A DNA stretch of 64,000 nt from Perkinsus chesapeaki ATCC PRA-425. Taxonomy: Eukaryota; Protista; Perkinsozoa. This document shows, in pieces, positions 1 through 64,000 of this stretch. Numbering within the stretch: the stretch's first letter is position 1; every line of letters starts with the position of its first letter. The position numbers and the translations under genes were made by a program. Under the pieces are notes generated by a model that ran no database searches, had not been told where the DNA came from, and saw nothing but the letters and a program-made list of their open reading frames with translations. Location: NCBI GenBank assembly GCA_013115145.1, contig JAAPAO010000012.1:1-64000 (forward strand). Direction: 5' to 3'.

Positions 1-159
1 ATCTTAGAACCGTTACAGATATGACGGTTTCAGGCGAGCGATAAAGAAGTAGCGCTGTCCCTCGGACGGCACACCCTGTTGTAGTTTCGGTCGATGAAAC
101 CCAACAAAGAGCCTTATTGTTCATTTCTCTTCCTGTCGCAGTTCCCCTCTGATTTTATT

Positions 160-190
160 ATCTAACCCCTCTTTGAAAGAGGGGTTAGAT
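160..190. repeat. Perfect inverted repeat (15-bp arms, 1-nt loop)
   Basis: atctaacccctcttt-g-aaagaggggttagat; the arms are exact reverse complements. Confidence 0.9.
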
Positions 191-338
191 GATCTTTAAC
201 CTGCTGTGATAGTGCATGCGTACATCTGCATGCATGCACCAATCCCTCTCCTGAATGCAATATAAAGCGGAAACGGAAGGATTATCATCATACTATTATG
301 TTTAACGTTTGAGCGATGGGGTATAGGGATATCTAGTA

Positions 339-582
339 GTGATACTGGTGTCAACTGTGACCCTAGTAGTGATGCTGGNNNNNNNNNNNNNNNNNNNNNN
401 NNNNNNNNNNNNNNNNNNNNNNNNNNNNNNNNNNNNNNNNNNNNNNNNNNNNNNNNNNNNNNNNNNNNNNNNNNNNNGTGTCAACTGTGACCCTAGTAGT
501 GATACTGGTGTCAACTGTGACCCTAGTAGTGATACTGGTGTCAACTGTGACCCTAGTAGTGATACTGGTGTCAACTGTGACT
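339..582. repeat. 30-bp tandem repeat (minisatellite) spanning an assembly gap
   Basis: Unit ggtgtcaactgtgaccctagtagtgatact occurs on both sides of the N run (379-476). The true copy number is unknown. Confidence 0.95.
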
Positions 583-1005
583 TGTAATGGCTGCTAAACT
601 TTAACAAAACACTTGAGTATGAATGAGAATCTACAGTAGATACTCCCGTTGATATAGGACTGACGATGACTATGACAATACCAGATACAGACGTAGAACA
701 TACCATCGAAGGGCGGACAGAGCCATTCTGGTCAGGTATAGGTACCATGCTGTCTGCCTGTTGTAATGCAATAAGCAAGTTCCCAATATGTCTGCAGTTG
801 CAATAAGTTCCCAATGGAACGAGCTCCGAAAATCACGTTGAAGCAGTCGGAATCTGCATCATATTCCTGAGCCCTCATATTGTTTATAGAGAATTATTAT
901 TGAAAATGCACATGAAAAAATCAGCTGAGTGGCTCACGCTGAGCCTGTACTTACTGAAGGCTGTGCTAGGGAGCGGACTGACAATGTCGCTGACGCAGGC
1001 ACGGC

Positions 1006-1404
1006 CTACTTGCAGCTCGAACTGCGATAGGAAGGGGGAGCAGGGAGGTTAGTTATGCCGGTACAAGCCTCTAGGGCTTTGGTACATCCCTTTGAGTTGA
1101 GGCAATTTTGACACCCTTGATCGCTGGGCTTACCGAAAATTGCACACTTCCAAGCACAGGATCCGCCACATGAAGTCGATTGCCCAAAGCATGCAGCACA
1201 ACCAGGAGAAATACCGCAACCATTCTGAACGCACGTGGAAGTGCGAGAGCCTGAACCCCAGGTCTTGTAACTGCAGTCGTAGACAAACTCGTTGAACTTG
1301 CCACTATTCTGGATAACATTGACATCACTTGGTGTACACTTGCCGTCGGCCAGGGCCATACCAAGAACGCCAATAAGGAGAATTGAGAGAGGAGAGATGG
1401 ACAT
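1006..1404 (-). CDS. Small secreted cysteine-rich protein (132 aa, 14 Cys), intronless
   Basis: The ATG at 1404 gives MSISPLSILLIGVLGMALA (signal-peptide-like), followed by a mature region with 14 Cys. The ORF track's upstream 92 codons look non-coding. Confidence 0.8.
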   Translation of the reverse strand: MSISPLSILLIGVLGMALADGKCTPSDVNVIQNSGKFNEFVYDCSYKTWGSGSRTSTCVQNGCGISPGCAACFGQSTSCGGSCAWKCAIFGKPSDQGCQNCLNSKGCTKALEACTGITNLPAPPSYRSSSCK

Positions 1405-2677
1405 TTGTGACAATATTTCCCTAATAACGAATACGGATGAAATCCTTCCCTCAACCCAGGTACTGCTCTTATAAGTATGTTGCTCATTCTCGGTAATTGA
1501 GACGGTAATGCAAAGCCAAAATATGCGCGAGCCCAAAACTCTTTCGTGGCGCGGCGCAGCGCTCCGAGGGATCAGACAACCTCTACCTGGTGCCACCAGG
1601 CTGGTGGTAGTCCATGGCAAATAGGGACTGCTGGGATCGATTCCTGCAACGAGCGTGGGGGGGGAATAGTTACTCAGCATTTGTTGCTGTCGACCGTCCC
1701 AAATTTCATTCTCTCGGAATATTCAGCAAAGTAGACAAGAGAGACAGCGAACGATATTGAAGTCTCGTGTGTGAATTAATCATGATAGGTCTGAGACCTA
1801 AAGTCTCAGGTTAATTAACCACACATCAGCCTGTACAGAGACAGATAAACTAACCATTGGCCGAGTGATAACCGTTCAACAAACGGTTATGGATTCGTCG
1901 GGTTCTCGAATTCTCTCGCCTTACCGATTGCGCCCTCTCCGTCCCAGGGGGGACATCTCCCACAATGCAATACCACTTTCCAGGAGAACGAGCAAGGGAA
2001 AGCATGCCTACTTGCAACTATCCTGGAACGGCCAAGTCCTTCTTGTACCCCGGTTTACGAGCCAGAATAGAGCACAGGGTAGGGGCTGTTGAGAATCGGG
2101 AGACAATAGAGAAATGCGCCCGCCTATTTACTCCGTCTTTGGTGCGGAAGCAGCAACGGCAGAAAATGAGACTATTGCGGGTTTCCACACCACAGGATGG
2201 TTTTGATAGCCATGCGCTGGCCACGGCTACTCGAGTTAACGCCTCCCGCCGCGGAAGTTCCGCGGACCACCAAGCCTGGGTCTACGGGGTAGAATCCAAG
2301 CTGTTCATCTGCAAGCTACTAGTATAATGGGCGAAAGAGCTTGACTGAAAGAAACGACCAGCGCAGGACTATGCTGAGAATGCTGATCATGATGCAAGCT
2401 CATATATCCCCGCGATGTCTCGGGATTCCTCAACGTAACCGATCGCGCTGACACTGCCGCAGTGTCAGTGACAGTCACTGCGACTACAAAGCCAACCAGA
2501 TACTGCGGTAGTGATCGGTGTGATTGGCTTTGTTTACTGTGACCGCTTAGAAGTAACTTGAGGTTCACGCTGCCCACATGTTTGCTCTACCAATGCTAGC
2601 CCAGCATCGCTGGGTACAGGGTAACTCAAAAACTAGGTGATGAAGGAGAAAATTTAGACTCATTTTCAAAGGCCGTT

Positions 2678-3667
2678 TCACGGAACCATTTGCTCTTTCA
2701 GCAATGATACATAGCTTCGAGCAAAGTTACTTACAAAAAGTTGAATGGTGGCTACTGGGACGTAATCATCCAAATGCTCGTCATCGAGTGTCATGAGCTC
2801 CATTCTTTCCGACACTTCTTGGAGTAGATCAAGAAAGCCTGAAGAATGTCATCATTAAGGTGCTCCTCAAGCGATGTGCTCACCCTGCTGGTCTCGGAAG
2901 TCTCCAACGTGATACTGCTGGAGGAATGTATGGAGATGGTATACAGCATCACGAGTCATGAATCTAACATGGACACATAACCTACCGATTAGAAGCGATT
3001 TGAGCTGGAGTACTTGACGCCTGGATACGCCGAGAACGTCGTGGTTTTCTCTCCCTGTGAGACCAGATGGCAGAGCCAGTCCGAGAACCGGTTATACTCA
3101 TTTGATGCGAATACCTCAAAACAAAGATAAAGTGGAGATCCTCTCGTGAGGTCGAGTACATCATGGTACATATCCATAACGCAGTGCGCCTGGAGGTACT
3201 CCTTGAAGTCGTGGCTGCCGTACGTCCGAAACAAGTCATTGCAGTAACTGATCAGCGCGCGGGGGGACGTTCAACGGTTCAAGACTGGAGACGCACTCGG
3301 CGAATGATATAAGTTCTGTAGCATCAATAACACCATCACGCTTGGAATCCATCTTCCATAGTATCTGAGTCAAGCACGAGTTCCCAACATGTAAAACTCC
3401 GTATGTCCACCGCCATATGGCCAAAGTTGATAGTCACGTCCTCTGGCGCCCGAAGATTGCGTATCTCATTGAGGTAAATAAATTGCCTCTCAGACGCCTT
3501 TTTGTCGGTCGAGCAACCGTCATTGACATCCTGAGCACGTAGCTGTATAATGTCACAGTGGCGCAGCGGCTCACGTCGCCAGGGTCAGTGGTGAGTGTCA
3601 CCGATGATAAGGGATTAGATTCTGCTTTAACTCGTTCGAATTCTCCCAAGATGTACCTAGCACTCAT
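2678..3667 (-). CDS. Multi-exon hypothetical protein with one EF-hand-like loop
   Basis: Exons MSARYILGEFER..., KMDSKRDGVIDATELISF (EF-hand-like loop), ...FRTYGSHDFKEYLQAH..., FMTRDAVYHLHTFLQQY, FLDLLQEVSERMEL...EQMVP*, joined by short GT-AG introns. Confidence 0.6.
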
Positions 3668-3842
3668 AAGCGCGCCTTGCCTCCACAAGGCCTCACTTGC
3701 CCACTGGAGTGTCGGCGACGCTACTGCCGTTGGCCCCCATTAACCTTTCGCTTACAATTGCACGTCTGTTGCTCATATGACTTCAAACGCGACAACAAGA
3801 TCAATGAAAGGGAACGTTCTCGATCATCATGGTATGTTCCAA

Positions 3843-6800
3843 CTATGAACTTTGGATCACTTCATCAGACACATTGCCCCTCACAAGCAAAACTTTTTCT
3901 AATCCATCACAGAATAGTTCCACCAGTTGCATGTACGCTAGAGATCCCTCATCTGAGAGTTCAATCTACAGCGACTCCGCTGCTCAGCGTCTCCAGCACC
4001 TTTGGGCACATCGAAGAGGTTGGTGATGATCATACCGGCCCCCGAGCTGTGGAGGACCATTTGACGGTTCACCACTTCGATCCGTGCAATGTTCTCCTGG
4101 CAAGCAGGTCTCGTGCCTGAAGACTGCAGTGCTATCAGTTGACGTGTTCGCCGTACTTTCCAGCCTGTCAGCGCTTAGTGTGTATGTGTGGTCAGCTTGT
4201 CTTTGCTTGTGTGAGTTAAGTGGAGCCTAGATGCTCCCACTAGCCTCGATTGCATTACCGAAAGATACCCACCTTCCCATTCGATCGTCGTAGAAGTGAT
4301 CCTAAGGGCAAGAGTCACACAGTAGAGGCAAGACGGCAACATACCAACGAGTCTATCGATCAACGCTATTCAAGAGAACTTACTCTGCATGTTTGCTATG
4401 GCTCCAGGAGCACCACCAGCCCGGGCCTGTACAAGAACAAAGGGACATTCCTGCGGCTGCTAAGCGCTGAAGTAGACTGTACCTTATGCGAACGTCGCAG
4501 CACACTGGGAGATGCGCCAAATCCTGAGCCACGATTCAGCCAACTAGACTTAAACCGAAACCTACGGGTTCTCCCAGACTTCGGAGATACCGCCTCAATG
4601 GCTTGGTCGGAAACCTGACTCAACGATTATCCTCCATCATTCAAAGCTTCCACCATGTTGACGGTGTGCCCGGTGGATGGAAATATTTCCTCTGTGCCAT
4701 CGCATTCCTCCTCATCGAGGTCAACGTCTCTCTCCGTTAAGTTTGATGGCTTCCTTATCGGACTATACTTTGGGGACCCAGCCTAGAAATCACACAGTTG
4801 GATTCCTGACAGCGATGGCCCCCGACTGTGCGTGCCGCTCTAAATTCATTTGCAAGATCTTCAAACTCAAGCTCGATATCCTCCATCACTAGCCTGCTTC
4901 TTGGATGTCGACGCTGATGTCACAACCATGCGGGAGTGTCGCGACCTCCCGCAACCCGGAGCTGACGTGCCACTTACCCCGAGTGAAGTTGATGATATAT
5001 TGCTCAAGTCGGGAAGTGCCAATGACCGTCGAAGTGTGTCTCCCTAGAAGGAATGAGCCTCCTCGAGCTCTTATGCGCCGCTGAACCTTACGGCATGGGA
5101 AACTCTGACGCTAGCCTGTGACGCCCACTGTGCGCTCTCGAACTCGACCTGCTCCGAGAAGACCTCGTGAAGCCGGTTTGTCTTCCTACATTGATGACTT
5201 GAACCTCAGAGATGAAATCGTCGAGCCTGTGATGGGTAAGCCACTCTTGGATAGTTAACTTCACTGCGCCCAAATCAGCCTCGGCTTCTTGCTCAGTGAG
5301 GCTGTCTACTATATGAAATACTCTGGCCATAAAATAGTAGCATCATCTCTTCAAGCGTTGCCAACTTGCCTTATACTGCAGTCTCGCCAAATTGGGTGCT
5401 TCCGGAACAAATAGGCTAGCATAATTCCCCATCCTCCGTCGCCTATGTTCCACCACACATCAATGGTTGTCCCAGAAGCCTGCGAGGACCAAGGCGGAAT
5501 CATTCTAATGTAGATGCCGACGGCTACCTGCTTTTCACATAGCGAGGAGCTTCCAAAGTTCTTGGCCAAGATGACTGTCTTCTGTAGGACGGCACAGTTG
5601 AGCATGAACTGCATAAATGTGTACCTGTAGAACATTCGGGCCTCTTCCTGTGAAGGCTCCGAACTAATCTAGGGGGTGACACGGGTGGAGTATGATTCAA
5701 GAGACCTCGTTGGAGATTCGCTCACGTCTGAATGTGATAGTACGGCGTTAAACGGGTTGAGATGTGAACTGATTCCACCCGGTATGGCCCTTGGAGGGCG
5801 GGGTCTACCGAGTCTGCTTATCAACTAGCCATAGCAAAGGCCAGCTTGCCATCACCGCATTAGGTTCGAAGGCTCCAAGGCCAGATGTCTGCAGGAGACA
5901 CTGCAACCCGACGGAGCGACACCCTGGGCTGCAATGGAGGACCTGCGATTTAATGCCGGCAAGGGGGAATAAGAAGAGATGATCAGCTACTTGAGCAAAG
6001 CCATGTATACCTATCTCGTTGAGACCTTGCTGGACTATACTGCTCCAATCGGGCCTGAGAAGGCCGAAGTCGTACTCCTACTGGAGTTCGAGATCTCACG
6101 GTATTGTGTGGTCGTCCTTGATAATAGGCCCGGTCGACGGGGAGAGCTGAGATGACTCCACAATGGCACCAACGATGAACATGCCACGACCGTACTTGAG
6201 CTGATACGGAACAAAGTCCAAGTCGAATGATTGCTCACAAGCATACCTGGTTGGCAAGGTGTACCAACTGAATGTGGTGCAGCTCTATGGCAGCTCCCTC
6301 CTGTCCGGCATCAGTGTGATCTACCGTAACACCAGTAAGGACTAGGAGCTGAGACCAAGTGCCAGGAGAAAGGTCAGCTGCACTTGGCGCACTTGCGGCC
6401 TCCAGGCCCTGCTGTTCGATGTGTCACTATTCATCCATCTGAGCGTATTGCGGGCTATTCTATACCGGAGCCCTTGGAGCACGTCCCCGCCGCTGGTGTT
6501 CTGGGCATTATGGGAGGCGAGCCTGAAGTTAGGGTAGACGGCGGCCTGGGCTGAGGGCAGCTTACATGAACACGCAGCCGGCGAAGGCAAACGCGATCAC
6601 GGCAGCTAGCCACGAGATTGCTATCATCAAAACGATGCATTGAACCTGTGGGATGATGAGATGATGCTAAGAGCCAATGGTCGTGGCGGAGCCAATTGAC
6701 GGTGCAACTTGAAAACTATGTAGTAGGGCGCTTCTAGCTCATACACTGGTATGGAGATACATTCGCTCAAGTGCTGCCACAGGGGAAAGAATGCCTACAG

Positions 6801-9188
6801 CGCCAACCAGGGAAATCGTCCAGTGATAATATCGAAATGTTGGCCTCCAATCCGGATCACCAAGCAGGTGCAACAGGCAGCAACCTGAGGAGGTACGGTA
6901 GACCGATTATCAAGTGAAAGCTGACTTATATTGACACAGAGATAACACATCAGAAAGCACATTGTGAGGATGGGAGCTATGGCGTTGATCTCGCCGATAA
7001 GGATCGCGCACGTGCCTGGACAGGAGATAGTCAGAAGTGAATTCAAGGGCCCTACAAATGAAGGTAGCTAAGAGGAGAGATGGGTATGGTTCTTTGCCAT
7101 CTCGCTGGCGGAAGGCATTCAGTACGGGAGCGAGCATCCCTGAACTTTGACACTAGCGGACTCTGTCAATCAGGGGATCACCGTCTGTGGCTATTGCAGT
7201 GAGAAGGCGAGTCGCAGAAGTTAATGACTGGAGGGCGGCGCCTAGGGAGCCTGAAGGGAAGCTGGCTGCAACGAAACTAAGTAGCTTGCTCACTGGCCAG
7301 CACGCCGTACACAACGACCTCCCGGACCGGCCAAGCGCTAGTGCCTGCTGGGCATGAAAATGCGCAACGGAACTCCCGTTACTTGCGAAGAAGCGATCGT
7401 GCAGGAGGAGACTTCGACTGGCTGATGAGCCAAAGAGAAAGCAGAATGCGAGGTAAATTATGGAAGTGCCTGCGAAGGCAGAGGCTCTCTGGGGAGATAT
7501 GGCGCCATACAAGCCGCTGAATACTGATCTGGGCGAAAAGGGTTCCGACTGGTATGGACTTCTTGGGATCTTTTAACTCACTGCTCCGATTACTTCCCGC
7601 CATGATACCAGTGCCTGCCGAATGCTAAGTAAGCGAACAATAAATAGCTGGTTGAAGTACATGCCGGAAACCAAAGGGCAACAATGGCAAAGAAGTTCCA
7701 AGAGTTGCCGCTGTCCAGAGGGAAAGCAGTTTGAAAGGCCTCGTAGTCGGGCGAAACGTTGTCATTGTAGTGTCTAAACAGGCAATGCCAATGCTAAGTA
7801 GGCAAGCTTAACTACTTGCTTGATACACCAGTGAAGCCTTCCTCGATTACCCAGGTGTGGTTGAGAACAGTACCTTAGAAGAATGAGTGTCGTGAGTAGA
7901 ACCAACTCATAGGACCACAAAGGATATAAATTGGTAATACAACCAGGAGCTATCGCTGAGGCTAGAGAAAGTATGAACGACACAAGAAGCAGTGAAGTGG
8001 TGGATTGGGGCCGACCTTGCAACTCGGGAGTGACCGCGGCAGCATTTTCGGGGTCTTCCAAATACGCTAAGTTGATCTCGCTGGTCAGACCAGTGGGGCC
8101 AATGAAGCATCCGAGGGCCATGCCTTTGAGAACAATAAATTAAGTAGGCGGTGGTCATCGAGACGTTACAGAGGATAACAAAGATGACAATGGCCAGGAA
8201 AAATGTGGCGGCTCTGAGGAGGACAGTGATGACCGGATGGAGGCCTGCTCACTTGGAGACGTATTTCAGACCGCCGCCGACCACCATGGTTGATGCTGCC
8301 AGGACGATGAGGCCCACAATTCTAACATTGGAGACAGAACCTAAAGAAGTGGTACACAGACGGAACAGCTCCATACGATAACTCACCAACATCGGCTGGC
8401 TGAGCTCGGGGTGCTGCCGTCTCGAAGGCCTCCACGGTACCTAGAGCGGGATGCTGACTGCTGTCCAGCTGTCGGTGGTCTACCGATAATATACATAGCG
8501 GCACCGATGCCATTAGCCAGAAAGAAATTGAGACCGACTGCAGAGCCAATTGCCGGGCCGAGAGACCGACTGAAAAGAAGTGCAGGCGCAGCCTTAGATT
8601 TGAGTGGCTGACGAAATCAGATAGTAGCTGCCGCCGGCCTTGACTTTGCCGTTGGTGGCCACTGCTGACAGCGAGAGACTTGTGATGAACGTACCTGCGA
8701 TTGGAAAGTTCCTAAGATGGGATAAGGGTAAATCTGACAGATGCAGCCTAAGAGGACGGCGCCAAAGCTCTGCCATATGCCGGCCAATCCGACCAGCCAG
8801 GGTAGTCGCAAGAAGAGGAGCACCCCGAGAATGTTGGCCATGCATGGGAGGACCTGCTTGCTTCATACCGCTGTTGGTCCAAAGTAGCAGATCAATGGCG
8901 CCCACCACTCCTTGAATAGTTCCCTGCTTTGTCACTTGGCACTTTTCATCTGTGATGTCCTGAAGTAAGCCGTAGTGTGAATTGGTAACAATTGAGTCTC
9001 ACTGGCGAAGGGTTCTCAGGTTGCTGGTTGAAGACCACAAAGCCCTTATCCTTCGTTTCCATCGGCCGTGGGTCCGTGCTAGTTGGAGGCTCCATGGGTG
9101 CAATAAAGGCTAAGATACATTCCGCACAGGAGAGGTCAGTGTGCACGATAGGATATAGGCGGCTGCTGCTGGCTGGAACCGTAGCCAT
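3843..9188 (-). CDS. SLC12: Cation-chloride cotransporter (SLC12/KCC-like), many exons
   Basis: Family motifs appear in the expected order: [89 protein letters not shown] and the terminal [20 protein letters not shown]. The start is at 9188 or 9095. Confidence 0.9.
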
Positions 9189-9384
9189 GCAAATGGCCAA
9201 CAGCTTTGAATCGTTCACTACTTCACTGCTAGACCAACCTATCATTCAGGTCGAGTAAAGGTAAAGTAGAATGCGCGGCGGCATGCCATGTCACTGTATC
9301 TAGCGGGCCTACTACTGTATGGCCGTTGGAGTGCATCCACACCAACTAACTACGACAGGGTATCAGTTCCTTCCATTGACAAAC

Positions 9385-10635
9385 TCAATAGTAAAGCCAA
9401 CTGTTTGTGTATCTTGCATTGCTGCCGTCGTCTCTACAGTGAGCGGCTTTAAATGTTATACTTCGACCTCTACGTTGATGACCTAGCAGCATTCATCTTA
9501 GCTTGTTGCTCTTGCATCTCCTCCACCGCCTTCGCAGCCAGCTGGACAGCCTTGGCCATGGCGCTCTCTGTCAGCTCCGATTCTGCACCGCAGTCGCCAA
9601 AGGTGGTACCAAAATCCAAAGTCGGTCTGACAAACGTAACGGCTTGCTCCAAGCTGCCTTGCCTTACTGCTCATATGTGGGAAAATAGTCCGGAAATTCG
9701 CGCAATTTTCCCCAGAGAGTCCTATCGCCCTCCATATGGTTATACCCACTACGGAGGCGCCACGCCTTAATTGCGTACAGAAGCCTTACTCGCCCCCATC
9801 AGGTATGCCTATTCGACGCCGCCGAGCAATCTGCGCCTTCAAATTCACCACCTCTGCGTGGACCAGTAGAATCTACCGCACAATACCAAGCCTTGGAGCT
9901 CTCATAGCGCTGGCACCTTCTCCGAAAGGAGCTCACAATCCAATCTCACTAACTCCTTTTGAAGGCCTGTCAGCGTGGCCTCGACGCCATCGCCTGGCGT
10001 GTTGATAATCGGCCTGAGCCGGAGATCTCCCAGGCATCCGCTACCGCCCCGCCCTACCCTCTGGGCGGCGTTCCTGGGGGCTGGGTGTCCCGGAAATTAG
10101 GATGCACCAATGCTGTCGGTGACAAACTGTAAGTGCCATTAGGACCTACTCGATAGTAAAAGCATCCAAGCCAAGCGACCCCTCCTACCCTGGACGGTGT
10201 TGTCGTGGTCTTGCCACGGCAGAAACTCCGAGTACCGCGGCCAGTGCTTCTGCGACCACAGAACATATTCGTTCGCCAGCTTCATCAGCGGCGGAGGGAC
10301 CTTCTGGCGTATAAAGCCGACCTCTTGGTGCTCGTCGAGCAGCTTCCTGGCCTTCGAAATCATCTGGTCAAGTTTCTTCCGTATCTGGGCGGCAGTCTTG
10401 GGCACCGCCTTCGGGTTCAGGCCCGACATAGCCGCAGCTATGTTCTGGTAGAGCTGGTCTCGCAGAGCTGGAGAACAAGTTAATCACGTCCACTTGCGCC
10501 GATCTTACCGACGCTGCCCTCCTCCCGTGACCGCATAATCTCCCTATTCTCGATGGCCATGTCCACCAGCAGCCGCGTCTCTGCATCGGAGAAGTGCTGC
10601 CGTGTTGGGCGAACCAGCGGGTTCACAGCCGACAT
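9385..10635 (-). CDS. Myb/SANT-like (trihelix/MADF-type) DNA-binding protein
   Basis: MSAVNPLVRPTRQHFSDAETRLLVDMAIENREIM...LRDQLYQNIAAAMSGLNPKAVPKTAAQIRKKLDQMISKARK matches the Myb/SANT-like pattern. The 3' end is approximate. Confidence 0.65.
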
Positions 10636-10896
10636 GCCTCTCGATCCTGCTGAGTCCACCTACTCAAATGACAGCTTCAATCGATCTCAGCTCCAATGGC
10701 CTACTCCGGTCATGGCACCAACGTTCATGGGCACCACTGAGGCCTCATCGACGTAGACAACTCCGTCCATCGGAGGTATCAGACCGGACGGGGCCGACGA
10801 CATAAATTGGCATCACTAAAGCGGCTTCGGTAACATCGACTTCAACAAAATCCATCATGGTAAGAAACAGTGATGCAAGTACACAGTAGGACAATA

Positions 10897-13550
10897 TCAA
10901 TCGGTTTTTGGTGGCTCCAACGGAGGGGCCGCCGTCGGGCCATGGGCGTAGCATTTCCGGGAGTACCTAAGAACTGCTGTCATCTTCACCGTAGCTTTGC
11001 TTACTCTTTGTGCCAAGGTTTGAGCATCGCCGGGTGACTGCATAACAGCTCTGAGTGTATTCGGACGTCCACAACACCCTGCTCGCCGACGGCAGCATCT
11101 GTAATGACATTCCCACCGACAACTACACACGGTCTGCCAGGCGACCTGACGGGAATCTTTCAGCTCGGAGGGCATCAACTGACATCTACTTATACACATA
11201 TCCACTATGGATGAGACGGCCCTTCCATCCGGTAACACCATCATCTCGAATGGTGTCCACTTTCAACATACCACCGCCCATAACCTCCCTCACTATCGCC
11301 GGTCGGGCTGCCTCTGCCGGTCGATTCAGCGTCACCTACAGGATGCCCTGCTACATCTTCATTAAGCCTGCTAGCTTACCCCATCGCCAGGACTGCAGGT
11401 CGAAGTGGCCTTCACGTCTGAGTTCCTCAGAGCCTCATCACACACGAAGGCAATACGACTATGGACCTTCTCATCGGCAGGGCCCGGCTTGGTCAGAGTG
11501 ATCTGCCTAAGATCGCTGGTGGTGGTTTCATCGGCGGTGGGACTGTTGTAGTCCATAAGGAAGTCAGCCTCGTGCCTGAGACCCAGTACACCTCCGCGAG
11601 ATGCTTCCAGCGTGAGGCTCCTACCCCACTAGCGCTGTCGGTATGAGCGGCAAGTCCGCATCGGGCACACCGTCCATCCACCGGACCATGGCACCCTCCT
11701 TAGAGTTGATCACAATGCTCCCCGACGCTCCTGCCGCCTCCGCGTTCATGGTCTTGTTCTGGAAGAAGCATCCTCCTCGACGCGCCACTGCCATCCACGG
11801 AATGCCCTACGACCAACACTGCGCCGCCCTACAAGCCGGAGCTGCCCTACCCTTCGCTGGGCAAGCTTGGCAGCTGCAGGGGCCTCGAAAGCATCGCAAC
11901 CGTTGCGGGAGTCAGCAGGCACCGCTATGGGCACCGCAGTGAGGTTAAAAAACCGAGGGGGGTTGAAAATGCCCCCCGCTGCCTTGATGGGGTGTCTTCG
12001 GCCCGGAATCTCCAAGAACAGGTCCAGCTGGATCGTGGACAGCGACTCCCCTGTGCCCTCGACGACGACCTCTCGCTTGTCGTGATCGTACTGTATGCTC
12101 TCTACGGACTGCATCAGGTCGATGGACCATGCCTTATCCGGGGTTAAACCTTGCACCAGCCTCAGGTTGAACGGATGGCAGTACTCCCACACTCTCTCTC
12201 CAGAGGCGTAATGGAGGCACGTTCCAGCCAAAGGAGCCAGCAGTGTCGTCAATGCCTGGTCCGGTGGGCCTAGATAGGTCGAAGGGCAGCAGGCCACCGA
12301 CTCAGTCGTCACCACAGTCGCTCCTGGCCGCAGACCAACGTCGGCGAATTTGAAGTACTTTCGAGACATGCCGTCCCCGGAACATTCGAATCCCAGATCG
12401 GCGAGCTCACTGTATGTAAGGGCGCGCTTCCTGCTCGTGCCATCTTCATCCTCCTCCAAAATCTCATACCGATTTCTCCCCGGACTTGTGCGCAAAATTG
12501 TCGCCACAGTACCATCGTCAAGCTTTTCCTTCCGACCAGGAACGCATAGAGAGCCGAAATCGAAGTCCTCCTTGCCGATAGCTTTGAGATCTCGATCGCA
12601 CTGGCAATACTCTTTGACGTTCATCCCAGGAGTGTCGTACTCCCTATAGACACTACCGTTCTTGTATAGAACAGGCTTGCCGACTGGTTCGGCTCGAAGG
12701 AAGTCTACCGTTACGGATTTACCGGGGCAAAACTGAAAGGCAATAGGTCAGACAGTGCTAATGTGCTTGTTTTATAATAGGTCATGATGCCCACATTACT
12801 AATATATGCATAAGCCTATTATTTGCCATGATAGAGAGCAAGCCTACTCCGGTTTGAATGCTCCCAAGCAACTCTATACGGGAATTTGCCGAGGGCACAG
12901 AACCAAGTGAACTTTCCCAGGATCGCAGGAAGTTCATCCGGCCCATATTTACTACCTCCCCCCCGCCCTTCATCCCTGTACACCATCCAAGGGCCTGCTG
13001 ACTATAGGCGGCAGCTAGGCGAGCACTAGCCGCTCGCTGGAGGGCTCCACCGCTGCTGTCAAAGTCCTCGGTCCGAGAGCATACAAACGGAGCACTGTCC
13101 TCCGACCTGAATAGGGTCGTATGGGAAAGATATTTTATAGGTTAACTGAGGGCTAGGAGAGTGAGAGCAGTTTGATATCCATGAACCGTCTGATTTGAGA
13201 GGGAGGTATCCAATACATCATCGAACTGAAAGCAGCACCGAAAGCCACCACCGGGTGGCTAAGGATCGAATCTTCATATGGTAATCAAGAGAGTTGTAAC
13301 CCCTAGTGACGCCCGCTGTATTACTCTCCACCGAACCTGATCGTCACCAAATCATCCCCGCTGTCGGCTGGTAGACTGCCGCCGTATAGAACCTACGAAG
13401 TGATTTCTAGACCGCATAGAGACCGACTCTCTGAAGTACCACTCGGTTCTCCCCGATGGCTGGGTTAAGCAGACACCTGTCGGCGTCGGTATATGTTCTA
13501 GGCGCGAAGGAGCCTGCTAATGCTGCGGGTAGTATTGCTATTATGTTCAT
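10897..13550 (-). CDS. OS-9/MRH-like lectin protein containing a protease-associated (PA) domain
   Basis: MRH-like N part LLAPLAGTCLHYASGERVWEYCH. PA motifs NGCDAFEAP...AEAAGASGSIVIN...IPTALVGHEAD. MRH-like C parts SRIAFVCDE and IHSELLCSHP. The start at 13550 (MNIIAILPAALAGSFA, signal-like) is tentative; the core begins by 12624. Confidence 0.65.
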
Positions 13551-13836
13551 TAATAATAAGAGGCGCCGGCAAAGCATCGCCCATCAAAACCAACTTCAAA
13601 CTGCTGAAGCCATCACGTTCCGATAAGGCGGCCTTACAGTTCTGAAATCGGTTTCGAAATGCTCAGCTCATTCCATAGTGGTCATCCAATTAACCTTTTC
13701 CGAATCTTACCATTATATCTCGAAGACCTCCCACTTACTAAGTTCGCTTTACAGGGATTTTTCTTGCAATTTGCAAGAAGACCACCGACGCGACGGAATT
13801 AGGTCTCGTCTTATTCGTTTTGTAAAGCTTTGGTGA

Positions 13837-15654
13837 ATGTTCCATTCTCCCCCCGTATTTAACACCCGTATATCCCGCAAAGTTCGGGTTGATGCTACCG
13901 GTGGATCGAGGCCACTGGGAGGCTCCCTCTCCCCTAGTAAAGTCCTCGAAAAGGTCTACGGCCGTTTCGCAGGGCCCCATGGGATGTCGGGAACTCAATG
14001 GGCCAAAATGTGCTATCAGGCAGGTCTGGCTGATGCCCAAGGAGCCCCCTTGGCGTCAGTGGACGCGGATCTAGTCTTTGTTGATGTAAGATGGGTCGAC
14101 GGGGGTGCGTCGAACCGGCTTAGGATTTTTCCGTGTTGCCCCTCCGAAGTAGAGCCCTAAAGTCTCCCGGCCTATTAAATACGTTCCTTACGGCTGAGAA
14201 ATCGCAAGCATTCTTTTGGTAAATTAGATCGATATTTTTCCTTTCCCTGCCACCATGTGTAGGCGGTTGCGTGAACTTATTTCGACACTGTGTGGGGCTC
14301 GCCCGCGGGCAACCAAAATTACGCGACAAAATTTAAATCCAGCAAGCCGAGGAAGGAACTGTTTTTGATACTTGATGAAGTAGAGCCACGGGATCGGGCT
14401 ATATGATTTCAGGGCGCCTGAATGCAGGGGGGAGCGCTACTGGCGCACACTGTCCTGGAGTGTTCCTGCTTGGAGGCCGCTGCAATTCAGGTTCAGAGGA
14501 GAGAGCTCAGTGTTAAGGGCGGCAAACTGCCTTACGAAGTCTTCGCTCAACAGGCCATACCTTCTCTGGCTCAAAAAGCCGGCCTGACTGTACATAAAAT
14601 AATAGAGCGGCTCGATGCCCTACCGGATACTCTGGCAGCATCAACACGATCGAGCATCACAGCCAGTCGGATGGAGGAAAGGTAGGAACTTCAGATTCTT
14701 CTGTCGAGTGTCAGCCCATTGCTCAGTCTGATGGAGCGAAGGATGTCCGGACCGGAGCGGTTGTACTATCGGCACCTGGAAAGGCGGTCATCCAATGGCA
14801 CCGAAAGAAAGAGCTTCAGGCGGAGGTCGCCTGTGGCCACTTTGAGGTCCCAGCCGAGCTCTGGATCTATAGACCTATCGCAAATTTGTGATAGAACTGA
14901 TGCGGACGTTAGGGGCACGAAGAAACAGCAGAAGCAATACGCCGGGGGGATGACCACCCACGCGGCGCGAGTGTCAGATAGGCTGTCGCAGTCCACGAGG
15001 AGCCTGAGGTCGCTCGATCGGCAAATGAGCTCGACGTCGGTGGCTAGCTTCCAGAGCGAGGGGGATCTGGTCGGGCCGGAAAGATTCTTTTACGATAAGA
15101 AAACGTATACCGGCACGGCTCGGCGGAGCATCGGCAGCGTGAAGAGATATAACTCCGTGGGAGTGCTGGCGAAACGAAATTCACTGGACGGTATCGCGGA
15201 GGCTACCGACGAGGAGGAGCTGCGGGCGATGTTGACCGGTAGAGACAAGCCTCAATTGAGCCCTAATAAGGCAGGCAACGGCAGGCCACCGCAGAGAGCC
15301 ATGCTGTCTAACGCTTCGTCTGTGACTGTGCTACCACCCGCCACTAGGATGGAGCCACCGACACAGCCGGGACGAATAATCATGGCTGCGCCGTCGAGGG
15401 CTACCTTAGTCGCGCCCACTCCTTTCGTTCCCTATTCTGTCCCAACTCAGCCCTCCTATGGTTCCTTCACGCCATTCCAGCCCACCCTCCCCTTCGGTCA
15501 ACCTATGCCTGTACTCCAGCAGCAGCGTCGCCTATCTGGCAGCTACTCGGCAGCAGCTCCTCTACATTTCGCTCCGCCTTCTGGGCTCGCCTCGGGCATG
15601 CCCATGTTCGCCCTATCGTCACCGTTAGGGTTCCAGCCTCCCTCTCGAGTGTGA
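13837..15654 (+). CDS. TPPP: TPPP/p25-alpha domain protein with low-complexity Ser/Arg and Pro-rich regions
   Basis: VYGRFAGPHGMSGTQWAKMCYQAGLAD...VDADLVFVDV, then LPYEVFAQQAIPSLAQKAG, then the C-terminal signature GPERFFYDKKTYTGTA. Confidence 0.75.
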
Positions 15655-16044
15655 TGTTACTTGATCAGTGCGGTAGTACCATTAGCTGTGAAATACCATG
15701 CCCCTGTGGTGCATCTTGCTGCTGTTATAATCAACTTCATCTTGAGTTGTCAGAATAGTGCCGCCACGGGTGCTGGGGTGCCTCTTTACTCTTTTAATCG
15801 CCCAGCGATATCGACTCCGTGGCTCGGTCTTCCGAGCCAGATTACAATCTCAGAATAGCTTTGCCGGCTCTTCAGAGGTCAGGAAGCTTCCGTCGGTGGT
15901 GCCCCTTGCAAACGTGGCCGGAATTTTTTTTCGAAAATTTTACATTTTTATCGTAGTGTTCTACTGTAGGGTATATCGGACCTACTTTTTGCCCGTATTG
16001 CCGTATTGTAGCTGCTGCCCCTTGCCGACATGGACTAACAAGTG

Positions 16045-18017
16045 ATGGACTCAACCCTTCTGGCCGCCTCTTTGGTGTCTATCATCTCTACCGCTGCAGC
16101 TCAGAGCACCCTAAACGACTGTATAGCAGACGGCTGCCCTCTGGCCACAGCTGCTGCCGTTCAGTGCATCACAGCCGGCGATATCGCCTTGCCGTCCTGC
16201 CAGTCTGCGGTGTGCGGCGGTCAAGCGGTCTCCGATTTCAACCTCCTCTGCGCTACTTTCGTTCCGAGCTGCTCCGATGTCTACTCCAACACCTACGCGG
16301 CTGAGTTCAGTTCTGTAGCAGCCGCGTGCTCGACCACTACCACATCAGTGCCCGCCACCATCGGCCCTACCAGCAGCGCATCTCCCTTGGCCAGCTGTCA
16401 AAGCGCTGGGTGCCCAGCTGATGTCGTCAGTGCTGTTGTGTGTGGTGCACGGGGAGAGGTGTACTCTGACAGCTGCCGGTCTACTATCTGTGCAAATGGT
16501 GTCTGGAGTCGGTTCCTGAACGAATGTGTTTATCAGCTCACTGCCTGCAATACCGACTATACCGTCACGTATCGCCTGGAAATGGCGGACGTCGAAGCCG
16601 TCTGCGCACTTTCCGCCCGGCCGGTGACGACCTCCACAACGACGACCCAGCCGAGGGATGTGGTGCCACCGCAGCTCGTCTCAGTGTCACCCCTTCCTGG
16701 CTCGGTGGTGACGCAACGGTCAACGCTCGTCGTAGAGTTCCAGGAGGATGTCCGGAAGGGCCCGAGGAGCATTCTGCTAGTGAGGACAGCCCCGAGTGAC
16801 CAAGTCGAACTGGGCGAGGGTAGCTGGCTCCGCTTTTCTGGGCGCTATCTGTACATTACACCACCTGAATTCGGGAGGCTGGCAGAGGGAAATGACTGCT
16901 TCTCTGTGCAGATCGAGTTCGGGTCCGTGCTGGACGTGGCCGGCAATCCCTTTGGCGGCTTTGCGAGCCTCGACTTCTGGGGCCTTTGTGTTGTCGATCG
17001 TGACGGGCCTCGAGTGAAAAACGTTGAAGAGGAAGTCCTTGGTGAAGACAGCATAGGTGTTGTCATTGAGTTCGACGAGACCATTGTGGCAGCGATGACC
17101 TTGGTCGTGACACTCACTGCGCAGAGCGACGCCCGGCAGAGGTCGATACCTGCCGAAATCGGTGCTGACCAGAGCTCGCTAGTTGTCACTCTTGACGGCT
17201 TGCTTCTTGGCGAACGGTATCGCATTGATGTGCCCGACAGGCTCGTGCAAGATTCCCTGGGGAATGCCTTTTCCCGCGCGTCGTTTAATGGATACTCGCT
17301 CCAGCTGCCAGCGCCCACCACCACCCCTGTCGTCCCAACGTCTATCATCGACCCGCCAGAACCGCCTAATCCCGTCGGGATTATTCTCTGTGTTCTGGCC
17401 GGTCTGTTGGTGGCCCTAGGCGCTGGATTCTGGTGGTGGCGGTCCAAGCAGCGACAAGCCTACATAGCGCCCGCTACTACTGAGAGTGGCGAGGCTGCTG
17501 GAGCGGCTAAAGTGAACAGAAAGTGGGAGGCCAGTGCTGTGAAGGCTGGTGGAGGAGTTGGGTTCGCCAAGGGAGCTCACTTGAGGGCGGAAGACTCTAA
17601 GAGGCCCAAGTCAGCGCCGCCGCCGATTTCTGGTAGGGTTCCCTTGCGCTGGTGGGGCGGAGGTCACATGCTGCAGGTTCGGAAACGATCGACAAGAAGA
17701 AGGTGAAGGACGAGGCGACGGACATGAGCGCCATGGAGGAGCGGCGAGCCAGAGAGATAGCGTCGGAGCTGCTGAAGGAGCTGGAGAGCATCGCTGATGA
17801 GGACGGTGGTGAGAGAAAGAAGGCACACAAGAAGATGTGCTTCACATGGTAAGCTACGCGATGGTTCCTTGGTACTCGTAGTCTTCGCAGGCACCCTGAT
17901 AAAAATCCCGAGGACCTGTCGGTGGCGACGGAGGTATTCCAGTGGCTTCAACGCCAGAAGGAGTGGTTCCTTGAGGGCAGCGATCAGCCGTCTCCTCGGC
18001 CGCCTAGTGAGATCTGA
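16045..18017 (+). CDS. Type I membrane protein: signal peptide, 2x 8-Cys repeat, 2x bacterial Ig-like (Big_5-like), TM, cytosolic J-like (HPD) domain
   Basis: Long first exon. Introns 17633-17676 and 17849-17890 restore the frame to give RKKAHKKMCFTW-HPD-KNPEDLSVATEVFQWLQ. The TM is GIILCVLAGLLVALGAGFWWW followed by RSKQR. Confidence 0.8.
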
Positions 18018-18196
18018 CTGTCGCCGGGGAGGAGCCCATCAGTATCAGAGTAACATTTTGTGCACCGGTGACACTTTCATGCATGCCGCATGTAGCCTTC
18101 GGAAGGTTGTTCGACTTTACCACTAAATCTGCGTTGAATTCAAGCAAGTCTCAATCAAGAGGAGCTCTCTCAGCTGCCTCCGCGTTCCGGCTCTGC

Positions 18197-20477
18197 ATGC
18201 ACCAGCATCAGCATCAGCAGCAGCCATCTGGCAGGTCCAACTACTCTCGTGGTGCCACGCCTGGTGGTGGAGGCCGCCGTGGTGGCGGTGGAAAAGGCCA
18301 GCAGCGCCCCTACAACGGACATTACCAGCGTCCTGTGCTCCCTATCCCTCAAGTAGAGCCCTGTGGCACCTTCGCTCACTCCTTCGCTCTCCGTTCCAGG
18401 CCGGCACCTACTCGGACGGTTTCTTGAAGCCCTCCTCTGCAGCAGATGGCCTGCTGCCTTCCCCAGCTGGCCCACCGCCGCCAGCGCAGCAGCGTACACC
18501 TCACAAGAAGACTCTGCCTCCACCGACGTGTTTGTTAACGCCCGAGGAGCAGGCCATGTGGGCCAGTGCACCGTAGGCTAGGTCCGGTCAGCTCTCTCCT
18601 CACCGACAACGACTCTATTAGTTCACCACTACTCGACCAATGATACGACTTATCATCGTATAGCAATTTCGTATATTGCTTCATCGTAAACACCATCGAA
18701 GATCTCCAACTGCACTCAATGCTGTCGCACAGACCCTGCCGCTGATGAGTCCACTCGGCCGCGGAGATTCACTGACAAAATGTCACCACTCCGCATCGCC
18801 CCTCCCTTCGCTAGTGATGGCCTTCGTAGTTTATGGGCGGGAAATTGCCAAGTGATCTTGAATGTGAATAATATGGTGCTTAGAGCTGATGGTCCGGCTT
18901 TAGCTGGACCCCTAGGTGCCATTGGTTCAATGACACTTATTTATATAAAAATATGTATAATCTCACTGGCATTGAAATTATAGATGTCGTTATACTAGTT
19001 GATAGTATTAATTATTAGTAAATATATTGGTTAATGTGTATGTTACTATGTCTATATGTCATAGTATATATTATACATGTATAATGCAACGATATCGCCG
19101 TCGTTGTTAGATACGCCTGCCCGGCTTGCCGAAGCCCCTTTATGAAGTGGTCTCAGTGCGACACTCACATCCTTTCATCACCCACGTGCCAGGCTGGGCT
19201 CGCCAACGAAGATCTGAAAGGGTGATGACCAATTGCCGTTTCCTTCGAGGCGACACTGTTGTGACTAGGCAGTGCGAGGCCTTCGCAGCCGCCCATGCAG
19301 GATCCCTCCGGCCCCCACCAGCTCCACCTGTACCGAGGCCTCCTCGGAAGGGGTCGGCCTCGGGAAGGAGCGCTACAGGGAGGGGGAGAGAGGGCAGACA
19401 GAGAGTCGAAACCGAAAGGGAAATCCAGGTAGGTGATCTGGTCCGATGCATGTTGGGAAGTATATAGTACAATATACAGGTGAAATAGAAAATGCATACT
19501 CTTATTATTCAAAGAACATCTGTGCTCCGTTTCTCAACAGTGGTGGGAGTTGGGACGCGGCTTCGCCCGTCAGCTCTTTGGTCACAGGAGCGACATTGTT
19601 ATCCGACAAAGATATTTTCGTGAGAACTCGATGATGTACTGTGGCGAGCCTAAAATATGAGCCTTATTATGCCAGGGACTCCCTGGAAACGGATGGACTA
19701 TACCTACCCACATGCACCCTTCTTATTCAGGCTATTAAGGATGAGTACGAGAAAGCTATCTTTGGCGGCCGTCGTGGTTCCATGTCTACCGTCAACGGGC
19801 TCACCCCGAGCAGCGCCGCCACTGCATTCAGTGCTGATACTGTCACAGCAGCCCCCACCCGTGACCATCATGCAGCCAGCGGTGCCTCGGGACCGATGGA
19901 CTACCACGATCTGATGGGTGGCGCGGACTATGCGTCCTCCGGGTAGGCCGAGCTCTTGTGGGCCCGTGGGACTTCCGAAGAGCCTCAGGTTCGGGCGGGT
20001 GTGTCTGATCTGTCAGATGGGGGAGTCCAGCTGCGCCCTGGCTCCATGCGGTCACATGCTTGCCTGCTACAGTTGTAGATGCCGCCGTGTCCTTGCCTGG
20101 CTGATCTCCTCCTGTCAGGCACCTTGGCCTTGCAGCTGAGGGATTGTCCCTGCTGCGGAGCTCACATACACCAATTGATTCAAGTCTGCCCGGTTGACAT
20201 CAGGCAAGGCGTTTCATCGACCGCTGTGAAGAGGGTCGGCGTCAGGCACTACCACCTGAACATATTTAACGGGAACGGCCTACAAATGAACACCGCTGGA
20301 GGGGCGGTTACTATCCCTCGATCCCAAGTCGGTAGCGCTTCACCGGCCTGCCCGACCTTTGACTTTAGGATTTCACACCAACTGCCGCGGCTAGCTCAGC
20401 CGGCGGGTGGATGCCGAACACATAGATGCTCTTTTCTGATTTCGCTAACGGGGATTTCAGATGCAGTCTTTAATTAA
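18197..20477 (+). CDS. C3HC4 RING finger protein with Gly/Gln/Pro-rich N terminus
   Basis: CLICQMGESSCALAPCGHMLACYSC...LRDCPCC at about 20002-20157. Multi-exon, with one long partly AT-rich intron at about 18580-19110. Confidence 0.7.
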
Positions 20478-20942
20478 TAACCAGCTGTTGTTTCATCACC
20501 GTAGTAGCAGTCTAGTGAAGTGACATTGGTTCCTTTTGGGAGCTATCTCTGTTTCGGAAGCACCGCCAGGCTGATGCTCCTTTAGTGTCCATTACCGTTG
20601 TCGTTTCGAAGCTGTACCATTCTCCTCTTAAACGAAGCTGCTATCATCGATATTACTTTTATATATTGTTTTCTCCTATTTTGTGTTTCGCTGCTAAAAC
20701 GTTCGTGTCCCGCGGTCGGGGCCCGACAGAGGCACTCCCCAGGGTGCCCTCACAACATGATCTGTCGTGCTGCACAGCATGGTCCTGAGGCTCGTTCTGT
20801 GGCTCAATAAGGTGTTGAGTTGAGTACCCGTTTCTGCAATCACTATTCACGGCGTAGTGAGTGGTTCGTTCGGGTAGCTGTGGGTCTGCAATAACGAGTC
20901 CTCCTCGAGCACCCACTTCAAGTAGTCCGCTTGCTTCACCCG

Positions 20943-22627
20943 ATGGACTCAGCCCTCCAATACGACCTGGAGGGGGTTGTCTCGGATGTGATTTGCGAAG
21001 ACTCAGATGATGGAAGTGCCGCTGAATTCGAGGCCCAGCTGGAGAATGCAGTCGCTAGTGATCGCCGAGGTCCCAGCCGCAGCCACTGACCTGGTCAACT
21101 CAGGTCGCGAGCGTATACAGCGAAGAAATCGCGCAAGAGGGCGACCCTCGACCGCAGGCTTGAGCGGAGGGGCGAGCAGCTGGAGCGGTGGCAGCCGGTA
21201 ACTTGCCTCCCGGAGGCTGCTTTTGTTGATCGATTTTTCTCAGCCCCACCACTGCGGCCGTCTGTGCTGACAGCCCACAAAAACAACAACGGCAATCTCA
21301 TGGCACTACCACGCATGGTGGTACGAGAGCTAGCCGATCAGCCAGCGCGAAGGCGTTTGAGGATGTTCTTGGCTACTATGTAAGTCTTGTAGGGCAGGTG
21401 GGTGACTAGTAGAAGTGATAGTAACGGAGGGTATGAATGGACCGCTAGGAGGAAGATATGAAAGGGGTATCCAATGGAGGTGTTATCTTTCGATCTCTCA
21501 ACTGAAGGCGTATCTTTCTATCGCCTTCGTCTATGTTGTAATAGCTGCATCCTCCGACAGCATAAACTAATACCTCTCTGAACTGCAGTAAATTTCTCTC
21601 CAAGAGGTTTACTCGCCCACTGTGAGCAGAGGGGCACAATCCCTCCAGGCTAGGCCTTGAGTGTCATGGAAGCGCTTGAATTTATTGCTTCCTGTAGAAC
21701 TCTGCAAAGCGGCGCTCACGGGATCTAGGACGGTCGGGTCCTCCGGGTCTCATACGATCTCGTCCAGCCAGCGCGGTCTGCCTGAGAGGTGGGTGATGCA
21801 CCGTCGAGCAGCTTGCCAATTTCCATCCTATGTAGCTGGCTCGGCCAAGAGCCTTCGCCGGCCAGTGAGCGCATCTTCGAGAGTGCATGGTGGAGTCAAC
21901 TCGCGCAGTGTCTCGGCCGTAAACAGCGTGACTAGGTTGGTTGACGGGAGCGCAGAGATGGCCGGAAGTGCAACGAGAGCACCTCCTCAGCAATCGCGCA
22001 GGTTGAATGGCCCCGTGGCCTCTTGTGTACCACTCTCCTTGCCGTAGACCTAAGTCAGCTGTGGAACACATGAAAATGCACGACAGAAAACACCGGCAAA
22101 GTGAAGAGAAGCTGTCCGCGCTTGTAGGCATGTGACGTGCTGGCCTGACGGGGCTCACTGTTGGGACGGTTTAGATAGAGCAAGCTAGCCACGAAGAAGA
22201 ATTCGCTCTACTGCGGAAGATGGCTGAGCTGAATCGAGCAGTGGAGGCTGATAGGCAGGCGGGCGATGCGATCGTGTACAAAATGCTGAACGGCAATAAG
22301 AAGGTCCGGCGCGAGAGTTTCGGAAATGGAGGGTCACTTTGCAGGAGGAGAAGATTGGCTGCTTCGTCGGCGCCGAACTTGTCGGCAAAATTTCAGAGGA
22401 TGCATTCAAACGGAAGTAACCTAGCTGAGCAAACGCCACCCAAGCGACCTCGGAAATATCTTTGTGGAGCTAGTTGCCGGGTACCCAAGTACTTAGCCCA
22501 GGGACTATCCCCGGGGGTTCCAAGACCAGATGCGACGGAATCATTTGTTGTCATCGTATATAATAACTTTATTGTCGCTCTGAAACCCATCTTACTCGTT
22601 TATTTTGGAAGTCGGAACGCGCTGTAG
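20943..22627 (+). CDS. Multi-exon hypothetical protein (low complexity, basic)
   Basis: MDSALQYDLEGVVSDVICEDSDD..., RRLERRGEQLERWQP and MAELNRAVEADRQAGDAIVYKMLNG... have plausible GT-AG junctions. No family recognised. Confidence 0.4.
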
Positions 22628-22653
22628 ATACAAGCACATTATGAGGTCACGAG

Positions 22654-25600
22654 ATGGCAGTGGGCCACCGCCGCCAGCAGCATCAGCAACAAGTAGTGGA
22701 GCCGGTGGTGAGATTTAGTAGGGGAAATTGGTATAACGCTGGAAGGCTTCAGGGCACAAGCAGAGCGTCTTGCGCTCACAAACGTCACCCGAAGAGCAGA
22801 AGCGACGTCAAAGCGAGATCCGGCGGGTCTTGGCTCATACCATGCGGTTGACTGGGAAGTTGCGTGAGCAGCTTGACGTGAGTTTGGGAATCTTCGAGGC
22901 TGCTATCAGCGCTGCTTTGATACTTAACCTCGGAGGATTTATCGACTCGAAAATGGTGGGCAAACTTTGGATCAATTCCGCAATTGAAGGGACAAGCTGA
23001 TCCGTCGCTCTGGTGGGAAAGTGACATTAAAAGCTTTCTCGTATGCAAAAACCTCACCGTCGCGATCCTACCGAGATGTCTACCTTGGTTAGCTATGGTG
23101 TTAGATAGTATCTGAGGCCAACCAGCAGACCGGCAGGAAGCGGTCGGGCTCGAGATCAGACATGGTTGGCTTTGCACCCTTTGTTGTCGAATAAGGCCGC
23201 TTCGTCCCTTCCACCCTAAGCCGAGTTCCTGACCGTGATGTGAGGCCTTTTGGGACTTGCGCTGCCATGGGACTGACCTCATCCTCGCTCTATGCCATCC
23301 AGCGCCTTCTGCACACCTCATCAGCGATTCCCGCTGCAATCACCGGTTGGAGCCAAACTCGGGTTTTGAAGTTCGTCAGAGCGGTAAAGAACCCGACCAA
23401 TGGAAGTTTTCACGCCACCAAGTGGGAAGTGAGTGTGGATGGTTCTACACTGGGATGACCGGGTGTCCGGTGTAGTTGCTGGAAGTTCTCGGCACTGACA
23501 ACTTGGTGGCGGGTGAGCAAATGTTTTCACTTGTGAAGGGCTCTGATGAAGACCTAACTGTGTCTATGCTCGAGCTCGCTTCCCTTTGCATTCTGGCCAA
23601 CCGGAACATAAGCGAAATGTCCAAGTAGGAGCTATACGGTGATGTATTTCGGTGACGAGTAGAGACAGGTTGAGATTTTTGCTGGACCTCTTCGATTGGG
23701 ATTCTGACCAGAAATTCACCGAAGTTCATCTGGTACAAACCTCAGCCAGTCGCTCCTCCGAGTAACGCCAGCCGTCAGGTTATGGTCGCTCAAACGGTCC
23801 TCTCCGCGCTAACGAAGAGCATCCAAGCAACTGTCCAAGCTGTTGGCGGACACCCCAAGGTCGGGGTCACCTGGCTTGAAGCTGGGTAATGTCATTGAGC
23901 AGGTCTCACCTGTGGAGATGGCGAACTTCGGTCGACTCCAAGACACCTGTCGACGGCTTTTCAGCGATAATATCGGGAAGTCCCCGGGAGTGCTCACACG
24001 CGAGGAGCTTATCGCGTACATGATGGATCCCTCCGGCAGCCTGCACTGTGTAGGTGGCCCTCCCTGAAGTTGAAGACGAATTACTTTGCCTGGCAAGGTT
24101 GTCAGAATGCTGTCAGCTCCGAGTGGAAGTGAAGAGGATGTTTCAGAGCCAGACGACAAAGCCTGCCAGGAAGAGGGTCATGAACTCGATGTTTCGAAAA
24201 CGAGCTCTGAGTTCGTAGACAATAACGAGTCAGCAGCTATCTGGGGGGTGGGCACAGGATACTCCCTTCAGAAAGGAGTGTCAGTGTTGGCTGCAGACAC
24301 CAGAGACAGAGGCCTCAAGGAAAGTTAGCTTCTTTGGGAAGTGGCTGATAAGGAAAAAGAACGAAGTAGAGGCTGCGGGACGGTATCGCCAACCTCGTGT
24401 TGGGAGTTCCTACTGTATTGATCAGACATGGCAGAACACCGAGGACGAGCCGCGGCGGCGAGACCATCGTAAAGCAGTGGCTCCGATATTGTTTGGACTC
24501 TGTCGGTTCTGCCTCGTCATCTTCGATAGCGTCCCATGGCATTTTCCAGAGCCCTGCTTCGACTTCCTTAGCTGCTCTACGAGTGAGTCTCCAGTGGCTC
24601 GCACTTAGGGGGGCCGGTGCACTCAGGTGCGACTCCACCTTGCATGGCTTTCTTGTTCTGCCCGAGTGTCCTCTTTGAGAAGCTTCAGGGCTAAGCACAT
24701 TCTTGGCGCTGGCAACATTTGCCTTCCAGGAAGCATGTTGGTAGAGCTCTCACATCGCAGTTCCCTCCACCATCATCTCCAGACGTGCATAGGAGAACTT
24801 CGGTTCGTCGAGGCAAAACTAGCAGCCGCAAGTACCGATGAAATCCCTGCCTCGATCCTCGAGGAGGCTCTGGACGCTTGCTTAAGGGTGAGTCGCCGCG
24901 GTGCGCGGGGATGGCTCAGTGGTTCACTGTGATGATCTCAGTGAATGACTTCTGTAGGAAGCGACGGATCTATGGCGACACCTGGCGAAGAGCTGTCGTG
25001 AGGTACCGAAAGGAACACAAAATATGTCCCTTTTCTTGGACGGGGTCGTTGAAGGTTGCAAAGTAGGCGTCGATAGTACCGAAATTTCTTCACGTGCCTT
25101 GTAGGCTATAATTGCGGGGTCATCAAGTAGTTGTATCGAGAACTCTACGGTAGCGAGATGCTACGGACTCTAGCAGCCCAGCGCTCCAGGTCGAGGAGGT
25201 ATCTCGCTTGATACTTGACAAGGCCGTGCTTCGTAATGCTGCTATCAAAATGGAGCTCAAGCAGCCGGTTGGTGCATGGCGAAGTCCCGGTGCTGATACT
25301 GAAGGAAAAGCTCATGGCCTGGAGCTTGCTATTACTAGGCTCGGCGCCCTATTAGGTCGCATGACTAGCACCACGACTGTGAAGGAAGCCAAAAAGTGAG
25401 GGTCTAGTTGGGAGGCGGGGGCCTGGTCAGCCATATTTTATTCCTGGACTTACTGGCGTGTCCTCATCAAACTCGCGCTACACAATAAGCTTTGAATCAT
25501 TTCTGGTGAATAACCATTTCACATTTCCTTGCGCTGTTTCTAATACGTAGCAGGGATGCGTGGAGTCGATAGATTCCTATTGCCTGCTGGTTCGTATCTT

Positions 25601-27982
25601 CTCCACAAGCTCGCCTGTAGTGGCTCCATCTCAGACTGGTTTCAACGGAGATCGAGGATCTCCTACCCTTGGTTGGCGGTCCCCTCTGTAGTGTACGGCA
25701 AAATCTACTGGAAGCTTTTCTAAGAATGCGAACGGCTGAGAAAGTGATGGCCGAAGGTGCTCTGGCCGCACTGCGGTATGTTTGTGTGGTGCAACCTCTT
25801 GCGAACGTGCCTGATAGGCTTGTGGGTGACGAATTGGACCACGTCGACGGAAAAGAAGGGTTCAACGCAGAGCAATATCCTATCGATAAGGCAAGCCATC
25901 AGGGCGGCGCTTCGCCGGTGAATCCATATCCAGATCGAAAGGGCCTATACAGACGTCACTGTGGAGCGTTCCCTAGATGCAGCCCTCGATGATCCCTCTA
26001 CGTCTTCCTTGCCCGTCTCGGCAGCGTGCGCTTTTGGCTTTGGTGCCGACGCCTTCTCTCTCAACCCATTAAAGGTAGCCGATGCCTTGGAAGAGCTGGC
26101 AAGTCGAGTCGACTGTGTGAGTGGTCTACGGCTTGAAGATACTTTAGAGGTCATTAAAGCACTGCAGTGCAGTTCGACTGTCCCTGGCGCCGAGTCTGAC
26201 AGGAGACCGAAATTTCTTATTCGGGCGAAACAGTCCGCCTGCGCTCATGGATGGCCATCCTCCGAGGGCCTAGAAGAGGCCCTGGGAGAATATGGTAGCT
26301 CAGTACCGTACATGGACGAGGTTTGGAAGGCGGTGATCGATGACCTAATGAAGGCTTTGAACGAAGACCGCGGCTCCGTGTCCACTGATGTGATTAAGGT
26401 GGCTCAGCGACATGTGCAAGGCCGCCTCAGGAGAATCCATCGCCTCATTTTCGATCTTACTTGCCACGGTATACTCGACTCACCAAATCCTGCCATTCAG
26501 GGTAAGACGGTCCCTGCCTTCCTCGGAGACTGTCACCTTGTTCTCAGACTCCAGGCTGCGTTCCCCGCTCCCTGGATCACTACAAGGCCCGGGCTCGCCC
26601 ACTGTTGTCTTTGATTCCTCGAATCGCCTGCGGTGCGGCCGTCACGCCCAGATGGCTTGGTTCGCCGGAGCCCTGAGTGTCCCAGCCTTACGGGCCCATC
26701 AAGATGGGGACACGGCGAACAACTTTGAGAGCGTCAACCGCAGAGCCGGCGAAGCCAAGGTGCTTCAACTTTTGTGTGAAAGAAAGCTGATCTCGTGGAT
26801 GACAAGTGGACGAGGCATCGTTGAGGAAATGCAAGATAGCAAGATATCCATGCTGGAACAATACGTCCGTGACTGCTTCTTCCATCATTTGCAAGAATCC
26901 GACGAGGTTTCCCTTGGTGACCAAAACAGACACGCTCATGTCGATGAAGTGCCGCCGCCGCCCGAGTTGCATGATTGGGGGCGCGCGCCTTCTGCCGATG
27001 TATTCAATGTTATCGAAGACGCCAAGAAGTGTCCTCGAACCTGGGAGATACTGTCCGAGTTGTGCGCCGGCAGTGAGGAGAGACGAGCCCGAGAAGCCGT
27101 GGTGGCGATGCGGTGGTGGACGTTGGCTTTGTCGAGGTGAGCTCCGATTGGAGAAAGCCTGGCAGTAGCCGATGGACAGACAACTGGAGCTCGAGCTGGC
27201 TCTTGTTAAAAAGAGTCACCAACATACAGACGAGAAGGAGGAGGAGGTGACTGCAAATTACATCGCAGTGGTTGACAGGAGGGTCAAGATAGCGGTACAG
27301 CGCTTCATAGAGGTATCGAGAAGGCCTCTAGGAGAGCACAGCGCGCCGTGCAGGTGACGATGGTGCGTCCTGGTGCAATAGGAACTAGGGCCTTCCAGCG
27401 TGTAGAGGAGCTGATTGAGATCGCTGCCGCAGAGGCACTCCGCTCCCTCCAGTCTGTCTACGTCCAAGTATTTCGTCAAACTGAATCCATGCCAGCCCGC
27501 CAAGTTAGGATACCGAGCATCTTGATGGCGACGAGGTCGAACCTATGATGGGTGACATGCTCCAATCGTTCCTCACTGAAGTGGATAATCACCGTGTCAA
27601 GTTCATCCGCAGAGTCACCCACGGTGCTTCGGAAGGGGATGAAGGCCCTCCAGGAAAGTTTTCTCGTTCAACCTCCCAGAGACGGAAGTTCTCAGGCTTG
27701 GTGGTCAGCACTGAGACTGTCGAGAAGATCTTGAGTGGTGTTCAAAGCTCGCTCGAGACTGTACGATAGCCCCGCCGTGGGCAACTGGAAGCTTTGTCGT
27801 GTCAGGATCACCTCTACTGCCGTCTATTCGAGGATGGACATGACACGCCTCGAGCAGCCATGGATGATCCCTTCGATCTCGAGCTGGCTTTGTGGATGGG
27901 GAGCATGTCTGTGCTTGAAGCTGTGAGGGAGGCCTTGGCTATCCTTAGGAGCTCTGAGACCTCTCCCATGGAAGGAGCATGA
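22654..27982 (+). CDS. Large multi-exon hypothetical protein (possibly two genes)
   Basis: A chain of helical-looking exons (e.g. VLTREELIAYMMD, LRFVEAKLAAAS, LEELASRVDCVSG, MLEQYVRDCFFHHL, DLELALWMGSMSVLEAVREALAIL) separated by short introns. No family recognised. Confidence 0.5.
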
Positions 27983-28067
27983 GCTTGTCATGTGAACCTT
28001 CTCACGAATCATTGCAGAGTTCGGAAGGCCATCCGGTGCCGGTTTAGTTAATTTAATACTTCTCCCT

Positions 28068-28382
28068 ATGCGGCTTCGTCGGAACGACACCGTGATGTCC
28101 GCGGCTACGATCGGGCCATCGTCCCCGCGCCGCGCAATCGACTTCTCTGACGATCCCGCCGCCAACCCCGACGAGCCCATCAATGGCGCTGCCCTTCCGA
28201 CATGGCACAGCTCTTACGGAGACTTGATAGCTCGTCTTGGATACGCGCGGAGGCTCCACGGTGGGCTGCGGGACCAGCAGATATCCGACTTATGTCTGGC
28301 CATGGGCGTGCCTGACCTGACCCAGGTACCAGGTATTCCCTCTTCGAATACACTGAAAGTCTTCCTGTCAGTCTGGGAGTAG
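28068..28382 (+). CDS. Hypothetical protein (first exon; probably continues)
   Basis: 104-codon ORF with YGDLIARLGYARRLHGGLRDQQISDLCLAMG and a possible donor (CAG|GTACC). Confidence 0.35.
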   Translation: MRLRRNDTVMSAATIGPSSPRRAIDFSDDPAANPDEPINGAALPTWHSSYGDLIARLGYARRLHGGLRDQQISDLCLAMGVPDLTQVPGIPSSNTLKVFLSVWE

Positions 28383-28953
28383 CGAAGACGATGCCAATGT
28401 AGAAGTGCCCGACCAGCTCAGCCCTCTGCCAAGCATCCTGGTGGTCGGCCCTAAGGTTTGCAGCCACGGTTGCTTCTTGGTTATTGTCCTTGTTGTAGGG
28501 TACCGGCAAAACATCGGTTGTTCGTCAAATGCTGTCGGGTGTGCTGCTCAAGAGCAGAGCCCACAGAAGCATGGAGGTGGCTTTCGACGGCATCACACCA
28601 GTGGGTAAGATAGACTCTGAACGAGAAGGCGTAATTGTGGAACAATCAACAAAGGAGACTTTTCGGTGAGCATAACCATGCGCTCAAGAGAAGCACTGCC
28701 TAGCAGGATCCCCGTTGACGTACCGCTGTGTAGCGGCTGCAGCGGGAACAACATCTACCTTTATGTGGACTGCCACCTCTGCTCATCAGTCAGCAATGTT
28801 ATGTAGAGGCTAATGCCTAGTCCCACCAGGCAGCAAGGCTTCTTCAGGAGCGCCCTATTGGCCACACTGGATCGGACACTGGCCGATCCGGAAATGCACA
28901 CTAGGGTTACGTCGACCCCAATTAAGAGCAAGAAACCTGAGTAGAGCAGAAAT

Positions 28954-29010
28954 CGGCAGGTAGCGGGGATCGAACCCACGGTCTCATCTCAGGGCTACCG
29001 CTGAGGCCAA
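28954..29010 (-). pseudogene. tRNA-like remnant (A-box-like segment plus intact T-arm, no anticodon arm)
   Basis: Minus strand TGGCCTCAGCGGTAG...GTGGG-TTCGATC-CCCGC: a 5-bp T-stem with a canonical 7-nt loop. The spacing is too short for a cloverleaf. Confidence 0.45.
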
Positions 29011-29174
29011 TTCACCCCCTACCACGAGGAAAAGAGTCCGAGCAGCAACTCCGAGCTCTGGAACTCCCGCTAGGAAAACGCGCTCTCGAGTGGCCAGCGT
29101 GTGCACGCCAGGGGGAACAGGTGCATGTTGATTCTGCCATGGGCATGTGGGCAGCCCTGCTGGCAGGCCCGGAC

Positions 29175-31197
29175 ATGGAGACGCCGGTTCGGAGGTCCGC
29201 ACGGAAGGCTGCGAGAAGTGACTGGATGTGGCTGGCTGACCAAGACAAGTTCACGATCAGTGATGACCTATCGCAGGCATGGCCCATCAACTCTTCTGTG
29301 GTTGGGGATGATTCTCTCGCAGGGCGGAGGCAACTCGGAGGCCATTCCAGCGAGGTTACCGACACGGCTGGAGCCGGTGGCTGAGGACATGAGCGAAGGC
29401 TTCGCTGATATGGATGAGAAGGACAAAGCCGCCGCAGTGAGATCTGCTGACCCTCGCGTCGCAAGTGTCCCGCCAGCTACCTGCGGAAGATATGCAGCTT
29501 ATCGCTCGAAGATTCCTGCAGTCAGTGGCAGAGGGACCTAGCGGTGCTGCCAAAACGACGGTATCCTTTGCCGGGCGGCTTGTGGTGGTTCTGTCTTTCT
29601 GTAGGTTCCGAAGACTTTGCCATCAAGCGTTATGGAGCAGATCGAACGATATTCCCGGAATAGTGCCAGACGCGTAGGGTTGTTTATCGTGGGATTCGGT
29701 CGCGAGCGAGTTGTAGGTCGACGGCACCGGGTTTGCTAAGAAGTTCACCGACTTGCTGCGGAGTTATGACGCTTTGAACAAGACAGTGTTCGTGGTGGTG
29801 GACCAGGCGGAGAGACTTCTACCAGATGCGGCTGATGTAGCCCGGTCCCCACGCTTCGGTTGCATCCTTCCCTTAGCCGCTGGAGCCCGCAAATGATGCG
29901 GCAAGGCTGATGGAGTTCCTTCTCGACATGAGCGATGTGAGTCCGTCCCAGTGTCACATTTCCGATCTCTTACCATTGTCAGGAGCTCTGCCTGCCCAAT
30001 GCATGTTCTGTGATTGTGAGCTCCACGCCTATCCCCCGGGACTCTCGTGGCGTTGTACACTTTCCACCGTATAATAACGCTGAGGCGATCGCTCTCCTGT
30101 CCGCCTACTGTCATGCGCGCTCGCCAATGCCGCATTTCAAGGAGGCCGTCACAGCCTTCAGCTCGGTAGCTGTGGGATGCCATCGATCCAAGGACATTGT
30201 TTAGAATCAGATGTATGTGAAGTTCTTTTACGACTCTCTGATAGTCACTGATATGACGTCGCTCGTGGGGCATGCCCTGGATGTTTACAACGTGGAGTGA
30301 GTACCACACAGTAGGGCACCGTCGGTCGAACGCGTTCCAGATACACCAGAATAGTGGACGAGACCTGGGGGAGGGCCACACTAGAGGGTTGTGTCGAAGA
30401 GGACGATGATGACGATGACGACGGTGATGATACTATTAGCCCGGCAATGCGGCGAGAGGTACGGGCTGCCAGCAGGCTATTGCCTGGTTTGAGTTTTAGG
30501 TCATATCCGTCTCACAAATTGAGCTAAAGAGCACGCTGAGCGAGCACATGACTTTCATCATGACCAGAGGGGCAACCAAGGCCGCCATCAAATGGGAGTC
30601 TCATTTGCCGTCGGCATCTTTGGTGCGCGCAAGAATTATGAGCCCTTTCAGATACAACGCACGCTTGCTGGTCCTCGCTGGCTTCCTCGCTTCCCATAAT
30701 CCACCTTCCATGGACAACCGCCTTTTCATGATGAAAACGGGCCGCAGCAGCCGCGCCACGGTAACAAGAATTCGTAACAACCAGATTGCGATGGACTCAA
30801 TTAACGTCCGGCCTCCAAAGTAGAGATGCCGGCAGTTCGCTCGAACATTCAACAAAAGCGTCTCAGGCCGTTTCCTCTGCAGCGTATGTTGGAGATTGCC
30901 CGATATCTTCACCACGGGGAGATGCGCATGACATCCGATGTCTTCCAGGAGGTTTCCTAGGGACATGCCACTGCGCTGACGTTCTTTCAGGTGCGTCGGC
31001 TGGTACATCTCCGATTGTTGATGACCAATGGAGATCCGAGGTAGGGTTCCAAAGCAACTCTCCGAAGTCGACGTTTGTTCAGCATCGATGCCTGGATGGA
31101 AGGCGCAGTGAAGCTCACTACTGGTCTACACTCTTATCCAGTTGTAGAAGAATTGGCGGTCTCGGTGAACGCTGACCTTAGAGAGCTTATCCTATGA
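29175..31197 (+). CDS. ORC5: Origin recognition complex subunit 5
   Basis: Walker-A-like GPSGAAKT, VFVVVDQAERL, VVHFPPYNNAEAIALL, RLLVLAGFLASHNPPSMDNRLF (ORC5 C domain), ending VEELAVSVNADLRELIL*. The start is approximate. Confidence 0.8.
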
Positions 31198-31262
31198 CGG
31201 CTGGCATGTGAACATTTCCTGCATTTCATTTGTTGTGTTTCCAAGCTGGGCACCACCTTCAG

Positions 31263-31866
31263 ATGTTATCTCGATGTTTTCGAACTTGTCATGTGTTTTC
31301 GCAGGCAAGGTATGCCGGATCTGCGGCAGGCCCGGCACGAACAAGGAGGACGCAACGGCAGCCGAAAAAAGCCAACAGCAGTGAAGCTACTGTTCAAGCG
31401 GCGGGTGAAGCTGAGGTGGAGCCACAAAGGCAGACAGCTGCCTACCAGATAATGTCGACGGAGCTCAAACAGCGTGTGGAAGAAGCCTTTGTTGCCGAAG
31501 GTAAGTTGCTGAATGCCGCGATGTATCTGTAATAATCTGACCCTTGTCAGCTAATCGGTTGAAAGCTGAGCAGATTCCAGTGGCGAAGGCGATTGAGATA
31601 TTCTACAAGACTGGCATTGTGCACCCAAAGCGATGGCCTGTTCCAGATATTGTGGAGGAGCTACGGTACCGGGGATGGTCGCGTAAGTGGCATGTCGGAG
31701 TGACGCCTCCGAGCTTAATCCAGGTGGCTTCCATATCAAGGCTACCTACTATCCTCAGCCTCCTGATCCCATTAACCGCGAGACTGCCGTCGAACTTGCA
31801 AAATGGCTTAGGATCGTTGACCGGAAGAAGCGTGAGCTTGAAGCGCAAAGTGCCGCTAATAAATAG
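31263..31866 (+). CDS. Hypothetical protein with mitochondrial-presequence-like N terminus
   Basis: MLSRCFRTCHVFSQARYAGS...; two introns give ...HPKRWPVPDIVEELRYRGWSRGFHIKATYYPQPPDPINRETAVELAKWLRIVDRKKRELEAQSAANK*. Confidence 0.65.
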
Positions 31867-32058
31867 TATAACACAGAGTGTTTGACATGTTAGTGCTAAG
31901 AAGTTTCTGGAGAGAGTTCTGTTGTACTCCGTCAAAGTGGTATATGACGACATGAAACGATAATACGATACAGACTTACGGAACAGAACAAATAGCACAC
32001 ATGTTTTAACTCACTTTTCACCCGCGTTAACGACGCAGTACCAACTTCGAACGTCGTA

Positions 32059-32307
32059 GCGGACTACTGGCCCCCATTCGGAGCGATGCTCGTTATGGAG
32101 TTTTACTCGGATGGGCTAGTGCGATGGATTTACAATGGTAGAGTAGCCTCTATGGACGCGATAAAAGATTGTCAATCAAAGTCAGTGTTGGATAAACGAT
32201 GGACCCTTCATTGTCATCTGAGGCCTCTCGATGTTCTTCAGAATCTTGTTCCAAGCAATCAGGAGTGTCAACTGGAAGATCATCAGAAAACTCGTCTGCA
32301 AGCGTAA
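32059..32307 (+). pseudogene. 3'-terminal fragment of a histidine acid phosphatase gene
   Basis: Nearly identical to 35111-35293 (DYWPPFGAMLVMEFYSDG...). It lacks all upstream exons and the start of the last exon (PTCSFELMRKHLV). Confidence 0.85.
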
Positions 32308-33571
32308 CGGCCAGCGCATCACTCAGTACGGCGGCCGTAGTACGGCCAGCATGAATCTGGTCTATCAGCTGGTCACACCGGCACTTTTCCTGCTTGCGTG
32401 ATGTCGGAGCCTTCGCTTATCGTAAGTGAGCGAGCCTTAACAAGGCACCAAGTTACTATACAGGACAGCTAAATGAGACCTACATCTACTTGACTAGCTG
32501 TACACTAAGGCCTCAGGAACAATGCGTTGACCTGAACAGTATCTTTCGAGGTTCTGAGTGGTCCGCTTTTCTCCGTTAGTAAGACAAACGTGCGTTGCAC
32601 CTATATACAATGTTGCTGTGTACAATAGTAGCTTTTGTAAGTGACAAACACAGTCGTCGAGGTGTAGTTGCGAAAATTGGCTGCAACCTGGTATTGCCAG
32701 TGGGTGTTCCGGCCCGATCGTGGGTCATGCAAGACATAGGAAATTCAGCTACAAGGGCCTTCATTCTGCTCACCGAGCTGCGATTAACAGGATTCCTGTT
32801 ACAGGAGCTCCTAGCTTACATCTTCCGATACCCGTGTATGTAAAACCAAGTCCCACGGATTTGCACTCCGCTTGTATCCTCCTAAACTATGCAGCCTTAT
32901 GGAGTTCAGGAGCGGATGCACACCGAAACCTCCAAAACCCGACCACTCGAACAAATACTGAGGGAGGGCAGTTTTCGGTTGAGAACAGCGATCGACCCAA
33001 GGTATGTCGTCACTTTTGACCTATGTCGCAATGACAATCTTGACGACTCAAAAGATCATTGTTTGAGCTCGGCTCCACTGAGATCCACCTGAGTTGGATT
33101 CATGGCGCTCCTGCATGGCCTTCAATTGTGGCCTGCAATACGATCGTCAAGCCAGATGTTGATTGGTAACTCTGAGAGCTGACTGCAGTCCGTCGAGGTC
33201 TCTCTACAACAGGGAACCAAATGGATGGACTGGCCAGGCAGAAAGAGTGTACTACGGGGCTCAATGATTTTGCTACACCAGCTCCATGTGCATGGCTCTT
33301 CAGATGCGGGTTGGAGTCTTCGGGAGGCAATACCGCAGCCGCACGAGGCTAGAGTTATACTCCGTGGCGTATACTATTGATACATGGACGATGGATACAA
33401 GACAAATAAATCCATGCTGTTTGTGGCATCTGGTGGGATGTAACTGCCTGACTCATGGCTTTGTGGGGTACGGACTGCGACGCAAGCTTTGGCCCATGAC
33501 GGAGCAAGTTCCGCGCCACGTTACATCAGGAACTCCCCAGGATGAATTTTTCCGCTTCTTTTCTGAAATTG

Positions 33572-35399
33572 ATGGTGTTGAAGTCATTCGTCCTACTCGG
33601 AGCATTAGGTGCAGTGGCCGATGAAGGGTCGTCAACGTACTACTGCAACAGCGAACTCAAATGGCCTGACTGGCCACGAAGAGAAGACCGTTGTGATGTT
33701 AAGCTGGTAAGTACCAGTAAACTCGCTTTCTTCCACCGTACGACTTTCCAGAAACGAGTTGTTGTTTTCGGCCGCCACGGTGCAAGAGTGCCAATACCAG
33801 GATCATACGCCGAAAAATGCTGGGCCGGAGATGTAACGAAGTAGGCGGTTTTCCAGTTCGTGGCTCTTACGCTTCTTGCAGGTTCACATGTCCAACAAGA
33901 ACATTCTTGGGATACACCAACAGCCCTTCTTCTGGATCATCCCCAGGATTCACTCGCATTCGCGGAAACCATGGTATAATACCTGGACATGACTGCATCG
34001 CAGGTGAGCTTCAACTGCTGGCCTACTATCGGGTCCATGATTATGTCGAACATGCTTGCCAAGGTCAACTTGTAGGCAGCGGAGTTCGAATGCTTTTGAA
34101 TAACGGCAAGCAGATCGCGCGGTTCTATAAGGAAGCCTTGGGGATCGAAGACGTACTTGACCATTTCGTTAGTCGATACAAGGCTCAGCGTGTTGATAAC
34201 ATTAGATTCCCAACGCCGTACATCTAATGATCCGCTCCACCGACGTACCTCGTGTAATCCAGAGCGCAACTGCCTTTATGATCGGTATGTTCCCAACACT
34301 GAATGGTGAGGCGGGAGATGATTGGAAGGGGCATTTGTTAGTTGTTTTTCACTTTCTTCAGTATCGTCTCCTCCCCTGGACATGATCATTCCTGACCAAG
34401 CATCTGACCCCATGGTTCCGAAACCTTCAGTAAGGAAGGCCTCGAGTTGTGTTCGTTGCAATCTGTCCTAATTCAGGTATGTCCTCAACTTGCAAATCAG
34501 TTGAATACTTTTTACAGATCACCTCTAGCCAAGAAAGTCGTAGCTCAATCACAAGCGCAGCGAGCCTCTACCGGGACCCGCGTGCCATGAGCAGTCTTTA
34601 TTCATATCTTTTGGTGAGAAGTAATCTCTTTGTCATTGAAGACGTGTGGTAATTTGGTCAGGACTGCCTCACAGCTCACTTCTGCCCTACAGTACCAGGT
34701 GATGATAAATCAGTCCCTCAAGGACTTGAACCAGGCAGTAAAATGTTGGCGGACGTCTTCAGCAACGGCACGTAAGCTTGCCTCCGTCTGATATATCAAA
34801 AACTATTTGGAATTACTCAATCTCAGATTTTGGTTCAACGGGAAATATGGCACCGCCCCTAAGCTGATGAAGCTTGCATATGGCCCGATGATTGATGTGA
34901 CGACTTCATTTTTCCCTCCTCAATTCTCATCCCTTAGGACCTTCTCACCGACCTAAAGATGACCTTCCGTAAGTTTTCTTTGTACATGGGGCATGACTCC
35001 GGTCCAACCAACCTTATTCTGGATGCTCTGGGCCTGACTTGTAAGACTTTATGATTTTTCGTTGTTCAACTCAACTATCTGGTGTAGGGCTGGATACACA
35101 CAACAAATGTGCGGACTACTGGCCCCCATTCGGAGCGATGCTCGTTATGGAGTTTTACTCGGATGATCAAGTGCGATGGATTTACAATGGTAGAGTAGCC
35201 TCTATGGACGCGATAAAAGATTGTCAATCAAAGTCAGTGTTGGATATTCGATAGACCCTTCATTATCATGTGAGGCCTCTCGATGTTCTTCAGGCCCACA
35301 TGCAGCTTCGAGTTGATGAGAAAGCATTTAGTAGGTCTTGTTCCGAGCAAGCAGGATTGTGAACGCGAGCGCGAGCTCACCGCTCACTTAAGAGGATGA
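33572..35399 (+). pseudogene. Secreted histidine acid phosphatase copy 1, apparently frameshifted
   Basis: Signal peptide, RHGARVP (33773-33787) and HD (34992-34997) are present. A deletion near 34563-34576 relative to the paralogs gives a premature TGA at 34588-34590. Confidence 0.65.
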
Positions 35400-35769
35400 C
35401 AGTTGGTGCATCACGCACTGCTCGATTCTAGGCGAGTTTAGTTCCGGTAATCCGACCAAAACTATTTTTCACATTACAACATCTTACCGAACCGGATCCA
35501 ATTTCTCAGATTGCCGAATGGCCGACTTTTTTCCTTCAGCGAGATAAGCCTTGTCGTTTGTTGATAGTTCCACCCCCAAATCACCAACCAGTCGGCACAA
35601 CCCCGATCAATAAATGAGGGAGCGCGACACCTATCGGAATATAACTTTGTTAGCATATCCTGCAGAGAGGGAAACCGATGCGTTCGACCCCGAGCCCAAC
35701 GGGCCACCCGTTACAGGGGAGACTGGGTATGATGAGGAAAGGTAGAATTCGGCAGCAAAATAGATCGGA

Positions 35770-35940
35770 ATATTCTACTGGTAGTGTTTGCCCAGAACGA
35801 TGGCCTGCTCCAGACACTGTGGAGGAGCTACAGTATCGGCCCTATACTATCGGGGATGGTCGCGTACATGCCATGTGGGAGTTACACCCCCGAGATCAAA
35901 CCATCCCGCGACTCGCCGGTGAATGCGACGAAACACTGGT
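35770..35940 (+). pseudogene. Degenerate partial copy of the 31263-31866 gene
   Basis: cgatggcctgctccagacactgtggaggagctac...ggggatggtcgcgta aligns with 31631-31685 (ERWPAPDTVEELQY vs KRWPVPDIVEELRY). Confidence 0.75.
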
Positions 35941-36769
35941 GGATGAAAGAGCGGTGAGCGCCTCCACCTGTCCGAAATGAGATAGAGGCAGTGAGAGGGT
36001 AACTGCAATAGATGCGATGGGGGTAGAGTCCACTCAGGGGGCGGTGCGACTATCGGGTGGGGTTATACTGATGGGTTACCAAGTCTAGCACTTGATATGA
36101 ATGAAAACCTTAAGAAATCCGCCAGGTTTATAAAAAAAGAGCCTTTCCTATTTGGGCCACTAATGGTAGCCCGCAATGATAATACGCATGCCGCGCGTGT
36201 AGATGATCGAAGCGCGCGATATATTTTTAGGCAGTGAACCGATTTGTGACCCGATATGTAGAGGTTACACTGCCTCCAGTGGGCCACTGAGACTGTCCCT
36301 GTTAAGGGAACATTTCTTGTGGGGGTGCCATAAGCAGGGAACATTTCTAAAAATTTGAGGCCCTGTTTTGCATCTGTGTGACTAGTAGTCCCCGACTACT
36401 ATGTCGTACGTAAATCGATTCTTTTGAGGCTCACACATCTGCGAGTCTTTACATGTCGCTGCTGTTGTAGTCGGTCACCGGCGTGGCGCTTCTGGTAATA
36501 GATTAGCTAAGTGTGCACGCGTGAACATGTACAGTTGTCGCGGATTTGGGTGACAGGGTTCTCGTACCTTCGTCGCAGGAGGCAGGTTTCCCTGCGCTCC
36601 GAGAGATGAGGCTCTCAGCATGGCATTGTACGGTCGAAGGCTAGGGCTTGCTTCCAGAATTGGGCACGCCTGTACAATTATAGGAATCTCAGTCGGGATA
36701 CAGTGGCCCGCCTTATTCCTTTCCAGCTCCGTTCTACTCCTTAGTGACTTTGTGTTTTTAATACAGGCC

Positions 36770-38601
36770 ATGCTCATCGCTTTCCTCTTAGTAGGAGCTC
36801 TAGCGGCAGACGAAACTTCGCCGACGTATTACTGCAACAACGAGCTAAGATGGGCCGATTGGCCACGCAGAGAAGACAAGCGCGAGTTCCAGCTGGTAGG
36901 CCCAATATGTTTGCGGCAGCAAACCTAGGAGCGAATCTATTATCCCTTCAGAACCGAGTGGCGGTCTTCGGGCGACATGGAGCGAGAGTGCTAGTCCGTG
37001 ATGAACACTGTTGGGACGGGGATGAGACGAAGTGATCAATGCTGTTTTTGACACTCTTTGGAAAATATGATGGCAGATACACTTGCCCAACTCAGACCTT
37101 TATGGGCTATGCTAATAGTCCATCTGCTGGATCCTCCCCGGGCTTCCGTCGAGTCCGAGGTAGGCATGCCATAATTCCTGGAGATAGCTGCCTAATGGGT
37201 AAATGCGGCATGAGTACATTTGACCTGCAGCCCACCTGCTTCAGGACAATTGGTAGACAGTGGAATAGAAATGCACATGAATAACGGGCAGCAGGCCGCA
37301 AGGTTCTACAAAAGAGCTCTCGGTCTCAATGATGTAACAATGCGATGTCTCCTAGGTTTCATGTGAAATCTTCAGACCCCTGACGATGACCAAGTCATGA
37401 TTCGTTCTACCGAGGTCCCTCGAGTCGTACAAAGTGCCATTGCTTTCATGCTCGGCATGTTTCCAACCCTCAACAGTAATTATTCTCTGCATATTAGCGG
37501 GCGTTTGTTCATCGCGTTCACTTTCCACAGTTACGTCGCCTTCTCTAAATATGATAATCCCTGACAGCGACGTGGATCCCATGACACCAAGACCATCGGT
37601 GAAAACAACAATACCTGAGGGCGGCCTCACCGAATGGCTACTTTATTCAGATTTGTCCCCGGTTGGCGGACGAGCTCCACAAGTTTTACAATTCTCAAGC
37701 AAAAGACGTAGTCAAACGAACACAAGCTCAGCGAGACTATATTGGGGAGCTTACCGGCCGGTCTCGCGACTTTTCTACCGAAGATCCGCGCAAGGTGAAG
37801 GCCACCTATAGTGCTTTGCTTGTAATGCTTAAGACTTCATCGCGGTAAGCCTGTTGTCGCTCCAGGACTGCCTCACAGCTCACTTCTGCCCTACAGTACC
37901 AAGCGACGATAAATCTGTCCCTCAAGGACTCGAACCAGGCAGTGCATTGTTGGTGGACATCCTCAGCAATGCCACGTACTGAACGGTGCTACGGAGTCAT
38001 CTTTGTTAACTTGCGCCACGTTCAGGTTCTGGTCCAACGGAAAGTATCGTACCTCTCCGGAGCTGATGAAGCTTGCATATGGACCGATGATCGACGTGAT
38101 CCCCCTTGAGGTGTTGTTAACTGTAATTCGAATCCTCTCAGGAATTTCTGACCGACCTGCGCGAAACGAGGCGGAGGTTCTCCCTCTATATGGGGCATGA
38201 TACCGGTCCAGCCAACTCCATAATGGATGCTCTAGGTCTGAGATGTAAGTAGTCGTGTCTTGCTATAGGTCGATCACGTATACTATCTCAATCATAGGGC
38301 AGGATACACGTAACCGGTGCTCGGACTACTGGCCCCCATTCGCCGCAATGCTCGTTATGGAATCCTACTCGGACGGACAAGTTCGTTGGATTTATAATGG
38401 GCGGGTTGCCTCCATGGATGCAATCAAAGAGTGTCATGCTCAGTAAGCGGCATGCCGCTGCTCTGTGATACTTAAGAATATCATCCTCACTCCAGGTCAA
38501 TGTGTAGCTTCGACTTGATGAGGCAACATCTGGCTGACTTTATTCCGAACTCTCATGAGTGCCAGTCGGCTTCTGAGCGCAGATCACGGTTAAGAGCATG
38601 A
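36770..38601 (+). CDS. Secreted histidine acid phosphatase copy 2
   Basis: MLIAFLLVGALAA signal, YYCNNELRWADWPRR, RHGARVL (36973-36987), LYMGHDTGP (HD at 38196-38201). Intron positions match the paralogs. Confidence 0.85.
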
Positions 38602-39386
38602 TGTCTTCATTGTGAGCTGTTTAGCAGACTATCCCCTACGTTTCATACGGGGATTATGTTCTTGTTCTCTTGTTGCTTTTGTCGTTTTGCTATCAATTGT
38701 ACCATCAGACTCCGCTTTATGTGTCCGTTGTTGGACTTAGCCCTCCCCAATTACCGACAGCACCGAGTTAGTGTTTTGCGTTTCCGAAGTGCCGCCACAT
38801 TTTCGGGGGAGGAGAAAAGGTGATGGTAACTAACTCACACTCGTGATGGGAGCTGATGGAGCCCTGCGGCGTCAGATTCACGTGTTGTATTCAGTTGATT
38901 AAGCTCGTGCACCCAACGTCCTAATTTTATTCCCAGCCCACTGCCACCCGGAGGATCCCACCGAGCGTTGATGAGATGTGGAAAGTCCAAGTTGTACCAT
39001 TTAGTTGGGGGGAGGTTAAGCAAGACAAGCGGCAATCCCATCCAACTTCAAAGGGTTTGGTCTAGCCGATCATTCTTCACTGTTCACGAAAGAAAGCAAT
39101 CCGCACATCAAACTCTGGCGATAGGAGCCTGGTTATTTGTGATGATTGCAATTAACGAAGTATCTTTTGATTTCTCCAACTAGTAAGTGGGGATGTGAGA
39201 ACTTGACCCCCCTCAAGCCCAAATCTGCACGCATGCCCAAGCTCCGCGGCGCGTATTTGAAATGCTTCGCTAAGGGATAAAACATAAGCTGGAATCCACA
39301 TGACCGTAGTAACTGCTAGAGAATGCTGCGCACACTGAGCATCGATCCCGTAATTAGGCTCTGGGATACAGTGGTCGGATCATGCA

Positions 39387-39445
39387 GCACGCCACACACA
39401 CAGCATACAGCACGATCCGTGTTGTATGCTGTGTGTGTGGCGTGC
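39387..39445. repeat. Long hairpin (28-bp arms, 3-nt loop, one G-T pair)
   Basis: gcacgccacacacacagcatacagcacg-atc-cgtgttgtatgctgtgtgtgtggcgtgc. Confidence 0.95.
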
Positions 39446-39520
39446 GTGTGATTTCATCGTTCAACGCCCCCAACAGCTTCAACTATCGGCCTTATTCTCA
39501 GCCTTTGTGTTCCGCTTCAT

Positions 39521-41511
39521 ATGGTAAGGGCCTCTTTTCTCCCAATCGTCATCGCGGCAGCTCTGGCGGCCGAAGAAGACTCCCCCATGTATTACTGTAA
39601 CAATGCGCTCGGCTGGGCTGACTGGCCGCGCAGAGGAGACAATCCCGAGGCCACCCTTGTACACTGGTTATTGTCGTATCGAAGATCCCTTGTTTCTATG
39701 TTTAGAAGCGAGTAGCAATCTTCGGTCGTCATGGAGCGAGGGTACCGTATGACGCTGACCATGCCCGGAAGTGTTGGACTGGGGATTCGATAAAGTACAT
39801 GTCCGCTCTGTTCGGGAACATACAGTACTTCTCCCTCCAGTTTCACATGCCCGACTAGAACTTTTCTGGGATACGCGAACAGTCCATCTGGAGGAACATC
39901 ACCCGGGTTCAAGCGGATTCGCGGCAGACATGCTGCTATCCCTGGGGACAACTGTCTCACAGGCAAGTGACCAGGGTCTAGTTCGCGGTATGTACAGAGT
40001 TCTTGGAGCAGGTCAACTCGTTGATACCGGAATCCAGATGCTTCTGAATAACGGGGAGCAAGCTGCAAGACTCTACAAGGATGAACTTGGGCTAGACGAT
40101 GTAGGTCGACGCATTCACTTTGCCGTAACTGATCTTATTTCAGATTCCCCAGGACCAGCATGTCATGATTCGCTCTACCGAAGTCACCCGTGTTATCCAA
40201 AGCGCAATAGCGTTCACGATTGGCATGTTTCCAGCTTTAAACAGTAGGTTGGCTCCTTTGTCATCGGCTGTTTGAGAGTGGTGCTTCTCACCGATATGCT
40301 CAGGCTCTTGGCCCTCTTTGAATATGATAATCCCCGATGAGAACGTAGATCCTATGACGCCGAAAAATTCCGTGAGAACAGCTACCCTTGGTATTAGAAA
40401 ATATCTACCTCTTGACGATCAGGTATGCCCACAGTTGGAAGACGTACTTAACGAGTTCTACGCATCGGCAGAGGGGAAAAAGGCAGTGTCCCGAACAAAA
40501 GCACAGCGAGAGTACATTGGCTACATCACCGGCCGATCTGACGACTTTTCGACTGAGGACCCTGATGACATGGGCGACCTTTACGGTGGCCTTAATGTCA
40601 GCACTTGAAGTTCAGCGGATTCGCAGACGACCGTTTCCTGTTCAGGATTGCCTTACAACACATTTTTGCCCTACTGTACCAAGTGACGATAAATCAGTGC
40701 CTCGAGGACTAGAACCCGGTGGCACCATCTATGCGGATGTCTTGAGCAATGTCACGTACGTGATATCACTCCTTATGTAACGGCAGCTCTTCGTTTTCAG
40801 GTTCTGGTGGAACGGGAAATATCACACTTCCAAAGAACTGATGAAACGTGCATATGGGCCGATTATCGACGTACTCATCTACGACTTTCCAGCTTGGATT
40901 TTCAAGGCTCGTTTTTAGGACTTTCTGGACGATCTAAGAGTGCCTGGTCGGAGGTTCTCCCTCTATATGGGCCATGACACCGGCCCTGCCAACTCTATAA
41001 TGGATTCCTTGGACCTAACTTGTAGGTATCGCTTTATGAGGGAGGATACTCACAGGAGTATGGCATGCGCAATCTCAACGACGTCTTTGGCGTTGACAAC
41101 CCAGTTCTTGTTGAGGTTAAGTTTTGCATAGAGACTCCCGTGATGTAACCACGGTGAACTATGTACTCACGGATGCATGAGCTTATTTTAGGGATCGACT
41201 CGGGTAATCGCTGTACCAGAAACCTGCCCCCCTTTGGATCCGTGCTTGTGATGGAGTCCTACTCGGACAGGCAAGTTCGTTGGGTCTTCAATGGCAGGGT
41301 TGCCTCTATGGATGCAATAGAGGAATGTAAAGCCAAGTAAGTGGCGTGGTTGGTTTCCTTGGGGACATTCTCATTGACCGAAGCCCGCAACCATTTTCAC
41401 AGGCCGACATGCAGCTTCGACCTGATGTGGAAATACTTTGCCGACCTAGTTCCGAACACCTACGAGTGCGAACCGCTCCCGAGGCACAGGTCCCGCTTGA
41501 GAAGGTCGTAG
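39521..41511 (+). CDS. Secreted histidine acid phosphatase copy 3
   Basis: MVRASFLPIVIAAALAA signal, YYCNNALGWADWPRR, RHGARVP (39727-39741), LYMGHDTGP (HD at 40973-40978). Confidence 0.85.
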
Positions 41512-41974
41512 TCGCCCACCTCAAATATTCACTTACCGTCTTTTGTCAAGTGTCCTCAAACTTGTCATGTTGTCTTCGCGTTTTTTCTTTTCAACATTGT
41601 ACTGCATTCTCACTAACGCCAAATTGTCTTGATTTTTCACTCAGCCCGTGAGTTTCGTTATACTTAAGTGCTTTATTGTAGCTCACCGTCAAGCACCAGA
41701 CCGGAACAACCAAGACCTTGGTGACTTTTCGCACTATGAAGACGTGATTTCACTTTTTGATACTCAATCGGAATGCTTGCAAAAGCCACTTGATAAATAT
41801 TGTCTCTACACGCTTCTCCTACATCTATTCTCGCCCCCAATAACTCCTCAACGCAAGTCGGAAAGCTCTACACGTAAAAAGGTAATCATACTGACAACAC
41901 TTACTCGCAACGGTAACCTCAAAAGTATAGTCTAATCGTAGCAGCTAAGGTAGACGAGATATTTGAGCCAAATA

Positions 41975-43885
<1,911 letters not shown>

Positions 43886-44061
43886 GCCGACAAAAAGAAG
43901 TGGACTGCAACGAATTCGAGAGGGGAGACATGGTGTAACACAAAGGCCAGGTGGTGATTATACTGCTTGACTAGGGTACCGAGGAACATTCTACCGGCCT
44001 TTAACGACCGAGCGTCAACTACTACTAATAACAATATCACCGATTATGCTACAATAGGCAA

Positions 44062-46680
44062 CTACGCATCGCCCGCCTCCGCTGCCGCCTGCTTCTTGCC
44101 ATCCCGACTCTTCCTTCGCTTGGAATTCACCCGAGAGTTCTTCTTTTCAGCTACGCGGCTGGCCGTCCACACTTCAGAGGAACCGTCGGCCCTCTTGACC
44201 GTCACCTGTGGGTCGGCGTCGCCCTCCCCCTGGCTGAGCTCGAATTCGCACTCCTTCGCGTCGGGCACCTTCTTGTCCAGCAAGTTGGCGATAGCGGTGT
44301 GCATGAAGGACCCCTTGGCGACTGGACCCTTGCTGGACCTCAGCACATTGACAGCCTCCGAATACAGTTTCTCATCTCGACGAGGAGGGGCTGCTGCAGG
44401 CTGCTTCTCAGCCGAGGCCGTCGATTCGCGCTTCCGCTTAGCAGGCTTGATGGGCTTCTTGACCGACTCTTCCGCGGAGGCCTCAGGAGCCCATCCGGCA
44501 TGGACCGTGGAATCTCCCCGAGCGTGCTTCATCTCCTGCGACACTTTTTGCTTAAGCTCCTTCTCCGTCACCTTGGTGACAGGCAATACAGTATCGTCGA
44601 TCTTAACCTTGCCATCCTTAAGCCAAGTGAATGACCTCCGTGATTTGGGTACACGGGTGTTGAGGAAGGCAAAGGTGGAGTTCTTCGGCCAGAGGAGCTC
44701 CACCAGCTGGGATTTGTCGCCGCCAGTAACGTTGATGGACTTTTGAAGAGCCTCAAACAGGGTCTCTGCGTTATGCCCTTCGAGGGAGCCCGTCTCAACC
44801 GATACTACAGTGCCCACCTTAGGATTCGACAACGACCGCCGGGACGACCGCCCAGAGGGAGCTGGGGAGCCGCCTACTTCTTTCGCCTTGTCCTCGTCTG
44901 ACTCTTCTGAGACAGGCTCGGTGGGCTTCGCCGGGGCGGACGGCTTGGGCCTCCCAGCTGTCTTGACCGGACGAACCTTCCGCTTCGGTGTGGTATCGGG
45001 CTGCTCTTTCTCCCCCATACCCTTCAACTCTGGCACCACCATACCGAAGTCCTCAGAACTATCAGAAGCGGCATCATCGGTCTTCTTAGCACTCGAGTCG
45101 GGGACCTATCAGACACCAAATAAAACCGTTACACTACAGCGAAATACCACCTTGGTGGCCACGGAGCTCCTCCGCTTGCCCGATGATGATGCCTTTGCAT
45201 CTTCAACAACCTTCTTAGGTGTCGTTGCGTTGGGCTGCTTCTCAACCACTTCCATCTCCTCATCAGCTGCCTTCTGCTTGGCCTTCTTAGGAGACTTCCT
45301 CACCCTCTTCGCCGGCGGTTCTTCCTCCGCTTGTTTTTTGGGCTCCTCTGGTTGTTCTTCCGCCTCCGGCTCGGCCAGAGCATGTACCGCCTCCGCACTC
45401 TCGAACACGAACTCCTCGCTGGAGTCGCTGGAATCGCTGCTGCTGTCGTTGAAAATCCACTGGCTTCCTCTTTTTGCAGCAACGACGGCCTTCGATGCCT
45501 TGGCAGATGCCTCCTCAGCCACCTTTACGGAAGGCTTCTCGTCAACCTTCTTGGCAGGCTCCTTGGACGGTTCAGCCGGCTGAGGATACTCCACAATCTC
45601 CGTAGGGGCTATCTCCGACATTTCCTCCGCGTCGGGCATGTCAGCATCTCTCGGGCTGTCACCATCAACCCCAAAATCAGGTATAGTAAACTTATAATCG
45701 TCCACGCCTCCCGATGACGAGGAAGAGTCGGAGTCATCATCCTCCACGGGCCTGCCGGTTTCCTCTTTTCCCGCTGGTTCAGCCGGCTCCGTCACAGCAA
45801 CGCTAGCTGGCTCCTCTTGTGACGCCTGAGCTTTGAGCAAAATATCCAAAGCACTGACATCTTCATTCTCAATATCATTCTTAGGGACCTGGGAAGCCGG
45901 AGCGGGCTTTGAAGCTTCGACCTTCTTAGGAGTATCCTTCTCGGGAAGCTCTTTCGGTTCGTTGTCCTTCTTAGGGGACTCCTCAGGCGCCTTGTCCCTC
46001 GCAGCTGGCTCTTTTGCTTCCTTCTTTTTCGAAGCAGACTCTTCGGGCTCCTTACCCTTTTTGGCAGACTCGCCTAGGTGCTTGTCCTTTTTAACAGTCT
46101 CCTTTTGTTCCTTGTTCTTCGCCTTATCAAGCGGCTCTACAGCCTCGTCGCTCTTCTTGGCGGTTTTCTTGTCCTTCTTTGTAGGCTCCTTCATTGCCTT
46201 GTCATCCTTCTGAGCCTCACCACTCTTCGTAGGTGACTTCTCTTTCTTATCAGTCTTCTTTTTGCTTAAAGCCGTCTTATCAATAGCAGCCTCTAGCATA
46301 TGTGCCATCTTGTTAACCTCATTAGTATCCACCGGCGCTGATGCTGCTGCCCCGGGGATAGGGTACGTGTAGTTCCTGGCCCTAATAGGGATGACCCTCT
46401 GGCTGGAATCGAAGTCAGCGTTGATGTCTCGGGCCTTCGCGGTCTTCCTGACCTCACCGACGCCGAGCTTGGGACCGGTCTTGGTGACACCAGTCATGGT
46501 CTGGCACCCGTTGTCGACAAGCTCAGGGCCGAATCTTGGTAGAGAACCGTTCGACCACGCCAGGGGAGTCTGACTGCCGACGCAACCGGAGGGATCAGCT
46601 GACATCGTCGAAGCTGCTGCCGATGCACAACTGACAGCGAATCTTCTTGGGGACAATGCTACTCTCATAAATAGCGCCAT
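44062..46680 (-). CDS. Large Lys/Glu/Ala-rich hypothetical protein (two long exons)
   Basis: ORFs 45109-46680 and 44062-45042 are separated by a short intron. Mostly charged and low complexity, with a possibly folded stretch (LFEALQKSINVTGGDKSQLVELLWPKN...FTWLKDG). Confidence 0.75.
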
Positions 46681-47338
46681 TTTCAGTCACACTGTCTTCG
46701 GATAGAATTTACAGAAATTGATCTCTGGAGTTTCTGTTCTGGAAGTAAAAATAGCATTCTGCTTTCGATTGAACACGTCGAAGTTGAGTACCATTTGGGT
46801 CAGCTAATCAACCTCAAACGTATCTTTCAGTTCAAGCTGTTACGTATCGACTTGAAAAAAATACCAATAACGTTTTCGCCTCAACACACCACCTCTATAT
46901 TTTCGCAGTACTATGCGCAAAAATAGGAGGCGCGACACCGTGCGTTGAGGAAATGCAAGATTTGCTAAGATGCGTAAGGAGAAGTCCGCTGACGCTCGGC
47001 GCTTATTTTTTTGTCACGTGCTGAGGCTGAACATTCAGTCTTTTTGAAGTGAACCTTTTGATGGCTCTGCAGGCTGTCCTCAATCAAGTTGAAGGAGCGA
47101 TCTACAAATGGACGAGACCGAGGCCGCCTCGTCTGGGAGTGGCTGTCCCGAGATCTGTAAGCTTTACCTTACTTCACTTCGTGGCCTAATGATTGATTGC
47201 TTCCAAGCGACCTGTAAAAATATCTTTTGACTACTCCGTATCATTCCTTTGCATCCATTCAACTTGCTTTCATACGTCACGTCTCGTCGACGTTCCTTTT
47301 TTCAGCCCCCCGGCACTGGCATCCTCTTCCACACCAAC

Positions 47339-47557
47339 ATGCAGACGATCCGCTACTCCCTCAGCCCGAAGGTCTGGGTCCTCGTCACCGGTGCGGGCAT
47401 AGCTGGCACTATGGCTGGCCAGAACTTTGCCCACGCTGTTCTGCTTAGCAAGAATCCTCCTAACGTACGATATCCTTGCGAGGACACGCTGAAATATTTC
47501 ATATCAGCCTCCCCGTTACCGCGAGAAGCCGCCAGTAAGGCACCCACACACTCTTGA
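47339..47557 (+). CDS. Small hypothetical protein with one hydrophobic segment
   Basis: MQTIRYSLSPKVWVLVTGAGIAGTMAGQNFAHAVLL...; preceded by a pyrimidine-rich tract. Confidence 0.4.
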   Translation: MQTIRYSLSPKVWVLVTGAGIAGTMAGQNFAHAVLLSKNPPNVRYPCEDTLKYFISASPLPREAASKAPTHS

Positions 47558-47847
47558 TGAGGATGAGGACGAGGATTAGGTAGGAAGGCCGCTCTCCGCT
47601 GTAAATCAGGTTACCCCGGTCAGATGCTCTCGGCAGCAATCTTTTCGTACATCAGCCGACCAGGCGTCACCCGCTTCAACTCGGCTGTCATATAGAGGGA
47701 CATGATGATAATCGTTGGCTAGACGATACAGTTATTATTTTATAATATATATTATTGCGTTTAATCGGTACTTCTCAAGCCCTTTCTGAAGAGTCGTTAT
47801 TACCTTGTCCAAAATTTCGTCCACTCCCTCCCCCGTATCTGCCTATA

Positions 47848-48646
47848 ATGTTTCGCTCCACCAGTTGGCTATCCAATTCAACCGCAACCGCATCTGAGAA
47901 TAGTAAGTCATATTCTCACCCCCTCCGGATGTACTTCCGTTATGTGGCAGGCTACAAAGCTCCCAGTTGCTGTGGTGGTGGTCGCACCCCGTCCGAGATC
48001 ATGGCCCGTAAGTCCCGCACTGTCAGCTGGGCCAGCGACCTCGATACGGTCATCAAGTGTCCCTCTGGAGATCCGCCGCTTTTTGAAGGTAAAGTCCCTA
48101 TTAAGTAGCCAGCCATTACCGTCTCAGGCTTATTGTGGAAGGAGAGCTTGCACTTGAAGCGTTGGAGCCTTCGTTGGTGTGTTATCCCGGCGGACAAGGC
48201 GGCAATCCTCTGTTATGTTAGAAAGGGCGATCGGAATCCTTCTGAGGTTCCCTTGGCGGCAAGCTTGCTGTAATCTCAAGTGTATCTTATCTAGATACTG
48301 GAGCTGAACCGGAATACTAGGCTGTCGGCGTATTCAGACGCCGACAGCTGGGCGGTGGAGATTGGCAATCGTGCATTGTGTTACGACTCGCAGTGCAATA
48401 CACCGGGTGGATGTCATAGAGTTTCCACGTAATTCATACCGACTTTTCCCCAAATCTTAGTATTGGGTGTGCTTTCTGTTCAGCTTTATGCACGCTGTTG
48501 GAGCTGCTATTGGATGTGATGATGGTGATTCTTTTAATGTTGGTATGGGTTTGGATTATCCTATTGCGAGATCTACCAGCAAGATGCCTAAAAAACCATC
48601 ACTGGTTCATCGCTGTGATCATCATCACCAATGTTACTTTTATTGA
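47848..48646 (+). CDS. PH-domain-like protein
   Basis: Exons PLFEGK, KRWSLRWCVIPADKAAILCY, ILELNRNTRL and FMHAVGAAI resemble the PH strands and C-terminal helix. The exon joins are tentative. Confidence 0.5.
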
Positions 48647-49270
48647 GGCTTTCAAACAGCAGCAATCGGAGGAGAAAGAATTTGAGAATGCTCCTCGTTG
48701 GTCGGCGTATGTCGATGACTCTAAACTGCAACACTGCCATACTCTCCCATATCCACTCAGCCGTTCAGGGCGACCGTTATTGTTGGTCTTGCTGATGCAG
48801 TTGAAGTTTTCATTAACATTGTCATCAACGTTGTTTGCTATTTTCTTGTCCTTTCTTCTGTATGATGTAACCGAGAGTATACTAAATGGTAAAGTAGTCG
48901 TATATCGTCTTAATTATTACAACCTATGCTACCATCCAGTATAGTCTATAACATTTATCTTTTACCACCATCACCATCATCACCCGCAGTAAAGGCCGTG
49001 CTGCCTCCATCGGCGGCCACTATAGCTATTAGGATTAAGTAGCGCGAGGCTGCGGTGGTATAAGCCAACCAGCCACAGTGGGAGTACGACAACGTCAGAC
49101 GGATTCGTCGCCAACAACTTCTAGCTGTACTTCCCACTGATGGCACTGGCTTTATGTTATAAGTCTTGTTAAAGCACTGTAATTGCTCTACTATTGCCCG
49201 TGGGTCGTCCCTTATATAATAGGGTCTACCTTATTATCATCATCTACCACCATCATCATTGTCACTACCA

Positions 49271-50994
49271 TCACCGCCACAGTACCAGCATTATCTGGAA
49301 GCCGACTGCTTTTATCAAAGTCTTAACCGATGAAAGTCGAAGGCTTCTTTTTGCTCTACTTTTGGGAAACGTGTTTCCCTCTAAAAATGCCATACTTGTC
49401 TCTATTGTTGTTATGATAACTCTCGGGATCGTCGAAGTGACTTCATTCTGTTTTTCGTCGACATTTTGAATGTACGCTCTCGAATGTACTGTTCCGAGCC
49501 TATCCGTTCGACCATAAACGAATGCCTCCACACCAACTCGTCGAATAAATCCATACTCCCGTAGAGTGTCTACAGCATCTCGATAATATCCTTTACAGTA
49601 TATCGGTTTTCACTGCTGGCTGGCTGACGTCTAAGATCTGGTGCTTCTGCTACAAAGCAGTCAGCCAGTTGCTACTACTACTACTGCTACCTCTGATTGT
49701 ATATGCGTAGATTCTAGTGTGGGGTTACAAGAGCACTTTTATAGTGGCTATGTGGTGGTGAACTATTAAATAGCCCTGATTGGCTTGATGATGATGTCGA
49801 CGGTCAAGTGACAACGTTGACGACCTCTACTACCAATGCAGAATATTAGTATCTGTTGTTTGGCAATTTAAAAGGGAATGTAAACTAACGGTGAGTCGGC
49901 TGGCTTTGCTTTTTGATATCATAAGTATGTCAGTTATTTTTTAGGATTTGTTATTAGCTGGTTCTTATTGTTGATCATCACACTGTAAAGAAGCACCTGT
50001 TTTACTTGACTCAAGACCGAGTGGTTTTGGTTGGCGAGCGATGTGGCTGGCATGCTACACTATTATTGATAATCAGCATTAACCTTATAAGCATCCGTTT
50101 TAATACATACTCTTGCCGTTGTTGATGGTATTACTGCTAATATTAACTTTGCTGCTGCTGCTGCTGATCTGTACTATTCAAATTCTTGTATCTTGATTTA
50201 TTCTTCTCCATCTTAATGGTAGCCCCACGAACTGTTATTGTCTTCTAAACTATCAGTTTGGGTGGTGGCCTTGCCTTATCGTTGAACCGTTGGAGCACGA
50301 ATGCCGACTTCATAGAATGCTTTCATGACTGTTGCGATAGACATTGTTTTCATCCATGTTCAACAAATCTGTATTGTTTCATTTGCGGCATCCTAATACT
50401 ACCATTAACAACCCCAGTTTCAGCAGTAACCGCGAGTACTCTAGAGCCGATACACGTGCTACTCGACACCACTCTGAATCGCAGATGTCGAAAGCCATTG
50501 TTCGACTATTGGAGGGCCTACACAGACTTCTCCGGACGGTTAGGCTATACAATAGCATATCCTGTTGCGTTCACTTAGTTGCTTTGGTAAGGGATATACA
50601 TTGAACCTATCTAGAAAACAAACGGTCATCCACGGGTGAAACCAGTCAGGTATTGAGTCAGCGCTTTAAGCTGTGGACAGGATTGTGCTCAACCACCCTG
50701 GAGCACTAGCGTCATCTGATGCTCATTAGATTGTGGTTGTGTAATATGAAGGTCTTTCGCTAATTGTTAGCCCCCCCGGTTGGCAGGGTAACGCCTGTGG
50801 ACACTACATGACAATTTTAGTGTAAATGATCATCTTCGGAGTGGGAATGACCAAAAGGCGAATGGCCGAAGGAGGTATTGCTGGGCAAGACAGCCTCTTA
50901 GTTCGGGTCTACCTTACTATGGGCTGCCAGTGACAGCACCAAAGCCGAGTCCAGGGGTCACCACCTCATACCACCGCAATTTAGTTGTCAACAT
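49271..50994 (-). CDS. Putative multi-exon helical-repeat (HPR/OPR-like) protein
   Basis: Fragments EYSRLLLKLGLLM, IATVMKAFYEVGIRAPTV and YRDAVDTLREYGFIRRVGVEAF. I could not assemble a full model. Confidence 0.3.
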
Positions 50995-51292
50995 GAAGTC
51001 TTATTGTGCTTCGTCGAGTGACAAGTGGAGAATAGATACCCAACAGGAGTGCCATTTGTTCCATACTTGTCATCATTAGTCTCCACTGTTGGCATCCAAC
51101 TATTTAAACACAATATATAGGATGGCCAAACAGAGCACATATACTCAATCTTTCTATTACAGCACACTGTTGCGCCTTCCATCCGTTTATTAAAATTAAA
51201 TCACTGGGTTGAGAGCTCTTCACCAATGTTAGCTCAAAGCCCATTGGTACAGTCAACTGGTGGTACACAACATGGTCGAGTCAGAAACAAGA

Positions 51293-52933
51293 TCACCCCT
51301 TCGTTTTGCATGATTTATCATCATCGTCATCACTCGCATCACCAAGGTCACCAATCTCCAAGCGTCGTTCGATGTCGTAGTCGTTCTCATTATCAAACGC
51401 CTTCAGCAGCTTCTCTTGATCCTCCACGGTTGCCGTTACACCCTTGGAAGACCGCGATACGAAGTCCGGCGGTTCCGAACCTGATCAGAGGAAGCTTCCG
51501 TCACTTGAGAACTGGAGCCCTACCGTCCCAGAAATCCGTGTATTGTGGGAAGTCCTCTGGGCCCATCCAATCGTGTGGTCTCATCAGCAGCGCCTCGAGG
51601 TTCATCTGTGGTAACCAAGTTCGATCAGGTCGCACCGAGCAGCAGTGGCCTACCCTTTCTCGCCTTGTCTTTGTCATGAGGTGGATGACAACCTCGCCGA
51701 CCCGAGCAATGACCCAATCGTCGGCCTTCCTGCCGTTCATCGAAGTCATAACGCCCGGAATCTAACAGGCGGAAATTCCCAACTCCATCGCCTCGTCCTT
51801 ACCTTCAATTCTTCTATAGTTCGAGTGCAGAGGGATCCGAGCCGCCTACCATGCCCACCCGACTGAACCGTGGCTATGATCGCCCACATGCCAACATCGC
51901 GGCGGCCGACCAGGTCCAGGTCCACGACTGTGATATCGAGTGCCTTACTGTGGCCACATGCAAACAACAGTGAATATCTCGCCGACCTGCTCATCCTGCA
52001 ATAAGCGTGTTATCTGCTCGATCGTCGGCATCTCTCCTTCCTAGAAGCCGAGCGTCCCGTTCAGAGCTGCGAGGCTCTTTCTTACCGTCAACTGTATAGG
52101 TTCGTATTCCTCCTCTGGCAGGCTGTCTCTACCGGAATCTTTGTAGTTCCACATGTGTCCCTTGGGCGGCCGAACGACAGGGTCGCGGTAAAACCGCCAC
52201 GAGTCGACGATTCCATCCTGCTCAGCGTCAACTCACCCATCAAACCGACCGCTCTGTCTTACCGGATCTTCCTCCTCCTCTTGCTTTGCCTTGTCCATGT
52301 AGTAGCTTGTCGCCCTCTCTAGCAGTCGTTCTTTATTCTCCAGATAAAACCGTTGCGCCGGGGTCAGTTGTTCCTCCTCGTCATCGCTGTACTGCTCCGG
52401 ATTCACATCGTCTTCGCTTCCTAAAACCAACCTGCATTCTCCAAGCCACACTATGCCACGCACTACCATCATCCTCAATAACGTCAACTTCGGTAGCACT
52501 GGAGGCAGCGGGCACCTGTCGGTCGAGCCTCGACTGGAGCTCAGTTCGAACATCCTCGGCGGTCCTTTCAGACAGTGGCTGGGCCTTCTTAGCGATTTCT
52601 CGCATTTCCTCATCATCAATGTCAAACATCTGCATTTCCTCTGACAACAAACCGCTTTCCTTGCCGCCTGGTAATCGCCTTACCTTCCTCTGGTGTAGGC
52701 TCCTCCTCTGGCGCTCTATCTTCGCCTTCGAAGGCCTCAGCGGTGGCCTCAGTGCCAGTGGTGGTATCCTTTCGCTTGGCCATTTCCTGCAGCACGGCGT
52801 CGAAGGTCTCCTTGCCGCTGCTGAAACACCGTTGCTGAGGGTTGGATGAAAGTAACGGCGCCTTCAGGTGAAGGTGGACCAGTCGAGGGGCCCAGCGGTA
52901 CGCCCGTAGCGGTTGGAGAGGAAAGGAACGCAT
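51293..52933 (-). CDS. RsfS: Ribosome silencing factor RsfS/Iojap (MALSU1-like), mitochondrial-presequence-like N terminus
   Basis: KALDITVVDLDLVGRRDVGMWAIIATV and GRKADDWVIARVGEVVIHLMT...RE...NLEALL. The N terminus is MRSFPLQPLRAYRWAPRL. Confidence 0.85.
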
Positions 52934-53956
52934 AGGAAACAGTTGCCTGAAAACTCGACGTCATCACGGGAAATTGGCCCCCTCTTTGAAGAGTGTTATC
53001 GACACAGTGCCAGCAGGTGAAAGGTGCATGAGTAATACGATTTACTCCACTTCAGTAGAAATACCCTCCCGTTCTTAAGAACGGACCCCCCGCAGTGTTG
53101 CCCCTTTTTCGTCTGAAGAAGCCTAATGAGTAGGACGGGAACGTGGTAAAGGTTCTGATGCCCGGACAGATTGCCAGGGCAAGTTTACTGTGAAACATGT
53201 GTCGGACAGAGTGTTTCAGGAAACGAGCCAAGAATGAGCGCCGGCCTTGGTGGGGGAGTTACCGAGGAATATGCACATCTGTAGGGGCCAAAGTCACACA
53301 CAGCCTTGATAATTGATCAATTTTTAAACACTGGGAGCCTTCCAAGCACTGTGCCGCAACTGCCGAGTGAAGGAGGGACCCTCCGTTGAATTTGAAGAAG
53401 AGTAGCAGCAGTCACTCGAATAGAAGCCAAATTATTGTTCGGGAGCCCCAATTAACGGTATAATGTAAACGCAACAGCCAGTACAGCATGAGACGGCCTG
53501 TTGGTGAAGATGCCCCCGGTTGGGCGGTGCGGGTTGGACGGTGAACCTCATTATTATCATTGACACTAGTAAGCAGGGGCACTACGACGGCGAATCTTAG
53601 CCGACTATTCGGTATGGAGGTCCAGCAGGACACGCTCCCAAGGCACTGGGACTACTGCTGCCATTAAAAGGTTATATAGGCGCAACGAAACAAAAGTGGT
53701 CTTAAAGGCGTAGAGAGAAAAATTATATAATAATAGGATGACAGGATGAAACTCAGATATGAAACTCCGAGTTGCTGTCGAGATACTGCAACACGTTTTC
53801 ATCGCTTTCGCCGCTTATGCGATGGGTCAGCTGCCGCTGCATCGGATGGGCGGTCTCGAGGAGGAGCGCGGAAGCCGAGGGACTTGAGCACTTGCGGATG
53901 GGCGGAAAAATTGACCGGCCTGAAGGTGAGGCGTGGAGTAGGCAAGAGCTGGAAGC

Positions 53957-55746
53957 TTACTCGATGAAGACACCGGCCCACACAGGCCTGGTGTAGGGCC
54001 AGTGGGGCTCAGGGAGCCCTTCATCCGGGTCCACCTTCGTTGGCGCTGCAGGAGACTTCTGCTCCGTCTGATAGGGCAATAATTTGGATACATCAAGATC
54101 TAGGGTACCTTTTGCTTGGCTTGTTGCTCGTGAGCTTGCACTACAGCGGCGGGAACAGCCCAGGCGCTCTTCGCAGCTGCTGGTGCTCCACCTAACATCA
54201 TAACATACCTTAGCGATCAGCATCTTATTGCTGCCAACCTGGGACTGGTGGGGCCATAGTAGCCTGGTAGCCCGGTGGTGGTGGAGGGTCCGGGTGGGCT
54301 AGGGTCGGCGGGGGCGACAACTCCGGTGGAGTTGGGGATAGTGGGAGCGCCTAAAAGGAGGAGTGTTCCTTAAGATGGGCTGCCTCGGCCGGCTACCATC
54401 CAATCCGGCAGCTTTCCTTGATGCTTGGTGAAGGCAGCGAAGTCCACAGGCTGCGCTCGCATGGGGAACATCTGTCGCTGTCGGTTAGGCCCCCAGCCGG
54501 ACAGCAGGCGGCCGTCGAGGACATTGGCGAGGTTGATGGCGTCAACAGGAGTAGTGGTGCAGCAAATGAGGACGGCTACTTCAGTGGACCAGACTTTATT
54601 GAAGGTAATAGTGTGCTGAGGCTCCGGCAAATAGCCGTGTAAGTAGACTGTCTTGATCCGCCCACGGCAGCCGCCTCCGAGCAGACCTCGCCACCAGACG
54701 CTTCGAGTGTCCACTTGATGACCAGGCGGCACTGTGCGTAATTCAGGCTCCCATGAGAGGGGGACAGCGAACACAACGGAGTCCACTGCCCCTAGAGAAC
54801 CCCATGAACGGGGAGATGACTGAGCCGAACGATCGAAGGAGTCGAGCCTGTTGACGCCGGTGACCAGCAGCTGCTCCGTGTCGATACCGATGTTCCTTTG
54901 CGCTATGATCTGGTCGGTTGGGAAGAGACTGCCGTCCGTGGGCTGCACCAGCTGTATTGCAATTTCGATAGTACCGGCGGCAGGTCCCCGAGGGATCCAG
55001 TGAGCACAGAGAGTCCTCTCGGGACCGAGATGGGCACGGAAGAAGGAGACAGCTTGGCGGCAAACTGCTGCGTGGTCAAGTGGCACGGAGTTCACCGGCT
55101 TCCGAGGCAGAGACACCTGGACTTGAATTCGTACCGGGCAGATGACCGTCATCGAGGTCTCGCATCTCATCACCAGCACTCTGTACTTGATGCTCTTAAC
55201 CAGAGCCACCGACAGCGGCTGTCCCGCCCCGCGGTACCGAAACGGTGAGTACCCGCCAGCCATAGCAGTAAGAGCCTCATCGGTCTGCAAAGCCTCTACG
55301 GAGCCTGGTGGCGGTGGCGGTGGGGGTGGTACCATCATTTGGCTTTGCGGTGGAGGAGGCGGGGGAGGGGGAGGAGGAGGGGGCGGCCCACCAGATGGGG
55401 GTGGGGGCGGAGGTGGAGGTTGGCCCGCTGCTTTGCCTGCTGTGATACCCTCTCCGGCGCGGTTTCTATTGCGGTTTCGTCTTCGTCGAGCTCTTGCCTT
55501 TCTACCAGCCGGTTGTTGCTGCTGTTGCTCATCTGCCTTGCCGTCTGGCCCATCGGGGCTCAGCGACTCCTCTTCACCTTCTATCAAGTCATCGTCCTCT
55601 TCCTCATCCACACCGTAATCGGTCTCAGGCGGCGCCATCATGGCGGATTCGGGATCGGCCTCATCCTCGCTCAGGCTGACATACCCCTCTGCTCTCGGCG
55701 GCGCTGCTGCGGCTGATGCGGAGACAGACCCATCAGCCTCACTCAT
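53957..55746 (-). CDS. Proline-rich protein with RRM-like domain(s); 3' end extends further
   Basis: 458-aa first exon with an acidic tract, a poly-Pro tract and RRM-like GRIKTVYL...AVLICCTTTPVDAINLANVLDGRLL. Downstream exons reach at least PEPHWPYTRPVWAGVFIE. Confidence 0.6.
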
Positions 55747-56430
55747 GGGGGGAGAGAGAAAGATTCCTAGAGCTCCAATTAAAGTGCCGCACTCTAACTC
55801 AAAACATCAACGTCCGTAAGGTAAGTTCTCCTTCACCACAGCTGCCATCAACAGTCACTCGCCCCGAAAATACTTCCCGATGCGGGAGAACAAAGATAAT
55901 AACCACCAGTAAGCACCATAAGTGCGACAACAATTTTGTGGCGCGCGACGTTTATTTTGCCGTCGCCACTTGTTTTTCTGCCGGCTTCTGTTCCTTCTCC
56001 TTTAGATTGACCAACGCTGGGAAATCGTTCTCATCGAAAACGAATTTTTTACTGGCCGCCGCCGAGCCACCTGAGAGGCCAAACCCATAGAGCAGCTAGT
56101 ATGAAAGGGTTAATCTTTGAACATAACAGAAATGATACAAAAAACATTCAGTGGATGGATTGGGAGAAATCGAAGGGAAAATTGCCGGAGTTCATAATAC
56201 GATAATAAACACAGTAATATAAAGGATGAGTATGCACCGTGAAGAGGCGGATGAAAATGATCGATAGTACGTGGAAGTTAAGCAACTATTAAGTGCTCAT
56301 AGATCTCCTAATACTGTTTGATTCCTAAGTGATTATTATCTATCTTCGGTCACTTCATAACATTTCTAATTGTTACCAATAGTAACTATAGCAACATTAC
56401 TCCATTTACGCCACACTACCGACCTCAGAA

Positions 56431-59400
56431 CTAGCGCTGATTGAAGCACTCACCTTTATCAGCTTTCGATGACGAGGCCGCCACTGCAGCTCCTCCCTTC
56501 CCTCCAGCTGCCCTTGAAGCCCCCCAAGCTCCTCTGCCCTTGTTCCTCAGCCTCGGCTGGGCGTCCCTAGCCCCCATCACAGCGGCAGGCTCAGTAGCCG
56601 GCGCTGCCGCTTCCGCCCCACCGGAGCCGTTCATTTCCAGATTGCTGGTTGTGCCAGCTTTAACTATCTCTCTGACCAGCCTCTCCGCCTTCTTCACAGC
56701 CTCCTCCGTTCCTCTTATCAAGCAGATCGCCGGGGGCCCACCAGTAGTCCCCTCTGGTGCCCTCTTCGTCAGCTGGACATCGGTGCAGAGCGTTGCCGCC
56801 TGGATCCTGTGCAACTGAGAGGCATGACAGGTCCCTAGGGCCTTCATGATTTAGTACCGTTCGTCCAGATGGTCCCAAGACCGCTGCCACCTTCTCCTGA
56901 GGAACCTTCACCTCCACCGTCTCCATCAGAGCCAGCAGCGCCTTATGCTCGGCAACAGCCCGTCGAAGTAGCTGAGAACATGAGCAGTTACTCCAGGCCG
57001 TCCAGGCTGTTGGTTACTACCTTCACCGCCAGGGCCACCTCGGTAGGCCCCCCGACAACCTTCACGTTCCTACTCTCCCCAGGAGCAGCCTTTCTCGTTT
57101 CATCCACGTGCAACAGTGCCCCCGAGTCTTTCGATATCTGGTGCAGCTTAGCCGCCCTGTTCACCAATAACATGCTGATCACCGCTTCCACCAAGGACTC
57201 GTCCTCCGAGCACTCCTTGAGCGTGTTGAAAATCTCAGCAGTGCCGCTCGTTTCGATGAGCTTGTCTATGAGACCGCGGGCCTTGGTCACGGCCTGCGCA
57301 TTGCCGGTGAGGTCCAGCTGCGGTTCCTCGCCCTCGCCGCCTTTTCGAAGTGTCACCCGGATGAGCCCAGACTTCCGCTGGATGTTCCTCAAGTTCCCAG
57401 TGTCCTCCCACAGATGAAGATGGTCCGGAGCAACCGGGATGGAAGTCGTACCAACCGAGGCCTCCTCCACGAGCTTCTCAATCTCCGTCACCGCGCCATT
57501 TAATTCCTTCTCCAAGCTAGGATCCTTATCCAGCGGCAATAGCACTTGTAAAGTCGTATCAGAGTCCCTGAGTATTGTGCAACCGCACTGTCTCCTTATA
57601 GTTGCGAATCTGCTCGCCAAAGGGGTATGGCCGCCCTGGCCCGCCCCGAACAGCTTGTCCAGCGCCTCCTTATCTGGGAAGCTCACCACGCGCTTGGCCA
57701 CGCTACTGGCGTAGTCCTTGACCATCTTCACTCCAGTGGCCACATCACCAGCTGTCGCCCCTCGCACTGTAACACTGGCCACACCGGTGTTCTTGTGGGC
57801 CTTGGGATCCGGCGCCGGGCCCTTAATCTGAATCTGGCATTTTGACAGACACTCCAGCCTCTTCACATTTTCGCCGCGGTCGCCGACCACGCATTTGGCC
57901 ACTCCCACTTCGAACTTCAGCGAGGTGTCTCGGAACTCCCCCCGCCTGGCCCCACCGCCCTCCCTGTGATCCCCGCCGCCGCCCGAGCCAGCCCGTGGCC
58001 TGGGTCGCTCGTTCACTGCACTGTGGGCTTCCTGGACAGCCTTGGCAACATCCTCCGAATCCGGACCGTATATCGTAATCGAATCGCCCCTCTGATTCTT
58101 AACCATCACCACGCCATGACGGCCCTCCAACTGATGGGCCAGCTGGAACACCCTCCTCCTCACACTGTTGAGGACGTTAGGATTAGTGTTGCCGTTGTCG
58201 GGTATCAGGCTCACCGATCGACTGCAAGTAGGGTTAAAACTGCCAAGTCGTTCTACAGCTGCCTCCACTGCTGTCTCCTCGATCCCAGTCGCCTTCACTC
58301 CCGTAAAAGCCCTTTTATCGCCCACTATAGGCTGTAGACAAACCTTGTACTCCTTCTCCCATTTGTGAGCCAGTGGCCCCGGCCCACTGCTCGTAAAGAG
58401 CAAGTCCAGCAGGTCCCCAGAGATGCTATCCTTTCCAACTTCCTTATGGTGCAACTCCTCCGGTCGCACCGGTGCCTCTCTGCCGATAATCTGTTGCAGC
58501 TTGTGGGCCAATCGAGCGGCCCCTCCGTCCTGTTGGGCCTTCGGAGGCCGACCAGCCTTGGCGGCTGATTCCTTCTGTTGAGCATTGTGATGGTTTTTCT
58601 GCTGCTGCTGCTGTTCGACAGCCAACTTTATGCCGGCCACCCGGTGCTGGAATGCTCGGAAGGCCTCGTGCTCTACCAACCGCTCCAGCTGGGTCTGTAG
58701 CTCGGTCTCCATGGCTTTGGCCTCCTTCACTTCAATAGAGTCACTCTCCTCTTTTCCATCATAAGCAGAAGCCATGTCATATCTGACAACAGGCCAGATA
58801 CTCCCAGTTATCCCCGAGTAGCCCCCTCACATTTGCTGCCTCAGTTGGTCTACGGTGCCCCGGAAAGAAGGCTTCGGCTTCAAACTGGCCTTCTCAGCCT
58901 CCACAGTATGAGCCAGCTTCTTCAGGAACTCCTCGTATGCGCTTCTGCCCGGTTTCCCAGTTTTCAGCGCGTCGGCCTGCGAGTAGTTGAGCTAGTCGAC
59001 GGGTGGAGCGTTCGATCCTACCTCTTTCTCTAGAGCGCCCGCGACCTCTTCGAAATGTTCAGTCGGCCCTTTCGGCACCGGTGGCAGCTTGGATTCATTC
59101 TAACAAGACAAGATACGCGGCTGTTATGCGAAAGGACCCGAGTTCGATCCCCATCAGGGACATCGGCTTACCGGAGCTTCGACGAAGCCAGCGGCAGCCT
59201 TTGCCTTTTGCTCGTTGCGCAGTTTGTTCTTCCTCCTGCGAGCGCTGGTGCTCATAACATAGCCACCGGACGAGACGCTCTCTATATCTTCATCATCCTC
59301 TGGGGTAGGGGGTGGAGAAGGTACGGGTGACTACAAAGGTAATATGAAAGTATCTTGAGGTTGAGCCGGTAAGATACGATGGAGGTCAACTTGCGATTCC

Positions 59401-59461
59401 CTGCTACCTCAGTAACCTCCTCCTGTGGTTTTGGTTTCGGACCTTTCTTCTTATGGCCCAT
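56431..59461 (-). CDS. Multi-KH-domain RNA-binding protein
   Basis: VAKCVVGDRGENVKRLE...IQI, VPQEKVAAVLGPSGRTV and further degenerate KH units. Start MGHKKKGPKPK. Introns at 59100-59171 and 58977-59021 restore the frame. The 3' end is approximate. Confidence 0.85.
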
Positions 59462-59884
59462 GCTTTGTAAAAACTCCAACTGTCCAGCAACAAATCAGAT
59501 CTACCCGATGGTCGTGGAACCAGGGGGCGCGTTCACTCCTTGCGTGGTCAAAAATTGCACGAAAATTTTGACCTAAGTGCAAGAAATGCTCCTGCGCTTG
59601 CTGTTGATGCGGCCCAAGGCTGAGTTTGAAAATATCTTTGACGGACATGAATTGCAAGGTCAAGCTTTGGATACTGGTGGTGTATGGATCAGTATCACTC
59701 CGTTCTGAGGGGTTGGTTAAAGTGCTCTCAATTTAACTCCGGGGGATTGGAGGATTTTTGAATCTCGGGGAAGGGGGGGCGCGGTGGTATCGGACCTATG
59801 CCTTGTGACGAAGAATAAGGATAATTTTCTGACACCTCTAGCTGTACCTACTAACTCATTCCCTCACCTGTCTCTGGTGGCAGC

Positions 59885-62800
59885 ATGTCCGAACCCCCAG
59901 CAGACCAAGGCTCCTCTTCTAATGTGCTGGAAGATACCGTTAATAAGCTGTTTAATCGGCTTTATAACGGTGAAATGAGCACACAGGACCTGGTCAACGT
60001 AAGGGACCATGGGCTGTGGCGGGGGCACCGGTGGAGTAGTTGTCTGTGTCAGATGATGCTCCAGTTCTCGCGTGAGCCTGACGTTGGTACGCCTCCGACT
60101 AACCATCAAATTTTTGAGCATATGATCGTGAATCTCTGCGACGAGCTTAGGTTTATCACTAGGTAGTATCTTGAGGTTGAGCGTGCATATCATGCCCGCC
60201 TTAGATATCCATCGAATGAGCTTCGTATCACTGCAGAGCTTATCGGTCAGTTGCTTCGGTTCGACTTGGTTTCCCAAGTCCATGAAAAGGTCATATTAGA
60301 GACCAAAGAGTAATACCATCCTTCCTCCTCCTCTGCCAGCCTCCCCATGCCCTCCCCACCAGGTACAGCCCGCTACAGATCTGTATGAGGGTCATCCTCG
60401 ACTCTCTTAAGAGACCTCCCTACTCTAGGATGTTCCGCTTTGGCGTACTGCTATATGCTTTATAAAGGCCTTGAGGTTTTGCCAGGTATTAATTATTGAG
60501 CAATTTTTGGACCGCATCGCCCGCTGGCCCCAGCTGTGTGCGGCCCTGGTCTCCGAGCGAGGTGTGGGTCCACAGTTCAAAAGTTGCTACCCAGACTACT
60601 ACAAGTACCGTTTTCGCCCACCACGGGCGCATGGTCGATTATGCTCTTAGTTACCTCGTGGAGCTGCTGAATGCCATTCCCGCGGAGTACCGTGACCGAC
60701 CGGTGATTGATCACTCGCTGTTGCTGCAGCAGTGGATCCATCTCCCACCGGCCCCGGAGCTCTACCCGCCTCCGCTACAGGAGAAGGAGGAGAGGGAACT
60801 GCATGCGGCCAGAGTAGCGGCTTTCAAGGCAGGAAAGCCGATGCCTCCTCCACATAGAGAAATGGTAATGCTTATGGTGGTATATGTGGAGGGCTAACTG
60901 GGCTGTTATTCAGCCCGCGGCTGCGGCACCTGCTACTAGCGGGGAGGCCCAACGGGGATCATCTCCTGAATCCGGTAGCCCACAGCAACGACAACCGCCC
61001 GCTATAGTGCCGGTGGACCGCATTCTCGCTGATGAGAAGGTAAGCCTGAGGCAGAGGGGCTCGGGTTTGGACTTGAAGAGCTTCAGGTGATGGCCGGTAT
61101 TACACCCCCTCCAGATTGGTTCTGTGACATGACCATGCAGACTTTTAACTCGCTTACTCCTCAGAATGTAGGGGAGAAGGCAGCAGAGCTACGAGAGGTA
61201 GTCCAACTTAGACGGTGAAATTATGTATTATATCATATCACTCCCGACCGGCCCTTCACAATGGTTTCTAATGGATACTGTACTGCTCACTGCATGCCTC
61301 TGTCCAGTAGACCTCCTGATTAACAAAGCCTCCTAAGTACTGCATTGCGCTCCCCAAGCCACCGACATCGCATGACGTCACATCTCTACCGATTAGTCTT
61401 GACTATTCAAGTCTACGTGTTGCTCGAATGTTTGCTGATATGCTACTTTGATAAACTTATATGTACTCATTTACTAATGCGTGGTATATTACTTTGTAGT
61501 TTATCTTTTACACTGTAGCTCCCTACTCTTCTGGGGCACTGCATTGTACTGTTTATTACTCTTCCCTAGCCTTCAAGGGGCAAGGCTTCCTTGGTGCCGT
61601 TTCAATCTATATTAGTTTTATATTCTCATTGATGGTAATATGTGCGTCATTTCCCTCAGAACATGAAGCCAGAGTACTTCCAATGGTTCTCTATGTACAT
61701 GGTCAAGAGCCGCGTTACCAAGGAGGTTAACCTCCAACCCTTGTTTTTGCAGGTATACCCACCCCTCCTGCATCGCTCCGCCTTCCCTATTGTCTCTTTT
61801 CAGTTCCTAGACTGTCTGGGACAGAACAAGCTGATAGACTACATTACCCAGAGCACGTTCACCGTGTTACACTTGCTCCTCTCGGACGAGGCTCTGGACA
61901 TGGCGGTGGTCTCCCCGGCCCACAGGACAGCCCTTAAGAACCTCGGAACGTGGCTTGGCAGCGTACGTATTAGTAGTATCTCCCGGGTGAAGCTGTCTGG
62001 TTTCAGATTACCATTGGACGGAATCGGGCTCTCAAGGCTAAGGATTTGGACTTGAAGCAATTGCTACTAGATTCGTATTCCAACGGTCGCCTCACGGCCA
62101 CCCTGCCGCTGGCCTGCAAGATCTTGGAGTCGCTGAAGGACTCTCGGACGTATAGACCGCCCAATCCCTGGAGCAACGCACAGCTCAGCTTGCTGGCGGA
62201 AATCCACGATGTAGGGGGAACGCTGAGATGAGGCTGATGAGGAGGAAATTAGCAGATTCCGAACCTCCGCACGAATTTGGTGTTTGAGATCGAGCTGTTG
62301 GCGAGGAAGTTGGACCTGTCGCCGTCCTTCCGGGAATACAAGAAGACAGATCTCCTAGCAGGCAGGAATATGCCGGAGGGTAGGCGAGGATAGTTCGGGG
62401 CGTAGGGGAAGTTGCGGTATGGCAGATTCACCTGATATCTCTAGAGGGCCCCATCCTATTGCGGCAATGGCCCAGAATCGAGTAGAGCCGCAGCGGCCGC
62501 ATCCGTCGGCCCCGCCGATGGGAGCCCAGCCGGCAGCCTCGCCCCAGGTCGACTTCTCCCAGCGCATTGCGAACGCCATGAACATGGCCAATCTGCGTCA
62601 GCAACAACAGGCTCAGCAAACCTCCTCGCCGCCCCAGCCGAGGATGCAGCCGATGCCTTCTGCCCCTCCTCAGCGACCGATGCCGCCGGCTCCAGTGCCG
62701 TCCGTGGCTGCTATGCAACCAGCTAGCTCCTTTGCGGCCCAGGCGCAGGGTGCTCAACAACAACAAGGAGGGGGAGGAGGAGAAAACGAGGGCTTCATAT

Positions 62801-64000
62801 TGCCCAACCTCCCCAGTCTTGTGATAATCGATCCTAATATCGAACTCTTCCGGCTGCAACCCAAATTGAAGCCCATAGTGCCTCTGGCGATGGACCGGGC
62901 TATCAGGGACATCGTCACAGCAGGTAGGATACAGAAGAAGAAGAAGGATCAGCCTGGTGGAAGAATGGTGGTGCTCTTTAGTGGTGGAGCGTAGTGTGTC
63001 TATAGCGACGCTTACGACCAAGCAGGTCGTGCTGAAGGATCTTGCGATGGAGCCAGATGAGCAGGTTGTCCGCAAAGCTGCCCAGCTGATGGTCACTAAC
63101 CTGGCCGGAGCTCTGGCCCTCGTCACTTGCCGGTAGGATATTGAGAAGGCTAGCAGCAGGGCATGGTGTGATTAGGGAACCACTGAGGATATCCTTGACC
63201 AATCATCTTAAGGCTCTGTTGAACCCAGGCAATGCGGCTCCTCCACAGGACTACCAGGAGAATGCCCTCATCGACCAGGTAGGTTGGAAGTGCAGCTTCA
63301 TCATCAATAGTAATATTAAAAACAAGTGGAATTGTTAATACCATGTCGGATACTACTGCGCTATTCGAACGTCCTCCTCCTCGTTCAGAAGGGATATCTC
63401 TTCATCCCCTTCGGTGTCTTTATTATTACCCCCCTCCAGCTTCGAACCCTCGGTTTTCATGGAGGAGGCCGGAAACTCAGGAATTGGTTCCTATGGTCGT
63501 TGCAGGTCATTTCAACGGTCACCGCGGAGAACCTGGAGTTGGGCTGCCAGCTCATCGAGAAGATTGTGTGCGAGAGAGCTGTGAAGGAGATCGACGTGGT
63601 CTTCCATCCTGTACGTACCCCAGGCGAAGCTGGTTGATCCAATTTCGTGCGTCAGGCTTACGAGGCCCGCCGGAGCCACAGGGAGAAGTACGGCCCCAAC
63701 GGACCTCAATTCGTGGACACTGAGTTTTACAACGTCAACGGGACATGGCCCAACGCTCTGCCCAGCAGCCTTCGACCAAGACCTGGCCCGCTGCCGGCCA
63801 GGGAGCTCCGGGTAGGTGGAACCGAGTCCGGCTGTTCGATGCTCTGATTGATGTCACTCATGGCTCGCTGTTGGCTGAACGGCGACATCCACGTTGTGTT
63901 GGACAGTGGTGGGTTGTCAGGTGTACCGCGATTTCCTGACTAAGGTGAGGGCTCCAGCGACGGGTGGAGTGCCACCGCCAATGAGCGGTGCGGTGCCGGC
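59885..64000 (+). CDS. CNOT1: CCR4-NOT complex subunit 1 (truncated by window end)
   Basis: IFEHMIVNLCDELRFITRYPSNELRITAELIG (TTP-binding region), FQWFSMYMVKSRV and ALKNLGTWLG...RPPNPWS (CAF1-binding MIF4G), LFRLQPKLKPIVPLAMDRAIRDI (DUF3819-like). Confidence 0.95.

Follow-up and report, generated by a model that had tools for sequence, protein, structure and literature searches.

A predicted membrane-tethered J-protein of Perkinsus and dinoflagellates that combines bacterial-type Ig-like domains with a sacsin-type J domain

A three-exon gene at positions 16045-18017 (forward strand) of the window, the 64,000-nucleotide stretch of Perkinsus chesapeaki DNA analysed here, encodes a 628-aa product with, in order, a predicted signal peptide, two 8-Cys modules, two Big_5 (SbsA-type bacterial Ig-like) domains, a transmembrane (TM) helix, a cytosolic tail and a terminal J domain. 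This product is probably (we put the probability at about three in four) a type I membrane protein, its 8-Cys modules and Big_5 domains joined by Thr-rich linkers and its sacsin-type J domain cytosolic, that acts as a membrane-anchored class C J-protein recruiting Hsp70. J domains direct Hsp70 to its sites of action, and those tethered to membranes define processes that include the uncoating of clathrin, quality control in the ER and import into mitochondria. Because dinoflagellates have proteins of the same design as the P. chesapeaki protein, it appears to belong to a lineage-specific family, as yet undescribed, of Hsp70 co-chaperones tethered to membranes, with members in Perkinsus and dinoflagellates. 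The family combines a sacsin-type J domain on a cytosolic tail with a large bacterial-type Ig ectodomain, and has been kept from a genus of oyster and clam parasites to dinoflagellates that live freely or as coral symbionts. Little is known of the surface biology of this group, and the family offers a candidate, testable connection from the outside of the cell (or the lumen of an organelle) to the chaperones of the cytosol. Its analysis corrects both a merged public gene model and misleading 'SACS' labels.

Joining the three exons (16045-17632, 17677-17848 and 17891-18017) by splice reconstruction gives a 1887-nt coding sequence that is open throughout. Exon 1, delimited from the list of open reading frames and the splice reconstruction, supplies aa 1-529 and the first base of codon 530, and includes the signal peptide, ectodomain, TM helix and proximal tail; its product is 100% identical to aa 1-530 of the deposited P. 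chesapeaki protein KAF4677523.1. Removal of intron 1 (17633-17676; 44 nt, GT..AG, phase 1) restores the frame into exon 2, which encodes the tail linker, J helix I and helix II (ERKKAHKKMCFTW up to the TG of a W codon). Intron 2 (17849-17890; 42 nt, GTAAG..CAG) splits this W codon, the one before HPD, between TG and G, as the first-pass annotation had proposed, and its retention would lead immediately to a TAA (17850-17852). Exon 3 encodes the HPD loop (HPD being aa 588-590, at 17892-17900), helix III and a short C-terminal extension that ends at a TGA (18015-18017). The last one to three residues are uncertain, as the GT at 18007 is a possible donor of a further small intron; a third intron and C-terminal extension like those of P. 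olseni were not recognisable in the window, and the alternatives alter only these last one to three residues.

Both P. chesapeaki introns are supported by comparative evidence. They restore the frame, have GT-AG borders, and occur at the same sites in P. olseni and in KAF4677523.1, in agreement with the earlier proposal that two short introns interrupt the tail. The position of intron 1 is common to P. olseni (48 nt there), and intron 2 has a 44-nt counterpart in the same W codon of P. olseni; neither 48 nor 44 is divisible by three. Around intron 2, the exon flanks of the two species are nearly identical while the intron sequences have diverged, and W-HPD is read uninterrupted in dinoflagellate transcripts. 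The lengths of 44 and 42 nt fit the size range of other introns in the window (37-61 nt). Over 625 of 625 aa, the spliced protein is identical to the start of KAF4677523.1, so the public gene model has the same two introns. The tail sequence reported from the first reading, RKKAHKKMCFTW-HPD-KNPEDLSVATEVFQWLQ, is present in this spliced protein.

Beyond the shared N-terminal part, KAF4677523.1 is a 2584-aa model whose exons map to 16045-27979 of the window, and it wrongly fuses the J-protein gene with two downstream genes. Were the deposited model correct, the J domain would be internal, and a third intron (18007-18173) would lead into a RING-finger region followed by a long C-terminal one. The public annotation has it so across the whole of this span, and the GTGAG at 18007 is a good donor, but the syntenic stretch of P. 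olseni is divided among three gene models, with a stop for the J-protein itself, and 13 of 13 dinoflagellate members stop 0-2 residues past the J domain. At 167 nt, the bridging intron would also be longer than the others (37-61 nt), and the RING gene possesses a separate ATG near 18206 that aligns with the start in P. olseni; we consider the merged model very improbable. Scarcely credible is a reading in which the membrane protein ends, unspliced, at 17706 and exons 2 and 3 form a separate small cytosolic J-protein from an internal ATG near 17725. Exon 2 does contain in-frame ATG codons (MSAMEE...), but complete single-transcript dinoflagellate ORFs carry Big_5, TM and J together, an intron at this site restores the frame in P. 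olseni too (the lengths there, 48 and 44 nt, not being multiples of three), and the exons are joined in both public annotations (P. chesapeaki and P. olseni).

The J domain that this splicing brings together lies at 17709-17966 (aa about 541-612, with intron 2 inside). Reference searches used the deposited P. chesapeaki protein, which is identical, and the P. olseni orthologue as queries. The tail of the P. olseni orthologue alone matches the J domain of sacsin (PDB 1iur) with an E-value of 3.4e-9. A profile built from 16 family sequences matches the same structure at 9.2e-13, and DNAJB8, HCG3, DNAJB6 and DNAJB2 at 5e-7 to 3e-6, with many J domains of the DNAJA, DNAJB and DNAJC classes matched below 1iur; all 16 PDB entries found by this profile at E <= 0.01 are J domains. 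The Pfam DnaJ model (PF00226) gives the Perkinsus and dinoflagellate tails 18.6-22.3 bits (E 1.4e-4 to 2e-3), under its gathering cut-off of 27.8. Judged by sequence, the J domain of this family belongs to a divergent subtype, that of sacsin (DNAJC29-like). The sacsin J domain can substitute for that of DnaJ in E. coli, an activity abolished by the substitution H33Q (PMC2667285).

An AlphaFold2 model of the J domain (pLDDT 87-93 in the core) has three helices, with HPD in a loop (model residues 60-65) between helices 46-59 and 66-88. There are thus three long helices rather than the canonical four, helix I being atypically long and a separate helix IV absent. The best Foldseek match of the model is again 1iur (probability 1.0). 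By VIA, the model aligns with 1iur at Z 6.9 and with the DnaK-bound J domain of DnaJ (5nro_B) at Z 5.2 (2.7 Å rmsd over 60 residues), and it overlays the J domain of PFA0660w (6rzy_A) at 2.7 Å rmsd over 60-61 residues. These values, the E-values of Foldseek included, are modest, as they usually are when the domain is small and helical. BAG domains score comparably by VIA (Z 5.3-5.5). The J-like HPD core first noticed in the tail is borne out by the profile match to 1iur, the predicted helix II/III hairpin and the basic helix II, and AlphaFold modelling, which had been suggested as a check, found a J-like helical hairpin that overlays J domains.

Within the protein, conservation is highest in the J core, with 78% identity between P. 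chesapeaki and P. olseni and a pN of 0.11, against 0.25 for the whole protein (synonymous sites are saturated). Invariant in 16 sequences are R, K and K of helix II, W-H-P-D-K, and A, F and Q of helix III. Counted back from HPD, the basic residues of helix II fall at what we take to be the positions of R22, K23, K26 and R27 of DnaJ, in the DnaJ-DnaK interface. A lack of HPD conservation in orthologues had been named beforehand as an observation that would refute the J-domain reading; HPD is invariant in the orthologues and the dinoflagellate homologues, so refutation on this ground fails.

The ectodomain is Cys-rich and Thr-linked and contains two Big_5 domains, much as it was first described (two 8-Cys modules, Thr-rich stalks and two bacterial-type Ig folds). 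It is preceded by a predicted signal peptide (16045-16104; aa 1-20, hydrophobic core LLAASLVSIISTAAA), read from the sequence; the P. olseni orthologue likewise has an N-terminal hydrophobic segment at aa 1-19. The 8-Cys modules, at 16120-16329 (aa 26-95) and 16396-16605 (aa 118-187), have an identical spacing of C4C9C10C4C11C6C18C by regular-expression match, and share 21 invariant columns when aligned. Module 2 is a predicted four-helix module, modelled by AlphaFold2 with helices only (pLDDT 88). No match to the fold of the 8-Cys module was found by Foldseek against the PDB, by a wide VIA search or by ESM Atlas shape search (best Z 4.7, TM < 0.5), and ESM Atlas feature searches were blank. 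A Kazal-type assignment was considered and rejected: Pfam Kazal_2 gave an E-value of only 0.11 (13 bits against a cut-off of 22.8), and the hit is spurious because the modules are predicted to be all-helical, with eight Cys, whereas the Kazal domain is a small alpha/beta fold with three disulfides.

Downstream of these modules, Pfam Big_5 (PF13205) matches in two stretches (E 5.3e-10; 40.4 bits against a gathering cut-off of 23.6). Domain 1 is at 16657-16998 (aa about 205-318, the best stretch being aa 205-304), and the Big_5-like domain 2, the second Pfam stretch, is at 17002-17319 (aa about 320-425), has a conserved D..GN motif at its end and aligns with the second Big_5 domain of the dinoflagellate members. 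Both of the motifs originally quoted for the Ig folds are present. Big_5 scores in the homologues are 35-67 bits, and hundreds of giant bacterial multi-Big_5 proteins match the Big_5 region at 25-33% identity. Among solved structures, no sequence relative of the ectodomain was found.

The TM helix (17374-17439; aa 444-465; mean Kyte-Doolittle window value 2.62) is followed by a basic stop-transfer sequence, RSKQRQ, and each family member has one strong hydrophobic TM segment. Further along the tail is the motif HLRAEDSK (17578-17601), containing an AED that is invariant in a 15-sequence full-length alignment. Cysteines number 18 before the TM segment and one after it. WW domains, which are cytosolic modules, occur in homologous tails, and this agrees in direction with the N-terminal hydrophobic leader, the positive-inside residues and the Cys distribution. 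From these signs, with the signal peptide and topology called by simple hydropathy and Cys counts, we infer a type I (N-out, C-in) single-pass membrane protein.

At least 13 transcript-derived dinoflagellate proteins, from Symbiodiniaceae, Gymnodinium, Yihiella, Ansanella and MMETSP, have two Big_5 domains, a TM segment, a tail and a C-terminal J domain, some with a WW domain in addition. Three family relatives were among the best 150 matches listed by an exhaustive search and 12 were found by a tail word search; all have Big_5 and most are transcript-derived. A word search with the tail region of the P. olseni orthologue returned only itself, and a length-filtered word search with the ectodomain returned P. 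olseni only. Pfam identified Big_5, DnaJ and, in some, WW in the tails and proteins of the family and no other domains, and found nothing in the N-terminal heads of the dinoflagellate members. Family proteins stop 0-40 residues past the J domain. The core design, as far as these sequences indicate, is a variable head, two Big_5 domains, a TM segment, a tail with the invariant AED (and WW in some lineages) and a C-terminal J domain.

The architecture was at first not known from any described family, and a literature search for it, and for membrane J-proteins of Perkinsus or dinoflagellates, found no paper that describes the family. It can nonetheless be seen in databases, where the deposited models of P. 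chesapeaki and P. olseni have it spliced already, and one P. olseni orthologue is auto-named 'J domain-containing protein' in UniRef. Symbiodinium fragments of the family are auto-named 'SACS, partial', and these labels are misnomers.

We propose that the tethered J domain would dock ATP-bound cytosolic Hsp70 via HPD and the basic helix II, and that docking would lead to ATP hydrolysis and the loading of Hsp70 onto proteins beside the tail. Possible clients are coat, adaptor or cytoskeletal components, or partners held by the WW domain or the AED motif. The ectodomain would set the place, and possibly the timing, of this loading.

Alternatively, the tail could be a J-like relic that has kept the fold and HPD, has lost its Hsp70 function and serves only as a helical protein-binding module. 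The score under the Pfam DnaJ threshold, the long helix I without a separate helix IV and the about equally good alignment of BAG-type helical bundles by shape would fit this. Degenerate J-like domains, however, usually lose HPD, whereas in this family H, P and D, like the basic residues of helix II, do not vary from Perkinsus to dinoflagellates, and no part of the protein is more constrained than the J core. As the nearest solved relative is moreover a proven functional J domain (PMC2667285), we regard loss of function as improbable.

If the tail is a working Hsp70-recruiting J domain, the membrane in which it acts may be the plasma membrane, the alveolar sacs, the ER or endosomes. The first-pass annotation had placed the protein at the cell surface, coupling extracellular binding to cytosolic Hsp70, and such a placement is conceivable. 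Residence in an internal membrane such as the ER, with a lumenal Ig-like part and a role in quality control like that of DNAJB12/B14, seems to us unlikely: ER transmembrane J-proteins that recruit Hsc70 through a cytosolic J domain are well documented (PMC3968126), but Thr-rich mucin-like linkers, modules rich in disulfides and Ig domains of the SbsA type are features typical of proteins exposed at the surface, and the conserved C-terminus (..DWYLKE in dinoflagellates) has no KKXX- or KDEL-type signal. An internal location would leave the J mechanism the same, with only the place of action differing. More speculatively, and in our judgement doubtfully, the Ig-like ectodomain might, on binding a ligand or clustering at the surface, concentrate the tail J domains and so activate Hsp70 locally in the cytosol. 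If true, such a chaperone-coupled receptor would drive uptake, uncoating, or pellicle and cytoskeleton remodelling in Perkinsus and dinoflagellates, including coral symbionts, and would represent a receptor output module without a kinase, G protein or ubiquitin ligase of its own.

Several known systems resemble parts of this protein. Pam18/Tim14 (DNAJC19) and E. coli DjlA have a minimal TM anchor with a C-terminal J domain and confine Hsp70 action to one membrane face; they differ in that the extracytosolic part is tiny or absent and the J domain acts in the mitochondrial matrix or bacterial cytoplasm, and only the J fold is related. Wurst/DNAJC22, likewise a membrane protein, has its J domain at the C-terminus and in the cytosol, but is multi-pass, lacks a large Ig-like ectodomain and has an ordinary rather than sacsin-like J domain, with no homology seen outside J. 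In Drosophila, this J domain brings the Hsc70/clathrin machinery to the membrane for endocytosis of luminal matrix proteins (PMC7414880). DNAJB12 and DNAJB14 are single-pass ER J-proteins whose cytosolic J domain recruits Hsc70 to the membrane (PMC3968126); unlike the Perkinsus protein, they are class B and type II, with an N-terminal J domain and only a small luminal DUF1977, without Big_5 or Cys modules. Bacterial Big_5 (PF13205) surface proteins are secreted or cell-wall proteins with long repeat arrays and no eukaryotic TM-plus-J tail, but they match the two membrane-proximal ectodomain modules. Sacsin (DNAJC29) is a soluble cytoplasmic protein of 4579 aa in which UbL, Hsp90-like SRR repeats and a HEPN domain after J, none of them found by Pfam in the Perkinsus protein, surround a J domain (1IUR) that is nonetheless the closest subtype by both sequence and fold. 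The two J domains have in common the motif ..RKK....L.LKWHPDKNPEN..A.EVF..LQ, and that of sacsin is a proven HPD-dependent Hsp70 co-chaperone module (PMC2667285).

The J-tail membrane protein of Perkinsus chesapeaki is encoded on the forward strand at 16045-18017, where the ORF listing gives a 554-aa ORF with a stop at 17706 and, downstream of it, two short ORFs in other frames. Removal of two short introns, at 17633-17676 (44 nt, GTAGG..GCAG) and 17849-17890 (42 nt, GTAAG..GCAG), yields a single open CDS of 1887 nt (628 aa). Its tail reads ..KKAHKKMCFTW-HPD-KNPEDLSVATEVFQWLQ.., exactly as the first-pass annotation gave it, and the Trp codon before HPD is indeed split by the second intron, between TG and G. 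Retention of this intron leads to an immediate TAA.

Comparative evidence supports both introns as real; among public sequencing runs none was found to cover the stretch, and two runs from the same species gave no aligned reads. The P. olseni orthologue (P0001), 59-61% identical to the P. chesapeaki protein, has introns at the same two positions (48 and 44 nt), the second within the same Trp codon. The exon sequence beside the introns is nearly identical in the two species, whereas the introns differ in sequence and length. Synonymous sites are saturated between the species (pS about 0.75-0.83), and the J core (aa 556-610, mostly exon 3; 78% identical) is the most constrained segment, with a pN of 0.11 versus 0.25 for the whole protein. 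Dinoflagellate transcript-derived ORFs run straight through ..C(L/F)xWHPDKN.. and hold the transmembrane (TM) helix and J domain together, which excludes exons 2-3 as a separate small gene.

The spliced protein and the beginning of the deposited P. chesapeaki model KAF4677523.1 agree at 625/625 aa, so the same two introns were already used there. This model (FOL47_000911, 2584 aa) spans 16045-27979, and its later exons are found downstream in the window at 100% identity. It bypasses the TGA at 18015 via a 167-nt 'intron' (18007-18173) and takes in two more genes, a RING-finger gene (zf-C3HC4_3, start near 18206) and a third gene (about 20952-27979, roughly 1500 aa, no Pfam matches). We take it to be a merge artefact of three genes, because P. 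olseni is annotated with three distinct models at the syntenic locus (633 aa, 388 aa for the RING protein, and 1413 aa), other introns within the window measure 37-61 nt, the RING-finger gene has its own ATG, and every dinoflagellate homologue ends 0-2 residues past the J domain. A GTGAG donor at 18007, 8 nt ahead of the TGA, would with an acceptor at 18042 or 18048 form a typical 36-42-nt intron; such a small third intron may be present, and would alter the last 1-3 residues alone. P. olseni has a third intron at the corresponding place, and its 17-aa last exon has no counterpart in the window. Upstream, a gene at 13837-15654 on the same strand is Ser/Pro-rich in its product and syntenic with a 467-aa P. 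olseni protein lacking Pfam domains.

The tail scores below threshold against the Pfam DnaJ model (18.6-22.3 bits versus a cut-off of 27.8), and is therefore a divergent J subtype. Searches of solved structures gave a clear signal: by itself, the P. olseni tail matched 1iur, the J domain of KIAA0730/sacsin, at E 3.4e-9, and a profile of 16 family tails matched it at E 9.2e-13, followed by other J domains only (DNAJB8, B6, B2, C5, A1, DnaJ and Ydj1). AlphaFold2 on the 16-tail alignment predicted helices at 21-40, 46-59 and 66-88 (pLDDT 87-93 in the core) and placed HPD in the loop that joins the second to the third, consistent with the helix II-HPD-helix III core proposed in the first-pass annotation. 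Foldseek ranked 1iur first (probability 1.0, TM 0.55/0.61) ahead of a list dominated by J domains. In VIA-align, 1iur scored a Z of 6.9, and the J domains of DnaK-bound DnaJ (5nro_B) and of a Plasmodium Hsp40 superposed at 2.7 Å rmsd over 60-61 residues; because such Z values are modest and similar ones were obtained for BAG bundles, fold comparison is supportive rather than decisive, and the J-domain claim is carried by sequence evidence. The alignment columns that do not vary between Perkinsus and dinoflagellates read E, R, K, K, C, W, H, P, D, K, A, F, Q, Q, Q, W and L, and so include the HPD on whose conservation in relatives the original claim had been staked. Counting residues N-terminally from HPD, we place the invariant basic ones at DnaJ R22, K23, K26 and R27, which make up the helix II surface in contact with Hsp70; this mapping relies on what is established about the DnaJ-DnaK interface.

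The rest of the protein also agrees with the earlier description of two 8-Cys modules, Thr-rich stalks and two bacterial-type Ig folds. A hydrophobic leader is followed by 8-Cys modules at aa 26-95 (16120-16329, forward strand) and aa 118-187 (16396-16605, forward strand) with identical spacing (C4C9C10C4C11C6C18C), and the protein contains three Thr/Pro-rich linkers and two stretches of Big_5 Ig-like domain (PF13205; E 5.3e-10, 40.4 bits versus a Pfam cut-off of 23.6). A single strong hydrophobic helix (aa 444-465) precedes RSKQRQ. That the N-terminal part is extracytosolic and the tail cytosolic is well supported but not proven, given the leader, the 18 cysteines before versus one after the TM helix (a ratio that recurs across the family), the Thr-rich linkers, the basic residues directly past the helix, and the WW domain, a cytosolic module, in homologues' tails.

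Eight copies of the 70-aa 8-Cys module, duplicated in the window gene, align with 21 invariant columns, and no sequence relatives were found outside Perkinsus. AlphaFold2 predicted a compact four-helix unit (pLDDT 88), with no convincing fold match in the PDB (Foldseek E > 5; VIA wide search, best Z 4.7) or the ESM Atlas (TM < 0.5). Given these results, a weak Kazal_2 match (E 0.11) is considered spurious.

An exhaustive phmmer search with the P. olseni orthologue returned 853 matches. Among those listed, most are giant bacterial multi-Big_5 proteins aligned to aa 185-440 alone, and three eukaryotic proteins also match the TM-to-J region. A word search with the J tail of one of these identified 12 proteins (527-891 aa), 11 with precomputed Big_5 on record and the remaining one with WW. 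Homologue sources include Cladocopium sp. Y103, Durusdinium trenchii, Symbiodinium species, Gymnodinium smaydae, Yihiella yeosuensis, Ansanella granifera, and MMETSP, marine metatranscriptome or Logan assemblies. The databases already contain the spliced proteins, under automatic, partial or misleading names: the D. trenchii member is an 'SbsA Ig-like domain-containing protein', and Symbiodinium fragments (P0193 and P0194, in the cluster of P0164) are 'SACS, partial' in NCBI. These fragments are not sacsins; they owe that name to their sacsin-like J domain.

In the full-length alignment the family core comprises a variable Cys-containing head, two Big_5 domains with a conserved Cys pair and a D..GN motif, the TM helix, a low-complexity tail and, at the very C-terminal end, a J domain. 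Its occurrence in dinoflagellates as well as Perkinsus suggests that the design predates their split. The helical 8-Cys pair was seen in Perkinsus only, and dinoflagellate heads have no Pfam match. Within the otherwise low-complexity cytosolic tail, AED (HLRAEDSK, 17578-17601, forward strand) is invariant in 15/15 aligned Perkinsus and dinoflagellate members and may serve as a linear motif for binding or sorting. Between it and the J domain, several dinoflagellate lineages have a WW domain (PF00397, up to E 6.7e-7; tails of homologues P0059, P0093 and P0166-P0170), absent from Perkinsus and Symbiodiniaceae.

We consider the observation solid and the family real and testable; its function we infer, and the reading to which we commit is that of a membrane-anchored class C J-protein. 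Through its tethered J domain, the protein would recruit ATP-bound cytosolic Hsp70 and trigger ATP hydrolysis, upon which Hsp70 would clamp onto proteins near the tail, with the ectodomain setting location and perhaps timing. A role at an internal membrane is a credible alternative, though a less probable one. That the tail is a dead J-like relic is unlikely, as HPD is invariant.

The nearest solved relative of the tail is the sacsin J domain, itself experimentally functional: it replaces the DnaJ J domain in E. coli OD259, and H33Q abolishes the replacement (PMC2667285). A literature search found no published description of a large bacterial-type Ig ectodomain joined to a single TM helix and a C-terminal sacsin-type J domain, in line with the first-pass annotation, which knew of no such family. 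Among the matches listed, this architecture, with its optional WW domain, is so far known from Perkinsus and dinoflagellates only. Membrane proteins that carry J domains are already known and the tethered-J principle is familiar, Pam18 and DjlA being minimal TM-plus-J anchors. As working analogues we take Wurst/DNAJC22, through which luminal matrix proteins undergo Hsc70/clathrin-dependent endocytosis (PMC7414880), and the ER-membrane proteins DNAJB12/B14, which recruit Hsc70 there (PMC3968126).
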